Shown here: positions 1-64,000 of the stretch, piece by piece | Numbering within the stretch: position 1 is the stretch's first letter | Layout: the number at the start of each line of letters is the position of its first letter | Assembly (NCBI GenBank): GCA_048013815.1 | Contig: CM106585.1 | Location: 2,914,001-2,978,000, forward strand | Length of the DNA: 64,000 bases | Origin: Setoptus koraiensis | Taxonomy: Eukaryota > Animalia > Arthropoda | Direction: 5' to 3' | Notes under the pieces: model-generated | What the model was told of the DNA's origin: nothing | Seen by the model: only the letters and a program-made list of their open reading frames with translations | Databases searched by the model: none | Position numbers and translations under genes: made by a program

Positions 1-2
1 AC

Positions 3-672
3 ATTAGTGCTCTACATCAATTATTGTTTGAATTTAAACAGATACGGGAACATTTTAGTGGCGAATTGCATCTGTCTCTGTTTATAACATTTTTCTCATT
101 AGCATGGTTCATCAATTCGATAGCTGTCACATATAAATGTCTCGATTGCGAACAGACCTTAACCATCAGCATGACGGCATTGTTGTCTGTTTGTTACCTG
201 TTGTCTATTTTTCTACGAATCGTTGGCGTGGCGCTCATATCAATGAAGGTAACTGATCACTAATCAACACAACTCGTTAATATCTTAACTTATCAATATA
301 CAATATATAATTAATTTCTCCATGTTTCTTCGCCGCATCTGTCATGGAAACAGTTCAAGAAAATCAATCGCAAACTGTATCAATTGTTGGCTCAGCAGTA
401 TCTGTCGGCTCGAATGAGACGTAGATTTCTTCGTGAAAGTTCGAGGCATCTGCAGAGAAATTCCGCAACATCCGTGGTGCTATTCGGTATGATTCCTCTG
501 ACATTCGAACATTTTCCAACGGTGAGTATCGCATCTGACAAACAACTTTCGCTTGATGGGACTGCTCGCTAACAAACAATTTACTTCTATTTAACTTGTT
601 GTATTGCAGGTGATAGTTTGGCTGACCACGGTGGTTTATATATTTCTTCAGTTCGTGGCTCATGATCTATGA
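3..672 (+). CDS. Gustatory receptor (7tm_7-like), 3' part; exons <3-248, 354-521, 610-672
   Basis: GT-AG introns 249-353 and 522-609 are both phase 0 and join the frames into ...LLSIFLRIVGVALISMK|FKKINRKLYQLL...SVVLFGMIPLTFEHFPT|VIVWLTTVVYIFLQFVAHDL*. The C-terminus matches the GR TM7 motif TYhhhhhQF, and C-terminal phase-0 introns are typical of GRs. Frame is open to the window edge. Confidence 0.8.
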
Positions 673-3600
673 TCTAAGTGCACATACATGGTCGCCACAT
701 GAACTCATGAGCTTGCTTGTTTTTTGCAATCTAGCAAAATCTAGGATGATAAAGGGGCAAAACGTGATAGCTCTGGACTAGGCGAAACAGGCGCGTTCAT
801 CAAGTTGCGATTCAATTAGCAAGTCTGCGGGGCGAATCCTATCACTTGTCAACCTAATTGTGTTTGTGCTGACTGTATAATGTATAAATACATTGTATAT
901 TGTTGTTTTAGCAAACGTAACTAAAAGTAAATAACAAACTCGGCAAATATACATTGACAAGAAATAAAAGCAGATAATTAACTGACACCAAAAATAATCA
1001 ATCATTTTGCAGGCAGCGGAATAATGGATGCTCTAATTGAAAAATAATCTACTAATAACATTTCTCTTTTCAATTCCATTAATCACGTATTTTTTGAGCA
1101 TTGTGTCGTCGGCTAAGCCGTCACAAAATAACTGTGTGTGAGTGCAGCGGTGTGTCTAATTAATGAGTGTTTTGAGAGGACTATTTTCATCAATGCCATC
1201 ATTTTGGAGATACTAATTATCTCTAGTATCATATGTGCAAGTGTGCTAAACTAAAACTTTGATCGAGCATAACGCTCATCCATGCACCGGTATCGTTTGC
1301 AGCCATTAGTGACTTGACATTCACAAGTTTCATTCATTCATACATCATTGGGCTAATATCAACAATGGCAAGTCGATATCACTATCTAACGGTGTGTCTA
1401 ACGGGTGTAAAGTTGCTTGAGAGCTATGAGTGACGGAAACGTTAGATGCATTAGAAATGATGATCCGCTAATGGGCATAGCTTAGCACTAACTGCACTCA
1501 CTCTTGGCCGGGCTCGACATGGTCATCGGGGCCGGTTGGGTGGATTTGTGCGCGGGCGACATGTATCAAATAATAATAATAATAATCTATAGGTGAGGTG
1601 AGGTGAGATAAATTAATGATGGCCATCACATGATTGAGTGCTGACGGTGCTAGACGAGGGTCTATTTGTGGCCCATACAATAATTGATCATGTCGTGTGA
1701 ATATTGTTGCCGTTGCATGTTTGCGTCCGGTGAGTTGTATTGGCTGGCATTGAGTGCATCTTGTGACACAGGAAAATCACCAGAAATTGGCGCTAGTTAA
1801 TGACGAGCAAAAGAAACAACAACAGCAGCAACGACAACGACGACAACAACAACAACAATAACGACGACGACATGACGTTGTCGGGACGTGACCATTTAGC
1901 AGTGCATGTTAATGTGCTATATATACCGGTGTGGCGCAAATGTAAATGCATGTGGCAGGGTAGTCAGACAGAGACAGAGAGACAGAGTAAGAAAAAATTG
2001 TTACACCTGCCCGTTGGTTTGTGTTGGTTTGTCCAGCCCGGCTGACAGGTTGACGCGAATGCAACTTCATTGTGAGCGTACAATTGTGACGGCCACGAGC
2101 GTGTTACAGTTTATTTAGTTGAATGCAAGCTGCAAGAATCAACAACTATATTTAGATCACTGTATTGTCACTGTATCTCTGATGTGTAAATGTCACACAA
2201 TCACGACATGACACGCGCAAACAACAACTTTACTTACCTAGATTATAATCGTCTGATAATTTATTTGTGCGCTGGCCAATGTCGTTGCTGGCGCTCACTT
2301 TTGCGCTGCCACACGCCACACATATCGCACCGCGTTGCCATATCGCACAGATAGGCCAGATAAAATCTCTTGTTGCAGTTTGATACAGTTTAATGAGCAG
2401 CCTGAATCTACAAAAATTGTAATCAAAAATTGTTCGCCAGTGCACGATTCAAGAAAATTTGTTCGCTTTGTGTGCTAGTTGCGCGTTTGTTGTTGCTCGC
2501 TGTTGTGCCCCCCACGCCACGTTGGGCCCAATCCTTCCGGGTGCCAGTCGCAACAACGGCTCTGGCCCGAATTGAATATCGCCACTTTTGGCGCACTGCG
2601 TGTTATAATTGTTGTTTGGCCCCACAAATTGTTGCCTCTTGTTGGCCCTGCGCGCCTCTCTGTCGCCATTCTGTGTGTGTTCTCTAGTGGTGTGTGTGTG
2701 TCTGGCCGGCGCAGATTTTATCAAAATGGTGGCGCTCACAATGGTGGCCATCTATTGCTATTTTTGGGGCCCGCGGGTGCCCAATTAGTGCGCTTATAGG
2801 TAGGGAATGTATCACCGCTGCGACTGTCGTAGTGAGCGGCTGGCTTAGATTTTAGATTGGCGCTAATTGCTACGTGACATTCTTCGGAATGCAACTGCAT
2901 TGGCAAGACGACGACGACGACGACGACGATTGCCGCAATTGTCTTTTGGGCATTGCGCCAATTGATGGCGCAACAAGCCAGCCAGTTTTAAACGGGCCCC
3001 AGTGTAATACTGTCTGGCGTTGTGCCCCTTCCCCCGTGACCTGTTTGTTTGTGGCCATAGTTGTGTGTGCGCGCGATAATGGCAATAATAATCATCATAA
3101 TTATACACGCTTATTTACATGCACGTTGCCAGCCGACACACACACACACACACACATATTGCATAATGGCCATAAGTAAATGTGCATAAGTTATTACGTA
3201 AAGGTTGCGGCCGTTATATCCGCGTTGCCAGCCCCACTTGGGCGTTAACGTCAATCTACGAATGAGATTTTCGAATGTGTGGGGCCCTTTGTGAGGCCCA
3301 AATCGGTTTGTTTGTTTTTTGTTGTTGTTTGTTTGTTTCCTCGTGTGACGAACATGTGACTATGAGCATCCACTGATCGCACCATACCAAAGGCTCGCCA
3401 CACAAAAGCTTGACTGATCATCTTGACATTCAAAAGGCATGTCGATGCGGCCACATTTTGCGCCTACAACCAGATTTTTATCACAACCCGCCAGCTACAA
3501 CCGGCTCAAATCAAGCTGATCCGTGTCAGCTGATATGCGCTGCCATCAGATTCAGACACAATCCGCTCGCTGCCAATGATACCGACTAACCCAAATAGCC

Positions 3601-3941
3601 ACATATAGTCACATATAAGCCATTCGATAGATAATGAGTAATTTGATGGCCAAATGATACACCTCCGCCAGCGCCTGTCAGTAATTGATTGATCTGTTGC
3701 GATTATTTGGCTGTGCGATTTGGCCGTCATTAGCCGCAGCTACCCAAAGTTTGTTGATTGTGTTCATTGGGCGACGAGAAAATATCGCCCACAGGCTTAC
3801 CTTTCGTTTCGTAACAATGTTGTGTGTGTGGCTCGCTAATTAGCTATGCTGGGTGCATATAACGGTTGCGTTAAATGAGCAAAATCAATTACTCGCGCGC
3901 TAATTAAACATTATCTAGTTACTTTGTGTCCAGTCTAGATA

Positions 3942-3974
<33 letters not shown>

Positions 3975-5478
3975 TGGGCAAATCACGAGTGCTTTTACAA
4001 CTGCATCATTGGCTAAATGGAACCAAGATTCGCATCATCGCTGCCATTGCGTATCACACCGATATAGGTCACACAAAAGGCCCATTGAACAGGTGAGCAA
4101 GCTTTATTTGGTGCAATATACGTAATAATGCGTAATAATGCGTAATACGGTAGTACGGTTTGTGTTTGTGGCGGCAATTGCGCCCAATCGAGAGTAGAGG
4201 GCGCTGAAATGACAAAGAAAATAAAATAAAGTAAAAATCCTCAGCCTTTTATCTTGACTATTTTTTCTTGTCAGAAAATTGTTGTGACAAACAGTGTCTA
4301 CTTAGCTGGCGAAAGGTTTATCCTATCGACATACTATTCGCATAAAGCAATAGTGTAGGCACTAGTAATAAGATAATAATAGTGCTAAATAAAAATAATC
4401 ACTCACTAATAATAGTGTGTTCACCGTGTGTCTGACTTTGTTTATTTAGCTCGTTGTGGCAAGCTCACTTGTAACGTTCAATTGACTAGTCAAATTGGAG
4501 CATTCATATAGTTTAATCATATGATATGTGGCCAATGTGTGCGGCTTATACGCGACCATACTACTACTTTTAGGCATATATACACTTTTAGGCATATATA
4601 TACTTTCAGGCAGCAGCCAGCAAGGAAGTGTTGCGGTGAACGGTGGGTCAACATGAAAGACACGCCAGGTTGACTTTTAATACAATACCTGTGTACAACA
4701 GCAGTATAGGACATGGCCGCATCGTTATATTTACATTACAACATAATAATAACCGTTACATGCACATGATATAACTAGTTACAAAGCTCGCCAAGCTCGC
4801 CAAGCAACAAAGGTGAGCCGGTGTGTTGGGGGCCCGATATAGAAAATGGTGCTAGTGAATGCTTTATTATGTCAGTTGAGTATTATTCTAATTTATAAAT
4901 ATCATCATTTTTATAAACATCATTTTCGGTTCCTCAACCATAACTCATTGGCGATTGTGATTCGCATGCGGGCCAGCTCTTGATCGCGGCCACCACAAAA
5001 AGACGCGGCCAGCTACCTGGCGGCTGGCGACTGGCGGCCGTTTTGTGTGTGGCTGTACAAGTAAATGGATACAAGTTTCGAAGGCCACCTAAAGGTGTGT
5101 TTGTGTACCTATTTAGCCGTGTACAGGCGGCCCATTGGACGGTGTTATTGTTCATTGTAAACTAAACCTGAACAACGCACCTGAACAACGCCAACAAGTA
5201 ACGGGTTGGCAAGGGATTCGCGGCCATTTATGAGGCGCCTCGACAGGCACGGCCAGCCGAACCGAGTGAAGTGATGCGCGCGTTGAGTCGTTAGGCTAAA
5301 TGGGGCGCCAACACACACATGATGATGGATCATGTAAATGCCGGCTGCAAATGTTGGCCGCATGAAAGCGGTTTTGGGCCATTTGTTGTAGCAATGTTGT
5401 GTGTATGTATTATATACGGATATTTGCAATGCACACACATTTATCGGGATATTTGCGGCACACACACAACACTGACTG

Positions 5479-5533
5479 CCGACAAACCACCGACAAACCA
5501 CCGACAAACCACCGACAAACCACCGACAAACCA
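5479..5533. repeat. Tandem repeat, 11 bp x5 (CCGACAAACCA)
   Basis: Five perfect copies read directly. Confidence 0.9.
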
Positions 5534-6494
5534 CATGAGCTCACAGTGTATTTTGTCCGACGCTGGCGCTGCGCAGCGAGAGCGCAGCAAATTATAATCG
5601 AATGTCACGCCAATAATCTAATCAAAGCTGGCAATATTTAATGAATATCAACCAGCTGAGGCCCCCAATGACATGTGTGCACCTGTGCCCTGATCGATTA
5701 TGGGTGGGCTCCTTGCAGGCACGGTTGCAGTGGCACGGGTTGGCTGGCGATGGCTGCATTTAGCCAGCCAGCCAGCCAGCCAGCCAGCCAGTGACATGCA
5801 AGTGTCCGGCGTTGCGCCCCTCGTTTCCATGGGCGCCCAATCATTTTATTTCATCGCTCCTTTTTGCGCCTCGCCACACCAAGACACACCGACTTGTTTG
5901 TGACCTATAAATATATAAATATTTTTGTGTATAAATATAAACTTTACATGTATAGCAATATAAAGAGAATAAAGAGAGCGAGTCTTTGTTTTATGTTTGT
6001 AACAAGCGCTCCTTTGTATGAGCAAGTGATTATGTAACGACGGCGCAATCGATGATCAATGCACACCGTGAGCATATATGCACACTGTTGGTGTGTGTGT
6101 GTCATTGTGGTTATAAATATTCACAAGTCGGCTGCGAATTGGAGCCTCCAAGGTGACACTTGACGGCACGCGTAAATTAATTATCGACGCTTGTTATTTT
6201 ATTCAATTTTCGCCTCTTAACAGCGGCGGCTTCCATCAGTTTCATGTGTGTCTTTACTTTACTCTCTCATAGACTATGAGTCATAGTCATCACACGCGAC
6301 ACACAATAGAGCGGGCGACACAGCGAAACCGGAAGTGGCAATGGCCAGATAAGATGAAACAGCAGTTTGGCCGGTGGGCCAATGTGACAGTAGTAACGTA
6401 TTGCACAATTTGCAGCCGGTTTAGCGTGGCCGAACCGGCCAAACTGACTCAAGCGGCGCACGTATGCAGATGAGTCTAGCCAGATGACATGTGT

Positions 6495-6538
6495 TGCATG
6501 TAGCGCGTGTTCTATTTATAAAACACGCGCTACATGCA
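6495..6538. other. Perfect 17-bp inverted repeat with 10-nt loop CTATTTATAA
   Basis: TGCATGTAGCGCGTGTT (6495-6511) and AACACGCGCTACATGCA (6522-6538) are exact reverse complements. Confidence 0.9.
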
Positions 6539-6584
6539 GATATTTATATCACTTTACATTGCATTTCATAACTGGCACGTTGAT

Positions 6585-6622
<38 letters not shown>

Positions 6623-7803
6623 GCTAACGGAACAGCAGTTTGGCAAACAGCAAGCAGCTGGCTTGTGTCAAGCTGCAAACATTCAAACATGCGCGTTACG
6701 TAACACGGTCGCAGCATATGCTGCAGCATGCTGCCACCGCTTTCATCTTATCTTTGCACCTTTGCGTTTGCAGCATTTCGAAACGCGACGCCCAAGGACG
6801 CGCCGGCCACGGTCAATTAATTGTGCCCCATTGTGCACACATACGATGATTTAAACTGTGTACGCCATGCAAAAATAACCAGCCAAAGTTAGCGAAAGTG
6901 GCCAACTTTTTGAGTCGCACTGTGTGTCACACGGATTGCGAAAAGTCACAAATGATGAAAAGTTGCGTCAGACACGCACTCAAATTGGGGCCACGAATTA
7001 ACACAACTTAAGAACTCGCTTAACGTTGCCGCCCGTGCCACTGTTGTTGTCGAGCTAGTCGAGCTAGTCGAGTCTGGCGCTTGTCTCGCTGCTGCTGCTG
7101 ACTCGGCACCCATTAGGCTCATGATAACTGCATTTCGCTTGCTAACAAATTACTCTCTATATTTTGGTCTCTATTCGCTCATTATTTGCATCTGTGCTAG
7201 TTTTTTCTCTCCAAAGTTCACAGTTTTAGCGTAGTGTTTTTGTTTAACTGTGCCACTTTGATATCGACGCAACATTTCGCTATCGTTTGCGTCATTTGTG
7301 CCGTCATCGAGATGCTGCCCGATAGCATGATTACGATGATGATTGTTCGGTTGAAAATTCTGTTAAATTTTGGTTAATTTCAACTTGCAGCTATTGTGTT
7401 TGTTATTATTTATTGTGTCTAGCTTGCCGTGTGTTGTTGGCCCTATTTCAACTGTGATTATGCCCGTATTAGTTACCACTGTCAGCTGATTGGCTGTGGG
7501 GCCTCAACAGCTTGGGCCTCGATGCCGCAACATTTACATGCGCGGCGCGCATATTGCCGCGTCAAATATAAAATATATATAACTGGTCATATGTGTTCCG
7601 CGTATATGTATGCTGCTGCTGCTGGCTGCCATATGACGGGCGCCAGTGTTTGTCGCCAGTAGCGTGCCACTTCACCGATCAGGGTCACCGAGTATCTTTA
7701 TTTAATATCCAGCCAACAAGTCACAAGCTGATAAACAAATAAGCCCCTCGTACGCCGCCAGAGCTGTGCGCTGTAGCCGGCCTGTGGTTGGGCTTTGGAG
7801 GGG

Positions 7804-7887
7804 CCAACGAGATCGGCGAGTCGCCCAACGAGATCGGCGAGTCGCCCAACGAGATCGGCGAGTCGCCCAACGAGATCGGCGAGTCGC
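7804..7887. repeat. Tandem repeat, 21 bp x4 (CCAACGAGATCGGCGAGTCGC)
   Basis: Four perfect copies plus a degenerate fifth; source of the NEIGESP-repeat pseudo-ORFs. Confidence 0.9.
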
Positions 7888-8372
7888 CCGCAGAGATCAG
7901 CAAAGATCGCAGAGCTGCTTGGGCGAGCCTCCGAACGCTGAGATCGCGAACAGGTAGCAGCAAAATGTAGGTTACGCATGAGACAAAAATAGCAAAATTA
8001 AACCACTTACCACACACCTGTCTGTGACTGGCCCACTAACAACCGGGCCAATAATGTTGCCGCTTGGCGCTTATTATGTGCGGAACAAGTTAATATTTCA
8101 AGTTTGAAACACACAGCTATGTCTCACTCAAACTTGAGTCTCGCAAGTCGGCTCAACTTGAACAAGACGGCCCCTTAAAAATGAATTTGATAATAATAAT
8201 AATAATAAAAACTTGAGCTTGAGCTTGAATTTGTGCCTATTTCGCCGGGAAACAACAAGCGCGCGCGCGCGCGAGCCATTGTTAAGCACGCAATGTCTCG
8301 TGCTCATTTGTGTGCATTAACATAATAAGAATATGAGGACAGGTGAGGGCTCGCTCGTGCTCGTGCTCGTGC

Positions 8373-8403
8373 GCTAGTGACTCACTCATAGTGAGTCACT
8401 AGC
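8373..8403. promoter_or_regulatory. 14-bp stem palindrome carrying two inverted AP-1-type TGA(C/G)TCA sites
   Basis: GCTAGTGACTCACT-CAT-AGTGAGTCACTAGC read directly. Regulatory function is inference only. Confidence 0.35.
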
Positions 8404-8781
8404 CCAGTGCCGGAGATACATTAGTAGTGCTGCTGCTGGATAGTCAGCAGGTAACGTCTTGTTGAATTTACATCATCCGTTTGTGTGTGTCGCTATATCA
8501 TCTGCTTATATCACCTGCTCATATCATCTGCTCATATAAGCTGCTTATATCGTCTGCTTGCTCGTCATATCATGCGCGACTCGTACCTGTGAGCTGTATC
8601 AATGAGCGAGCCGGCGACACACAACGGCAACAATGACATTATTTACCTGTGCAAGTCACCGGCGCATTCGGGGGTTATCTTGGCCGGGGTGCATTGTTGT
8701 CGCCATTTAAAACTAGACCGAAGCGCCGCCAAATGCCACCGCCGACGCAAACAAAACGCTGGTCCGAGCTGGCTCGGCCAG

Positions 8782-8863
8782 CGACTAAATATCGGCCCAC
8801 TAAATGCCGGCCGACTAAATGCCGGCCCACTGGATATCGGCCGACTGGATATCGGCCGACTGG
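8782..8863. repeat. Degenerate tandem repeat, 15 bp x about 5.5 (C(G/C)ACT(AA/GG)AT(AT/GC)CGGC)
   Basis: Units start at 8782, 8797, 8812, 8827, 8842 and 8857. Confidence 0.8.
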
Positions 8864-11172
8864 CGATAGTTGCGCGCGGCTACAAATTGACTTTCGCGAT
8901 GCCACGTGGTGTTTGCGGCGGCAACAGTGCAGCAATAATATCGTCATTACTTTCAATTCAAGTATGCACTAAACCGAGTACGAGTTTGAGTTCGAGTTTG
9001 AGCTCGAGATTGAACCGAGTTTGAATTTTGTGTCGGGGCCCACAATTGATGGGCCGGCTTTTTTGGTGTGCGCTTGCAGTGCGCACTGCCGGACCAATGC
9101 CAACGGTTTGCAAATTCACCGGCCGATCACCGACAGATCATCGGTGGCGATATTTACCGAAAGGCATGACGAGACACAGTCATGCCCCTTGATAAATATA
9201 TTTGTTCGGCGAACGCCCGGCAATCGCCTGCCCAGGCTCACGGCCAGGTGGGCCCCTCCAGTGGGCGAGGATTCGCATTATAATAGAATATTGGAATCGG
9301 ATTCAATTTAATGCGCAAATTTCAATTGTGTGTTCGGGGCGCCCGCCAAATAGAATAATGGGCAAATTCTTCGAGTGAGCATTGTAGTGGGCACAGTTTT
9401 CAGCAAGAGGCACCAGCCAAATAACACTGATAATAAAACTCTGATTAGAAGCCGGCCAACTGGCCGCAACTCAAATATGCAACTGCGTATGTATGCGCGC
9501 TCTGGCTCTGATTTGGGGCCAAGTTGATGCAAACTTTTGATTGCAAACCCTGACCACTGCATTCATTGCTGGTCGGACAGTCCGAGGGTCGGATGGTCGG
9601 ATGGTCGGATGGTCGGATAGTCGGACGGTCGGATGGTTGGTTAGCTGACTGGCTGGTTGTTTGGCCGGGCGGTGGGCGTCGCAGGGCGAGCGAGCGCCGG
9701 CACGACTACTGTGGCGGGCCGACATTGAGTTGACATGACTTTCCGCTACTCGCTAACCTCCCCCGTTTCCCGGAAGCACCGTTAAGTGTACACAGGCGGC
9801 CGCGGCGCGTGCAGGCCGCGGATGATAATATGCAACTCTCCACTGATAATAATCATAACTGTCTGTTCTCGTGCCCACCGCCAGCCAGCCGGCCGGCCCG
9901 CAAGCTCGCCGCTGGGTGCACGAGCCAGAATGCGAGCCGGTATGCGAGTTATTATAAAAGTTGTTGTCGCTGTGCAACTCTCATGTGAGTGGTTGCGCAA
10001 TCACAGTTTCATATAGTCCAACAATCACAATCAATGTCACACACAATGGGGGCCCTCTTGGGCCCCCGCCACATAATCGCGCCACCGCCTGACGCGCTGT
10101 GCTCGTGCGGCCGCCGGGCCGGGCCGGCACGAACCTGGGCCGGCCGGCCGCACGAGCACAGTGCTGGTCGGTTGCCAGCGCAAGCCCAACAATGGCTGTC
10201 TCTTGTTACAACTGTGCGTTGCGTATGAAATTGGCGAGCTATTTAGTTGTATCATCATGATAGTTGCATCATCATGGTTACGGCACGCGCAAAAACGACA
10301 CGTACTGACGTGGCTGCTCGCCGGCCGCGAATACCCCCACAGATGCCCAGATAATGATGGACAGTGCCGGACAATGGCCGAGTGGCCCGAGTTAGAATAA
10401 TGGCCAGCCGAATATCGTCACCAACTGGCTACATTGCCAAACGGCCAGCTTACAGCGCCACCGGCAAGCCTACACCGGGTTTACCTGTCGTCCCGATTCA
10501 ACTGCGTTGAGCGACTCGACGCATAAACCAATAAAACGCGCACTGCTCAGGTGTTAATAGGCTTGTTTTGTGGGTCACACGCGGCCGATTGTTTTATCTG
10601 GCTGTTTTGGGGCGCCCAGCCGCAAAATGGGCGCATCCGGCAAGACTGTGCCCGCAGGACTGTGCCCGCAGGAGTGTGCGTGGCGCGGCTCGCGAGCCGG
10701 CCAGAGCCGGTGCCCGGCTAATTGACACAGTTGCCGTCGGTACAAACGACGTTGATTATTGGCCGCGATTGGCTCTAATTGCGCTGCCCGTGTGCGGTCG
10801 CTTAAACCAATTGGTAATTTCACAAACAACAACAGCTACGTTTAATTTGTCTCGTGTGCGCGCTGTTATTAGCCGGCCCCCGGTGCGCGTCCAACAATCT
10901 CCGTCGGACACAACTCAAAATGCGCAGCTAAAAACCGGGCCCCCACCCGGTATTTGTGTCAGTGTGTGTGTGTGTGTGTGTCTATTGTAAACACAACAAA
11001 CGGCGGGGGGGGGGGGCGACAGACGGGCGAGCGCAATGGCGTCAGACAGACGAGCGATGAATGGCAAAAAAGTAAAAGTAACTGTTAGCGATAAATACAA
11101 ACGATCTGCTGATAGCGCTCGGCGGCTGGCTGGGCGCGCCGATGATATATCACTTGATGTAGGTAGACAACA

Positions 11173-11204
<32 letters not shown>

Positions 11205-11438
11205 CCGTTGCCGCTGTCGTTGTTGTCGTTGTCGTTGCCGCTGTCGTCGGGTTGGCGCTGGCTTGTGGTGATTGAGACGCTTAGGTGCACATAGGGTCGT
11301 TTGCGCACGGCTAGTTTAACCTGTCGCAAACAACACCAGACGACGGCCCGGTGATCGGTCATTTTGAACCGCTCATTCGCTGCCTGCTTGGCCCGCCAAG
11401 ACACAACAGCCGGTGGCTTGGTGCGGCCGACCGCTCTG

Positions 11439-11489
11439 CTGCTCAAACGCCGGGGCTGCTCAAACGCCGGGGCTGCTCAAACGCCGGGG
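11439..11489. repeat. Tandem repeat, 17 bp x3 (CTGCTCAAACGCCGGGG)
   Basis: Three perfect copies. Confidence 0.85.
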
Positions 11490-12784
11490 CGGCCAGACGA
11501 ACGCTCGGCCGGCCAGCCAGCCAGATTTGAGCCCTGATGAGCCAGATAAAGCGGCCCGCTGAGTGGTTGAGCGACAGAAAGAAGATATCTCGTCGTCGCC
11601 GTCGTCGGCGGCCCGCTCGCCGGCACAGATTTCGGCCCGAAACAGATTGGCGCGCGGGTGTTGCATGGCGACACACACGACGACGACAAACATACGCCCG
11701 ATTACAGGTATGAAACAATGGCCCATAAACAAGGGCGCAAGCGCGCCTCAAATTACACCCATGTCACGGGGATTATCAGCGCGCACAGGTAAAAGCAGAC
11801 GGTAAAGAAGGTAAAAATAGACGAACAAACAATGGAGGCGCAACGACAGCCAGAGAGAATGGGATAAAATGGAACAAAATAAAATAAAATAAAATGGCTC
11901 GCAGCGCCGGCACAAAAGTGGCACAAATGGGCGCACGCTGAGACGACCACGACATGTATTTGGCCCACAAGATGAACGATGGGGTGTGAACAAAGCATCA
12001 AGTTGGCCCAGCCAAATGATACGTGCCACTGGGAGCCCCGATTGCTCGCACGCCCCTCCCATTCGGCGAGCGGCCTCCCCCGGGCCTGCGCGTACCCGGG
12101 AGACGCGGGCCCAGGCGGGCGCTTCTGGCAGCCGCTTTATGCGGCGGCCCGCTTCATCCGGCGGCCAGCCAGCGCCAGTTGAACGGCGGCTGGATGGGCG
12201 GCTGCTCTGGCGGGCTGCCGGGCCCGTGGCATGTGTCTTGTGCGCTGTTTAATCTGATATTCATTTTTTTATCGCTTATCGACGCCGTGGCTCGTATCAA
12301 GTGATCACCGCAAACAGCAAGCGCCGACTCACATTGTGACTGGCAATTTGTGAGCGCGGCACAGCCGTACGGCACCCGCTCTGCGGCCAACCGGCGGCCA
12401 GGCGAGCTAGAGCGGGCGCCAACGGCACAGGTGAACGAGAAACAGGTGAAGTGCTCTGTTGACAGACAGCATGTGTGTCTCACTGTCCCGTCCCGTGGGG
12501 TCCGATGTGTGTCATGATGTGGCGCCCCAATAAGACACAACGCACACACACAGCCATGGGGCAGATTGCAATTTGGATTGGGGCGCGCGCGGCGGGATAT
12601 GTGTGTTTTTGGAGCGAAAAGTTAATACAAGTCGTTTGCTGGAATGGTTGCGGCTCGGAGCCGGTGGCCGCCGCCGCCGTGCGCCAGAGTGTATGCAAAC
12701 AAAGCGAGGGGCGCATGCATTTTTCATTGGATGGCTAACTAAGCCACCATTATGCGCTGGCTGGCGAATTGGGCCGGCCCGGCC

Positions 12785-12848
12785 CGGCGATAGAATATAA
12801 CGGCGATAGAATATAGCGGCGATAGAATATAGCGGCGATAGAATATAA
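12785..12848. repeat. Tandem repeat, 16 bp x4 (CGGCGATAGAATATA(A/G))
   Basis: Four near-perfect copies. Confidence 0.9.
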
Positions 12849-13210
12849 AATGGCCTGTGCCGCGTTTGAGCGAGCGCGACAGCGCCAACAACCGAAACAA
12901 CGGCGACACAACTGGCTGATTTGGTGGCAGCGATCGCTCTGTGCACGGACACTCTCCAAGAGAAGCGACTCTGAGAGAGAGGGGCCCCGAGAGTTGTTCA
13001 GAGAGCTGTGCAGCGAGCGAGCGAGAGAGTATCTCGTATATCGAGTATATCTCTAGCCACGAGATATACTCTCGGGCGAGAGGGGCGAGGGACGAGTTTG
13101 GCGCACACACACACACATGTTTTATGGCGGCATGGAAAGGAGGGCATGGGGCCCTTATGATGGGGCCGAGCCGGAGTGCACGCACACCGTCGGCGCACAA
13201 TATGGCCGGC

Positions 13211-13253
<43 letters not shown>

Positions 13254-15402
13254 TGGGTCTAAGCAACGGCGACTTGATGGCGAACACACAAAACAAAAAT
13301 GGTGGTGGTAGCCGTCCCATGGTCGCTGTCCATAGACCGTGCACTGCCACAGTGTGTGCTCTATGGTCTATGGCGGCGTGTGCTGCGGGACCATAGTGCA
13401 CCGAGCCGCAGACACGCACACGCGTGTTACGTAACCGGCGCTAGCTCGCCGCCACTAGCGACAGAAACATGAGAGATCCGTCGAGCTAACTAAAGCCAGC
13501 GGCCCACTCGGGCTAAACTATGCAAGCGCTTGTGTGTCGGCGCCATTACCATGCTGGCGTATATTATTCGCCCATTATCAGCCAGATTCGTTCCATGTGT
13601 GCGTTATGTGTCGCTGGCTGGCTGGCTGGCTGGATGCTCGCTTGCATCGCATGTCGTTGCCATCGAGTCGCCGCCACCGAGTCGCCGCCACCGAGTCGCT
13701 GCCATCGGGTCGCTGCCATTGGGTCGCTGCCGGGCTGCTGGCCGGCCCGCGCCAGGCGAGCCGACTAATCGAGCGGCCCATTGACTCGCCAACTACCCAC
13801 ACACAGGCGGCCCGGAGCACGAGCTACCTGGACACAGCCGCGACAACAAGGTACCCCGCGCGGCCCACAATCTGCTGTCAGTGACTGGCAGTAGATTATA
13901 ATTGAGCTAGCGAATGGGGGCACCTGAGCGGGCCGCGCCACAGTGCTTGCGCCGTCATTGTTAGATAACTATAGCAACTATACAATGTACTGCTGTTGCC
14001 GCTGTAGGCCAACTGTAACCGTGCCATTTGTTACCGGATCGATGCCACGAGCCGGCTGTGTGTGTGTGTGTGTGTGTCTGAGTCGGACTCTAACATGCCC
14101 ACAATTGATCTGTTCGATTTGAATCTTTAATCACGACTGATCTTATCTCGATCGGGCGCCCTTTATTTATAGTATTGGCCTATTTGCATATATTTTACAT
14201 ATTTTGCACGCTGCAAGCCGCTTGTGCAGCCACAAGATCGTTGTCGCTGTTTTTCAATTAGTCAGCGCTTTTTAGCTCGCCAGTCTGGCCCGTGAGTCAC
14301 TGCCGATATACTCATAACAAGTTGCATGTGTGTGCGCGCCAAACTTAATGCTGCTGCTGCTGCACCTGATGCCAGACGGTTGCCAGAGCGATATCACATG
14401 GGGCCCGGCCGCTGTTGTTGTCGCTGTTGTTGTCGCTGTTGTTGTTGCTGCTGTTGTCGTTGCTGTTGTTGTTGTTGGCCATTGTGAGGGCGCATATTGC
14501 TGGCTGTGCTTGTGTGTACAGACTCAAGACGACGGGTGTGTGTGTGTGTGTGTGTTGTCGTGTCTTTATGGCGACATTGACTGGCCATAAAACACACACA
14601 CGCACACACAAGAGTGCAACTAATAACGGTTTGCGGCCATCGAGCCAGCGAACATCGAGCCAGCGAACAAGCAACTAATCATCATTGAAGACAACAACAT
14701 GACACCCTTTGATGCAAGATAATCTTCATCGTTGACGCACAAACACGCGCTGCGCCAGCAAACGGGGCCACGCAACGCGCATGCACGCGCAAAGATGCGA
14801 GTTAGTTAGCTAGATTGAGTTAAACGTGAGCTCGCTTTCGCTGATGGCTCATTGGCCGGTGCGGCCGGCCACTGGTCAGCGCCAACAGGGCTAGCAAAGC
14901 CAGTGTCGTATGCACAATATGTTGTATATTGGCTGTTGGATCAAGTTATCGTTGCCAGCGTCGCCAGTGTTGCCGGTGTTGGCTTCACAAGCGGCGGCCC
15001 CCGGCAAGCGCAAACTTTTTACTTTTAGCGCCACTTGCTAATCGAGCCAGCAAGTGATCGATCTGCAGCGATCGGCGTGCTTGCTCGTTAGTCTTGGCCA
15101 GTTTGCGTAGCTGACCACACTCAATTGCGCCACCAGGCAAAGACATCGAGTTGGCTATTGTTACTGTCGTCGGCGCGCTGTTGTCGTCGGCCTGTTGTTG
15201 TCGTCGGCGTGCCAGCCACTCGATTGGGGCTGGCGAGTTAATTAATTAACTTTTTTTTTCAGGCACACGACGCACACGCACGACACACGCGCTGAGCCAA
15301 GCAATCACGATCAATGGCGAGATTGGTGTTAGAAGTAGCCAGCGGTCAGTGGTGGGTCTGACTCGAACAGCGACTCGCCGCCACGAGCTGGCCGAACCGT
15401 AG

Positions 15403-15472
15403 TGAGCCGGCCCGACCGTGTTGAGCCGGCCCGACCTTGTTGAGCCGGCCCGACTGCAGTGAGCCGGGCCGG
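15403..15472. repeat. Tandem repeat, 19 bp x about 3.7 (TGAGCCGGCCCGAC...)
   Basis: Units start at 15403, 15422, 15441 and 15460. Confidence 0.8.
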
Positions 15473-16031
15473 CATCAGCGGGGAGGGGGCAGCAAAAGGT
15501 GGACAATTAACAAGCGATAATAGCAGGTGTTGTATGGCCCCAGTTGCAGTATTCAAACGAGCGCCACCAAGACCAGACTTTGTGCGTGCGTGTGCGTGTG
15601 TGTGCGTGTGTGTGTGTGTGGCCATTATACAACAGACAGTCTGTGGTGCAGAGTTGATGTTGCAGAGTGTGTGCATTTGAGTCGCTGCGAGTCAAGTCGG
15701 TGGTTGAGCCAGCGAGACGCAGCGCGACAGAGCCAACTTGGAGCGCGAGCAAATTTCGAGAGCGACAGCGAATTTAGAGAGCGAATTTGGGGAGCGAATT
15801 TGGAGAGCGAATTCGCAGAGCGAGAGGCAGCGAATTTGGAGAGCGGCGGTCGCAATTTCAATAGTCGTCGAATAAAACTAAATATAAAAACACGGAGAGT
15901 GTCGAATATCGCTAGTGTCAAGGGTATTCTATATTTGTTGTCGGTTGTTGGGCATTTTGAGCGGCTGCGGCGGCGGCGCTACACGCACACTTGCGCCTGT
16001 ATTATGTGCTGCTGCAGTATTTATACTTGCA

Positions 16032-16062
<31 letters not shown>

Positions 16063-17411
16063 TGCGGTGCTGCTGCACCACTGTGCACCACCACGCTACA
16101 CAACGCGCACACAGTGAATGTGAATTACGTTGCATGTCGGTGGTTATTCAGTTAGTTCGCTCAGTTAGTCGTTGTCATGGGCGCCTCGCCTGAAGCCATC
16201 GCCATCGCCGCCGCCAACAGCCGCCGCACCACTACTGTTGTTAGCTGTAACTGGCCAACGCCGATTTGACGATTCGCTATTAATTGTTGTTATTATTTAC
16301 GACATGTACCATTTATTTATTCCTTTAAATTTCTGCTATTATTATATTAATTATTTATTTACTGCTCGCCAGCCGCACCGCTCACTGCTACTCATTGCTG
16401 CCTTGGTTAACATCGCCGGCCACAACTAACCCGCGACATCAAGATCAACAAGAGCAACAATTGAACAACAACAACAACAACAACAACCACCGCTACATGT
16501 ACGTGCAGTGCACACTTTATTCACACACCAAAACCAGCAAAATCACTACAGCCAATAAGCATCAACACGATGAGGCCTCCTGTTAACTGATTCGATCATT
16601 ATTATTATTGCATTATTTTGTTGTTTTGTTTTAAACCGCATACTGCACGGCATCACCACACATCATCATCAAACGGCAACACAGCAACAATCTACCCAAT
16701 GGTTACCTCACAATAAACACGAGCCTTGCAACAGCGGCTCACCAATCCACTGCTATCGTCGTTGTTTTGATACACGATTTACATTGATATCGCCATCATC
16801 GTAATCATTGTCATCATCATCATCGCCATCGTTCCTCACAAATCGTTCCTCACGAATCGTTCCTCACAAATCGCCCCGCTGCTAATCGCATCCATGCTGC
16901 ATCGCATCATACACGATATCGTATAATGCTGCTAATTGCCCCTGTAAATTAAATCATTTCATCACTCGAGCACCCACCAAAACATCACATTGTTGTACCA
17001 ATACCAATAACTGTGCGTTCATTGCAGCCACCGCCGCTCTCTCGAATCACAACAACAACAACAACACTCACAAGCTACTCAGGTAGGGCGTGCCGTGCAG
17101 GTGAAGTGACGAACAAGTTGCTGCAGTAACCACCACAGTCGCAAGCAAACAGCAACAGTGGCACCGCTACAGTGTGTTCTCTTCTTTTAAGCAGCAAGCA
17201 TCCAATCGAAAGACAACTTACTGGCACTATCCATCTGGCTGCAACTTTAGCCATACTATTGGCCATAGTATTTGCTAATATTGCCACTGTTACCACTGCT
17301 ATTCAATTTTAACATCATCAGTTCTGATATTATCATCTTTATTATTATTATCATTATTATTAGCATCATCATCATTATCATTATCATTAGCGACAAAATC
17401 ACCGTATCACC

Positions 17412-20400
17412 ATGGACTTGCACCATTTTAACACACACAATTCAAGCCTATCGCGACTCAGGGGCACCATAGACGATGACACGGGCAGCTATCAATTGGC
17501 TGTCTCTCCAGAAGTGCCAGATGATGGCCTAACAGTTGACGGAAAACCACGTGCAATGAGGCTAACATCATCAATGGAACAATCATCTCATATTAATCAT
17601 AATGATAAATTACGTCACTATCATAATAGTAATCATAATAACCATAATCATAAAACTAAAAGAAATAGACATACTATTGAAGAATTAAAAAAAGAAGTTA
17701 CCTCCGATTTACACAAGATACCATTAGCTCAACTAGTTGATCAGCTACAAACTGATCTAGAGAATGGACTAACGCCGGAACAGGCCAACGAAATCTGGCT
17801 TAGGGACGGACCAAATCATCTAACTGATGTTAGAAGTACACCGGAATGGGTTAAATTCTGTAGAAATCTATTTGGAGGCTTTGCTGCACTTTTATGGATT
17901 GGGGCGGCACTGTGTTTCTTTGCCTTCTCTATTCAAGTTACAACATTTGAATATGCCTCACCAGATAACTTATACTTGGGTATTGTGCTATTATTTGTTG
18001 TTGTTGTCACTGGTCTATTTTCATATTATCAAGAAGCCAAAAGTTGTCAAATTATGGAATCATTTAAAAATTTAGTACCCCAATATGCTACAGTTGTCAG
18101 AGGTGGCATTAAAAAGAAGATACCTGTAGAGGACGTTGTTATGGGAGATTTAGTTGAAGTTAGTTACGGCGATAGAATACCAGCTGATTTTAGAATAACG
18201 CGAGCCTTACAATTTAAAGTAGACAATTCATCGCTCACGGGAGAATCGGAACCTCAGACCCGCATAACTGAGTCAACAAACGACAATCCTCTCGAAACAA
18301 AAAATCTCGCCTTCATGTCAACTAATTGTGTCGAAGGCAAAGGCATGGGAATAGTTGTAGCAACTGGCGATGATTCTGTTATGGGCCGAATAGCAGGACT
18401 TGCTGCCGGCATACAAGGCGGCGAGACACCAATGGCTCGAGAGATAGAACATTTTATTCACGTTATAACATCTGTTGCCGTTGTCACAGGTGTGGTATTT
18501 TTCTTTTTATCATTCTCTTTAGGTTACCATTGGGTCGACTCGGCTGTGTTCCTAATTGGTATTATAGTGGCTAATGTTCCAGAAGGTCTTCTAGCTACAG
18601 TTTGCGTTGCGCTAACACTGACAGCTAAGAGAATGGCAAAGAAAAATTGCCTAGTGAAGAATCTGGAGGCTGTGGAAACACTTGGATCTACATCTACAAT
18701 TTGCTCAGATAAGACAGGAACATTGACACAAAATCGTATGACAGTTTCTCATCTTTGGTTTGATAATCAGATCGTGGACGCAGAGACAGCAACATCGGCA
18801 GTGATGCCATCAACAACTGACGAAACCGAACGTCAGATGATGCTTGGCGGCGGCGACATCGGGGCATCTGGCGGATCATATGAGGACACTTTTGGCAGTA
18901 TGACATTCGACAAATCATCCATTGGTTGGAAGAATCTGTCGAGATGTGCCTGTCTGTGTAGTAGATCTGATTTCGTTGGAGACCAATTACATTTACCTAT
19001 ACTTAAGAGGGCGTGCAATAGTGATGCATCTGAGGCAGCTATTTTAAAATGTATGGAAATCAATGTGGGGAATGTTATGAAATACAGAAAAAATTATCCC
19101 AAGGTAGCAGAGTTGGCCTTCAATTCTACAAACAAATTTCATGTCACAATACACGAACTACCCAAAAAGAATAACGATGATCCAATGAATAATTTCGACA
19201 CAGAGGATGCCGATTATTTGTTGTGCATGAAAGGTGCACCCGAAAGAGTTTTCAATATGTGCGGAACAATTGTCATCAACGGCAAAGAGAAAGTTTTAGA
19301 TCACAATTGGAAAAAATTATTTGATAATGCCTATGATGAACTAGGTGGAATGGGTGAGCGCGTCATTGGGTTCTGTGACCTATTGCTACCTAAGAGCAAA
19401 TATCCCAAAGGATTCGCCTTCGATAGTGAACGTGTCAACTTCCCCTTAGAGAATTTGCGATTTTTAGGATTAATGTCAATGATCGACCCTCCAAGAGCTG
19501 CCGTCCCAGATGCTGTGCTCAAATGCCGTAGTGCAGGTATAAAAATAATTATGATCACAGGTGATCATCCTATAACAGCAAAAGCAATAGCACGTTCCGT
19601 GGGAATTATTTCCGAATCATCCGAAACTGTAGAAGAGATCGCTCTTCGTTTGGATATACCAGTTGAACAAGTAGACAAGAGACAGGCCAAAGCTGTCGTA
19701 GTGCACGGACAACAACTCCCCGGCATGAATAATGACGAGCTTGACGAAGTTTTAGCTACACATGACGAAATAGTATTTGCTCGCACTTCACCCCAACAAA
19801 AACTAATCATTGTGGAGGGATGTCAGCGCTTGGGTGCTATTGTGGCAGTCACAGGAGATGGTGTAAATGACTCGCCGGCATTAAAAAAGGCTGACATAGG
19901 TATATCGATGGGAATTACTGGCAGTGACGTCACCAAACAGGCTGCCGATATGATTTTATTAGATGATAACTTTGCTTCAATTGTTACAGGCGTTGAAGAG
20001 GGACGACTTATTTTTGACAATTTAAAAAAATCCATCGCCTATACATTAGCAAGTAATGTACCAGAACTAGCACCATTCCTTATGTTTATAACATTTGGTA
20101 TACCGCATGCACTAGGCACAGTCACTATATTGTGTATTGATTTGGGCACCGACGTATTACCTGCTATATCACTGGCCTACGAAAAAGCCGAGAGTGACAT
20201 TATGAAGCGACGACCACGTAATACACTCGAGGATCGACTAGTTAATAGCAGATTAATATCCATGTCTTATTGGCAGGTTGGGGTATTTCAGGCATCAGCA
20301 GGATTTTTTGTCTATGCTGTTATAATGATTGAGAATGGTTTTTGGATTTCTAGACTCCTCAATATTCGATTATTTTGGGAATCGAAAGCAATCAATGATC

Positions 20401-20981
20401 TAGAGGACAGCTATGGCCAAGAATGGACTTACAACGAACGTAAAGTACTAGAATTTACATGCCATACAGCATTCTTTGTCACTATTGTTGTTGTTCAGTG
20501 GTTTGTTCTACTTGTATGCAAAACTCGACGAAATAGTTTGTTTCAGCAGGGAATAGAGTAAGTAAATGGGTAGTTTACTTTGAGCAGTACAGAAATTCAC
20601 AGGATCATCATTAACCTAGCTATCTGTTTTTCTTTACAACTAAATCTTGATTGATAACAGCAATCATGTTTTGAACTTCGGAATATTTTTCGAAACAGCA
20701 CTAGCTGCTTTCTTGTCCTACACACCAGGAACAGAGACAGCATTGCGGATGTATCCACTAAGGTAAATTTGAGTAATCACCATTGCGCTAAATAAGATCT
20801 ACATATCTCTCTAAAACCTGAACTTATCTCTAAGCTAATTTTGTTTTCTTGTTTCGATAGATTGGAGTGGTGGTTATGGCCTATACCCTTCGGAATCATA
20901 GTATTTATCTATGACGAAGTTAGAAAATTCATACTCCGGCGTAACCCTAAAGGATGGGTGGAACGAGAGACCTATTATTGA
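17412..20981 (+). CDS. Atpalpha: Na+/K+-transporting P2C ATPase alpha subunit (divergent), about 1122 aa; exons 17412-20557, 20661-20762, 20861-20981
   Basis: Motifs [50 protein letters not shown] and ILCIDLGTD. Two phase-2 GT-AG introns restore ...[28 protein letters not shown]...MYPLR LEWW...GWVERETYY*, the canonical Na/K-pump C-terminus. Confidence 0.97.
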
Positions 20982-22644
20982 TAATGTTCTCAAGTCTACT
21001 ATCACTTCTCACAATCATTATGGTAGATGGAGCATTTATTCATTCAAATATAGGTGAATCTACATTGTAACTCTAGGAAAGAAACAATGAAATTAACTGG
21101 GTTTAAATTTTTTCCAACCAGTGATCTATGAATCCTCGCTGCCTTATTATTGTTAACGTACTTCTGAGGACTTTTGGACTATATCATCACTAGCTTCAAT
21201 CTAGATTGATTTAATTTTTCCTTGAACGACGACCCTGTATCCGACTTTTGTCCGAGCTTGTACCTAAGATGTACTCGGTCGAATCATGAAACCATCGCCA
21301 GCCGTTAACTTACAACGTAAATATTAGGGCTGTCTACACACGATAACGAATACGATGTAAGACCACCGAAGAAAACAGGTGAAATTCCTTTGAAAACTAC
21401 AACTTGGACTGAATTATTATTTATCAAAAATGATAGTGATCACGCGAGAAGCTTACCTAGTGAGTGAGCTGCCTAGTGCAATACATGATCATACAGCCGA
21501 ATAGATAACAAATTATAAATTAAAATTATGTGATTCGACAGACTTAAAATTATCTTCAACAATGCTGGACAACAAGCTTAGTTTCGCACAATTGTTCGCG
21601 TCATCTATTCCTATGAACTACTAACTACAGAACACACCCACGAACTTAGGCAGCCATTTATAGATTCCTCAAGACGCTATATTCCTACAGTATTTTAAGA
21701 AGGAAAACCAGTGAAAATGGGCATAAACAAGATAGCCCAAAAGAATGATGCAAGCCATAGATCAACTTAAACATAATCAGATAGAAAATCTATTTCAAAA
21801 CTTTGAAATTATGAGAAACATGTACACTGCCAATCAAATATGTTTTAACTCTGGCATAACATGACAAAGTGGATCAACAATAAACTTGCTCTATAAGAGC
21901 TTTTCATCAATTTAATAGATTCTATTCTTCTTGTTATGCGAAACTTTCATGTTTTACTTCAGTAAATGCGTGATCAGTAGAAAAATTTGATACAACTGTT
22001 TCATGTGACGCATGATGTGAATGAAGTTCCTCGTATCAATCTTGATAAATTATTATCCAAAATCCGCTTCGCTTGAATTAGCATGTTAGCTTCTGAGCGT
22101 AAAAACGGCATAAGGATCTCTTTCACTTTGATAATATATTCTACACCGAATTCGATCTAACATTTTTTTATTGCTAAATTGTAAATTCCAAGTTAACCGC
22201 GAAGACAGTCATGCTTGATGATTCTTTAATCGTCAGCTTTCCATTGTTCATTCATCGAGTTGAAATATGTATTATGATGATAGTCTCACCATCTTGTATC
22301 GATGGTAGAATATACTCCCATGTGTCTTTTTTAGTCGTTGATTTGTTTTTATTGAGGCTGCACCAGAAAGAGATGAGACCTCTGGTTGAATGAATATTTA
22401 TTTTATTCGAGCTGCCTCATTTTTAGTCGTGTGACCAGTTATTAAGTTTTTTTTTCCGGGCCGACTTTTATACTTCCGCACATTGCAAGCTTCTACTGCA
22501 ACTTTCCATCATTCATAGTGTACCACGACCGTTGGTGGGGTCTAGTCATTGATCACAATCTAATCGAATCTAGGATAATTCACTCTCAATCATTAGAATC
22601 ATTATAATCTGATCAATCAGAGACAACTGTGTTTAAACTATGGT

Positions 22645-24310
22645 ATGATCAACATAATGAGAATGAGTTGTGAAAGACAAAGACTAGACGAAAAGTCAAC
22701 AAACGTGGACAGTGATGGTGAGTTAGAATTACTAGTCAGGAAAACTATAGCCACTATTGATTGGGACTATGTCATAAATCGTGATGCAACGATTAAACGT
22801 CTAGACAAGTGTCATAATAAGCCGTCAACACTTAATAAAAAGTGTCAGCCGAAGAGGCCAATGAATCCTTTCATGGTAAGTTCAAATCAGACTAAACTGA
22901 TTGATTTGCCAATAAACCATTTACGCATTACATAACATGTAAACTAATGCTTCTCATAAAATTAGTTGTGGACTCAAGCCATACGAAGGAAGCTATCGGA
23001 GCAGTATTCGAACATTCGTAATGCTCAACTAAGTAAAACACTCGGACGTATGTGGAGGTGAGCGACAATTAAAGAGATAAACAGTGATGGGGTACATCAA
23101 CTAATGAGATAGAGATATTTAAGTCTGATCAAGTTTCCATTGCGATCTTTTAACATGATCGCAAAATCACTTGACAAGACATCCGAAAGGGTGTCTAATA
23201 ACTGATCTAATTGCTTTCTTGCCCCAATTTGAGCACGTGTACGTTTTAACGTGTGAGCTATATATAGCTAGCATAATCTTTTTTCTTTCTATCTAATCTC
23301 TTTAAACCAATAACCAACAATCCACCTAGTAATATGGATTATGAACTCAGAAGGCCTTATCTGGAGGAGGCTGAAAGGATCAGAGTTATACACAAGATTA
23401 ACTATCCGAAATACAGAGTAAGCTGAATATATGATATATGTACCTTTGAGTTGTGTTCTCAAACTCAAGCTGCACCTCTAAGACTTGTATTTTGTTCGTT
23501 ATAGCAATGCACTATCGGATGTCTTTGCAATTTATTTGAATAAATCTTTGATCTGTTTCTCTTAAAATTTACACTAACCTTTTTGGGGTTAAATTTAAAC
23601 AGTATCAACCAAGGAGGCGGGCTAAAAGGGCTGAGGCCAAACCAAAACGCTTTTCAGGTATTAACAATCATGAAATTCGTTTTGAGTGCAACAAGGGCAT
23701 GGAGCAAAGTCACGACAATGAGCCTATGTCTGGCCATTCGGAGGGCAGAGATAGTCAGCTACCAGATTATCGAATGAGAATGCATGTCAACTACATGAAG
23801 GCAAATCCGGATAGTATTGTCGTCCATGAGTCCGCCTGGATAACCGATGGGAGCGACAGTGATGTAGTTCATTGTTATCCAGAGAACATCTCTCATTTTG
23901 AGGATCGAATCGAACTTGGGTGTGTAGTAAGTGGACAAAGAGAGCATCAGAATATCCCCATATCCTGCTTCGGTGGTTTTGGATGGGATTCACAACGGTC
24001 GGAAACAAATTACCATGGAGAACACCAAAATAATAATACAATGATCAAACAATGCAGATGCACCTCAGAGAATCCGGTACAATCGAATATCGATTCATTA
24101 GTTTACTCATATCAAAGTAACGAAAGCGATTACCATAATAGGCCAACGTCCGGTACCATCCAAAAATATATCAACAACCAAAACAACGTCCTTATGATGC
24201 AGACACCAAACGCTAGCGAGCTTTGTAATGGAGAGTATCACGACCAGATTATGGACGATTATCAACAACTGGCCCAGATCAATTCATCTCGTCCGATGAC
24301 AAATCATTAA
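22645..24310 (+). CDS. SoxE: Sox HMG-box transcription factor, most like SoxE; exons 22645-22875, 22966-23057, 23330-23417, 23603-24310
   Basis: GT-AG splicing assembles KRPMNPFM|[31 protein letters not shown]|[29 protein letters not shown]|YQPRRRAK. Upstream [14 protein letters not shown] resembles the SoxE dimerisation segment (..VLKGYDWTLV). The exact start ATG and the subgroup are uncertain. Confidence 0.85.
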
Positions 24311-24344
24311 ATATTGTAATTGATTGATTTTATTTATAGTATTC

Positions 24345-25575
24345 TTAAGACAGCTTAATTCGTTTCCTACTTGGTCCTAGAGGTGGAATTTGATTAGCTA
24401 ATGCTTTGAAAGCATCAGCAAGTAGATGAGACTGATGTTTTACCATAGAGTTCCATGCATCGGTCTCTACAACTTCTGACGCATGACTAAAGTCGAGTGA
24501 AGGGGTAAAAAAGAGAAAAATGGTTAGCTATGGAAAATTATAATCAAGAACAAGACATGGTGACAATTTTGGATAGTAGTACTTACTTGTTGATATATTC
24601 GATGGTATAAGCTTTAAGTTGATTGGCATTGTACATGTCAGCTAACATCAACACGCTGGCAGCTGATTCGATCGATAAATCTGAACATAAAGCTTCTTCA
24701 CACATTACTTTGAGTCTATCTAGTTGGTATTTGTTAGCTGCAGATATGAGATCCTCAGCCATTTTATCCAGATTAGGAGATTTTCCAGTATAAATAAACC
24801 TGAGCATCTCCTCGAGTACATCTGGATCTATATCGGTGACCTCAACGCGGTTTTGTTTAGTTTCTCTCATATCATGACTGAACATCCCTTTGAACATCGG
24901 AGACCTGGCGGCCAATATGGCTTTGTGTGCGTGAAATTCCTTTCCTTTGGCGCTGATAATTACATCGCTGAAATCTTGGTTTTCAAATATAGATGATAAA
25001 TCTGCAGATAATCTGCACTCAGGAACTTTGAATTGAATCGTATTATTTTGTCCGCAAACATTGATTGAATCGGCAACAACATTAACTTCGCAGTATATTG
25101 TCAATTTATCGTCTGGTAGAAGGCCGTTAGACTCATCTAATAGAAAGTCCCTTTTAACAAATTTTTTGAATCCCCAATCTTTTCCTTGGATAAACTTGTA
25201 GGCCCGTTGACTTTCCATGATTTTAACTTCTTCGCGTTTGGCGTTTAATATAGAGAATTTAAATTTTGCCCTAACTTCACTTTTATTGCATGATGCTAAT
25301 AATAGATATAATGATAAATAATCTTTACTTTCTTCATCCAAGCCTTTTGGATTGATGCGCAGGCACCACTTAAGTTTGTCATTGGCCCCAGCAGAGAATG
25401 TTGAACTTTTGAGCATCTCTCCTATTTCCTCTCTACAAAAACTAAAGTTGTTTATTGTCCACATATAGCTAAATTTGATAACTTTGACTTGTGTAAAGCA
25501 CCAGCTTTCCGCATTAGGTGAATTGACCTCATTGACCACAGGCGGCGGAGATGATGGTGGCATAATAGTGGCCAT
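24345..25575 (-). CDS. SPOP: Speckle-type POZ protein (MATH-BTB; roadkill orthologue); exons 25575-24587 and 24486-24345
   Basis: [33 protein letters not shown] start, WGFKKF, and [17 protein letters not shown] phase-2 intron adds [46 protein letters not shown] with the basic NLS. Confidence 0.97.
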
Positions 25576-27047
25576 GGTTATGTGTGTTACCCCTAATATT
25601 ATGTCCTGTAGATCGCGTTGAATTGATTATTTAGTACTGATTTGTTGTAGTTGGTGTTTGTTCTAATTATAATAATATGATTGTGGTTGGCTCAATTTAA
25701 TTAGCATTGGTGGCCTTGTTGAGGTAACAATGACTTGAATTGGTATTGTCGTTGTGAGGCATATTTCTGTATTGATGATAACACAGTATGATGTGAGTAT
25801 AGACACACACAGAGAGTGGTTGGCTGTAGCGCAGTGATTGTTGTGGTTGTCGTCAATGTATGTATGTATGTATGTCTAACTCTAAATACACCAGTGTTTG
25901 TTTAAGCGATATTTATTATTATAATACTACGATATGTGTGTAATATAGCTGATAGAGAGTAAAATATGGTTTGTGGTGGTGTGATTGGCCGGTGAGACAC
26001 GGCACTGATGATTGATTTGTTGTTGTTGTTGCTATATTGGTTGTTGGTGGTGATTGTGATTATTGATTCTTCTTGCCATGAGATAGATATTTTCAATTAA
26101 TGTGTGTCCAAGTGTCTGATAGTGGCGACGATCATGGCAAAGATAATGAAAGAGTTGTGTGTTTGCTCTATTCGATCACGGCGTCGGCTTGAGTAATTAA
26201 TAATGATGGTGGTAATAATAATAGTGGTAATAATTAGAATAGTAATAGCAATTAGTAATAATAATATTTTAGCATAGTGGCTGCGACAATGATGCTGCTG
26301 GTGCGATGATCTTATTAATGGTGTCGGCGGCAGTCGGCGGAGAATGGGTATGGTGTGATATTAAAACTACATCATTATATGGTTGAGTGTGCCTTGCGAA
26401 TGCTTTGCGACAATACTAAACAGCGCACAGAGCGACACACAGACAGGCAGAGAGCGCAGCGCACACACACACACACACACACACAAGCCATTGGCGGAAA
26501 GGTTGCGAAAATATAATTCACCAAATAAACTAGCAATGCCAAAGCACAGCCAGCAGCAGCAAGCAAAAGTACCAGACTGTTCTCTGTTTGTTCGTCTGAG
26601 TCCCGCTGAGTCCTCGTACGGCACACGGCGCTCGGCGCGACTCAGCGCGACTCGGCGTGTGCCAGCGCTGTTGGCCCAAGACTTACGCTGCTCTACGGTG
26701 CAGCAGCGACTCACTTGAGCTGCTCGACTTGAGCGCGACTTGCGTTCCGAGCGATGAGCCAGCAGTGCGCGTTTGTGCGCCAGACAGTTTAAGTCGCACA
26801 CACACGGTCTGCTGTGCCTAATTCGCCGCCGTCGTCTAACAATTGTGACCTTGTGGCAAGCGGCGGCGCAAACGCCATTCGTTCGCAATAGCAATAGGCA
26901 ATTCCCAATTCGCTGCCTGAACAGTTCGGGCCGACAGGCACCGTGCGCTGGCCATGCATGCACTTTGTGCTCCTTGCGCTCGACAACGGCTCACCTTAGC
27001 TCACCTCCACTCCTCACCTCATCTCCCTTTTTTCGTCTTGCCCAGCT

Positions 27048-27079
27048 CACACTGTTCAACAGTGACTGCTGAAATACGA
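27048..27079 (+). repeat. 32-bp dispersed element, copy 1 (second copy at 33225-33256)
   Basis: CACACTGTTCAACAGTGACTGCTG(A/G)AATACGA, 31/32 identical between copies; core palindrome CACTGTT-C-AACAGTG. Confidence 0.8.
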
Positions 27080-27669
27080 CACACACACTCACGCCGACCA
27101 GTGCTGTTGTGGCTGAAAGTTGGCCGAAGAGAGCCAAACACACACACACACACACACACAGTGATAGCGACTGTTTGGTTGCGCAGCAGCCAGCGAGCTT
27201 AAATGTGCCAAATGGTGACTCATGTGCATCGTCGATGGCATCGTTTGGCCTACGGCCGACAAGACACACAGGAACAGACCGGACCAGTGACAAGCCAGTG
27301 TGCGCAGTTATTCCCGCAACTGGCGACAGTGGCCAGTTGCGAGTGCCAGTGTGAGTGCGCACAATATACACCAAAGGTTAGGTCATGTTGTTGTGCAATT
27401 GTCGCTGTTCGCTCGCGGCCCCCTAGCGGCCGGACCGGAGGAAACAAACCGCGCAGCACTGAACGATGATGCGCCCGGTTGGCTGGTTCATGTCGGTGTC
27501 GATGTTGCTGTTGCTGTCGCTGCTGTCGGCATATTAGACTAATATTGTTAGTGCGGCGGCATCGGTGGCGCCGTGCCACGGCGTCTGCCAACGACAATTA
27601 CCATCAGACAACCCATTTAACTTTTGCCAGCATCAGACTGCTTCGCTAGCAACAGCGGCGGCAGCATCC

Positions 27670-27753
27670 ACAACGACAGCAACAACGACAGCAACAACGA
27701 CGGCAACAACGACAGCAACAACGACAGCAACAACGACGGCAACAACGACAGCA
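27670..27753. repeat. 12-bp tandem repeat x7 (ACAACGAC(A/G)GCA) with a 36-bp higher-order pattern
   Basis: Variant order is A,A,G,A,A,G,A. Confidence 0.8.
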
Positions 27754-30700
27754 ACAACAACAACAACGCACACACTGTCGCCATATAGCGCCGCGCAGTC
27801 TGCCCGCATTACCTGATAATTATGGCATATGCTGCGAGCACCAACTGCATGCAACCCGGTCAATGTGCTGCCGCTGCCGCCCAATGGTGAGAACCAGCGC
27901 CCCGCCTGGCACCATCGCTTTGCAGGAGCCCCATTCCTCGGCTGGCTCACTGTGAATATTGCAGCAACGTCGCAATGTCGAGCTGTTGACTTGGTGACGA
28001 CGACGACGACGCAACGTGGAGTGAAGTGGGCGCCACCAGCGCCAATTAAGCAATCAAGGTCGCCGCCGCGTGCCTCTATTGCGGCAAGCTAGCTGGTGGG
28101 CCAACCATTCAGTCACATGTCACATGGTCGTGCTATCTCGTTGGACTGTGTGCTTCTACGAGTCACTCTTCCTTGTGTGCCATTTCTCCACATCTTGCTT
28201 CCGTTGCTATGTTCTGTTGCTGCAATATGCGGCCATATTGTGCAAGCATCCAAACAACAATTGGCTAATGATAATATTAGCAATTATTGTTGTTGTTGTT
28301 GTTGCTGTTGTTTGTGCGACTGCGACTGCGATTGCCTCATGATTGTCGTCGCTCACGGCGAGTTGTCAATGTCGAAAGCAACAGCGAAAGTGCCTACCAT
28401 TGGCAAGTTGCTGCTAGAAATGGCGCGCTTCTTATCTAGCTAGCAAGTCTATTACGCAAATTAGCAGACAAGGTTAGTGGTGGTCAGAGTTACAAGTTGC
28501 CATTGTGACTCACAATTGAGTGTGTGTGTGTGTGTGCGTATGACATTGTGCGTACAGTACATGTAGGTGTGCGTCACTCGTTTATTTCAAATAATGTTAC
28601 ATAACGCTAATTGAAAATCGAATCAGATTTTGATGTTGAGCAACGCAGATGACAGACATTTTCGTGTTTATTACAAGCAGTTGGCAACAACAGCAGCATT
28701 CGATATTAATGAGACGCACATGATAATTAATAGTGCAACCACAGACACACTATCACTATCGTCGATAGTCACTCTAGAGTGTAGTGACAGAAATGATGTA
28801 ATGACTGTTATCACATAAACACGATGCCATCATGTCGAAACAATTTGTGTGTCGCTGCCGCTATTAACTGCTGCCGCTGCTGCCATCAAGATAGTGCAAA
28901 AGGGATGATGTAATTAGCTTACAAGAGAGCAGGCGAGTATTAGCAAATCTTTGACTGTTTGGCATATGCTTGCTTTGTACAGTACGCACACAATTATGTT
29001 GTACAGACAGATTTTTTATTACTAATGACGAGGCACGACGACGTCGACGACGACAAGTTTAGTTATGTAATCGCGCGCATCTAGCAAGCGCGCGAGAGCA
29101 ACTTTTATTTATTTTGTTGATACTGGCACATTGGCCTTTGCTGCTTGTGAGCTTGCAAAGTTTGCTCTCGCCGTCTACTGTATGAGGGCGGCTAGACCGA
29201 GCAAGCGATTGTTTGTCGTTACGAGATGAATACTGCATTATACAGGCCTGTATTGCAGTATTCATCAGTACAGGTGATCGGCGTGAGCTAGCCAGCGTCG
29301 GCAGGTTTGTATTTTGGCGCCCTTTTTGGCCCATTATCGCGTTTACACGCACATGAGTTACTCATGATGAGTATGATACCCACAATCATACTCAACAGTG
29401 TATCGTGGGGAGAGTGTGAGCTCATGAGCACACATACGAGTGCTGCGCAATACAACAGTGGCGCAGTCAAGCGTTCGCTGGCGAGCGAGCCAACGAGCGG
29501 CAAGCGAGCCGATGAGCGGCAAGCGTTCGCTGGCAAGCGAGCCGATGAGCAGTAAGCGAGCGAGCGAGCTAACTACTTTATTGTGGTTGCCGAGAGAGTT
29601 TTGCAACTTGCAGCGAGACTTTTCATGCGACCAACAAACACACAATACGCAAATTGAATGCGCAATCTTCAATCAGTTGCCAGTTTGTCTATCCAGAGTC
29701 TAGAGTGTAGACTGTGTGTTCAATTGCGTTGGCTATTGTGCAAAATGGGGCATGCACACTCCCATTACAGGTTGCTTTTGTTGTTGCTGCTGTTGCCGTT
29801 GTTGTTGCTGTTGTCGGTGTCGTTGTTGTGGCTGCTGTTGTTGCTGCTGCTGTTGCGTTTGGCAACGTCGAGCGAGACACCTTGCGCCACACTTGCTGCC
29901 ACTACGCCGATCGTCGGATTGTAAGTCGGATTGGTGTGCGCAATTGAGTGGCAGCAGCGAGCGGCGCTTGTTGCTGTCGCTGTTGTTGTTGTTGTGGCGG
30001 TATGCTGTTTGCAAGCGCACTAAAACATTATAACATTATGTTGTCGTTATTATTATATTATCTGACACAGATGGAGCTGGCCGCTTGCACACAGACACAG
30101 AGCACACCGTGATAATCATGCCATGATTGAGCCACTCTATTTACAAGTGTCGTCGTCGCATCTTGCCCTCTATCGCTCTCTAATCCAGTTACACGCCCGC
30201 CGCGCGGGCCCCGCTGATTATCGGCCAGAGCGGGCGATACAACTTTTATCATACAAGCGCCGGGCTAACATTGCCTGATTGGCCCCCCTAGCTCGTAGGT
30301 GTCGTTGTTGGCTCGCTGGTCGATGCCATCGGCCGGCCTGTGTGGCTCGCGATTGACAACTTTGTGGGCACCACCGTGCGCACTACTTGTGCACTACTTG
30401 TGGGCACAGCAACAGCAACAACAGTAACAGCAGCGACAGCAACAACAACAACAGCAGCGACAGCGGCAACAACAACAGCAGCGACAGCGGCAACAACAAC
30501 AGCAGCGACAGCAGCAACAACCACGACGTGACATTTCGCTCGCCGTGCACACTGGCGCGGCACAAGCGCACATCTGTGCCATCGCCACCGCCGCTCTGCG
30601 ACTCACACACACACACACACACACACACGCAGGCTGCGAAAAGCGGAACAGCAAGAGTGGTAGAAGGTTGCATTGTGTGTGTGTGTGTGTGTGTGGCTGT

Positions 30701-33224
30701 CATCATTTGGGTCACACAAACAAGGACGACGGGGGAAGCGCTTGGATGCGAGGCGTGCGCTTGTGCCGCCAAAGGTTGTTGCCGTCCCCATATCAACTAG
30801 ATTCGTGCCCCCAAAACTTGACGGCCATGGACTCAGCGCTCTGTGACACTGGATCGTTCTCGTTTCTCCGCATTTATCACACACACACACACACACACTC
30901 ACGACTACAACTGTTCACAGCGCGAGCGCACTGAATGAAGGATGTCGCTCATCTGATCGCAACTACAACTATCACAACCATTATACTATTTAGTATTTGT
31001 AGTGTGCGGCTACAGTGTCGACGCACACATGCCAGCTCCGCCATAAGTGTGTCCTTTAATCCGACGACGGCGGCGTCGACGACGTCCAATCGGTTCGCAG
31101 CTCCAAGTTCGAATCGAATCGCCGAACGCGACAAAACAAAATCGAATCAATCCGGGGGTCACCGCTCACCGCCAACCGGCCCTCTGTGGCACGGCCGGCG
31201 GCCGGCGGCCGCGCGGCTTTGCGGCACGGTCGCAACCATTGGCCGCTCGATGCTTGCCACCGGCACAGTGTGTGTTTGTCTGTGACCGCCAGCACCCAAG
31301 TCGCGCGCGCTTGACCGCGCCCGAGCGCGCCGCGCGACCCGGCCCGGCCCGCACTGGGCGTCAACTGCAGCAGAACGGACAGCTTGCGGGAATGGACCGT
31401 ACATGTGTCTGGCACGTACAGGCGGTCCCGTGCGCCGCTCCGGCCGCCAGCCCGGCCCAGCCGAGCGACCCGACCCGAGTCGAGCGGAGCGACCCGAATC
31501 CGAGCGGAGCGACCCGAGGGCCGCGAACAGCGCGTGCTGTTTGTGTCAACAGTGCACGCGGCATGCCAGACGCGTATCGCCAGCGCAAGGTACGGGCACG
31601 AGCACGATTACACAAGACTGTCGCGACAAGAGTGAAGGCGCTCGATGAAACGGCGACGGCATCACACGAACGCCCGGTTGCTGCAGCCAGAAGGACGCCA
31701 AACAATGAACGCGCCTGCCCGTCGACAGTGTCGACTTTGCCGAGCTTGCCGAGCTTTTCGCGCGACTGTCGACTTTGCCGAGCTTGGCCTTCGCCGATCT
31801 GTGCCGCGTGCGCTGTGCGTTGCGCCTTCTGTTCGTGTAACTCTTTCTCTCTCCGTTTGGCGAGCTTGTTTCGGGGCCGCACAGTTTGTTGCAGTTTGTT
31901 GCTGTTTGGCGAGCCTCTAACAATGTTTTTCTAATTGCTGTTGCTATTAGAAACATGGCCATACTGTTATTGCGATACTTGACGCACGCACACGCTGTCA
32001 GGGCGACTGTGTGGCAAGCCTGCGACGAGCAGTGTGAGGCGAGTGCAAAAGATGACTGTTGTGAAAGCCAGTCAGCTATCATCGGTTATCAGATTGTTGT
32101 TGCCGTTATCGTCATTGTCATCTTGGCTTGTTAGCCGGCCCAATTTCCGACTGCGCGACTCGCTAACATTGTAAGTCTGCCCACGGGCAGCCCTATACGC
32201 TCGCGCGTTGAAGCCTTTTCGCGCCAGCAACCATTGGGCTGCGTTCAATCGAGACGCGCGATTGCAAGGACTTGTCAGGGTCAAGGTAAGCGCGCTTTAT
32301 CCACTCTGCTCTCGCTGGCTGCCAGAGGCTGTTAAAGGTGGCAAAGGTTGTGGCTGACGAAGCTTGTGGCTGGCGATAGTTGTAGATGGGCGCTCAAGGA
32401 CCACACAACAACCACGCCAGCTACACTGTGCGGCTGCAGTGTGCGGCTAGACAGGGCGATGGCTGCTTATCGCGTCTCAAGATACTATCTACACAGTGTC
32501 AAGACAGTGCCAAGACCCTATCAAGACAGTATAAAGACAGTATCCAGACAATATCTAGACAGCATCGAGCCTTGCGGCTGCCTGCAAGATAGGTGCGGAT
32601 GCGCGTGCAACTCGGCGTGTGCGTGCTCTCAATTAGTGTGCGCAATTAGCGCGCAAAAGTTGGCACGCGAAGCGAGCGCTCACAGTGCACAAAGCGCACA
32701 AAGCTCACAAAGCGCTGCGATCGAAAGTAGCTCGTGGTGAATTTGCACTCGCACAAGCTTGTCAGTCGGCTATTATATTGATGGGGCCAAGTCGTGTGAT
32801 ACGAATCGCATTGGCCCCATCAATATTGGCCGACTGGAACAGACGTTGCAGCGAGAGCGTGCGCTCAATCCGGATTAATTGGCACAGACTCTGTGACGGC
32901 CAAGCGGCCAAATTGGATCAGCGACTTGACACTGTTGCAGCTCACCAGTGGCCAGTGGCCAGTGTTTTGTGTGTCCTGCACTGTCCGCCAGTCGACAAGT
33001 TGTATGACCAGTCGACTGGCGGAGAGCGCAGGAACTGCCCAGATACTTGCACTTACCTTGTGAGTCACAAGTTGTGAGACGAGCACAATATGACCTGGCT
33101 TCGGCGGCCGAAGCGAAAGCTCAACAAAACAATGATGCGTCGCACTCTCATGTTTGTGTGTATCATTGCCCACTAACAACTTGCAACAGCAACACCGACC
33201 GGCCATACAACTTGCCGATACACA

Positions 33225-33256
33225 CACACTGTTCAACAGTGACTGCTGGAATACGA
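33225..33256 (+). repeat. 32-bp dispersed element, copy 2
   Basis: Matches 27048-27079 with one mismatch. Confidence 0.8.
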
Positions 33257-36200
33257 ACACACGGACACACAGGCCAAACTCAACAGGTAACACACATTTG
33301 TTGTTGTCCGATCGGGCTCAGCTATTTGTCTGAGTCGCTCTCGAGTGTGTGTGCGTGTCTGAGCTTGGGTCAACGCCTCACCAGGGCACAGCGGTGGATC
33401 ATATCATGCAATCAACATGGTGATCGTGTGCCAGTTCATTGTCAATGGCAGTTCATTTGTTTGTCGCTGTGGCTGCCGGCCATCGCTGATGGTCATCGGC
33501 AATGGCGTCATCACTAGTGGTTAGTGAGCACTTGTGTGCGCTGTTGTACATGGCGGCACATTGCGCTTAAGACGGTCACCTTGTTTGTGGCCCGTCTAAC
33601 AAAGTGAGCTGCTATCACTCACTGTTGGCGGGCTTGCGTACCCGCGGCCGGCCCGGCCCGGCTCGGCCCGACCTGTTTGACATGTCGGTGCGCGGCGCGC
33701 GTTGCAACACTGCCGCTCGACGGCCACGGTGCTCGCATATATAAATCCCAATATAATACACATTATAATACTGGATATATTGTGTATACTGGTGGCACAT
33801 AAATGCCGATGCAATTTCAATTATTTTGCCGGCCTTCTGTTGTTGTCGGCGGGCGGCGTTCGCGATCGACAACAGCAAGCAAATTTGCTGCTTGCCTGCA
33901 TCTTGCGCCATATCTGCTCACCCGTCGGCCATGGTTGGTGTGAGTCTGGTCGCTATGAGTTGCCTCCATTGCCATTTAGGGCATTAGCGGGCCATTTAGG
34001 CCAGCAGCAACAGTGGCCAGCAACAACAAAGTTATGTAACAGCCATTGTGCGCGCGAGCCATTGTTGATGCTGCCACCGTGCTCCACCGTGTTGGCCGTG
34101 CTGGCCGTGTTGGCCGTGTTGGCGCTTGCAAGGCGCATCTCGGCCACAAAGCCGGCCAGCGCCACCGTTGCCACTGTTGGCCTGTCGGCGCCGCTGGACG
34201 GCGCAGAGCGCCGTCGGACGCCAGAGAGCGCTGTGAACTGGATCAGGGCGAGCGGCCACCGAGACGCAGGACGCTCCAGTTGCAGCACTTGTGCCAGCCC
34301 TGGTGGCTGCCCAACGCCGACACACACACACAACAATGGCATGTGTCAATTGAGGCCAAATTGGTCAAGTAGAGCGGTCATTGAGCACGCACACAAGCGT
34401 TGGCGAGACAGCGAGCCAGCAACAGAAATAGACAGAGATGACAGACGGAGTGGCCACTTTCAATTGGGCACTCGCCGCCAGTTGACACGGCCTGTTATGC
34501 GCCGACCAGCCGACCTGCCCACCGTCAGTGTGCGACACCCGCCGGCCAGCCGACCGTCGGTGTGCGATACCCGCCGACCAACTGACAGTCAGTCAGCGGC
34601 CCGGGCCGGGCCGGCCCACCTGAGATGTCAAATGCCGACAGACGGCCTTTGGCGCCGGTCTTGGCGAGCGACACAAGGAGAGAGTGCATTGTTGAGCGTC
34701 TGGCCACTTGGCCGGTCTGGCCTTTGGCCGGTCCGGCCGACAAGTTGGCTGACTTTGCGCAAACAGCTGACAGGCGCGCTCACAAATGACGGACTGTGTG
34801 ACACGATGAGTGGTGCACAGGGTGGCGGGGTGGTGCAGAGTGGTGCAGAGAGTGCACAATTCGGTGCACCACAACATAACTAGCCAGTGGAGAGAGAGAG
34901 AGAGAGAGAGCGAGAGAAATATAAATGAGAGTTGAACGTCCCTCAATGACAGTGCAATGAACTTGTGCGCAACTTTTTCCGATCGCGTTCAACGCACACG
35001 CACGCTCCTCTCACCTTTGCGCGCTGTTGCGAGCTATGCGCCTGTTAGTGGCTGATCGCGCGGCTATCATGCAACTTTTGCAGTACAGTTACAGCATTAG
35101 TTATGCCAGCCTATGGCCGACACTCGCTGTGCCAGATGTTCACGGGGGCGCACACTGTGCTGATTTCTGGCGGCGTTCCATGCGTCGTCCAGTTGTTACG
35201 CTCGCACATTGTAGTATACACTTATATACAGTATAAGTTGGAGACTTGTCCACTTTGCGCACACACACACACACACACACGCACACAGACACAACGACGA
35301 CGCTGTTGAGCAGCGGCAGCAACGAACGTTCGCACGGCCAGTTGTTGTCGGCCGTGTGACCCCTCTAACTGGCTGGCGTCCCCCGTGCGCCAGCCCCCCC
35401 CCGCGCATTGCGGCCCCCTCTTTGTGTGTCCAATAGCAGCAGCGTTTAGCGTTAGCGAAGGCTCATCGAACAAGTCGAAATTATAATAAGGAACACGGAG
35501 GGGGGGGGGCACGAAGCGGGCACGAAGCGCGCCGCTGCCCCCGCCTACTGTCACTGTTGCGAGCTGATGGGTCGCTGCTTCTAATATATTACAACATTTA
35601 TACTGTATATGTTACATGTACCTACTACAACTGCCATAATAAGGACACGGCCACTTGCGCACTCTTGTGGCGCACTGTGGCCACTTTTTTCAAAGCAGTG
35701 GCATTCTTGCCAGCGACAGTGGCGCCCTCTTCCGGTCACCGTTGACAAGCTCGCCAGCACACAGTGGGCGATGGCGCCAAGCTTGATTAGCCCGTTTTGT
35801 CAAGATCACCATCACTAGACAAGTTTGAGAGTAGTGGCACAGAACGGATTGACGCGCACTATTTGCCTATATGGGCCATATGCAAATCATACAAACCTCA
35901 TGCAATCATACTGCAAATTGGTGAGACGGGCTCGCCCCCCTTTAGAGAACCCGTTAGAGAACCTAACGGACCCGTCTTGTTTGGGGCAGAGGCGGCTCGT
36001 GGGGCCAAGTTCGCTTGCCGGTTACAATGTGCAAACCGAACATTGACGACCGGAACAGGCGAAATCATGTGACGACTTCTTGTTTTCTGGTTCAAGTGCT
36101 CGGGCCCCAACCAGCCAATTTTGCTTGGCCAGCGCTGCTCGCCAACCACCCTCACAAGTTGTCAGTGCTACACACTCATATGGCATTAGTATAGGAAGCT

Positions 36201-39200
36201 TCAAGGTGAACTGTCTCAAATATCGCCTATTTATCGCCAGACAAGCTCGACCCCTATATGCCCCTCATACCACTGACATGCGTCAATTTTGCGAGGCCGT
36301 TTAACTGGATAGTCAGGCGAGCTGTGACAGCACCCAAACAATTCTTGCTGTGGCAATTGTCAACAACTTACTCAAGTGCACCGAATTTCGACACGTCATG
36401 TCTACTGGGCCTGTTCATCTCGAGCAGTGGCTCAAATTGCTTGTCACATATTGTTTATGCAAGGACCATGCATTTGTCATAGGCCATACGTGATATGTTA
36501 TGGCCAATCACAAATTGATCTAGCTACAATATGTTAAAATTGTCTTATCTCCTGGGATGCTGCCGCTTTTGTCTCTCTAAATTGATTAAATCGGCACGTT
36601 CTAAGTTGATCAATGTCCGACTTGCTAATCGATTCGCCTGTAACGGCAAATGTAGACAGTCAGTCAGACTGACACATGCGACAGGCATATGTGAACCTGA
36701 CAAGGTGGAACCTCACTGTGAGTGGATCGTGGCTGCAGGTAAGCCGGCGTAAGGTGCCCAAAGGACAGCTCATCGACTAAATTTGCATCTGTAATTGGTC
36801 AAAACAAAATGCAAACGGCATCAAAACAACGAAATTACAGTGCACCTATTATGCAACGTTTGCTGACACATTGATCACGATGCGTGTACGTACAAGGCAA
36901 TTGCTTGAAATTTGTTGTATATCTACTACACCTATTAATGAGATGCATATTCAACCTATTTGTCGCATTATTATCTTCGCACACCTTGGTGCACAAATTA
37001 TGCATTGCTGTCTTGCCAACGAATCATGAGCATCAATTCATTTGGGCTAGCTTCGTGACAATGCTGCTTATGGTGTGCGCGATAAGCTCGTTACGTGAAT
37101 GCAATATTGCTGTGTTGCGCGTATTGAACAGCCCAAATGTACAAAGCCAATACATCTATATACTGTATATAAATCATTATGAATATAGGTGCTGACAAAG
37201 CATCAATCAACGGGCTCTCTTACAGTTGCGACTAGAACTATTATTAACTCAACTATTCACAGAATTGCTATCGACCAATGCATTATAGGCAGCAATTTAT
37301 CTCCGCTAATAGTGCTGTCATATATTGTTGTGCATGTCATTAGACATGAGACATATTGCACACCGGATCGACACATCACAATTGCAACACCAACTGATAC
37401 TCACACTCACGAACGAATTTGTTCAACCGAATCAATGGTTCCATCTGGTTCGAGACACTTGGGCCGGGCTAATATTTTTTTTTTCAGTCGCTCCACTGCT
37501 TGCGTCGGCTTTGTTGTCGTCGAAATGCAGAGATGAACGGTTATACAAGTAGTCTGGTCAACGGTAGGTCTATTCGCCAGATCGCTTATCGATTATGTGT
37601 AATTGTCTCGTGTCCTGTCTGACTGTTTATGCAATTCTCGCATGAGGCCCGCACTCACAGTCAGACCCGTCGTCAAGACAGCGCCACGGAAATCTATTCA
37701 AGCGATCAGCATAAATTATATCTGGCTTACAATCGTCTCGAGATAATCCGCTTGCTTGTGCTGAGTTAACAGAGCAGCCGACCCGCGCGCCCACTGTCAG
37801 TATTGATCATGGAATCTGTCAGCACTTTAGCCAATTCGATTTATATCATCATTCTTGGGCGACCATCCATTGTGCGACGAACGACTAAGTTCTTTAAAAC
37901 TTGCTTGACGCTCTTCATGAACTTTGTTCTCTATATGAATTGCGTGATCAGAGCAAAACAAAAGCTAGTAGCTTGTGTTTCCATATGAAATTGCCGGTCG
38001 TGCGAACGGCTGAGTCAACAGCCCGATGAACGGTCTTCATCAATAAGATAATAATTGATAAATGTGCGTTCCTCTCTCTCTCCCCGTATGTGTGACTGTT
38101 GATGGATCAATCAACAACATAACAACATGAAAATAATAATATCAATAAAATAATAACAAGCCGGCTTTTGTCCATTGATCATCAGTAGTCAGCAGTTTAA
38201 TTGTTTAGTTTGGTGAACTCTTGCCGTAAACAACAATCATCAAGATGATATTGATTACGCGGACACACATGGGCACATGGGTGTTTATCGTTAATATGTT
38301 GTTTTGATACAAATGACAATTAACAGCGAAAACCACACCAATTAGACTAATCATCGCACTAGTCTTCGATATGTGTGTTTGTGAGTACAAACAATCAATC
38401 ATCAACAAATTGCGAATGCGCTGTTGATCTTAACTATTGTATAGTTGTTGTTAGTCAGTCTAGACAGTGCGCAAATCTCGAACACAAACAAATTGTCATG
38501 ATCACCATTAGAATTATTATAACTACCTCTACCATTATTTTAGTTTTGTTATGACCCAATCTCAGATCTGAGATGTCTTATCATTGATTTGTTGGCTCGC
38601 TGTACGCACCAGAAAAATGTTTAATATCTACAAGTTGTCAATATCTATTTGCGCCATCTAAAATTTAACTGCATAGTTGGGATTCGTCCAAGTTGGTGTC
38701 GAATCATATGAATATCGTTGTAATATCAATACATGGCCAGTGGATATAATAATAAATGTGTCTCACTGGCTGAAACCAGCGCTAATCCTCTGTTATCGCA
38801 GGCAAGCTACCATTTTACACCCACTGACAAATGTCAAATCTATCGGTGCCCCGTGATCGAGTTTAGTTGACTAATACAATTATTTTTCACAGACATACAA
38901 GCAAGCCAACATTATATTCTGTTTCAATGTTACTAGTCTGATGACCAGCGATTGATAGACAAAGAGCAAATTCGTCAGTCTAGACATCTCAATCGACTAG
39001 ACACAAGTGAAAACCAGACACATTTGAGAATTTTATGATCGACATCTAGTGACGAAGGGCAAATGGAAAAAACAAGTCTACCGATCATCGATTCATCCTA
39101 AGATGTCTTTTCTACGACAAACAGCAACCATAGTAGTAGTCTAGAAGTTTATATATCGTCGACACCGTCGTCGTTGACAGTAGTAGCATCAGGACAAGTC

Positions 39201-39319
39201 ACCTAATCTATGTGTGATGCCGCATAAGTATATTGTAAATTAATCAAGTAGGCTATAAATTATAAGTTATAAATTAATACAAAACAAGACACAACACACT
39301 CATCAAGACACCTTACATA

Positions 39320-41086
39320 ATGCTGGACAACGCGTTTAGTGTTGGCCAATTTTGCCATGACATACACCACTGGTTCAATAATAAACGTCTGCACTTGTTG
39401 CAAGCAAAATACCTTACATATTTGGGCGATTACAGCCCTAACATAGAATTAGTTTTTACAATAGGCATCATTGTTACCAGTTGGCTAATAATCAATTATT
39501 ACTATAGAAAATACTCATTTTGGTCATCGCTTGGCGTCAGAACACCTAGACCTTGGCCCATTTTCGGTAACTCATTTGAGCTTATATGGCGCAACAGAGC
39601 AAATTTGGAGTTGGAGTGGCCAAAACTATACGGCAGAGTGTATGGCTTCTATCAGGGCACTAAACCGGTGCTGGCCGTAGCCGATCCCAATGTTGTCAAG
39701 ACTATATGTGTGAAAGATTTTCATGTATTCCCAAATAGACATTTTAATGATATTCATTTTATGAACCATCATCAGCAAAAGTTCCTGTCGTTGTTGCGCG
39801 ATCAACATTGGCGCCGTGTGAGGAACATTATTAGTCCAACTTTTTCAAGTGGCAAAATGAAGCGTATGTTCAAATTGTTAAATAGTTGCTGCGATGAATT
39901 AGTACAATTGGTGGACGAACGGGCCCAGACAGCAGATAATAATGTAATTGATTGCAAAGACACGCTAGGCTTGTATATAATGAATGGCATTACCACTTGT
40001 TTCTATGCCATTGAGCTTCATTTAAGCAAAGGCGAGGGCCTTCAGTCGGCCTCTAGTCGCAACTCGCTCATAGACAATGTACTTAGAATAGTCACACCCA
40101 ACATAATTAGAGTGTTGGCTATGAACACAATACCAGAAAGCCTGTTGAGACTGATTGGCTTTAAATTGACCCCAATGAAACCGTTCGATGACATGGCGGA
40201 GAAGTGTAGTGCGATTATTCATCAGCGTCGCAAGAATTGTGCTAAAGATGGCGCTAAGAATAAGTACGATGACTATTTGCAGATATTGTTGGACGCAAAA
40301 TTAAACGACCAATTCGATGTAGATGAAAACCATCATAAAGAGAGCCATCATGCGGGCACTAGCGAAGAGACAATGATTAAAGATCGCGAACAACAACATC
40401 TCAGCGCCTCTAATCAACAATTGCACGATACAGATGAATGCAAATTGACCGACGAAGAAATACTCGCCAATACAATGCTTTTTCTAACAGTGGGCTACGA
40501 TACAACAGTGTCTCTATTGTCGAATGCTACATACGCTCTAGCACACCATCCTAATATCCAGACAAAACTTTACAAGGAATTGTTAGATATACAGAGCAAA
40601 TCGCGTAGAAAGGGTCCCGTGCTTGATTATGACTCGCTCACTGCTGCCGTTTATCTTGATAGTGTCATTTGTGAGACGTTGCGCCTTCTCACGCCCGTTC
40701 TCTGGCAAGACCGAGAGACAGCTGAAGACTATCACCTGAAAGGCTATGATATTTTGATACCAAAGGGAACAGTGGTAAATATAAGCTATTACGCCATACA
40801 TCACGATTCCAAGTATTGGCCTCATCCAGAGCGCTTTATGCCTAAACGTTTCTTTCCCGAGAATCGCCACAAGATTGCTCCCTGCGCCTATACACCATTT
40901 GGACACGGGCCTCGCCATTGCATAGGCATGAGGTTCAGTCTAACCATGGCCAAACTGGCTCTAGCTAGACTCATACTGAAATTCCATTTGAAACCAAGTC
41001 CAGGTACAACATTTCCACCTACTTCCAAGTTTTCGCTCTTCATCAACCACTACGATAACATGAAGATAATAGCACAACCTAGATAA
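39320..41086 (+). CDS. Cytochrome P450, CYP3 clan, intronless, 588 aa
   Basis: N-terminal anchor, PRPWPIFGN, WRRVRNIISPTFSSGKMK, I-helix VGYDTT, ETLR, PERF and heme motif FGHGPRHCIG. Confidence 0.95.
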   Translation: MLDNAFSVGQFCHDIHHWFNNKRLHLLQAKYLTYLGDYSPNIELVFTIGIIVTSWLIINYYYRKYSFWSSLGVRTPRPWPIFGNSFELIWRNRANLELEWPKLYGRVYGFYQGTKPVLAVADPNVVKTICVKDFHVFPNRHFNDIHFMNHHQQKFLSLLRDQHWRRVRNIISPTFSSGKMKRMFKLLNSCCDELVQLVDERAQTADNNVIDCKDTLGLYIMNGITTCFYAIELHLSKGEGLQSASSRNSLIDNVLRIVTPNIIRVLAMNTIPESLLRLIGFKLTPMKPFDDMAEKCSAIIHQRRKNCAKDGAKNKYDDYLQILLDAKLNDQFDVDENHHKESHHAGTSEETMIKDREQQHLSASNQQLHDTDECKLTDEEILANTMLFLTVGYDTTVSLLSNATYALAHHPNIQTKLYKELLDIQSKSRRKGPVLDYDSLTAAVYLDSVICETLRLLTPVLWQDRETAEDYHLKGYDILIPKGTVVNISYYAIHHDSKYWPHPERFMPKRFFPENRHKIAPCAYTPFGHGPRHCIGMRFSLTMAKLALARLILKFHLKPSPGTTFPPTSKFSLFINHYDNMKIIAQPR

Positions 41087-41270
41087 ATACATAGTGAGGA
41101 TTAAATAGTAACAATACAATAGACCAAAGCATTTGATTCGATGTTGGACTGAAAACGACGTTTAGTCGCAATCACTAATTATCAATAAAATATAATTAAT
41201 GAACGTAAATGAAGCACGCCCCAATCATTCTTACACTTTATCTTCATTGGAGTGCTGAGAGTGGAGAGTA

Positions 41271-41410
41271 GTCTTGTCGCCATTCGTTACTTAGTTATGT
41301 CTTGTTGCCATTCGTTACTTAGTGATGTCTTGTCGCCATTCGTTACTTAGTGATGTCTTGTCGCCATTCGTTACTTAGTGATGTCTTGTCGTCATTCGTC
41401 ACTTAATGAT
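41271..41410. repeat. Tandem repeat, 28 bp x5 (GTCTTGTCGCCATTCGTTACTTAGTGAT)
   Basis: Five near-identical units between the convergent CYP and WDR11 3' ends. Confidence 0.9.
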
Positions 41411-41916
41411 GTCATTGCTTTCCTATCTTTATCATCTGGTGACTACGTCAGAACCACACTAGTCGCACGTTTCTCCTATGAACTATCGAGCATTCGTCGA
41501 AATCATTGGTGAAGAACAATTAAATTAGGTATTATTTAATTTCGTTGGTTAATATAAATCAAATTGATTGTCGTAGCCAAATGATGTCCAATGCATGATC
41601 ACGCAGAGAGCCTCTCAAAGAGTTAACCGATTATATCGATCTGTTCAACTTGACTCGAGTTACGTTGTATCTACTCCAATTCCTAGGCTGTCTCTGAGTG
41701 AATGAGTTGGAGTTAGACAAAGAGGCAAAGGCAGAGAAGAAGATAGATACATAGAGACATATAGAAGGAACCAATTGGCTTTCGAGTAGATGTCTTGGTC
41801 TAAGTGCGAAAGTCATCGCATGATTCATCATATTTATAATAGTAATGATCAACAATTGAAGCATGCTACGTAAGATGATACATTTATATAAAGAATTGTA
41901 TTATTATATAATAAAT

Positions 41917-44900
41917 TCAAGATATACCATCCGTCATATGCATATTGGCATGCGATCTATCAGTGCTGATAGACTTATCCTGAATGTTGTGATTGTTACC
42001 AAATAGTTGTAGGAGTTGTCTATAGTCTTCCTGTAAAGCTGTCATGTTGAAGTCCTTCAGAGTGTAGTAGTATCTTTGCACCGCCTTATAAGCGACTTCC
42101 GAATTGAGTACATCTAATCTTAATCTCCTGTCGTCAATCGTGTTTGAAATGTCATCATATTGTGCACTACAAATACCACTAATATTACCACTAGGATCAT
42201 CATTACCACTATGATCATCATTACTACTGTATTTATTGATCTTATCTGGTTCTTTATCAGTATCAAGAATAATTTGGCAATGCTCCTGTCTGATTGGATC
42301 GTTATTATTGTCGTTGCTTGTACTTTTTGATCCATTTATCGCTTGTTCGATACAAATTCTGGTCAGTATTGCTGCTCTTTCTATGTCGCCTATACAAACC
42401 AATAAGTCAATAACTTTAACGAATTCACCTAATGACAATAGTGCCAATAACGCAACATTGATTTGGTTATTACTAATCAAGTAGTCACACCACTTTGCCA
42501 TGACCTCCTTACCGGACCAAGACAGTTGAGAAATGGTGTTGTTACCACTATTTTGGCCATTCTTGTCTAGTAATCTTAGTTTCGCTAGCCTCACCGCCTC
42601 GTACCACTGACTAACACTGATCAAATAATGGCATGCATCAGAGTTGCGATCAATCAAATTGAGCAGTCGACAACCTTCATGTAGATTTCCAGCGGCTATA
42701 AGATTAGTGGCGACCAACTTGATCATAGGAAAAGCTCCGTCACAATTAGAATTACTTATCCTCAGAGTTTCAGTTAAACAAGCTCGGAGAGAATTCAGTA
42801 AATATAGCTGGCATCCCCTCTCAGAATGAGGCTCTGTCTCTAGCAGAATGTTGGAAGCTTGTTTCTTTTGACCCAACGCTATTAGTAGTTCGTACAACTG
42901 CATATAGTGGCCATGCGTTGTTTTTCTTTGCGTTAGTATTGAGGCCCTGTCTCTTTGCAATTGGATGAATGAATCACAGTCTAAAAATATATCGAACATA
43001 GTATCTAGATTCTTTTCAAGTTGACTTATTGTTGCAGTACCGTGATTACGATTCAACATGAAAGCTACCATTTGCCAGAATGCGTAGGATTCGTGATCGG
43101 CTAATAATTTCGAAGTGCTCTTTGCATTGGTCAATAAATTATCGTGTTCTAGAACAATTCCATCATTGTTGCACGCTGTCTTGATATCGTCGGGATATGT
43201 GTCATTAGGACTATTTTTGCTTTCTTGTGATATGTTTTGATCATTAGGTTCTTCGGGAGATAACAAAGTTTTCACATCGCGTAATTTAGAATAACTAGAA
43301 TCGTTGATATTGTGATAATGCATTGTACGAAATACGTAGCGATCACCTGGGTGTAATAGATGATATTCAAACAGGCATTCATTTTTACTCATCATATCAC
43401 TAAGATGTAACTTTTTAAGAGGCGAAGAAAATTGTTTCAACTCCAAATCGGTAACAATTATCAGTCCATCCGACGTCAATATCACTGGTCTGTCACTACC
43501 TGCCCAATCTATGTCGCAAACTTTGAATAGATGGTCTCTAGGGGATTTGATGTTCGTCAAACGTCGCAGTAATCTGATATCCCAAATATCAACGCCATCA
43601 TCAAACAACAACAATATTTTCATATTACCTCTACCGGGGGCAAAACGAATCTTTCTGATCAGCCCTCTCATAGTTGCTTCTGTTCGCGATTCTCGATTCT
43701 TCAAGTCCCATATACTTATGTTACCATCTCCGTCACCCAAGACGACATGGTCGCTCTTCCAAGCAACTGCAGTGGCCGCACCGGTCATGGTGGTTTCCGG
43801 GGGTATGCGAGACATCTCTTTCACTACGCTACCAGCAATAGAAAAATGAAACAGCTCGCCCATTTTGTTGGTGACTACAAAGTTTTCTCTTATGGGGGCA
43901 GCTGGAACTGATCTCTTGTTGGTTGGAATGCCTTTAGAATCACTCGGATTGTTAACATTGGTTTTTTTGTCAGGATCGGTCAAGTTTGACTGTACTTCAG
44001 TAGGTTCGTCAATTCTCTTACTGTACAGAGGACTCCATTCGGCAGCCACTATTCCAGTAAATTTCTTGGAAACAAGTCGCAGTAATGATAAATTTTCCAA
44101 ATCCCATATTTCGAATGGTTCATCGCGGAACACTATAATGAAGTACTGCCTTAAGTGGGACACTCTTACTGATTGTATCATTGAAGACTCAGTGCTTCGT
44201 CCGGCCTTGAGTTGAACTGTTTTCCCAGTTTCAATATCCGTTATAGAGAGTTCCCATAATAACTCGCCAGTTTGTGGACTGACATCAGTATAGGCATAGG
44301 ATATGAATGCATTCAGGCAAACCCATTCGATCCCTCTTATAGGACAGGAGTGAATACCCAATTCCCTATACAAGTGACCTGAGCTCAGATTAAATATTTG
44401 AACTGTACCGCCTATGTTGCCTACAGCCAGTAATGGCTTGTGGAAACGCCAATTCCTGATTGTCGCCGGTGGTCCCATTCTTATGGCAGTAGGCTGAGAA
44501 TCTAGGAAGCTCAACATTTGAGTCATAAGGAATTGATATCGTCTTTTGTCGTGAACTTTGTCTTCATAATACTCATCAATTTTGATCAACTCATTTAGAA
44601 ATGGCAAAGTCTCAAACATCCTTCGCAGATGTACGGGCACGGTTCTTTGATTACTAGTGATACTCAGTTTGCCTCCATTCTTTGACGGTACTGGTGGGAT
44701 ATCATGATACCAATCAGAGCGACTGATCAAGCTCAGCTGATGTATTATTATCTTTCCGTTACTCATTAACAAGGCAACTCTTGTCTCGTCTACAGGTGAG
44801 ACCTTGAAACCACAGATTTTTCCTTGCCTGGTCTGTCTAAGTATTTCAGATTGGCATATTGAGTTGTAGCTGAACGACACTACTTTTGAGTCGGCTGAGC

Positions 44901-46272
44901 AATCAGAACCTTGATAAGTTCTATCTTCCAAATTGGTAGTACTAGTTAATTTGGCATAATTTTCATCTGACGATACATCTGGCATCGACTCTAATTCTAT
45001 TTTTCTCAACAATCGAGCTGCTATTGTTCCAGATTCATGAAGGGTAATAATTAAGTTGCGTTGTCTACATGGGTAGAAGCAACTAATATCTGCTATATTC
45101 CTTTCTACATTGATTATATATAATATTATTTCATATTCGAGGTCTATCACAACTAGTTCACGATTGACTAAGACTATGGCCTGGTTTCGGAAAGCTGGGT
45201 TGAATGAGCACTGTTGACTGAGAACAGTGGAAGATTGAAGGCCACATTCATCTAGAGTTTGTCCAATTACTCTTCTGTTCGACTTATTGACTTCATCTAG
45301 ATGACTGTGAGTGCTAGAATGGGAAACATTGAGGAAGAAACCCCCAACCTTGTCGAGGCTACGAATAGTTTTACGTGCCACACCTGAGTTAGATGTTGAA
45401 TCTTTTGCTGATAACGTACTTCGCCTCAAAGCGAAATCTCGACTTGTGCCATTGGGTGGTTTGTCGTATACCATATTTTCGACTAGATAAAAATTGTTTT
45501 CTGGATTGTTTTGATTTAAAGATTGTTGCTGCCTGAAGGGTTTTCTGGTCATCATGAGCCTAGTAGAATCAAAAGGATCGATTGCGAAGCTTTTAACCTC
45601 TAGTTCGCTGAAGTTTTTCAACCAAATAACATCGCCAACTTCAGTTTCGTACAATGCCATAACTGACGATGAATATAACACAAGTAGATAATTGTAATTA
45701 TTGGATGCGACAAAACTCGATGAGCTCGATTTTGGCCTATGAGAACAACTAATCCATTTCATGTCTACCACTGTCTTTGAGAGACATTCCTGTGGAGTGC
45801 TAATTTGTGCTAGAACTGCCGCATCTAGCATGTTCCATATGATAATTGTCCCGTAAACATCCGACGATGCCACTCGAATTAGACCACTTTCATCTAGATT
45901 ATCAATCGAATTTTTCAATTGGTCAGAGAAGGTGTTCGCTGTTTGTGCGTTGCCGGGATTGTTGTTGTTGTTTGAATTCAAATTGACACTCCTAGCTGGT
46001 GCCCAATCGTTAATTATTTCCGGCCAAGCAGTTCTGTTTACGGGCGACTTGTGTCTATGTAGGGTCTGTAATTGAAGCAAATGTTTACCATGAGCAAAGT
46101 GGCATATAACGACAATGTTTTGACAACCGAATGATAAGAAGCCCGTTGATGACCAATCCAAAGAATCGGCATTCATATTGGACAAACTACATGGTATGGT
46201 ACGGCACATTATATTGGACACAGCTGGAATTTGCTGTTGGCTATTTTTTTGTTGTTGAGTTGATTGTGTCAT
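41917..46272 (-). CDS. WDR11: WD repeat-containing protein 11, intronless, 1451 aa
   Basis: N-terminal NADSLDWSSTGFLSFGCQNIVV, KPLLAVGNIGGTVQIF, HSCPIRGIEW, VRVSHLRQYFIIVFRDEPFEIWD, IRFAPGRGNMKILLLF and MIKLVATNLIAAG all match WDR11 as recalled. Confidence 0.9.
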   Translation of the reverse strand: MTQSTQQQKNSQQQIPAVSNIMCRTIPCSLSNMNADSLDWSSTGFLSFGCQNIVVICHFAHGKHLLQLQTLHRHKSPVNRTAWPEIINDWAPARSVNLNSNNNNNPGNAQTANTFSDQLKNSIDNLDESGLIRVASSDVYGTIIIWNMLDAAVLAQISTPQECLSKTVVDMKWISCSHRPKSSSSSFVASNNYNYLLVLYSSSVMALYETEVGDVIWLKNFSELEVKSFAIDPFDSTRLMMTRKPFRQQQSLNQNNPENNFYLVENMVYDKPPNGTSRDFALRRSTLSAKDSTSNSGVARKTIRSLDKVGGFFLNVSHSSTHSHLDEVNKSNRRVIGQTLDECGLQSSTVLSQQCSFNPAFRNQAIVLVNRELVVIDLEYEIILYIINVERNIADISCFYPCRQRNLIITLHESGTIAARLLRKIELESMPDVSSDENYAKLTSTTNLEDRTYQGSDCSADSKVVSFSYNSICQSEILRQTRQGKICGFKVSPVDETRVALLMSNGKIIIHQLSLISRSDWYHDIPPVPSKNGGKLSITSNQRTVPVHLRRMFETLPFLNELIKIDEYYEDKVHDKRRYQFLMTQMLSFLDSQPTAIRMGPPATIRNWRFHKPLLAVGNIGGTVQIFNLSSGHLYRELGIHSCPIRGIEWVCLNAFISYAYTDVSPQTGELLWELSITDIETGKTVQLKAGRSTESSMIQSVRVSHLRQYFIIVFRDEPFEIWDLENLSLLRLVSKKFTGIVAAEWSPLYSKRIDEPTEVQSNLTDPDKKTNVNNPSDSKGIPTNKRSVPAAPIRENFVVTNKMGELFHFSIAGSVVKEMSRIPPETTMTGAATAVAWKSDHVVLGDGDGNISIWDLKNRESRTEATMRGLIRKIRFAPGRGNMKILLLFDDGVDIWDIRLLRRLTNIKSPRDHLFKVCDIDWAGSDRPVILTSDGLIIVTDLELKQFSSPLKKLHLSDMMSKNECLFEYHLLHPGDRYVFRTMHYHNINDSSYSKLRDVKTLLSPEEPNDQNISQESKNSPNDTYPDDIKTACNNDGIVLEHDNLLTNAKSTSKLLADHESYAFWQMVAFMLNRNHGTATISQLEKNLDTMFDIFLDCDSFIQLQRDRASILTQRKTTHGHYMQLYELLIALGQKKQASNILLETEPHSERGCQLYLLNSLRACLTETLRISNSNCDGAFPMIKLVATNLIAAGNLHEGCRLLNLIDRNSDACHYLISVSQWYEAVRLAKLRLLDKNGQNSGNNTISQLSWSGKEVMAKWCDYLISNNQINVALLALLSLGEFVKVIDLLVCIGDIERAAILTRICIEQAINGSKSTSNDNNNDPIRQEHCQIILDTDKEPDKINKYSSNDDHSGNDDPSGNISGICSAQYDDISNTIDDRRLRLDVLNSEVAYKAVQRYYYTLKDFNMTALQEDYRQLLQLFGNNHNIQDKSISTDRSHANMHMTDGIS

Positions 46273-46928
46273 TGTTTTTGTTTCTATTTAATTCTATCAA
46301 TATAGATATATATTATATCAATCTTTCCATCTATTTATCTGTATCTATCTATCTATTCTAAAACTACAATTGTACAGTGATTAATCTCTTCCAGGCTTGG
46401 TGTATTCGTCGAACCAATTCCTTATTTGTGTAGCCAGTTCTTTAGGTTCTGGTACTTGGGGTACATCATAATTTTGAGCTGCGTATAGGCCACAATATAA
46501 ACCTGTGCTAAATGTTAGCAAGAATCTGAACATGTCGGAAAATGTCTAAATGATTGTGTGTGAAGGTGGAGATAATGAGAGGATAATGATTTTACCAGGG
46601 TGTTCTGTATACAAATTGTTGACTATTTTCTACCGTGATATCAGAATCAATCAAGATCGTTGTGCAAGTCGTGCAAGTTTGTTCGCTTTGTTTCCCCCCA
46701 CCAAAGGCAATTCGCCGTGGCAAATACAAAAGGGGACGCAAAAATAGTTCACTCATGCTGATATTGATAAAATAGCGCGAATTTTGAGACAATATACATA
46801 AAATATTTTCTTTTTTATTTTCATGTAAGAAGAGGGCGAAATTGTGTTCACAAATTAATATAGCCAGAGTAACGATTTATTTTCTTAATCTTGATATCTA
46901 TCTAATATTTGACAGCCTTTTAGAAAAA

Positions 46929-48209
46929 TTACGCGTAGTAGTTCAAGTTGGCCTTCTTTTTAGCTTGTACCTCCAAAATGCCGTCCATAAAATCTTCGTG
47001 CGTTATCTGGGTTGCGCCACGACGTAGCGCTATCATACCTGCCTCAACACAAACCGCTTTACATTGAGCTCCATTGAAATCATCAGTACACCTTGCTAAT
47101 TCTTCAAAATTAACGTCCGGATCACAATTCATTTTTCTCGAATGAATTTGCATAATACGCGCCCTGGCGTCTTCTTTCGGGTGTGGAAATTCAATCTTTC
47201 TGTCAAGACGACCGGAACGTAATAAGGCAGGATCAAGTATGTCCACACGATTGGTTGCCGCGATCACCTTGATATCTAATGATGAACTAAAACCATCCAA
47301 TTGATTTAATAACTCCAACATAGTACGCTGTACCTCACGGTCTCCGGCCTTTTCGCTGTCGAATCTCTTTGTGCCTATGGCATCCAATTCATCAATGAAT
47401 ATAATAGCGGGCGCTTTCTCTTTTGCAAGAGCAAATGCATCACGAACTAATTTAGCACCGTCACCTATGAACATCTGCACAAGCTGTGGTCCGGCAAGTT
47501 TCAAGAATGTAGATTTCGTTTGCGCCGCACAAGCTCTTGCTAATAATGTCTTTCCAGTACCAGGTGGGCCATATAGTAATACTCCCTTTGGAGGCTGTAT
47601 ACCTAATGCAGTAAATTTATCTTTGTGAGTCATAGGTAGAACGACAGCTTCAATAAGCTCTTCGATTTGTTTGTCTAAACCACCAATGTCGTTATATTGT
47701 TCCTTTGGCCTTTCATCAACCTCCATAGCCTTGACACGAGAGTCATACTCAGCGGGTAGTGTCTCCAATATAAGATATGAGTCTTTGTTGACACCAACCA
47801 AGTCTCCTGGTTTTAGTTTTTCGGGGTCGACTAATCCAATTACGGGAAGAAAATAGGTTTGTCTTGTTGAAGTTTTTATGACAGCTGCTTTACCCGTTCT
47901 CTGTGAGTCCACGTCAATGTTAGCCCCATCCTCCTCGCCTAAATCTTGTGGATCGAGATCTAATAGTTCAATTACATTAGACACTAGATAAGGTAGCGTC
48001 TTGTTGACGCGAATCTTCTCAGTATTTTCTTTGATTTTGTCTTTTTGAGTTTGCAATTCATGATTAATACGGGTGCATTCACTCCTCATTATTTTTATTT
48101 CACTATCTAATAGTCTGGCACGTCCAATAATGTCATCTGGTGCCATTCTAGAGACATTTTCCAACTCAGCATCGAAGCCGGGCGGCGGTGTGGTATCCAT
48201 GGCTGTCAT
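46929..48209 (-). CDS. PSMC3: 26S proteasome AAA-ATPase Rpt5 (regulatory subunit 6A), intronless, 426 aa
   Basis: [29 protein letters not shown], Walker A GPPGTGKT, Walker [12 protein letters not shown] and C-terminal ANLNYYA (HbYX). Confidence 0.98.
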
Positions 48210-48578
48210 AGTGATCGATGTATTTATTAGTGGTATTACCGGTGATGTAGTGGAAGGTAAGCGTGATTTTGCTCGCGATTGAATATAATCAAATGATTAT
48301 AATAATGGTAGCAACTATAGTATATTTTTGTGAATGGTGTATTGCAAATTGATGAGAACGTTTGGGGGAAAATGGATGATCTTGTCGAGACGGCTAACAA
48401 CGTTACCCCACACTACATCAGCTGTCTTTCGAGTGAACTGTGAGCATGCGTTCAAAAGAATAGGCGCCTATTTTGAAATGCATTTTTTGTTTTTTGTGTT
48501 ATTGTTGGAATGCGCTCTGTGCCGTCCTGTGCACATCTATTGGACCAGCGCTGTAGGAGCACGCCTCCGCGAGTACCA

Positions 48579-48611
48579 ACTTTTTGGAACACCCTGTACT
48601 ATACAGGGTGT
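48579..48611. mobile_element. Back-to-back Tc1/mariner-like termini (remnant)
   Basis: ACTTTTTGGAACACCCTGTA is the reverse complement of TACAGGGTGTTCCAAAAAGT; it is followed by C-TA-TACAGGGTGT. TA-CAGGGTG is a common Tc1/mariner TIR start. No partner ends were found in the window. Confidence 0.5.
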
Positions 48612-48934
48612 CAGCAGCATATAAAATCGGCTCTGCCTATACTATATACTCACTTATGTTTTCAACTATCATACAATAAACATTGAAAACAAAACGGTCT
48701 ATTAGGTTAACAGCCAAAAGTTAAGCCAACGTAAAGCCGTTCGAACAACTGACAAATCGTTTCAACGAAAAATATAAAAACTTCAGAAAGACATCGAAGA
48801 AAGGATGACCGACCAGCAAGACCAACTGCAACAACTAGCAGACCTAGCTGCAGCGCAACCAAGAATGCAGAATCGAAACCAAGACGGTTTGAATGTAAAC
48901 AGTAACACGAATGTAACACCAACAAACAGAAACT

Positions 48935-49613
48935 GGGGCTTGTTCGGAAAGACGACACACCCCAATTCGGGTATTTCGGGTATTTTTGGGTAGGGTATGA
49001 TGCCCTGAGATCGGAAAAGGTATTCCGGAAGTGCGGAAATTCTTCGTTCCCGAGATACCCGAAGTACCGCAATGTGGGTATTTCAGGGTATTTGTGGGCA
49101 TATTTGGGGTACGGGCAGCCGTACCCTCCCGCATTCACATACGCTGTGGTACTGATGGTCTATTATTAAGGCTAGATTTTACCTAACAGCGCCAGGAGGG
49201 AAATAAAAGTAGTTTAACTTAATTGGCGTGACCAATGGATGCGATGCGGAGCGCAAATGCGGGCACTGGATCATCGACGGAATGCTGAGCACGCACTTCG
49301 GGGCTGTGCCCCTCAGGATGTACCACGATGTGCGGGTGGGCCTTTGGCCCACCCGCATAGGCCGGCCTACCGTCCACGCCCTCGGCCTTCGGCCGACAGC
49401 GGGACGATTGACGGCCTGCCTCGTGACGGCCCTACGGGCCGTCCCGCATCCCGGGAATGGATTGTTTCCCGTGGGCTGGGAGTCGAGTGGGCGGGGCCCG
49501 CGATCGGGCCGGGTTCTGTTCGGCCTTGCGTTCAAGTTGTAAGCCTTAATGTTCAATTACGCCAAACAGATTACTCTATTCACGTTGAATCTCGGACCGG
49601 AAGTGCTAGATAA
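48935..49613 (+). repeat. Left arm of 679-bp long inverted repeat
   Basis: Reverse complement of 59458-60136; about 20 substitutions and no indels counted by eye. Confidence 0.95.
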
Positions 49614-50480
49614 CAAGTAATACTGATCAAATCAGTATTTCGCTGATTTGTTCTACCCACGTGAATATCGTGATATCTGAACATGTTCTCACCTATCCGT
49701 TTTGAAGATACTCTGTGTATGTGTTGTGCATGTTGCTCGCAACATTCTGTGCAAGTATGATCAGCCATCAATAGGTCGTTTTCGAGACTCAGCTATGACG
49801 CTGTTCAGTCAAGTTATGTGCCTTTCACTGTGCTAATTGTGTGTGTCATAGCTGAGAAATTGTGCATCCTCAGCTATGACGCTGTTCAGTCAAGTTATGT
49901 GCCTTTGACTGTGCTAATTGTGTGTGTCATAGCTGAGAACTGTTCAATTCTCAGCTATGACGCTGTTCAGTCAAGTTATGTGCCTTTGACTGTGCTAATT
50001 GTGTGTGTCATCGCTGAGAATCGTCTTCGTCTAATAAGCATCTCAGTATTGAGCGTGCTAATCGCGTCTAGTTTGATCCACAATAGCATTTACAGTGCTA
50101 AGAAGCAGCAGTTATTCTGAGTAGCCTCTACTGTACTACAATCTTCTAGTTCTGACGCCTCTAGCTTCCAGTGCACTAAATCAGAGTTGTATACAGCTAG
50201 CCTTCTGCTGTGCTAAATTCATCTAGTTAGCATCTCAGCTTTGAGCGTGCTAATCGCGTCTAGTAAGTGAACGCGCATAGCATTCTATGTGCTAAATTTA
50301 ACTAATCAATATTGTAAGCTTTGAGTGTTCTAAATTTATCTAGTTTATTTCTCATAGTACAGCTTACACCGTGCTATTTTTTTCTAGTTAAAAAAAGCAC
50401 TGATTTGTTCTACCCACGTAAATAAACGTATCCATCCGACCCACATCAATAGCTACTTAATTAGAATTAACCGCTAAAAA
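49614..50480 (-). mobile_element. Helentron-like non-autonomous element (HINE) copy 1
   Basis: One end is CAAGTAATACTGAT-CAA-ATCAGTATT (hairpin); the other is CTTAATTAGAATTAACCGCT-A-run. It carries an internal 81-bp tandem array. The subterminal repeat is degenerate. Confidence 0.65.
49788..50030. repeat. 81-bp tandem repeat x3, each unit bracketed by 12-13-bp inverted repeats
   Basis: Units start at 49788, 49869 and 49950: CTCAGCTATGAC...GTCATAGCTGAG. Confidence 0.9.
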
Positions 50481-50591
50481 AAAGCTTGCGTCAAGCTCAA
50501 ATTTGAGAAAATCAAAATACGGTACCGATCGAAATGTCCGGCATTGCCTATGCGTGATGAAAAGTGAGCTCGAATGACCTTGAGAGAGTAG

Positions 50592-51146
50592 CAATGGCTG
50601 TCAAGTACGCATGGTGACATCAGCCAGTGTCTCGAGGTCATTGACACACTGAAGATGACGCGTCGTGGAGATTGTTTAGGCGCTATAGTCTCTTTGTTGC
50701 GGTTTCTGATTGCAATCATGCTCGTTTCTCGTTCTTCTCTACAGTACGCTCGACTACAATCAATCGCGCAGCAAATCAACAAGTATATATAGCCTATTAT
50801 AATCGAGAATGAAGTCAGAAAACCATCACATTCGACAGTGTTAAGATCTATTGAAAGAATTATCATGTCATTTAACGTTCATCCGTTGTGTGATCTTTGC
50901 CACACAAGAATCGTAACGACGAATCAAGAAGCCAAACACAACGGCTCTATTGTACATTTCAAATGCAAGAAAAAAATAACGATACCACCAGGTCCCCACG
51001 TATTAAATCCAGTGCCAATGTCGCTCATCAGATTTGCCAACGAAGAACAATGGGCACCTGAGGATCAGAAATTAATCATCGGGCCTTGCGGATATGTCCC
51101 AGCACAATCGACTAGGCGCAGATCTCAAGCACTGCATCTATGGTGA
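50592..51146 (+). pseudogene. Interrupted orphan reading frame with a CxxC...HxxC motif, lying between two HINE copies
   Basis: One frame runs 50592-51146 with a single TAG at 50790; it contains PLCDLCHTRIVTTNQEAKHNGSIVHFKC. No family recognised. Confidence 0.35.
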
Positions 51147-51289
51147 GCACTATGTGTTGGCGCGCGCTCCATGTGCGGTGTGCTATTCAAATTGATCGTT
51201 TGGTCGTTTCACACCGTCTAAAGAGTATCACAAACTAGATCCAGGTTTCTCAAATTTTCACCATAGTTAGATTCACATGTCAGCTGCCT

Positions 51290-51815
51290 GCATGCAAAAA
51301 TTGGTGCATTTTCATCGGTTAGTTTCGCCACAATAAATAATTAAAATTCATACACCAAGACGCAATGGCGCACAACGTGTGTTGTGTGCTACTTCAATGT
51401 GTGGTTGCTTAATATATCTCAGCATTGCTTATGCTGGGAGTCTCTAGCTATTCTTAGTAGCTTCAACTATTCTGCCATCTCCTAATCTTTGCGCTATTGG
51501 CTTCCCGTGCGCTAGATCTAATATGTCAGCAACCAGCCTTTTGCTGCGCTGAATACATCTAGTAAGCGTCTCAGCCTTCACCGTATAATTGTTTTCTAAT
51601 AACTCCGCCTCCTAGCTTCTCCTGTGCTAAATTTAACTAATCAACATTGCATGCTTTGAGTGTTCTGAATTTATCTAGTTTATTTCTCACAGTACAGCCT
51701 CCACCGTGCTATTTTTTCCTAGTTGAAAAAAGCACTGATTTGTTCTACCCACGTGAATAAACGTAGCACCCAGACCCATCCCAATAGCTACCTAATTAAA
51801 ATTAAGCGCTAAAAA
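51290..51815 (-). mobile_element. HINE copy 2 (hairpin end missing)
   Basis: 51623-51815 is a direct repeat of 50288-50480 ending AATTAAAATTAAGCGCT-AAAAA. About 51320-51375 resembles the internal sequence of copy 4 (GTTTCGCCACAAT...CAATGGCGCACA). The left boundary is approximate. Confidence 0.6.
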
Positions 51816-51816
51816 C

Positions 51817-52560
51817 TCAGATTACAATGAGTACAATAAAGAAGCTTACGACAGGAACCGATAAGCAGTTGAATTTGAAGTTAACGACTCTATTCTCGAA
51901 CATTTCTCTCCGAAATATAGAGCCGAACAGAAGATCGCGGACCGGTACTTCGGCCCATATGAGACAACCGAGGTTCGCTCTAATGATATCTACAAACTGT
52001 CTCTGGTAAATAAGAACGTGAGAAAGAAAGCGAACATATCTCACGTCAGTCGCCTGAAAAAGTACACAGCGGTAAGTGAAATCTCTGCAGTTAATAGCGT
52101 GATCAAATTAATGGCACCATTAAAGGTATTGTGCACCATGTGCCAGCTGTCATCTGCAGAATTCCACATGGCCGATCCAATACAATGGCGACCAACTAAT
52201 GTTCCGCACATGTCCGGGCAGAAAGACTGGTCACTACGGGTGGTGATTGTAGACCCGTGTGAGGCAATGTTTTCAAACATTACCCATGTAATAAAAAAGA
52301 TTGATAAGGCTATCATCAAGAACTGTGATCTACGGTTTAATGAGTTGATAGTGAGAGAGTTAGACAAGCTATGCCCTAAGGCAAACACCCTCAAAAGATT
52401 TGTGTTCGAGCTGGCCACGTGTTCCGCTACCGCAGTAACAGCACTAATAGCGACAACATCATCATTTAGGCAGCTCGATACAAAGGAGCAAGTCGACATG
52501 GTGAGCTCCTTAACGCATGAAATAATCACAACTACGAATGAGACACATATGCCAGCGTAA
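51817..52560 (+). pseudogene. Ty3/gypsy integrase C-terminal GPY/F module running in frame into an env-like ORF fragment
   Basis: AYDRNR*AVEFEVNDSIL...KIADRYFGPYETTEVRSNDIYKL...SHVSRLKKY, with a stop at 51862. It continues ...ADPIQWRPTNVP...VVIVDPC...CDLRF...LDKLCP...TLKR-FVFELATCSATAVTALIA. The env call is from recalled similarity and the basic-site-plus-hydrophobic-peptide pattern. Confidence 0.75.
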
Positions 52561-52562
52561 TT

Positions 52563-53037
52563 AAACATGATTCAATTCACCTATTCTATGCTTTGTATGT
52601 CCATTTTCGGCTTGCATATAAACAATTTGATGTAACCACTGCATTTCTTAACGGCACTCCGGAAGAAACTATTTATTAGACACCGCCAGATGGAATCGAT
52701 TGCCCTAGCAACAAAGCGCTGAAGTTACAGAAAGCTCATAGGGCCTTAAGCAATCGTCACGTCGCTGGCAGGCCAAACTAAACGAAATATTAGACAAAGT
52801 GGGATTACATCTCTCGCACTCAGATTCCAGTTTCTATGTAGGCCATTACGACAGAGCTAAAGTAATCATGATAATTTATGCTGATGATGCTATTGCGACA
52901 TCATCAAGTGGACCGATCCTATGCGAAATAACTAATGTCATTGGAAATGAAATAACTATAAAGATTCGTTGGTTTCCAATTTGAGCACAACAAAGATGGC
53001 ATCTTATTACATCAAGAAAATTACATTAAACAAACAG
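52563..53037 (+). pseudogene. Ty1/copia reverse transcriptase (RVT_2) relic
   Basis: QFDVTTAFLNGTPEETIY*TPPDG...KA/GLKQSSRRW...DSSFY...IIYADD.../FVGFQFEHNKDGILLHQENYIK; one stop and two frameshifts. Confidence 0.9.
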
Positions 53038-53349
53038 GTTGTTGTAGCGATTAGGTCCCAGCGCCGATCATGATGATACTTGCGGTACAGGTTCATCTTG
53101 ACCCTAAACCATTGGAAAAAGTGGTCCGGAAGTGCGGAAGCTTCCGCTTCCGGTTTTACCTAAACATGCTTCTAGAGAGTTGAAACTCACCAGACTGACT
53201 TTATAGATGACGATCAATAGGATGACACAACTTTCAGCACTACACCACTTCCGGTTCTCTGGTTATAGCGATATCTCTAGAATTGAGAGACCAGAAGTTG
53301 CCGATTTCAGGCTCCGCTACGCTCAGGGATGAGCCTGCAATTGTTCTGA

Positions 53350-53506
53350 GAACTCGGCCTGCGGCCTCGTATTCTGGAGGCCGTCACATCTCCGTCGTCG
53401 CTACCACGACGACTGCGTGCGACGGGAACCCTTCGGGTAGGGTTGATGAGCGCTTCGGGTATCGGGCTGCGCCCTCTACCCTCCGCTCACATGACTGCAA
53501 ACCATA
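53350..53506 (+). repeat. 157-bp hairpin-rich block, copy A (also 56514-56670 +, about 55160-55294 -, partial from 57371 +)
   Basis: Copies A and B differ at about 6 positions. Stems include GGCC-TGC-GGCC, GTCGTCGC-N4-(G/A)CGACGAC and ACCC-TTC-GGGT. Confidence 0.9.
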
Positions 53507-55301
53507 GACGAGAGTAAGAGACAAGAAGAATAATTGAAAGCCTCGGAACATGATTCAAGCTCAGAACTAGCGCTGTGCCGTCTTGTGTGGCGACATGTCT
53601 GAGCCTCTTGGCGCACGTGTTACCTCGTGCGCGCGAACATTTCGTCCCCGGCGGAATACCCGCGCGGTTTTTCCCAGATACCTCTGAAACCGGAAGTCGC
53701 ACAGACATGAAATGAACTACATTGAACTGAGAATGACTGTTGTCTGCTGCATACCAAGTTTCATGTTTCTAGCTTGAAGTTAAAGCTAAAACCGGAAGGA
53801 GTGATTTCTACACTTCCGGTCTAAAAGAATTGTCATCAAGGGCCTCTAGAGTACCCACATGGTGAGTTTCGTGGTGATCTGATGGGTGCCCACTTCGCAA
53901 GAACACCCTAAAATTCATAATCTCGACGATGCATAGAATAATGGTTAAAAATAATGAAAATCCTTTTATCAAAATGCCCATCTTCATGTGCTGAGTGGTT
54001 AACAGTGAATGTACAGTCATCAACGAAAACCCGCCCATCAAATACCGTCACTTCGCGTGGATGACAACAACATCGCCTGGCGGCTTCAAGAAACCAACTA
54101 TGAAAATTTGCGCAGTTAATGTGATTGACTCTTCAAAATTTGTTTACATGTTGTTGCTTCTCAGTCTCGTGTGTAGATAGCTGGCTTCTAGTTTGCTTAC
54201 ATATTGCTAACTTCTCAATCGAGTGTGCAGATACCTCAGATCTTTTACTTGTTTACAGATCGTTAATTACTAGCCTCGTGTGTATACAGTTGCTACACTT
54301 GCTGCTGCTCGGTCAGTCATTTTCCTGTGCCTTTCCTCTCTCAACTAATCAAGCATTCGTTCTAACGTCTTTTCGGTTTCTTCGCGAGAGAAACAACTTC
54401 CCATAAGCCTATTCGCCATGATCGATTCGGCATCGTCTTCGTTTTGCGGTTCCGATTCGAGTATATCTTATAACTTCGCCTCGTCAGTATCTTCAGTATC
54501 TGACTCATTAGGAGCAGGAGATAGACGGAGGCATACGATAGTGAGTTTGTACATGTTTATTGAGTGAGTTCTAAAACACAAGTGAAGTGTGTTACTGTGT
54601 GAATACAACTATAAATACGTGTCTACAATTGAATAGTCCGTTCGAGGATAGTGTTCGCATAGATCAACTTGCATTGCATGGCCCCGTCGTCAGAATGGGG
54701 CGTCCTCGCTCACTTTGTGTGGTGCTTTGGCTGGCTGGACCCTAAGAGAAAGCAAGTCATTCTTGTTGATAGATTATGTTTTGAATCCTTCTAAGCTATT
54801 CTGCCGCTGCATTGGTGGAACAACTCCGCCTGATCGTAGTCCTCTAATACCTGAATGTGAAAACTTGAATAGTTCATTTGGGTGTTGTAGCGATTAGGGT
54901 CCACTCAGAATTTAATGAAGCTTCGCACAGGGGCTCTGTAAGGGCCCTTTATCATAAATCATGTGGTCCTCAAGGGGGGGGGCGCTTCCGGATCCGAAGA
55001 AACGAAAATATTAAGATAGAAATCTGAAAATTCAGAACCAGGTGGATAACACCTAGCGAGACACGATGAAATCAAAATTAAACTTCTACCATTTCCGGTA
55101 TGTGAGATATCACGGTTTATTCATTTCGGGTCTGTGTGGTTGAGGTCAACGGACCCATTCCGTGCATAGATTGCATTCATAGGAGCGAAGGGCAGAGGGC
55201 GAAGCCCGAAACCCGAAGCGCTCATCAACCGTACCCGAGGGGTTCCCGTCGCACGCAGTCGTCGCGGAAGCGACGACGGAGATGTGACGGCCTCAAAAAT
55301 A

Positions 55302-56028
55302 CAAGTAATACTGATCTTATCAGTATCAAGAGCGCTTAATCATGTGAGTTGATAATTTGCAGATATCAAATTTCGTATCTTCTAGAGTTAACATGTGTAA
55401 TGTTTAGATACTTTAACACAGGATTCGAGAGACTCAAAACTCCTTAAAGTTAACATGTGTAATGTTTAGATGCTTCAACACGGGAATCATATTTCAAAAG
55501 TCCATAGGGTTAACACGTGTAATGTTTAGATACTTTAACACAGGAATTGAGAGACTCAAATCTCCATAGAGCTAACATGTGTAATGTTAAGATACTTCAA
55601 CACGGGAATCATATTTCAAAACTCCATAGGGTTAACATGTGTAATGTTTAGATACTTAAACTAATTGAGAAATTCAACAATATGTAAACAAGCTACAGAG
55701 CCAGCTATCTACATACGAGACTGTGGAGCAACAGCATGTAAACGAATTTTGAACAGCTAGAATGTGATGATGAGGTGGCAGACTTAGATTTCGATCATAT
55801 CTGTAGCTCACTGTGTATCAGGGAGCGGAGCTACTTAAGTCTAAATCAAGCTGAAGCTTTCTGTGTGCTAGAGAGCGTAGCGACTTAAGTCTCAACTAGT
55901 GTGTAGCTTACTGTGTGCTAAGGAGGGGGCGTGACTCAAAATTGTAGGCTTGTGTGTGGATTGCCTCCTCCATTTAGGATCCAACATCACTACATCATTA
56001 GCGCTTAATTAAAATTAAGCGCTAAAAA
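55302..56028 (-). mobile_element. HINE copy 3 (best preserved, about 730 bp)
   Basis: Read on the minus strand: the 5' end is TTTT-TAGCGCTTAATTTTAATTAAGCGCTA (palindrome 55999-56024); the 3' end is the subterminal IR ATTAAGCGCT (55331-55340), then hairpin ATACTGAT-AAG-ATCAGTAT, then TACTTG. Both ends lie in A/T runs and there are internal tandem repeats, as in DINE-1/HINE architecture. Confidence 0.8.
55387..55660. repeat. About 61-bp tandem repeat x about 4.5 with alternating 62/60-bp units (122-bp dimer)
   Basis: The core G(T/C)TAACA(T/C)GTGTAATGTT starts at 55387, 55449, 55509, 55571 and 55631. Tails alternate between ACAGGA..GAGAGACTCAAA and ACGGGAATCATATTTCAAAA. Confidence 0.9.
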
Positions 56029-56044
56029 TACCCCATAATCCGCT

Positions 56045-56396
56045 AGCGGTCGTCGAGTATCAAGAAACGCCTCCCGTGCGGTACCTCGGTTATCTCGGGA
56101 ACTAGGAATTTCCGCACTTCGGGAATACCCATTCCGGTATCAGAGTACAATACCTCACCCGAAATACCAAATCCAAAATACCCCGAAAAAAGTGTGGCGC
56201 TATCAGATAGAATAACCAAGAAGTTTGGGTTATAGTCCCGAAGAGCGCCACACTTTTTTCGGGGTATCTTGGGTATTTTCGGGTAGGCTATTGTACCCTG
56301 ATACCGCGATAGGTATTCCGGAAGTGCGGAAGTTCCTGGTTCCCGAGATAACCGAGGTACCAATCTATGGGCGTTTCTCGCTACCCGACAGCCGCT
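56045..56396. repeat. About 350-bp foldback (arms about 56045-56201 and 56244-56396)
   Basis: GGTACCTCGGTTATCTCGGGAA...TTCCGCACTTC...AAAAAAGTGTGGCGCT is mirrored by AGCGCCACACTTTTTT...GAAGTGCGGAA...TTCCCGAGATAACCGAGGTACC. The arms resemble about 48965-49070. Confidence 0.85.
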
Positions 56397-56513
56397 TGGG
56401 GATTTGCGGGTATATCTTCGGGGTAATTTCTGGTTCCTCGATGAAGTCGCGTCCAATACAGCAAGGAATAGTAGATATAGGACTTAGCTTCGCTCTGATT
56501 GTGATGGGTCCAA

Positions 56514-56670
56514 GAACTCGGCCTGCGGCCTCGTAATCTGGAGGCCGTCACATCTCCGTCGTCGCTCCCGCGACGACTGCGTGCGACGGGAACCCTTCGG
56601 GTAGGATTGATGAGCGCTTCGGGTATCGGGCTGCGCCCTCTACCCTCCGCTCACGTGACTGCAATCCATA
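56514..56670 (+). repeat. 157-bp hairpin-rich block, copy B
   Basis: Near-identical to 53350-53506. Confidence 0.9.
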
Positions 56671-57193
56671 CCCTGTCGAAAGAGATGATCAGACTGCGAA
56701 CTGTGAAGCCCAAGATTTCACAGCATCCCATCGAATGCGCAGGCTTCAGATTTAACAGTTCATCAATCAGCGTGATTCCGACCGGTTGCGCAAGTATAGC
56801 TTATGGCGGGTCGTCTGATGAAGGCATTCCATCGAACAAAGACCCGTTCGCTGAACTCGCTAAGATCATGCGCATAGAATAGGAGCAAGAGGTGAAAACC
56901 AACAAAAACGGCCCATATCAGGGCAACCCCAACTTTTAACAACTTTCTCTTGGTTTTTCCCAAAAATCTCGAGGACCGCGCGTCCAACATGGTTGAAATT
57001 GATGGCGTTGTGCTCAGCATGCTTGAATCTACCAGTTTACCGAGTTTTGAGTCTGTATCTCAAAGTTTTATTAAAACCGGAACCGGAAGTTTCCGCACTT
57101 CCGGACCACTCAATTTGTACTAAGAGGGCCCTACGGGCCCCATGTGTGAAGTTTCATCTCAATAGAAGTGTGGCGCTCTTCGGGACTACACCC

Positions 57194-57372
57194 GAAATTT
57201 GTAACCTATTCAACATCAAACATATTAAGTCTACGCCCCTGCACTCGCAGGGGAATGCGATCGTCGAGAGAGTCGAAGAAGAACGCCACCATCGGCGAAA
57301 AATTGTCGATCCTAATCAATAGCGGCGACCAGTTCACCGTAGATAATTGGGACGATGCCCTTCCATTCATCA
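57194..57372 (+). pseudogene. Ty3/gypsy integrase core fragment
   Basis: EICNLFNIKHIKSTPLHSQGNAIVER, then a frameshift, then ATIGEKLSILINSGDQFTVDNWDDALPF; matches the rve C-terminal ..HPQxNGxxER...WDxxLP pattern. Confidence 0.75.
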
Positions 57373-57622
57373 CGACGACTTCGTGCGACGGGAACTCTTC
57401 GGGTAGGGTTGATGAGCGCTTCGGGTTTCGGGCTTCGCTCTCAGCCCTCCGCTCAAATGACTGCAATCCGTGCACGGATGTAGGGACCATCATTGGCAAG
57501 AATAAGAAGAATTCAGAGATTCTGGGAGTCGAGTGGGCGGGGCCCACGATCGGGCCGGGTTTTGTTCGGGCTTCCGTTCAAGTTGCAAGCCTGAATGAAC
57601 AACTATGATACTACTAACAATA

Positions 57623-59020
57623 CAAGTGATACTGATTCTATCAGTACCTCGAGCGCTTAATTTTTTGGATAGACGAGTATCGTTGGAATATAGATGCGAG
57701 TATGTGACAGCATGTCGGAGATAATCATCTATGCCTGTCGATCAGAGTAGCCGAAAAGATGACAGAATGAATACAAGTTCTCCCAATTTCTATCGCAGCA
57801 TGATACACATGTCGATTGCTTGCGTATGGAATTTAGTAAGATTCTGATAAAGGGTGTTTCATTCCAATCGCACATCTAGAAAACACACTGTGCTGCTCGC
57901 TAGCACATATTCTTTCCGAAGTGGTGATCAAATGAAATTCAGCACAACAAATCAGATAGACTGTGTTGTGGTCAAGAAAAGTTCCATTCGCTTGGCACAA
58001 TTATTAATTTCGCGCTGCACATAGTCTCTCTCTGCACGCTGTAGGTTCCACAGTTCATCGACAACTATCGAAAAAAAAAGCACTGTGGAAGGCAGCCGTA
58101 GCCTTGACAGTTCTAATGTGCGTTTGGAATGAAACACCCTTTAGTCAGTTTCGCCGCAATGAGTAATTAAGTTAGACACACCAATTAGTCAATGGCGCAC
58201 ACTTTGTTATAGTGCATCAATTTTGAATCTCGAAGTTCGAAATGTGACCATCGAACTTCGAATTGTCACCAGCGAACTTCGAATTGTGACCATCGAACTC
58301 TGTACGAGCACCTGGAACTAGTATCGGAAATTCGAATTTTCAATTTCGAATTTCGAAGTTCGAAATGTGACCATCGAACTTCGAATTGTCACCAGCGAAC
58401 TTCGAATTGTGACCATCGAACTCTGTACAAGCACTTGGAACTCCAAATTTCTTTCGCAGCATGATTCACATGTTGATTGCATGCGTACGAAATTTAGTAA
58501 GATTCTTATGGTCAGTTTCGCCACAATGAGTAATTTAGTTAGACACACCAATTAGTCAATGGCGCACACTTTGATATGGTGCATCAAATTCGAATTTCGA
58601 AGTTCGAATTATGACCATCGAACTCCGACACGACGTCGACGCATGGAACTATCATCAGGAATTCGAATTTTCAATTTTCGAATTTCGAATTGTGACCATC
58701 GAGCACTGACCATCCAACGTCGAACGGGCAGATGGAACTGTCATCAGGAATTCGAATTTTGAATTCCGAAGTTCAAATTGTCACCACCGAACTCCTCACT
58801 AATTCGGCTAGGTCAAATTTCCATAGGATTGCATACGAAATATTTTCGAGTGAAGCGATAATAGACCAAGTCGAATCTACATAGGAATACATGTGTTATG
58901 TCTAGCAGGATTCTCACAAATTTGACTAAGTCAAACCTCCATAGGATTACATTGTCACGTGAATAGATTAGCAATAAACACCAAACCAATAGCAACTTAA
59001 TTAAAATTAAGCGCTAAAAA
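57623..59020 (-). mobile_element. HINE copy 4 (about 1.4 kb)
   Basis: Hairpin end CAAGTGATACTGAT-TCT-ATCAGTA with subterminal AGCGCTTAAT (57652-57661); the other end is CTTAATTAAAATTAAGCGCT-AAAAA (to 59020). Internal TTCGAA-rich duplications. Confidence 0.75.
58140..58800. repeat. Nested TTCGAA-rich duplications inside HINE copy 4
   Basis: An about 90-bp block CGAAGTTCGAAATGTGACCATCGAACTTCG...GGAACT occurs at about 58230 and about 58355. GTCAGTTTCGCC...CAATGGCGCACACTTTG occurs at about 58145 and about 58511. Confidence 0.85.
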
Positions 59021-59335
59021 CGGATTTTGCGATATCTCCGGGAGTAAAAATTCCCGCACTTCCTGACTACTTTATTTGTTCTTTGGGGCCCCTTCGGGGC
59101 CCATGTGTGGAGTTTGGATGAAATCGGGCGTGGTACGTGTTCCATACAACACCCGGTTCATATATTCGATGTACCTCCTCCCCCGAGAAGGCTCTGGGTG
59201 TTGTTCGGAAAGACGACACACTCCTATTTCGATCAAACTCAACACAGGGGCCCCGAAGGGGCCCCCAAGTACAATTATGACAGTCCGGAAGTGCGGAAAT
59301 TTTAACTTCCGGAGATATCGAAAAATCCATTTTTT
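59016..59335. repeat. About 320-bp foldback
   Basis: AAAAACGGATTTTGCGATATCTCCGG...GGGGCCCCTTCGGGGCCC is mirrored by GGGGCCCCGAAGGGGCCCC...CCGGAGATATCGAAAAATCCATTTTT. Confidence 0.8.
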
Positions 59336-59457
59336 TGGTCTCACAGATGCTTTTTACCATATATTTCGATATAATCGCACGATTTTCACTACGATGTACG
59401 TGATTTCATTAGATTAAATCATATTTGAGAACTTGATCTCGAGAAATTCACTGTTTT

Positions 59458-60136
59458 TTATCTAGCACTTCCGGTCCGAGATTCAACGTGAATAGAGTAA
59501 TCTGTTTGGCGTAATTGACCATTTAGGCTTACAACTTGAACGCAAGGCCGAACAGAACCCGGCCCGATCGCGGGCCCCGCCCACTCGACTCCCGGCCCAC
59601 GGGAAACAATCCTTTCCCGGGATGCGGGACGGCCCGTAGGGCCGTCACGAGGCAGGCCGTCAATCGTCCCGCCGTCGGCCGAAGGCCGAGGGCGTGGACG
59701 GTAGGCCGGCCTATGCGGGTGGGCCAAAGGCCCACCCGCTCATCGTGGTACATCCTGAGGGGCACAGCCCCGAAGTGCGTGCTCAGCATTCCGTCGATGA
59801 TCCAGTGCCCGCATTCGCGCTCCGCATCGCATCCATCGGTCACGCCAATAAAGTTAAACTACTTTTATTCCCCTCCTGGGGCTGTTAGGTAGAATCTAGC
59901 TTTAATAATCGACCATCAGTACCACAGCGTATGTGAATGCGGGAGGGTACGGCTGCCCGTACCCCAAATATGCCCACAAATACCCTGAAATACCCACAAT
60001 ACGGTACTTCGGGTATCTCGGGAACGAAGAATTTCCGCACTTCCGGAATACCTTTTCCGGTCTCAGAGCATCATACCCTACACAAAAATACCCGAAATAC
60101 CCAAATTGGGGTGTGTCGTCTTTCCGAACAAGCCCC
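59458..60136 (-). repeat. Right arm of 679-bp long inverted repeat
   Basis: Reverse complement of 48935-49613. Confidence 0.95.
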
Positions 60137-60300
60137 AAGGCTCTCAAGCAGAGGAATGTCAGGAGCTGAGCCCGCTCCTGCAGACTCAACTGAGTTGAGC
60201 CGTGTGGCTCAACCATCACGCTAACTCTGCACATATATATACGTGCAGAGACCATACTTATATCATCATTACGCATATAACTTTGTAGTATAAACATATA

Positions 60301-60650
60301 CAATCGCGTTCATATATATTGCGAGAGGGGAAAGCCCCTCGCCCCCCTCCCCCACTGTGCGCAGGAGGCAGCGGCAATTTTCAAAAGTGTTACGAATGAG
60401 CGATGAAATGTTTCAAATAAGTCGCTGATCTGGAGGGCAACACGCGTAGCGTGTTGACCGAACCTAGTCCGAGTTATTCAACATGCTAGGCGTGTTACTC
60501 AACGGGTTGATGACTTATTTGCTACATTGTATCAACACGTTAGCGGTCTTGCGACCGCTAACCGCAACTTTTTCAAAATTGCCGCTGCCTACTGTGCACA
60601 GTGGAGGGGTGAGGGGCTTTCCCCTCTCGCAATATATATGAACGCGATTG
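60301..60650. mobile_element. MITE, 350 bp, TA-flanked (Tc1/mariner-type inferred)
   Basis: The 40-bp TIR CAATCGCGTTCATATATATTGCGAGAGGGGAAAGCCCCTC is perfect and extends imperfectly to about 90 bp. TA lies on both sides, and there is no coding capacity. Confidence 0.88.
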
Positions 60651-60907
60651 TATAAATAAAGCATAGTATAGTATCGCATTCTAACACGGAATCCCCTCCA
60701 GGTGTGTGAGACCCCCTAGCGGTGGGGAATCCAACCATGTATAGAAATCAGATCCAAAACACACTTCAAAAAACCATCTCTTTTCGCAACATCCTTCATT
60801 ACTCTCTAATGTCGATGCTGTCTGAGAAACGATCGTCAGTATTTATTTATCTAATCTGTGGCTGATTACTTTTTGTAATTGGTCATTATCTGAAATGATT
60901 GTTTCAA

Positions 60908-63900
60908 TCACAGTCTTGAGACACTTTCTTGTTGGTGATCGCCACTACAAATCGATTCTACACTTCTAGTGGTTGTATTAGTTTGCGTTGATAGGTGGTC
61001 ACATGAGCATAATTTGCCAGAATTCGATGATGGCGATTGATCCTGAGACAAATACGAATGTTGGTGGTTAGATTCGTCATTCATACATGTGGTTGCGATT
61101 GTGTTGTTAATCACCAACTGTTTGTTGCCCGAATCATCGTTCAATTGTTGTAGTCTAAGTTGCTGTTGTTGTTGCGGAGCTGGGTTATTTGTTGTTGATT
61201 GTGATGAAAAGGAAAATGAGGCATAGGAAGTGGATAATGAGGTCGCTTGATGACTTGTGCTACTGCAATTACACAATTGATTGTGTGGCGCTACCAACTG
61301 ATGGCCCTGTTGTTGTTGCTGGCTATTGATAGCCTCTACTAGGGAGTTCGGAATTAATTGTTCCGGTTGTGGTTGCGGTTGAGATCCGTATTTTTTGTAG
61401 GTAACATTATTGAAATTTTCATGTGACAATTCCTCTTGGTCTGATATACTGTCTTGTTTGCTATTCGCTATATTGTTGGCCCTCAAATGATCCGATGTAG
61501 TGGTTGTTACATCGTTTTCAAAGTTTGTTTGCTTTTTATCGTCGCTCGAACTCGGTATCGGTCCGCTTGATGGGGCCACCAGAAGAGGTCGCTCACTATT
61601 AAATCTTTTTGCATTCTTGATAGCTCGCCTCAAACAACTAGGACAATTTTCCGTCATATAGCGATTGTAATTAGTGTTTCGCCCTTCGCCTTGTTGTTGT
61701 TGCTGCTGGTTGCCATTGTAACGATGAGAACATTGACCGTGCATACTCAATGTGTATCTGAACCAATCACTGGCATTGCTGGCGAGACCTTGCATCCTTC
61801 TAATAGTGGGGTGTCTCATTAAAAAGTTGGCCGCCGGATAAAATTGATTGAATCCAATCAGTGTAGAGGATTGGTTATTATTAGCAAATACTGGCACTGG
61901 TCTAGGCACAGGCACTAAGGCAGAGGATATTGATCTTTTAATTGGTGGCTTGTTCTTGTCTCTGGTTTGCGTTTGATTTGTTGTTTGTCCAGACGGAGAA
62001 AGACAATTCACTGGTATGCCATTCCATTTAGTTTGAAACATAGGGCCGCCCGGATTCATCATGGCTAAAACTTTTCTAGGATCTATGTGACGATGCCTCT
62101 GTGTAGGATTGACAAGACCAGCCTGAAATAGTGCGGCCGTTTTAGAGATTTGCTCCTGTTCACTTTTATCCATTTTATACTTGAAGACAAAAATGACTAT
62201 TATAATCATCGACATGATGGCGATTACTCCAGTTACAACGCCCACTATTATCATATCTATTTCGGTCAACCAGTTACTAGGTATCCGCGCCATAGAGCTA
62301 CCAGAGGCAACAAGCTTTGTTGTCGTTGATCTCTGTTGTATCGATTTACTTGAAGGAGAACGGGAGAACGAAGTCAAAATGAGGTGATCGTCTAGGAAAT
62401 TCATATAAGTTTGCCCATTATCCTCACTCTTCAATAAAATATTTTCTTGTTCTTTTTGTTGTGTGGCACAAATGAGATCACTATAGCTGATATCCAGAAG
62501 GCGTTTGTCGCGACTCTTGAAAGGAAAATGACATCTAAGATCTTTTGTTTGTAGAACAATCACATTGTTGAGCTTGTTTCGCTGATGTCCATAATATAGA
62601 TTGGCATCAGCCGTGGCCAGTGAATGATGACGGCCAGCTAATTGCTCATTGTTGTCAATAATGTTGTAATCTTGTTGCTGGTGGGGATGCTGACGGTCGA
62701 CAGGCAACAACAGATTATTATATCGGCTGTCGATTAATGTTATCGAATCGTTTAGCCAGTTCCAGAATGGTCGCATGTTGCAATCACAGTTGATCGGGTT
62801 TTGGCCCAATTCAACAGAGGAAATCCTGAGCAAATCTTGATCCAGCTTATTTGATTGAATTGTTGTAATTAAATTGTGTTCTACATTTAAATCTATGATA
62901 CTGCTCTTTGGTAGGTAGTGCGCCAATTGTCGAAGTGGTATCTGTGACAATGATGTGAACGTTATTGTCAACTTGAATCCATTAGTAGCCGTTAGTCCCT
63001 GGAATGCTCCTCCTTTAATTTCCATCAAACTCTGTCCAGTCAACGTCAGGCGATTCAATTTGGGTGATGCCAATCCCGATAAAACTAGCTGATTGTTTAA
63101 TTCTACTGCATTGTTTCTGGTAAAAGTGGAGGAATTATCATCATTAGATTTACCCGAAAGATTTGCGGGTATTTGTAGATCGTAAACTTCTAAATGAACA
63201 TCAGCTAATTGGTGTTTTATGGTGTGGATTTGACCCTCTACTTGCGATTGGTAACAGTCAGAGGCCAACAAAGATAGAGGTATCTTTTGTTGTAGCTGTC
63301 GCTTACGGCTGGCTAGACTTGCTGTCACTAGACTAGGATAATTGAACATACTGATGGATTTTAATTGTTTCAAATTAGACAAAAACCTGCAATCCAATTG
63401 TGCCAACATTAATAAATTGTTTAATTTGAGCGATTGAAGCTGTTGCAGGGGTGCAAAGTCGAGCTCGTCAATTTGACTCCAATGATTATCGCTGAGATAC
63501 AAATTCTCCATTGTTGTACCAATACTGGCCCATAGACTGTTGTATAAATGTAGCCTTGTTAATAGATTGTTGCTGAGGTCTAGTTCTCGCAATCGGTGTA
63601 TTTTATCAAAGGCTCTTGGTGCAATCCACTGCAAATTATTTGACGACAAATTGAGACTAATTAAATAGGGAGCCTCGATGGGAGTGGTGATAGAATAAAC
63701 GTCAATTGGTTCCTGAGGTTTACTGATACCCTTGCTTCTAGTGCTGTTTCGTAACTGTTTTGATTGTTGATTTGAAACTTGTTGCAGCCTGGACAAATAA
63801 GTTGCAAAGTTGCGTGTAGAGGCCAGATTCAAATAACGGACACTCTTTGATTCTCCAATAAGTAGATTGTTTGACTCCACATTAAAGGGATTGTGGGCCA

Positions 63901-64000
63901 CGTTCAATTGCTTGATATTGATCAGTATATTAGTGTTCGGTGGCAAACGTTGCATTCTGTTGTGGCTGATATCGACATTTTCCAATGATGAATAATGATT
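60908..64000 (-). CDS. Leucine-rich-repeat single-pass transmembrane protein (5' part outside window)
   Basis: LxxLxLxxNxL repeats, LRR C-terminal cap NPINCDCNMRPFWNW...LRCHFP, TM segment IIVGVVTGVIAIMSMIIIVIFVFKYK and a Q/N/S-rich tail. The frame stays open from 63985 to the window end. Confidence 0.9.
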   Translation of the reverse strand, partial: NHYSSLENVDISHNRMQRLPPNTNILINIKQLNVAHNPFNVESNNLLIGESKSVRYLNLASTRNFATYLSRLQQVSNQQSKQLRNSTRSKGISKPQEPIDVYSITTPIEAPYLISLNLSSNNLQWIAPRAFDKIHRLRELDLSNNLLTRLHLYNSLWASIGTTMENLYLSDNHWSQIDELDFAPLQQLQSLKLNNLLMLAQLDCRFLSNLKQLKSISMFNYPSLVTASLASRKRQLQQKIPLSLLASDCYQSQVEGQIHTIKHQLADVHLEVYDLQIPANLSGKSNDDNSSTFTRNNAVELNNQLVLSGLASPKLNRLTLTGQSLMEIKGGAFQGLTATNGFKLTITFTSLSQIPLRQLAHYLPKSSIIDLNVEHNLITTIQSNKLDQDLLRISSVELGQNPINCDCNMRPFWNWLNDSITLIDSRYNNLLLPVDRQHPHQQQDYNIIDNNEQLAGRHHSLATADANLYYGHQRNKLNNVIVLQTKDLRCHFPFKSRDKRLLDISYSDLICATQQKEQENILLKSEDNGQTYMNFLDDHLILTSFSRSPSSKSIQQRSTTTKLVASGSSMARIPSNWLTEIDMIIVGVVTGVIAIMSMIIIVIFVFKYKMDKSEQEQISKTAALFQAGLVNPTQRHRHIDPRKVLAMMNPGGPMFQTKWNGIPVNCLSPSGQTTNQTQTRDKNKPPIKRSISSALVPVPRPVPVFANNNQSSTLIGFNQFYPAANFLMRHPTIRRMQGLASNASDWFRYTLSMHGQCSHRYNGNQQQQQQGEGRNTNYNRYMTENCPSCLRRAIKNAKRFNSERPLLVAPSSGPIPSSSDDKKQTNFENDVTTTTSDHLRANNIANSKQDSISDQEELSHENFNNVTYKKYGSQPQPQPEQLIPNSLVEAINSQQQQQGHQLVAPHNQLCNCSSTSHQATSLSTSYASFSFSSQSTTNNPAPQQQQQLRLQQLNDDSGNKQLVINNTIATTCMNDESNHQHSYLSQDQSPSSNSGKLCSCDHLSTQTNTTTRSVESICSGDHQQESVSRL

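Follow-up and report, generated by a model that had tools for sequence, protein, structure and literature searches.

On balance we favour the reading that the Na,K-ATPase alpha gene in this stretch of the Setoptus koraiensis genome belongs to a functional, selectively maintained, eriophyoid-specific paralogue (clade A) in which the third sodium site (site III) appears to be dismantled and which would most likely exchange 2Na+ for 2K+. The window, by which we mean the whole stretch of 64,000 nucleotides that was analysed, holds this gene in three exons (Table 1). Our literature search found no published work on an eriophyoid Na,K-ATPase.

Gene structure, identity and authenticity

Open reading frame, similarity and domain search all identify the gene as encoding a P2C P-type ATPase. 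The protein carries five Pfam domains (Cation_ATPase_N, E1-E2_ATPase, Cation_ATPase, Hydrolase, and Cation_ATPase_C), and its best phmmer matches among PDB chains are the Na,K-ATPase alpha chains 8jbk_A and 3wgu_A (E=0, 1384 bits); the scores against ATP12A and SERCA are ~1197 and ~340 bits. Identity of clade A to canonical alpha1 (pig and shark; PDB 3WGU, 8JBK, 2ZXE) is ~65% over the full length. In the family tree clade A is nested within the acariform Na,K-ATPase clade, and its stem branch is the longest of the stem branches, with 0.62 changes per site. The preliminary description had taken the reading frame to be uninterrupted; the last 74 codons are in fact split over two small exons. Intron 1, which follows a GA|GTAAGT donor, is missing from the orthologues L001, L004, and L085. 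Downstream of the pump gene lies an HMG-box ORF, and an HMG_box gene also follows the pump gene on the eriophyoid contigs L001-L003 and L085; this conserved synteny indicates that the window gene is the orthologous locus.

Table 1. Features of the pump gene and its surroundings (window positions; residues in pig numbering).
Feature	Position	Strand	Description
Na,K-ATPase alpha gene	17412-20981	+	3 exons
Uninterrupted reading frame	17412..20561	+	Na,K-ATPase alpha translation
Exon 1	17412..20557	+	ORF; start codon to M8 and beginning of M8-M9 loop; codons 1-1048 plus two bases
Codons 398-400	18603..18611	+	TGC GTT GCG, Cys-Val-Ala; M4, T334C and C336A; TVCVALT vs TVTVCLT
Codon 880	20049..20051	+	GCA, Ala at T774; M5, site III cavity
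Codon 954	20271..20273	+	TGG, Trp at G848; M7; diagnostic for clade A
Codons 1031-1032	20502..20507	+	TTT GTT, Phe-Val at A925-D926; M8; GTT at 20505-20507
Intron 1	20558..20660	+	103 nt, GT..AG; also in F. setiger, missing from three other species
Exon 2	20661..20762	+	M9 (20 residues, then ...MYPLR); E954 retained
Intron 2	20763..20860	+	98 nt, GT..AG; missing from F. setiger and L085
Exon 3	20861..20981	+	M10 and C-terminal tail, ending ...WVERETYY and stop codon
HMG-box ORF	22645..22935	+	downstream of pump gene

Sequencing runs from two independent studies, X1 and X3, reproduce the gene and its codons. The X1 contig is identical, both key codons included, and the X3 contig shows one difference, which is intronic. 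A contig from a further run, X18, is without both introns and joins 20551 to 20661 and 20760 to 20859 (cut +2). We dropped it as proof of transcription: since the presence of introns differs among species, it is possibly genomic DNA of a relative.

Residues of the ion sites

Residues are given in pig numbering, which from the alignment to solved pumps equals the window protein codon minus 106. In M5 the window protein reads 'ytlasnvpe' against 'ytltsnipe' in the solved pumps (T774A and I777V), and in M8 an altered stretch of 15 residues stands against 'vvvqwadlvicktrr' (A925F and D926V; both phmmer, PDB). The two replacements named in the preliminary description, T774A and D926V, are thus borne out by GCA at codon 880 and GTT at codon 1032, and every residue that it had listed as intact (E327, Y771, S775, N776, E779, D804, D808, Q923, C930, and the ETYY tail) is present; W924 and E954 are likewise retained, and R933/R934 are kept. 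Two further changes, A925F and I777V, had been little stressed there.

All 25 clade A sequences depart from the Na+-specific site III by T774A, A925F, and D926V, while Y771, Q923, W924, C930, and E954 are unchanged. Position 774, Ala throughout clade A, is Thr in 98% of 130 canonical pumps; Phe925 and Val926 are present in 25 of 25 clade A sequences, and D926 in 100% of the canonical set. Clade A also differs from canonical alpha1 in M4 (T334C, C336A) and M7 (G848W); altogether it has 49 fixed differences where other pumps show at least 95% conservation. What it shares with canonical alpha1 is the domain architecture, the catalytic motifs, the site I and II ligands, the SYGQ loop, and the ETYY tail. 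No new acidic residue was seen in the membrane helices of clade A. E953F was considered as a third site III loss and rejected: Val or Phe is already there in canonical arthropod pumps, and E954 is kept.

Of the 19 residues within 5 Å of the three Na+ (list taken from PMC5233988), 17 are unchanged in clade A, and by the definition given in PMC6746705 both altered ones are part of the site III cavity. As a count this is no more than chance: at the transmembrane background rate of this diverged clade (11%), two changes among 19 residues are expected. What is beyond chance is that exactly the same residues recur in all 26 orthologue clusters at a site where D926 is invariant in the 130 canonical pumps.

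The core of the pump is intact. The P-type motifs are present (TGES, the DKTGT phosphorylation site, and a further segment of 17 residues), and two longer segments in the translation (25 and 18 residues) are invariant in alignment A1. The site I and II ligands V322, A323, V325, E327, T772, S775, N776, E779, D804, and D808 are identical in 25 of 25 clade A sequences. The window pump has the beta-binding SYGQ motif in the M7-M8 loop (within a segment of 10 residues) and the C-terminal (K/R)ETYY tail in the form WVERETYY. With respect to cardiotonic steroid sensitivity, its H1-H2 loop has Q111 and N122.

Conservation and selection across eriophyoid mites

The clade A pumps fall into 26 eriophyoid clusters that are 71-99% identical and include those of Fragariocoptes setiger and Aceria tosichella. 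All 26 carry A774, F925, V926, C334, and A336, and have in common the altered M8 stretch and the M4 motif TVCVALT. Among ~290 other animal pumps surveyed the residue at 926 is acidic, with the sole exception of an ostracod pump with D926N, which also bears an H,K-ATPase-like Lys, S775K. T774A by itself carries little weight, since an unrelated metagenomic pump (L076) combines T774A and I777V with an intact D926.

In a comparison of five species, synonymous divergence is saturated (pS 0.82-0.89) against a pN of 0.075-0.17. Codon 880 is GCA, GCC, or GCT and codon 1032 GTT or GTG, so that only synonymous changes are found at either. Saturated synonymous sites, little protein change, and key codons that vary only synonymously together indicate that these residues are under selection, and the check on orthologues and substitution rates proposed in the preliminary description thus came out in favour of strong purifying selection on residues shared by every cluster. 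Judged by these comparisons, the site III replacement is fixed and selected across the Eriophyoidea, and gall and rust mites have kept the gene for the site-III-altered pump from at least the deepest split in the sample onwards.

Eriophyoid mites have at least two further alpha paralogues, that is at least three in total, which were reached via the metagenome contig L050 and its relatives in F. setiger. The search by contigs at 80% likeness returned only SERCA-like and flippase-like P-type ATPases (on the DKTGT stretch) and the orthologue of a second species. Both further paralogues carry D926E and have altered C-terminal tails; the canonical paralogue that was to be looked for is therefore not among the eriophyoid alphas found, none of which is strictly canonical. 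With at least three alpha paralogues, the clade A pump need not be the housekeeping pump.

Proposed transport cycle

The side chains that coordinate Na+ at site III are those of Q923 and D926, and neutralisation of D926 abolishes Na+ binding there and can yield an electroneutral pump that is still Na+-dependent (PMC9463140). In clade A the sole carboxylate of the site, D926, is replaced by Val, its neighbour A925 by the bulky Phe, and the M5 hydroxyl of T774 by Ala, so that hydrophobic residues may fill the cavity for the third Na+. With the P-type cycle and sites I and II intact, the pump would most likely occlude two cytoplasmic Na+ per cycle and take up two K+ in return. Such a cycle would be electroneutral and closed to the proton leak through site III, and each ATP would sustain a steeper Na+ gradient. 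The lost Na+ binding at site III, the 2Na+:2K+ stoichiometry, and any adaptive tie to the mites' way of life are inferences.

The preliminary description had suggested a changed stoichiometry from the joint loss of two distant ligands. It is upheld insofar as two site III residues are non-ligating, fixed, and selected; their co-loss, on the other hand, is not enriched over the background divergence of the clade. When D926 is neutralised by a single mutation in a mammalian pump, the result is mostly a severe defect in Na+ activation and not a clean 2:2 pump (PMC9463140), so that the mite pump must have compensating changes. It also counts against a two-site pump that clade A retains ETYY, R933/R934, W924, C930, and E954, which are known chiefly for what they do at site III; their presence is as compatible with a remodelled site as with a deleted one. 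The site is moreover a loose cavity, in which the mutants Q923A/G gain Na+ affinity (PMC6746705). Tentatively, the replacements may be read as a lineage-wide re-engineering of the third Na+ site, clade A being a natural electroneutral 2Na+:2K+ (or Na+/H+-promiscuous) pump that arose by hydrophobic plugging and was fixed at least since the deepest sampled split, with D926E in the other two paralogues and the canonical Asp in none; we regard this wider proposal as possible.

Comparison with known pumps and alternative readings

Of the known pumps, the engineered mutant C930R (rat C932R; Holm et al. 2017, via PMC9463140), in which D926 is neutralised and which is electroneutral and still Na+-dependent, offers the best model of how clade A may function. 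Both have lost the charge of D926 but retain sites I and II, and Na+ no longer binds at site III in C930R and presumably not in clade A either. C930R retains the Asp, salt-bridged by the introduced Arg, whereas clade A has Val for Asp, keeps C930, and shows a hydrophobic filling of Phe and Ala; clade A is also natural and anciently fixed. The gastric and non-gastric H,K-ATPases (ATP4A, ATP12A) are P2C pumps with no working site III and with electroneutral exchange (PMC9463140). They retain Q923 and D926, the site being silenced by Arg930 and Ile924, plus a tethered Lys775. None of these three residues occurs in clade A, which has C930, W924, and S775 and scores closer to the Na,K-ATPases. The Artemia alpha2KK pump (PDB 8K1L; PMC10756188), with a measured 2Na+:1K+ stoichiometry that was interpreted as allowing steeper Na+ gradients, is like clade A a natural arthropod alpha with altered ion sites. 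Alpha2KK keeps every site III residue and has Lys at N324 and N776; in clade A both Asn are invariant and it is site III that appears to be removed. The two Asn also set clade A apart from the wider class of Lys-substituted reduced-stoichiometry pumps (Artemia/Daphnia alpha2KK and fish K785-type isoforms), which is marked by Lys at N324 in M4, at N776 in M5, or at both. As the defining residues of the H,K-ATPases and of Artemia KK are both absent, clade A took a different route, in agreement with the preliminary description.

In the human ATP1A3 the mutation D923N (rapid-onset dystonia-parkinsonism) neutralises the same Asp as in clade A and lowers Na+ affinity more than 100-fold with K+ affinity unchanged (PMC9463140). 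There a lone substitution causes disease in a pump that is canonical in all other respects, whereas clade A has fixed the change under selection, together with dozens of substitutions that co-evolved with it. In the alpha1a of salmonids, the M8 Asp that corresponds to D926 is reportedly a valine, the same D-to-V change, with a Lys in M5 and a Ser in place of the M9 Glu said to occur as well. Clade A differs by keeping N776 and E954 and by adding A925F and T774A. [quoted passage not shown]

Several other readings of clade A deserve to be weighed. The transported ion may have changed, the cytoplasmic sites taking H+ besides Na+, or H+ only; clade A would then play in an arthropod the part of the non-gastric H+/K+-ATPase, with H+ or mixed Na+/H+ moving out and K+ in, which could suit feeding on K+-rich, Na+-poor plant cells. 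Either Na+ or H+ activates mutants of the non-gastric pump in which Ser or Ala stands in for Lys794 and site III does not work (PMC9463140), and clade A has the same combination of S775 and no D926. We nevertheless think this unlikely: the strict Na+ dependence of C930R is attributed to Trp924, which clade A keeps, and strict H+ selectivity is proposed to need the tethered site I Lys too, which clade A does not have (both PMC9463140). The pump could also still work at 3Na+:2K+, with the third Na+ held in a remodelled site by Y771, S775, D808, Q923, E954, main-chain carbonyls, and water, and with Val, Phe, and Ala only tuning affinity or voltage dependence. The conservation of the other cavity residues and of the C-terminal control apparatus (ETYY, R933, W924, C930, E954) would agree with this, as would the loose fit of Na+ in the cavity, where removal of the Q923 side chain raises Na+ affinity (PMC6746705). 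However, D926 is the coordinating carboxylate of the site, and pumps in which it is neutralised have a more than 100-fold lower Na+ affinity or no longer bind Na+ at site III (PMC9463140). Phe925 is bulkier than the Ala in its place elsewhere, no acidic residue has been gained in compensation, and apart from the ostracod pump every other pump in our survey has D or E at 926. We hold a 3:2 pump of this kind to be improbable.

Less probable still is that the protein is kept mainly for a non-pumping role in junction or scaffold assembly or in signalling, with site III free to decay. Pump-independent junctional roles of the Na,K-ATPase are known in Drosophila and speak for such a role, as do the membership of clade A among at least three alpha paralogues and its long stem branch. 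However, a segment of 26 residues, all site I and II ligands, and the SYGQ motif are invariant clade-wide, although a non-transporting protein should have relaxed them too, and the site III replacements are frozen rather than drifting. That the codons are errors, or the locus a decaying retrocopy, we regard as already refuted. One very long exon and the long stem branch might have hinted at it; sequencing or assembly error is out because the X1 and X3 contigs agree and 26 orthologue clusters share the residues, and a pseudogene or retrocopy because of the strong purifying selection, the only synonymous variation of the key codons, the conserved synteny, and the two introns.

Significance

The 3:2 stoichiometry and the roles of site III in selectivity, voltage dependence, and proton leak have been studied almost wholly in disease or engineered mutants, most of them crippled. 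If it is a two-site pump, clade A would offer a healthy natural 'two-site' Na,K-ATPase for electrophysiology and cryo-EM, with its 49 co-fixed substitutions as candidate compensations for cycling without a third Na+. It would represent a third natural route to an altered P2C stoichiometry, and would add a terrestrial plant-feeder to the animals that alter it, so far brine shrimp and, by proposal, freshwater fish. A link to the extreme miniaturisation of these mites or to their diet of K+-rich, Na+-poor plant cells would then be possible. Eriophyoids include major crop pests, and a divergent essential pump, if such it is, may be of interest to acaricide research.

The gene and its ion-binding residues

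The window carries a Na,K-ATPase alpha gene whose protein contains five P2-type cation pump domains (Pfam) and, in HMMER searches of solved structures, matches the Na,K-ATPase alpha1 chains best (E=0, 1384 bits), whereas H,K-ATPases score only about 1197 bits and SERCA about 340. By its sequence it is a Na,K-ATPase alpha subunit on all structural criteria but the residue set of the Na+-specific third site (site III). In an HMMER alignment to 8jbk_A, its residues 880 and 1032 lie opposite T774 and D926 (pig numbering); M5 reads YTLASNVPE vs YTLTSNIPE, and M8 QWFVLL vs QWADLV. The preliminary description of an alpha subunit without site III had named T774A and D926V, and both codons are as claimed; it understated the neighboring changes I777V and especially A925F, a bulky aromatic adjoining the lost 926 carboxylate. 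Its uninterrupted reading frame needs a small correction, two 3' introns splitting the gene. Assembly errors in these codons were ruled out, since contigs of two independent studies match the gene, one (run X1) with 0 differences and the other (run X3) with 1, which is intronic. A second collinear X1 contig (record 4, 3829 nt), about 80% alike over 18652-20554 and with a depth of 18 vs 119 for the main contig, is most simply the orthologue of another eriophyoid in the same sample, belonging like the window gene to an eriophyoid paralogue here called clade A. The repeats of a microsatellite-rich stretch upstream yield several long chance ORFs, Thr-His and Cys-Val rich, on both strands.

Coordinates of features at the pump locus (window positions unless a relative's contig is named)
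Feature	Position	Strand	Remarks
(CA)n/(TG)n microsatellite-rich stretch	15250-16200		upstream of pump gene
Na,K-ATPase alpha gene	17412-20981	+	three exons
Exon 1	17412-20557	+	unbroken 1048-codon block
Codon of T774A	20049-20051		GCA
Codon of G848W	20271-20273		codon 954, M7
Codon of D926V	20505-20507		GTT
Intron 1	20558-20660	+	short, GT..AG
Exon 2	20661-20762	+	M9
Intron 2	20763-20860	+	short, GT..AG
Exon 3	20861-20981	+	M10 and tail, RETYY at end
HMG-box gene	22645-22935		3' of pump gene
HMG-box gene, contig L001	14766-15140		3' of pump gene
HMG-box gene, contig L085	5200-5544		3' of pump gene

Of 598 alignment columns with at least 95% conservation across 130 canonical pumps, 49 (8%) hold a different, fixed residue in clade A; within the membrane helices the figure is 21 of 191 (11%). 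Every clade A sequence keeps 17 of the 19 residues listed as lying within 5 Å of the three bound Na+ (PMC5233988), all site I/II ligands among them. The two exceptions, T774 and D926, are both residues of the site III cavity (rat Y773, S777, T776, D810, D928; PMC6746705). Two of 19 is the background expectation, and the co-loss in itself is not statistically remarkable; its weight lies in which residues changed. No acidic side chain has been gained in the clade A membrane domain. W924, C930, E954, R933/R934, and the ETYY tail, all with supporting or gating roles at site III of canonical pumps, are kept. All clade A pumps carry G848W, while G966W (23/25) and M967T (24/25) are nearly fixed. Because M7 around G848 touches the beta-subunit transmembrane helix, subunit pairing may be altered.

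Distribution, age, and selection

The closest 25 database proteins are 71-99% identical to the window protein; two eriophyoid mites, Fragariocoptes setiger and Aceria tosichella, are the only named species among them, and the other sequences come from Logan, JGI, and ENA contigs. Searching with M5-M8 alone brought in one further clade A sequence. All of these share A774, F925, and V926 and an altered M4, TVCVALT for TVTVCLT. A non-acidic residue 926 was seen in none of about 210 other animal pumps from those searches, nor in 75 other metagenomic loci, save for one ostracod protein. Among the sequences surveyed, eriophyoids alone combine A774, F925, and V926 with no tethered cation. In the maximum-likelihood tree clade A is monophyletic (support 100), its stem of 0.62 changes per site is longer than any other in the family, and its first split separates the window species and F. 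setiger from Aceria-type sequences, which places fixation of the substitutions ahead of the deepest eriophyoid divergence sampled. Since Triassic fossils of eriophyoids exist, the altered state is probably very old.

The HMG-box gene downstream is syntenic in three other species, which supports orthology of the locus; in L001 and L085 a MATH-BTB gene comes next. Local gene order is conserved although synonymous divergence is saturated. Presence of the two short 3' introns varies independently from one eriophyoid species to another: the window gene has both, F. setiger (contig L084) the first only, L001 and L004 the second only, and L085 neither. Genomic DNA thus lacks intron 1 in three species and intron 2 in two. 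Codon alignments of these five species gave a pS of 0.82-0.89 (synonymous sites saturated) vs non-synonymous differences of 0.075-0.17. The key codons vary synonymously only (Ala774 GCA/GCC/GCT; Val926 GTT/GTG), as do those of M4 (Cys334 TGC/TGT; Ala336 GCG/GCA/GCT), and these four residues are being maintained rather than drifting. A trait first noticed in one gene is clade-wide, old, and selected, A925F included.

Contigs of run X18, whose library type was guessed, are 87-91% identical to the window gene, and one lacks both introns; because the introns are missing from the genomic DNA of some species, such a contig of a relative can be DNA rather than transcript. The A. tosichella entry, present in UniRef only and with no genomic contig on record, suggests a transcript-derived sequence.

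Paralogues and known systems

A 61-kb metagenome contig (Ga0058701_10000138), recovered from a sample that also yielded a clade A orthologue, holds an intron-less alpha gene (L050:2974-6114) sharing 87% identity with P0122, a second F. setiger protein; a third F. setiger alpha is P0126. Two further eriophyoid clades, B and C, are represented by L050 and proteins P0121-P0126. They keep T774 and the canonical M4, and all six sequences have D926E (QWAEL or QWSEL), C802W, L330I, H912Q, and R934T. At the C terminus, ETYY gives way to ETNY in clade B and to ETYF in clade C. The H1-H2 loop has N122D in clade B and, within clade C, in the F. setiger protein. Both clades retain a carboxylate at 926 and probably a functional third site. 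Clade A, B+C, and a Dinothrombium paralogue branch as a trichotomy in the maximum-likelihood tree (enclosing node support 94), with an eriophyoid-specific duplication as one candidate origin of clade A. Eriophyoids thus have at least three alpha genes; a canonical paralogue was looked for among them, and none of those seen has Asp at 926.

The H,K-ATPase solution is Lys775, Ile924, and Arg930, and that of Artemia/Daphnia is Lys324 plus Lys776 with site III intact (PMC10756188); clade A has none of these residues, and the different route proposed in the preliminary description holds. Its closest functional analogue is the engineered C930R pump. Salmonid alpha1a, whose lysine, valine, and serine substitutions are argued to reduce the Na+:ATP ratio, is a candidate natural precedent, and may be one for the M8 Asp-to-Val change, valine reportedly replacing this same Asp there. 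The ostracod protein (Darwinula stevensoni P0165, 1246 aa), whose gene model is probably a tandem fusion, combines an H,K-ATPase-like Lys (YTLTKNMTE) with D926N (QWANL) and is another natural pump with a neutralized site III Asp. An unrelated metagenomic pump, only 58% identical (L076:469-3486, Ga0314769_1000903), has YTLASNVPE (T774A, I777V) with QWADL intact, so T774A is compatible with D926. T774A and, in the ostracod, replacement of the 926 carboxylate by Asn are therefore each found elsewhere in nature.

Mechanism

The Na+-coordinating side chains of site III are Q923 and D926; when the Asp is neutralized (alpha3 D923N), Na+ affinity drops more than 100-fold and K+ affinity is untouched, and in C930R a salt bridge neutralizes D926, the pump becoming electroneutral but keeping its Na+ dependence (PMC9463140). 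Phosphoenzyme was still formed from ATP by S777 mutants whose bulky substituents were expected to obstruct sites I and III, which the authors read as site II Na+ alone sufficing for the phosphorylation trigger (PMC10812997). Because clade A has no carboxylate at 926, more bulk at 925, and one M5 hydroxyl fewer, it is most likely, by analogy with these mutants, a working pump that would occlude two Na+ and two K+ per cycle, move no net charge, and be free of the site III leak. The interpretation in the preliminary description is reasonable and in part supported, its changed stoichiometry by analogy with mutants.

One rival reading, in which a remodeled site III goes on binding a third Na+, would account for the kept C-terminal apparatus and is compatible with the looseness of the cavity (PMC6746705). 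Another, a Na+/H+-promiscuous or H+/K+ mode, draws on ngHKA mutants, in which Ser at 775 and a dead site III go with a Na+/H+ mode (PMC9463140). A non-pumping role is hard to reconcile with the frozen catalytic and site I/II residues.

A literature search for an eriophyoid Na,K-ATPase paper found none, and the database entries of the closest proteins bear generic names only. Clade A belongs with the natural Na,K-ATPase isoforms whose ion sites have changed; it should interest pump specialists and can be put to a direct test.
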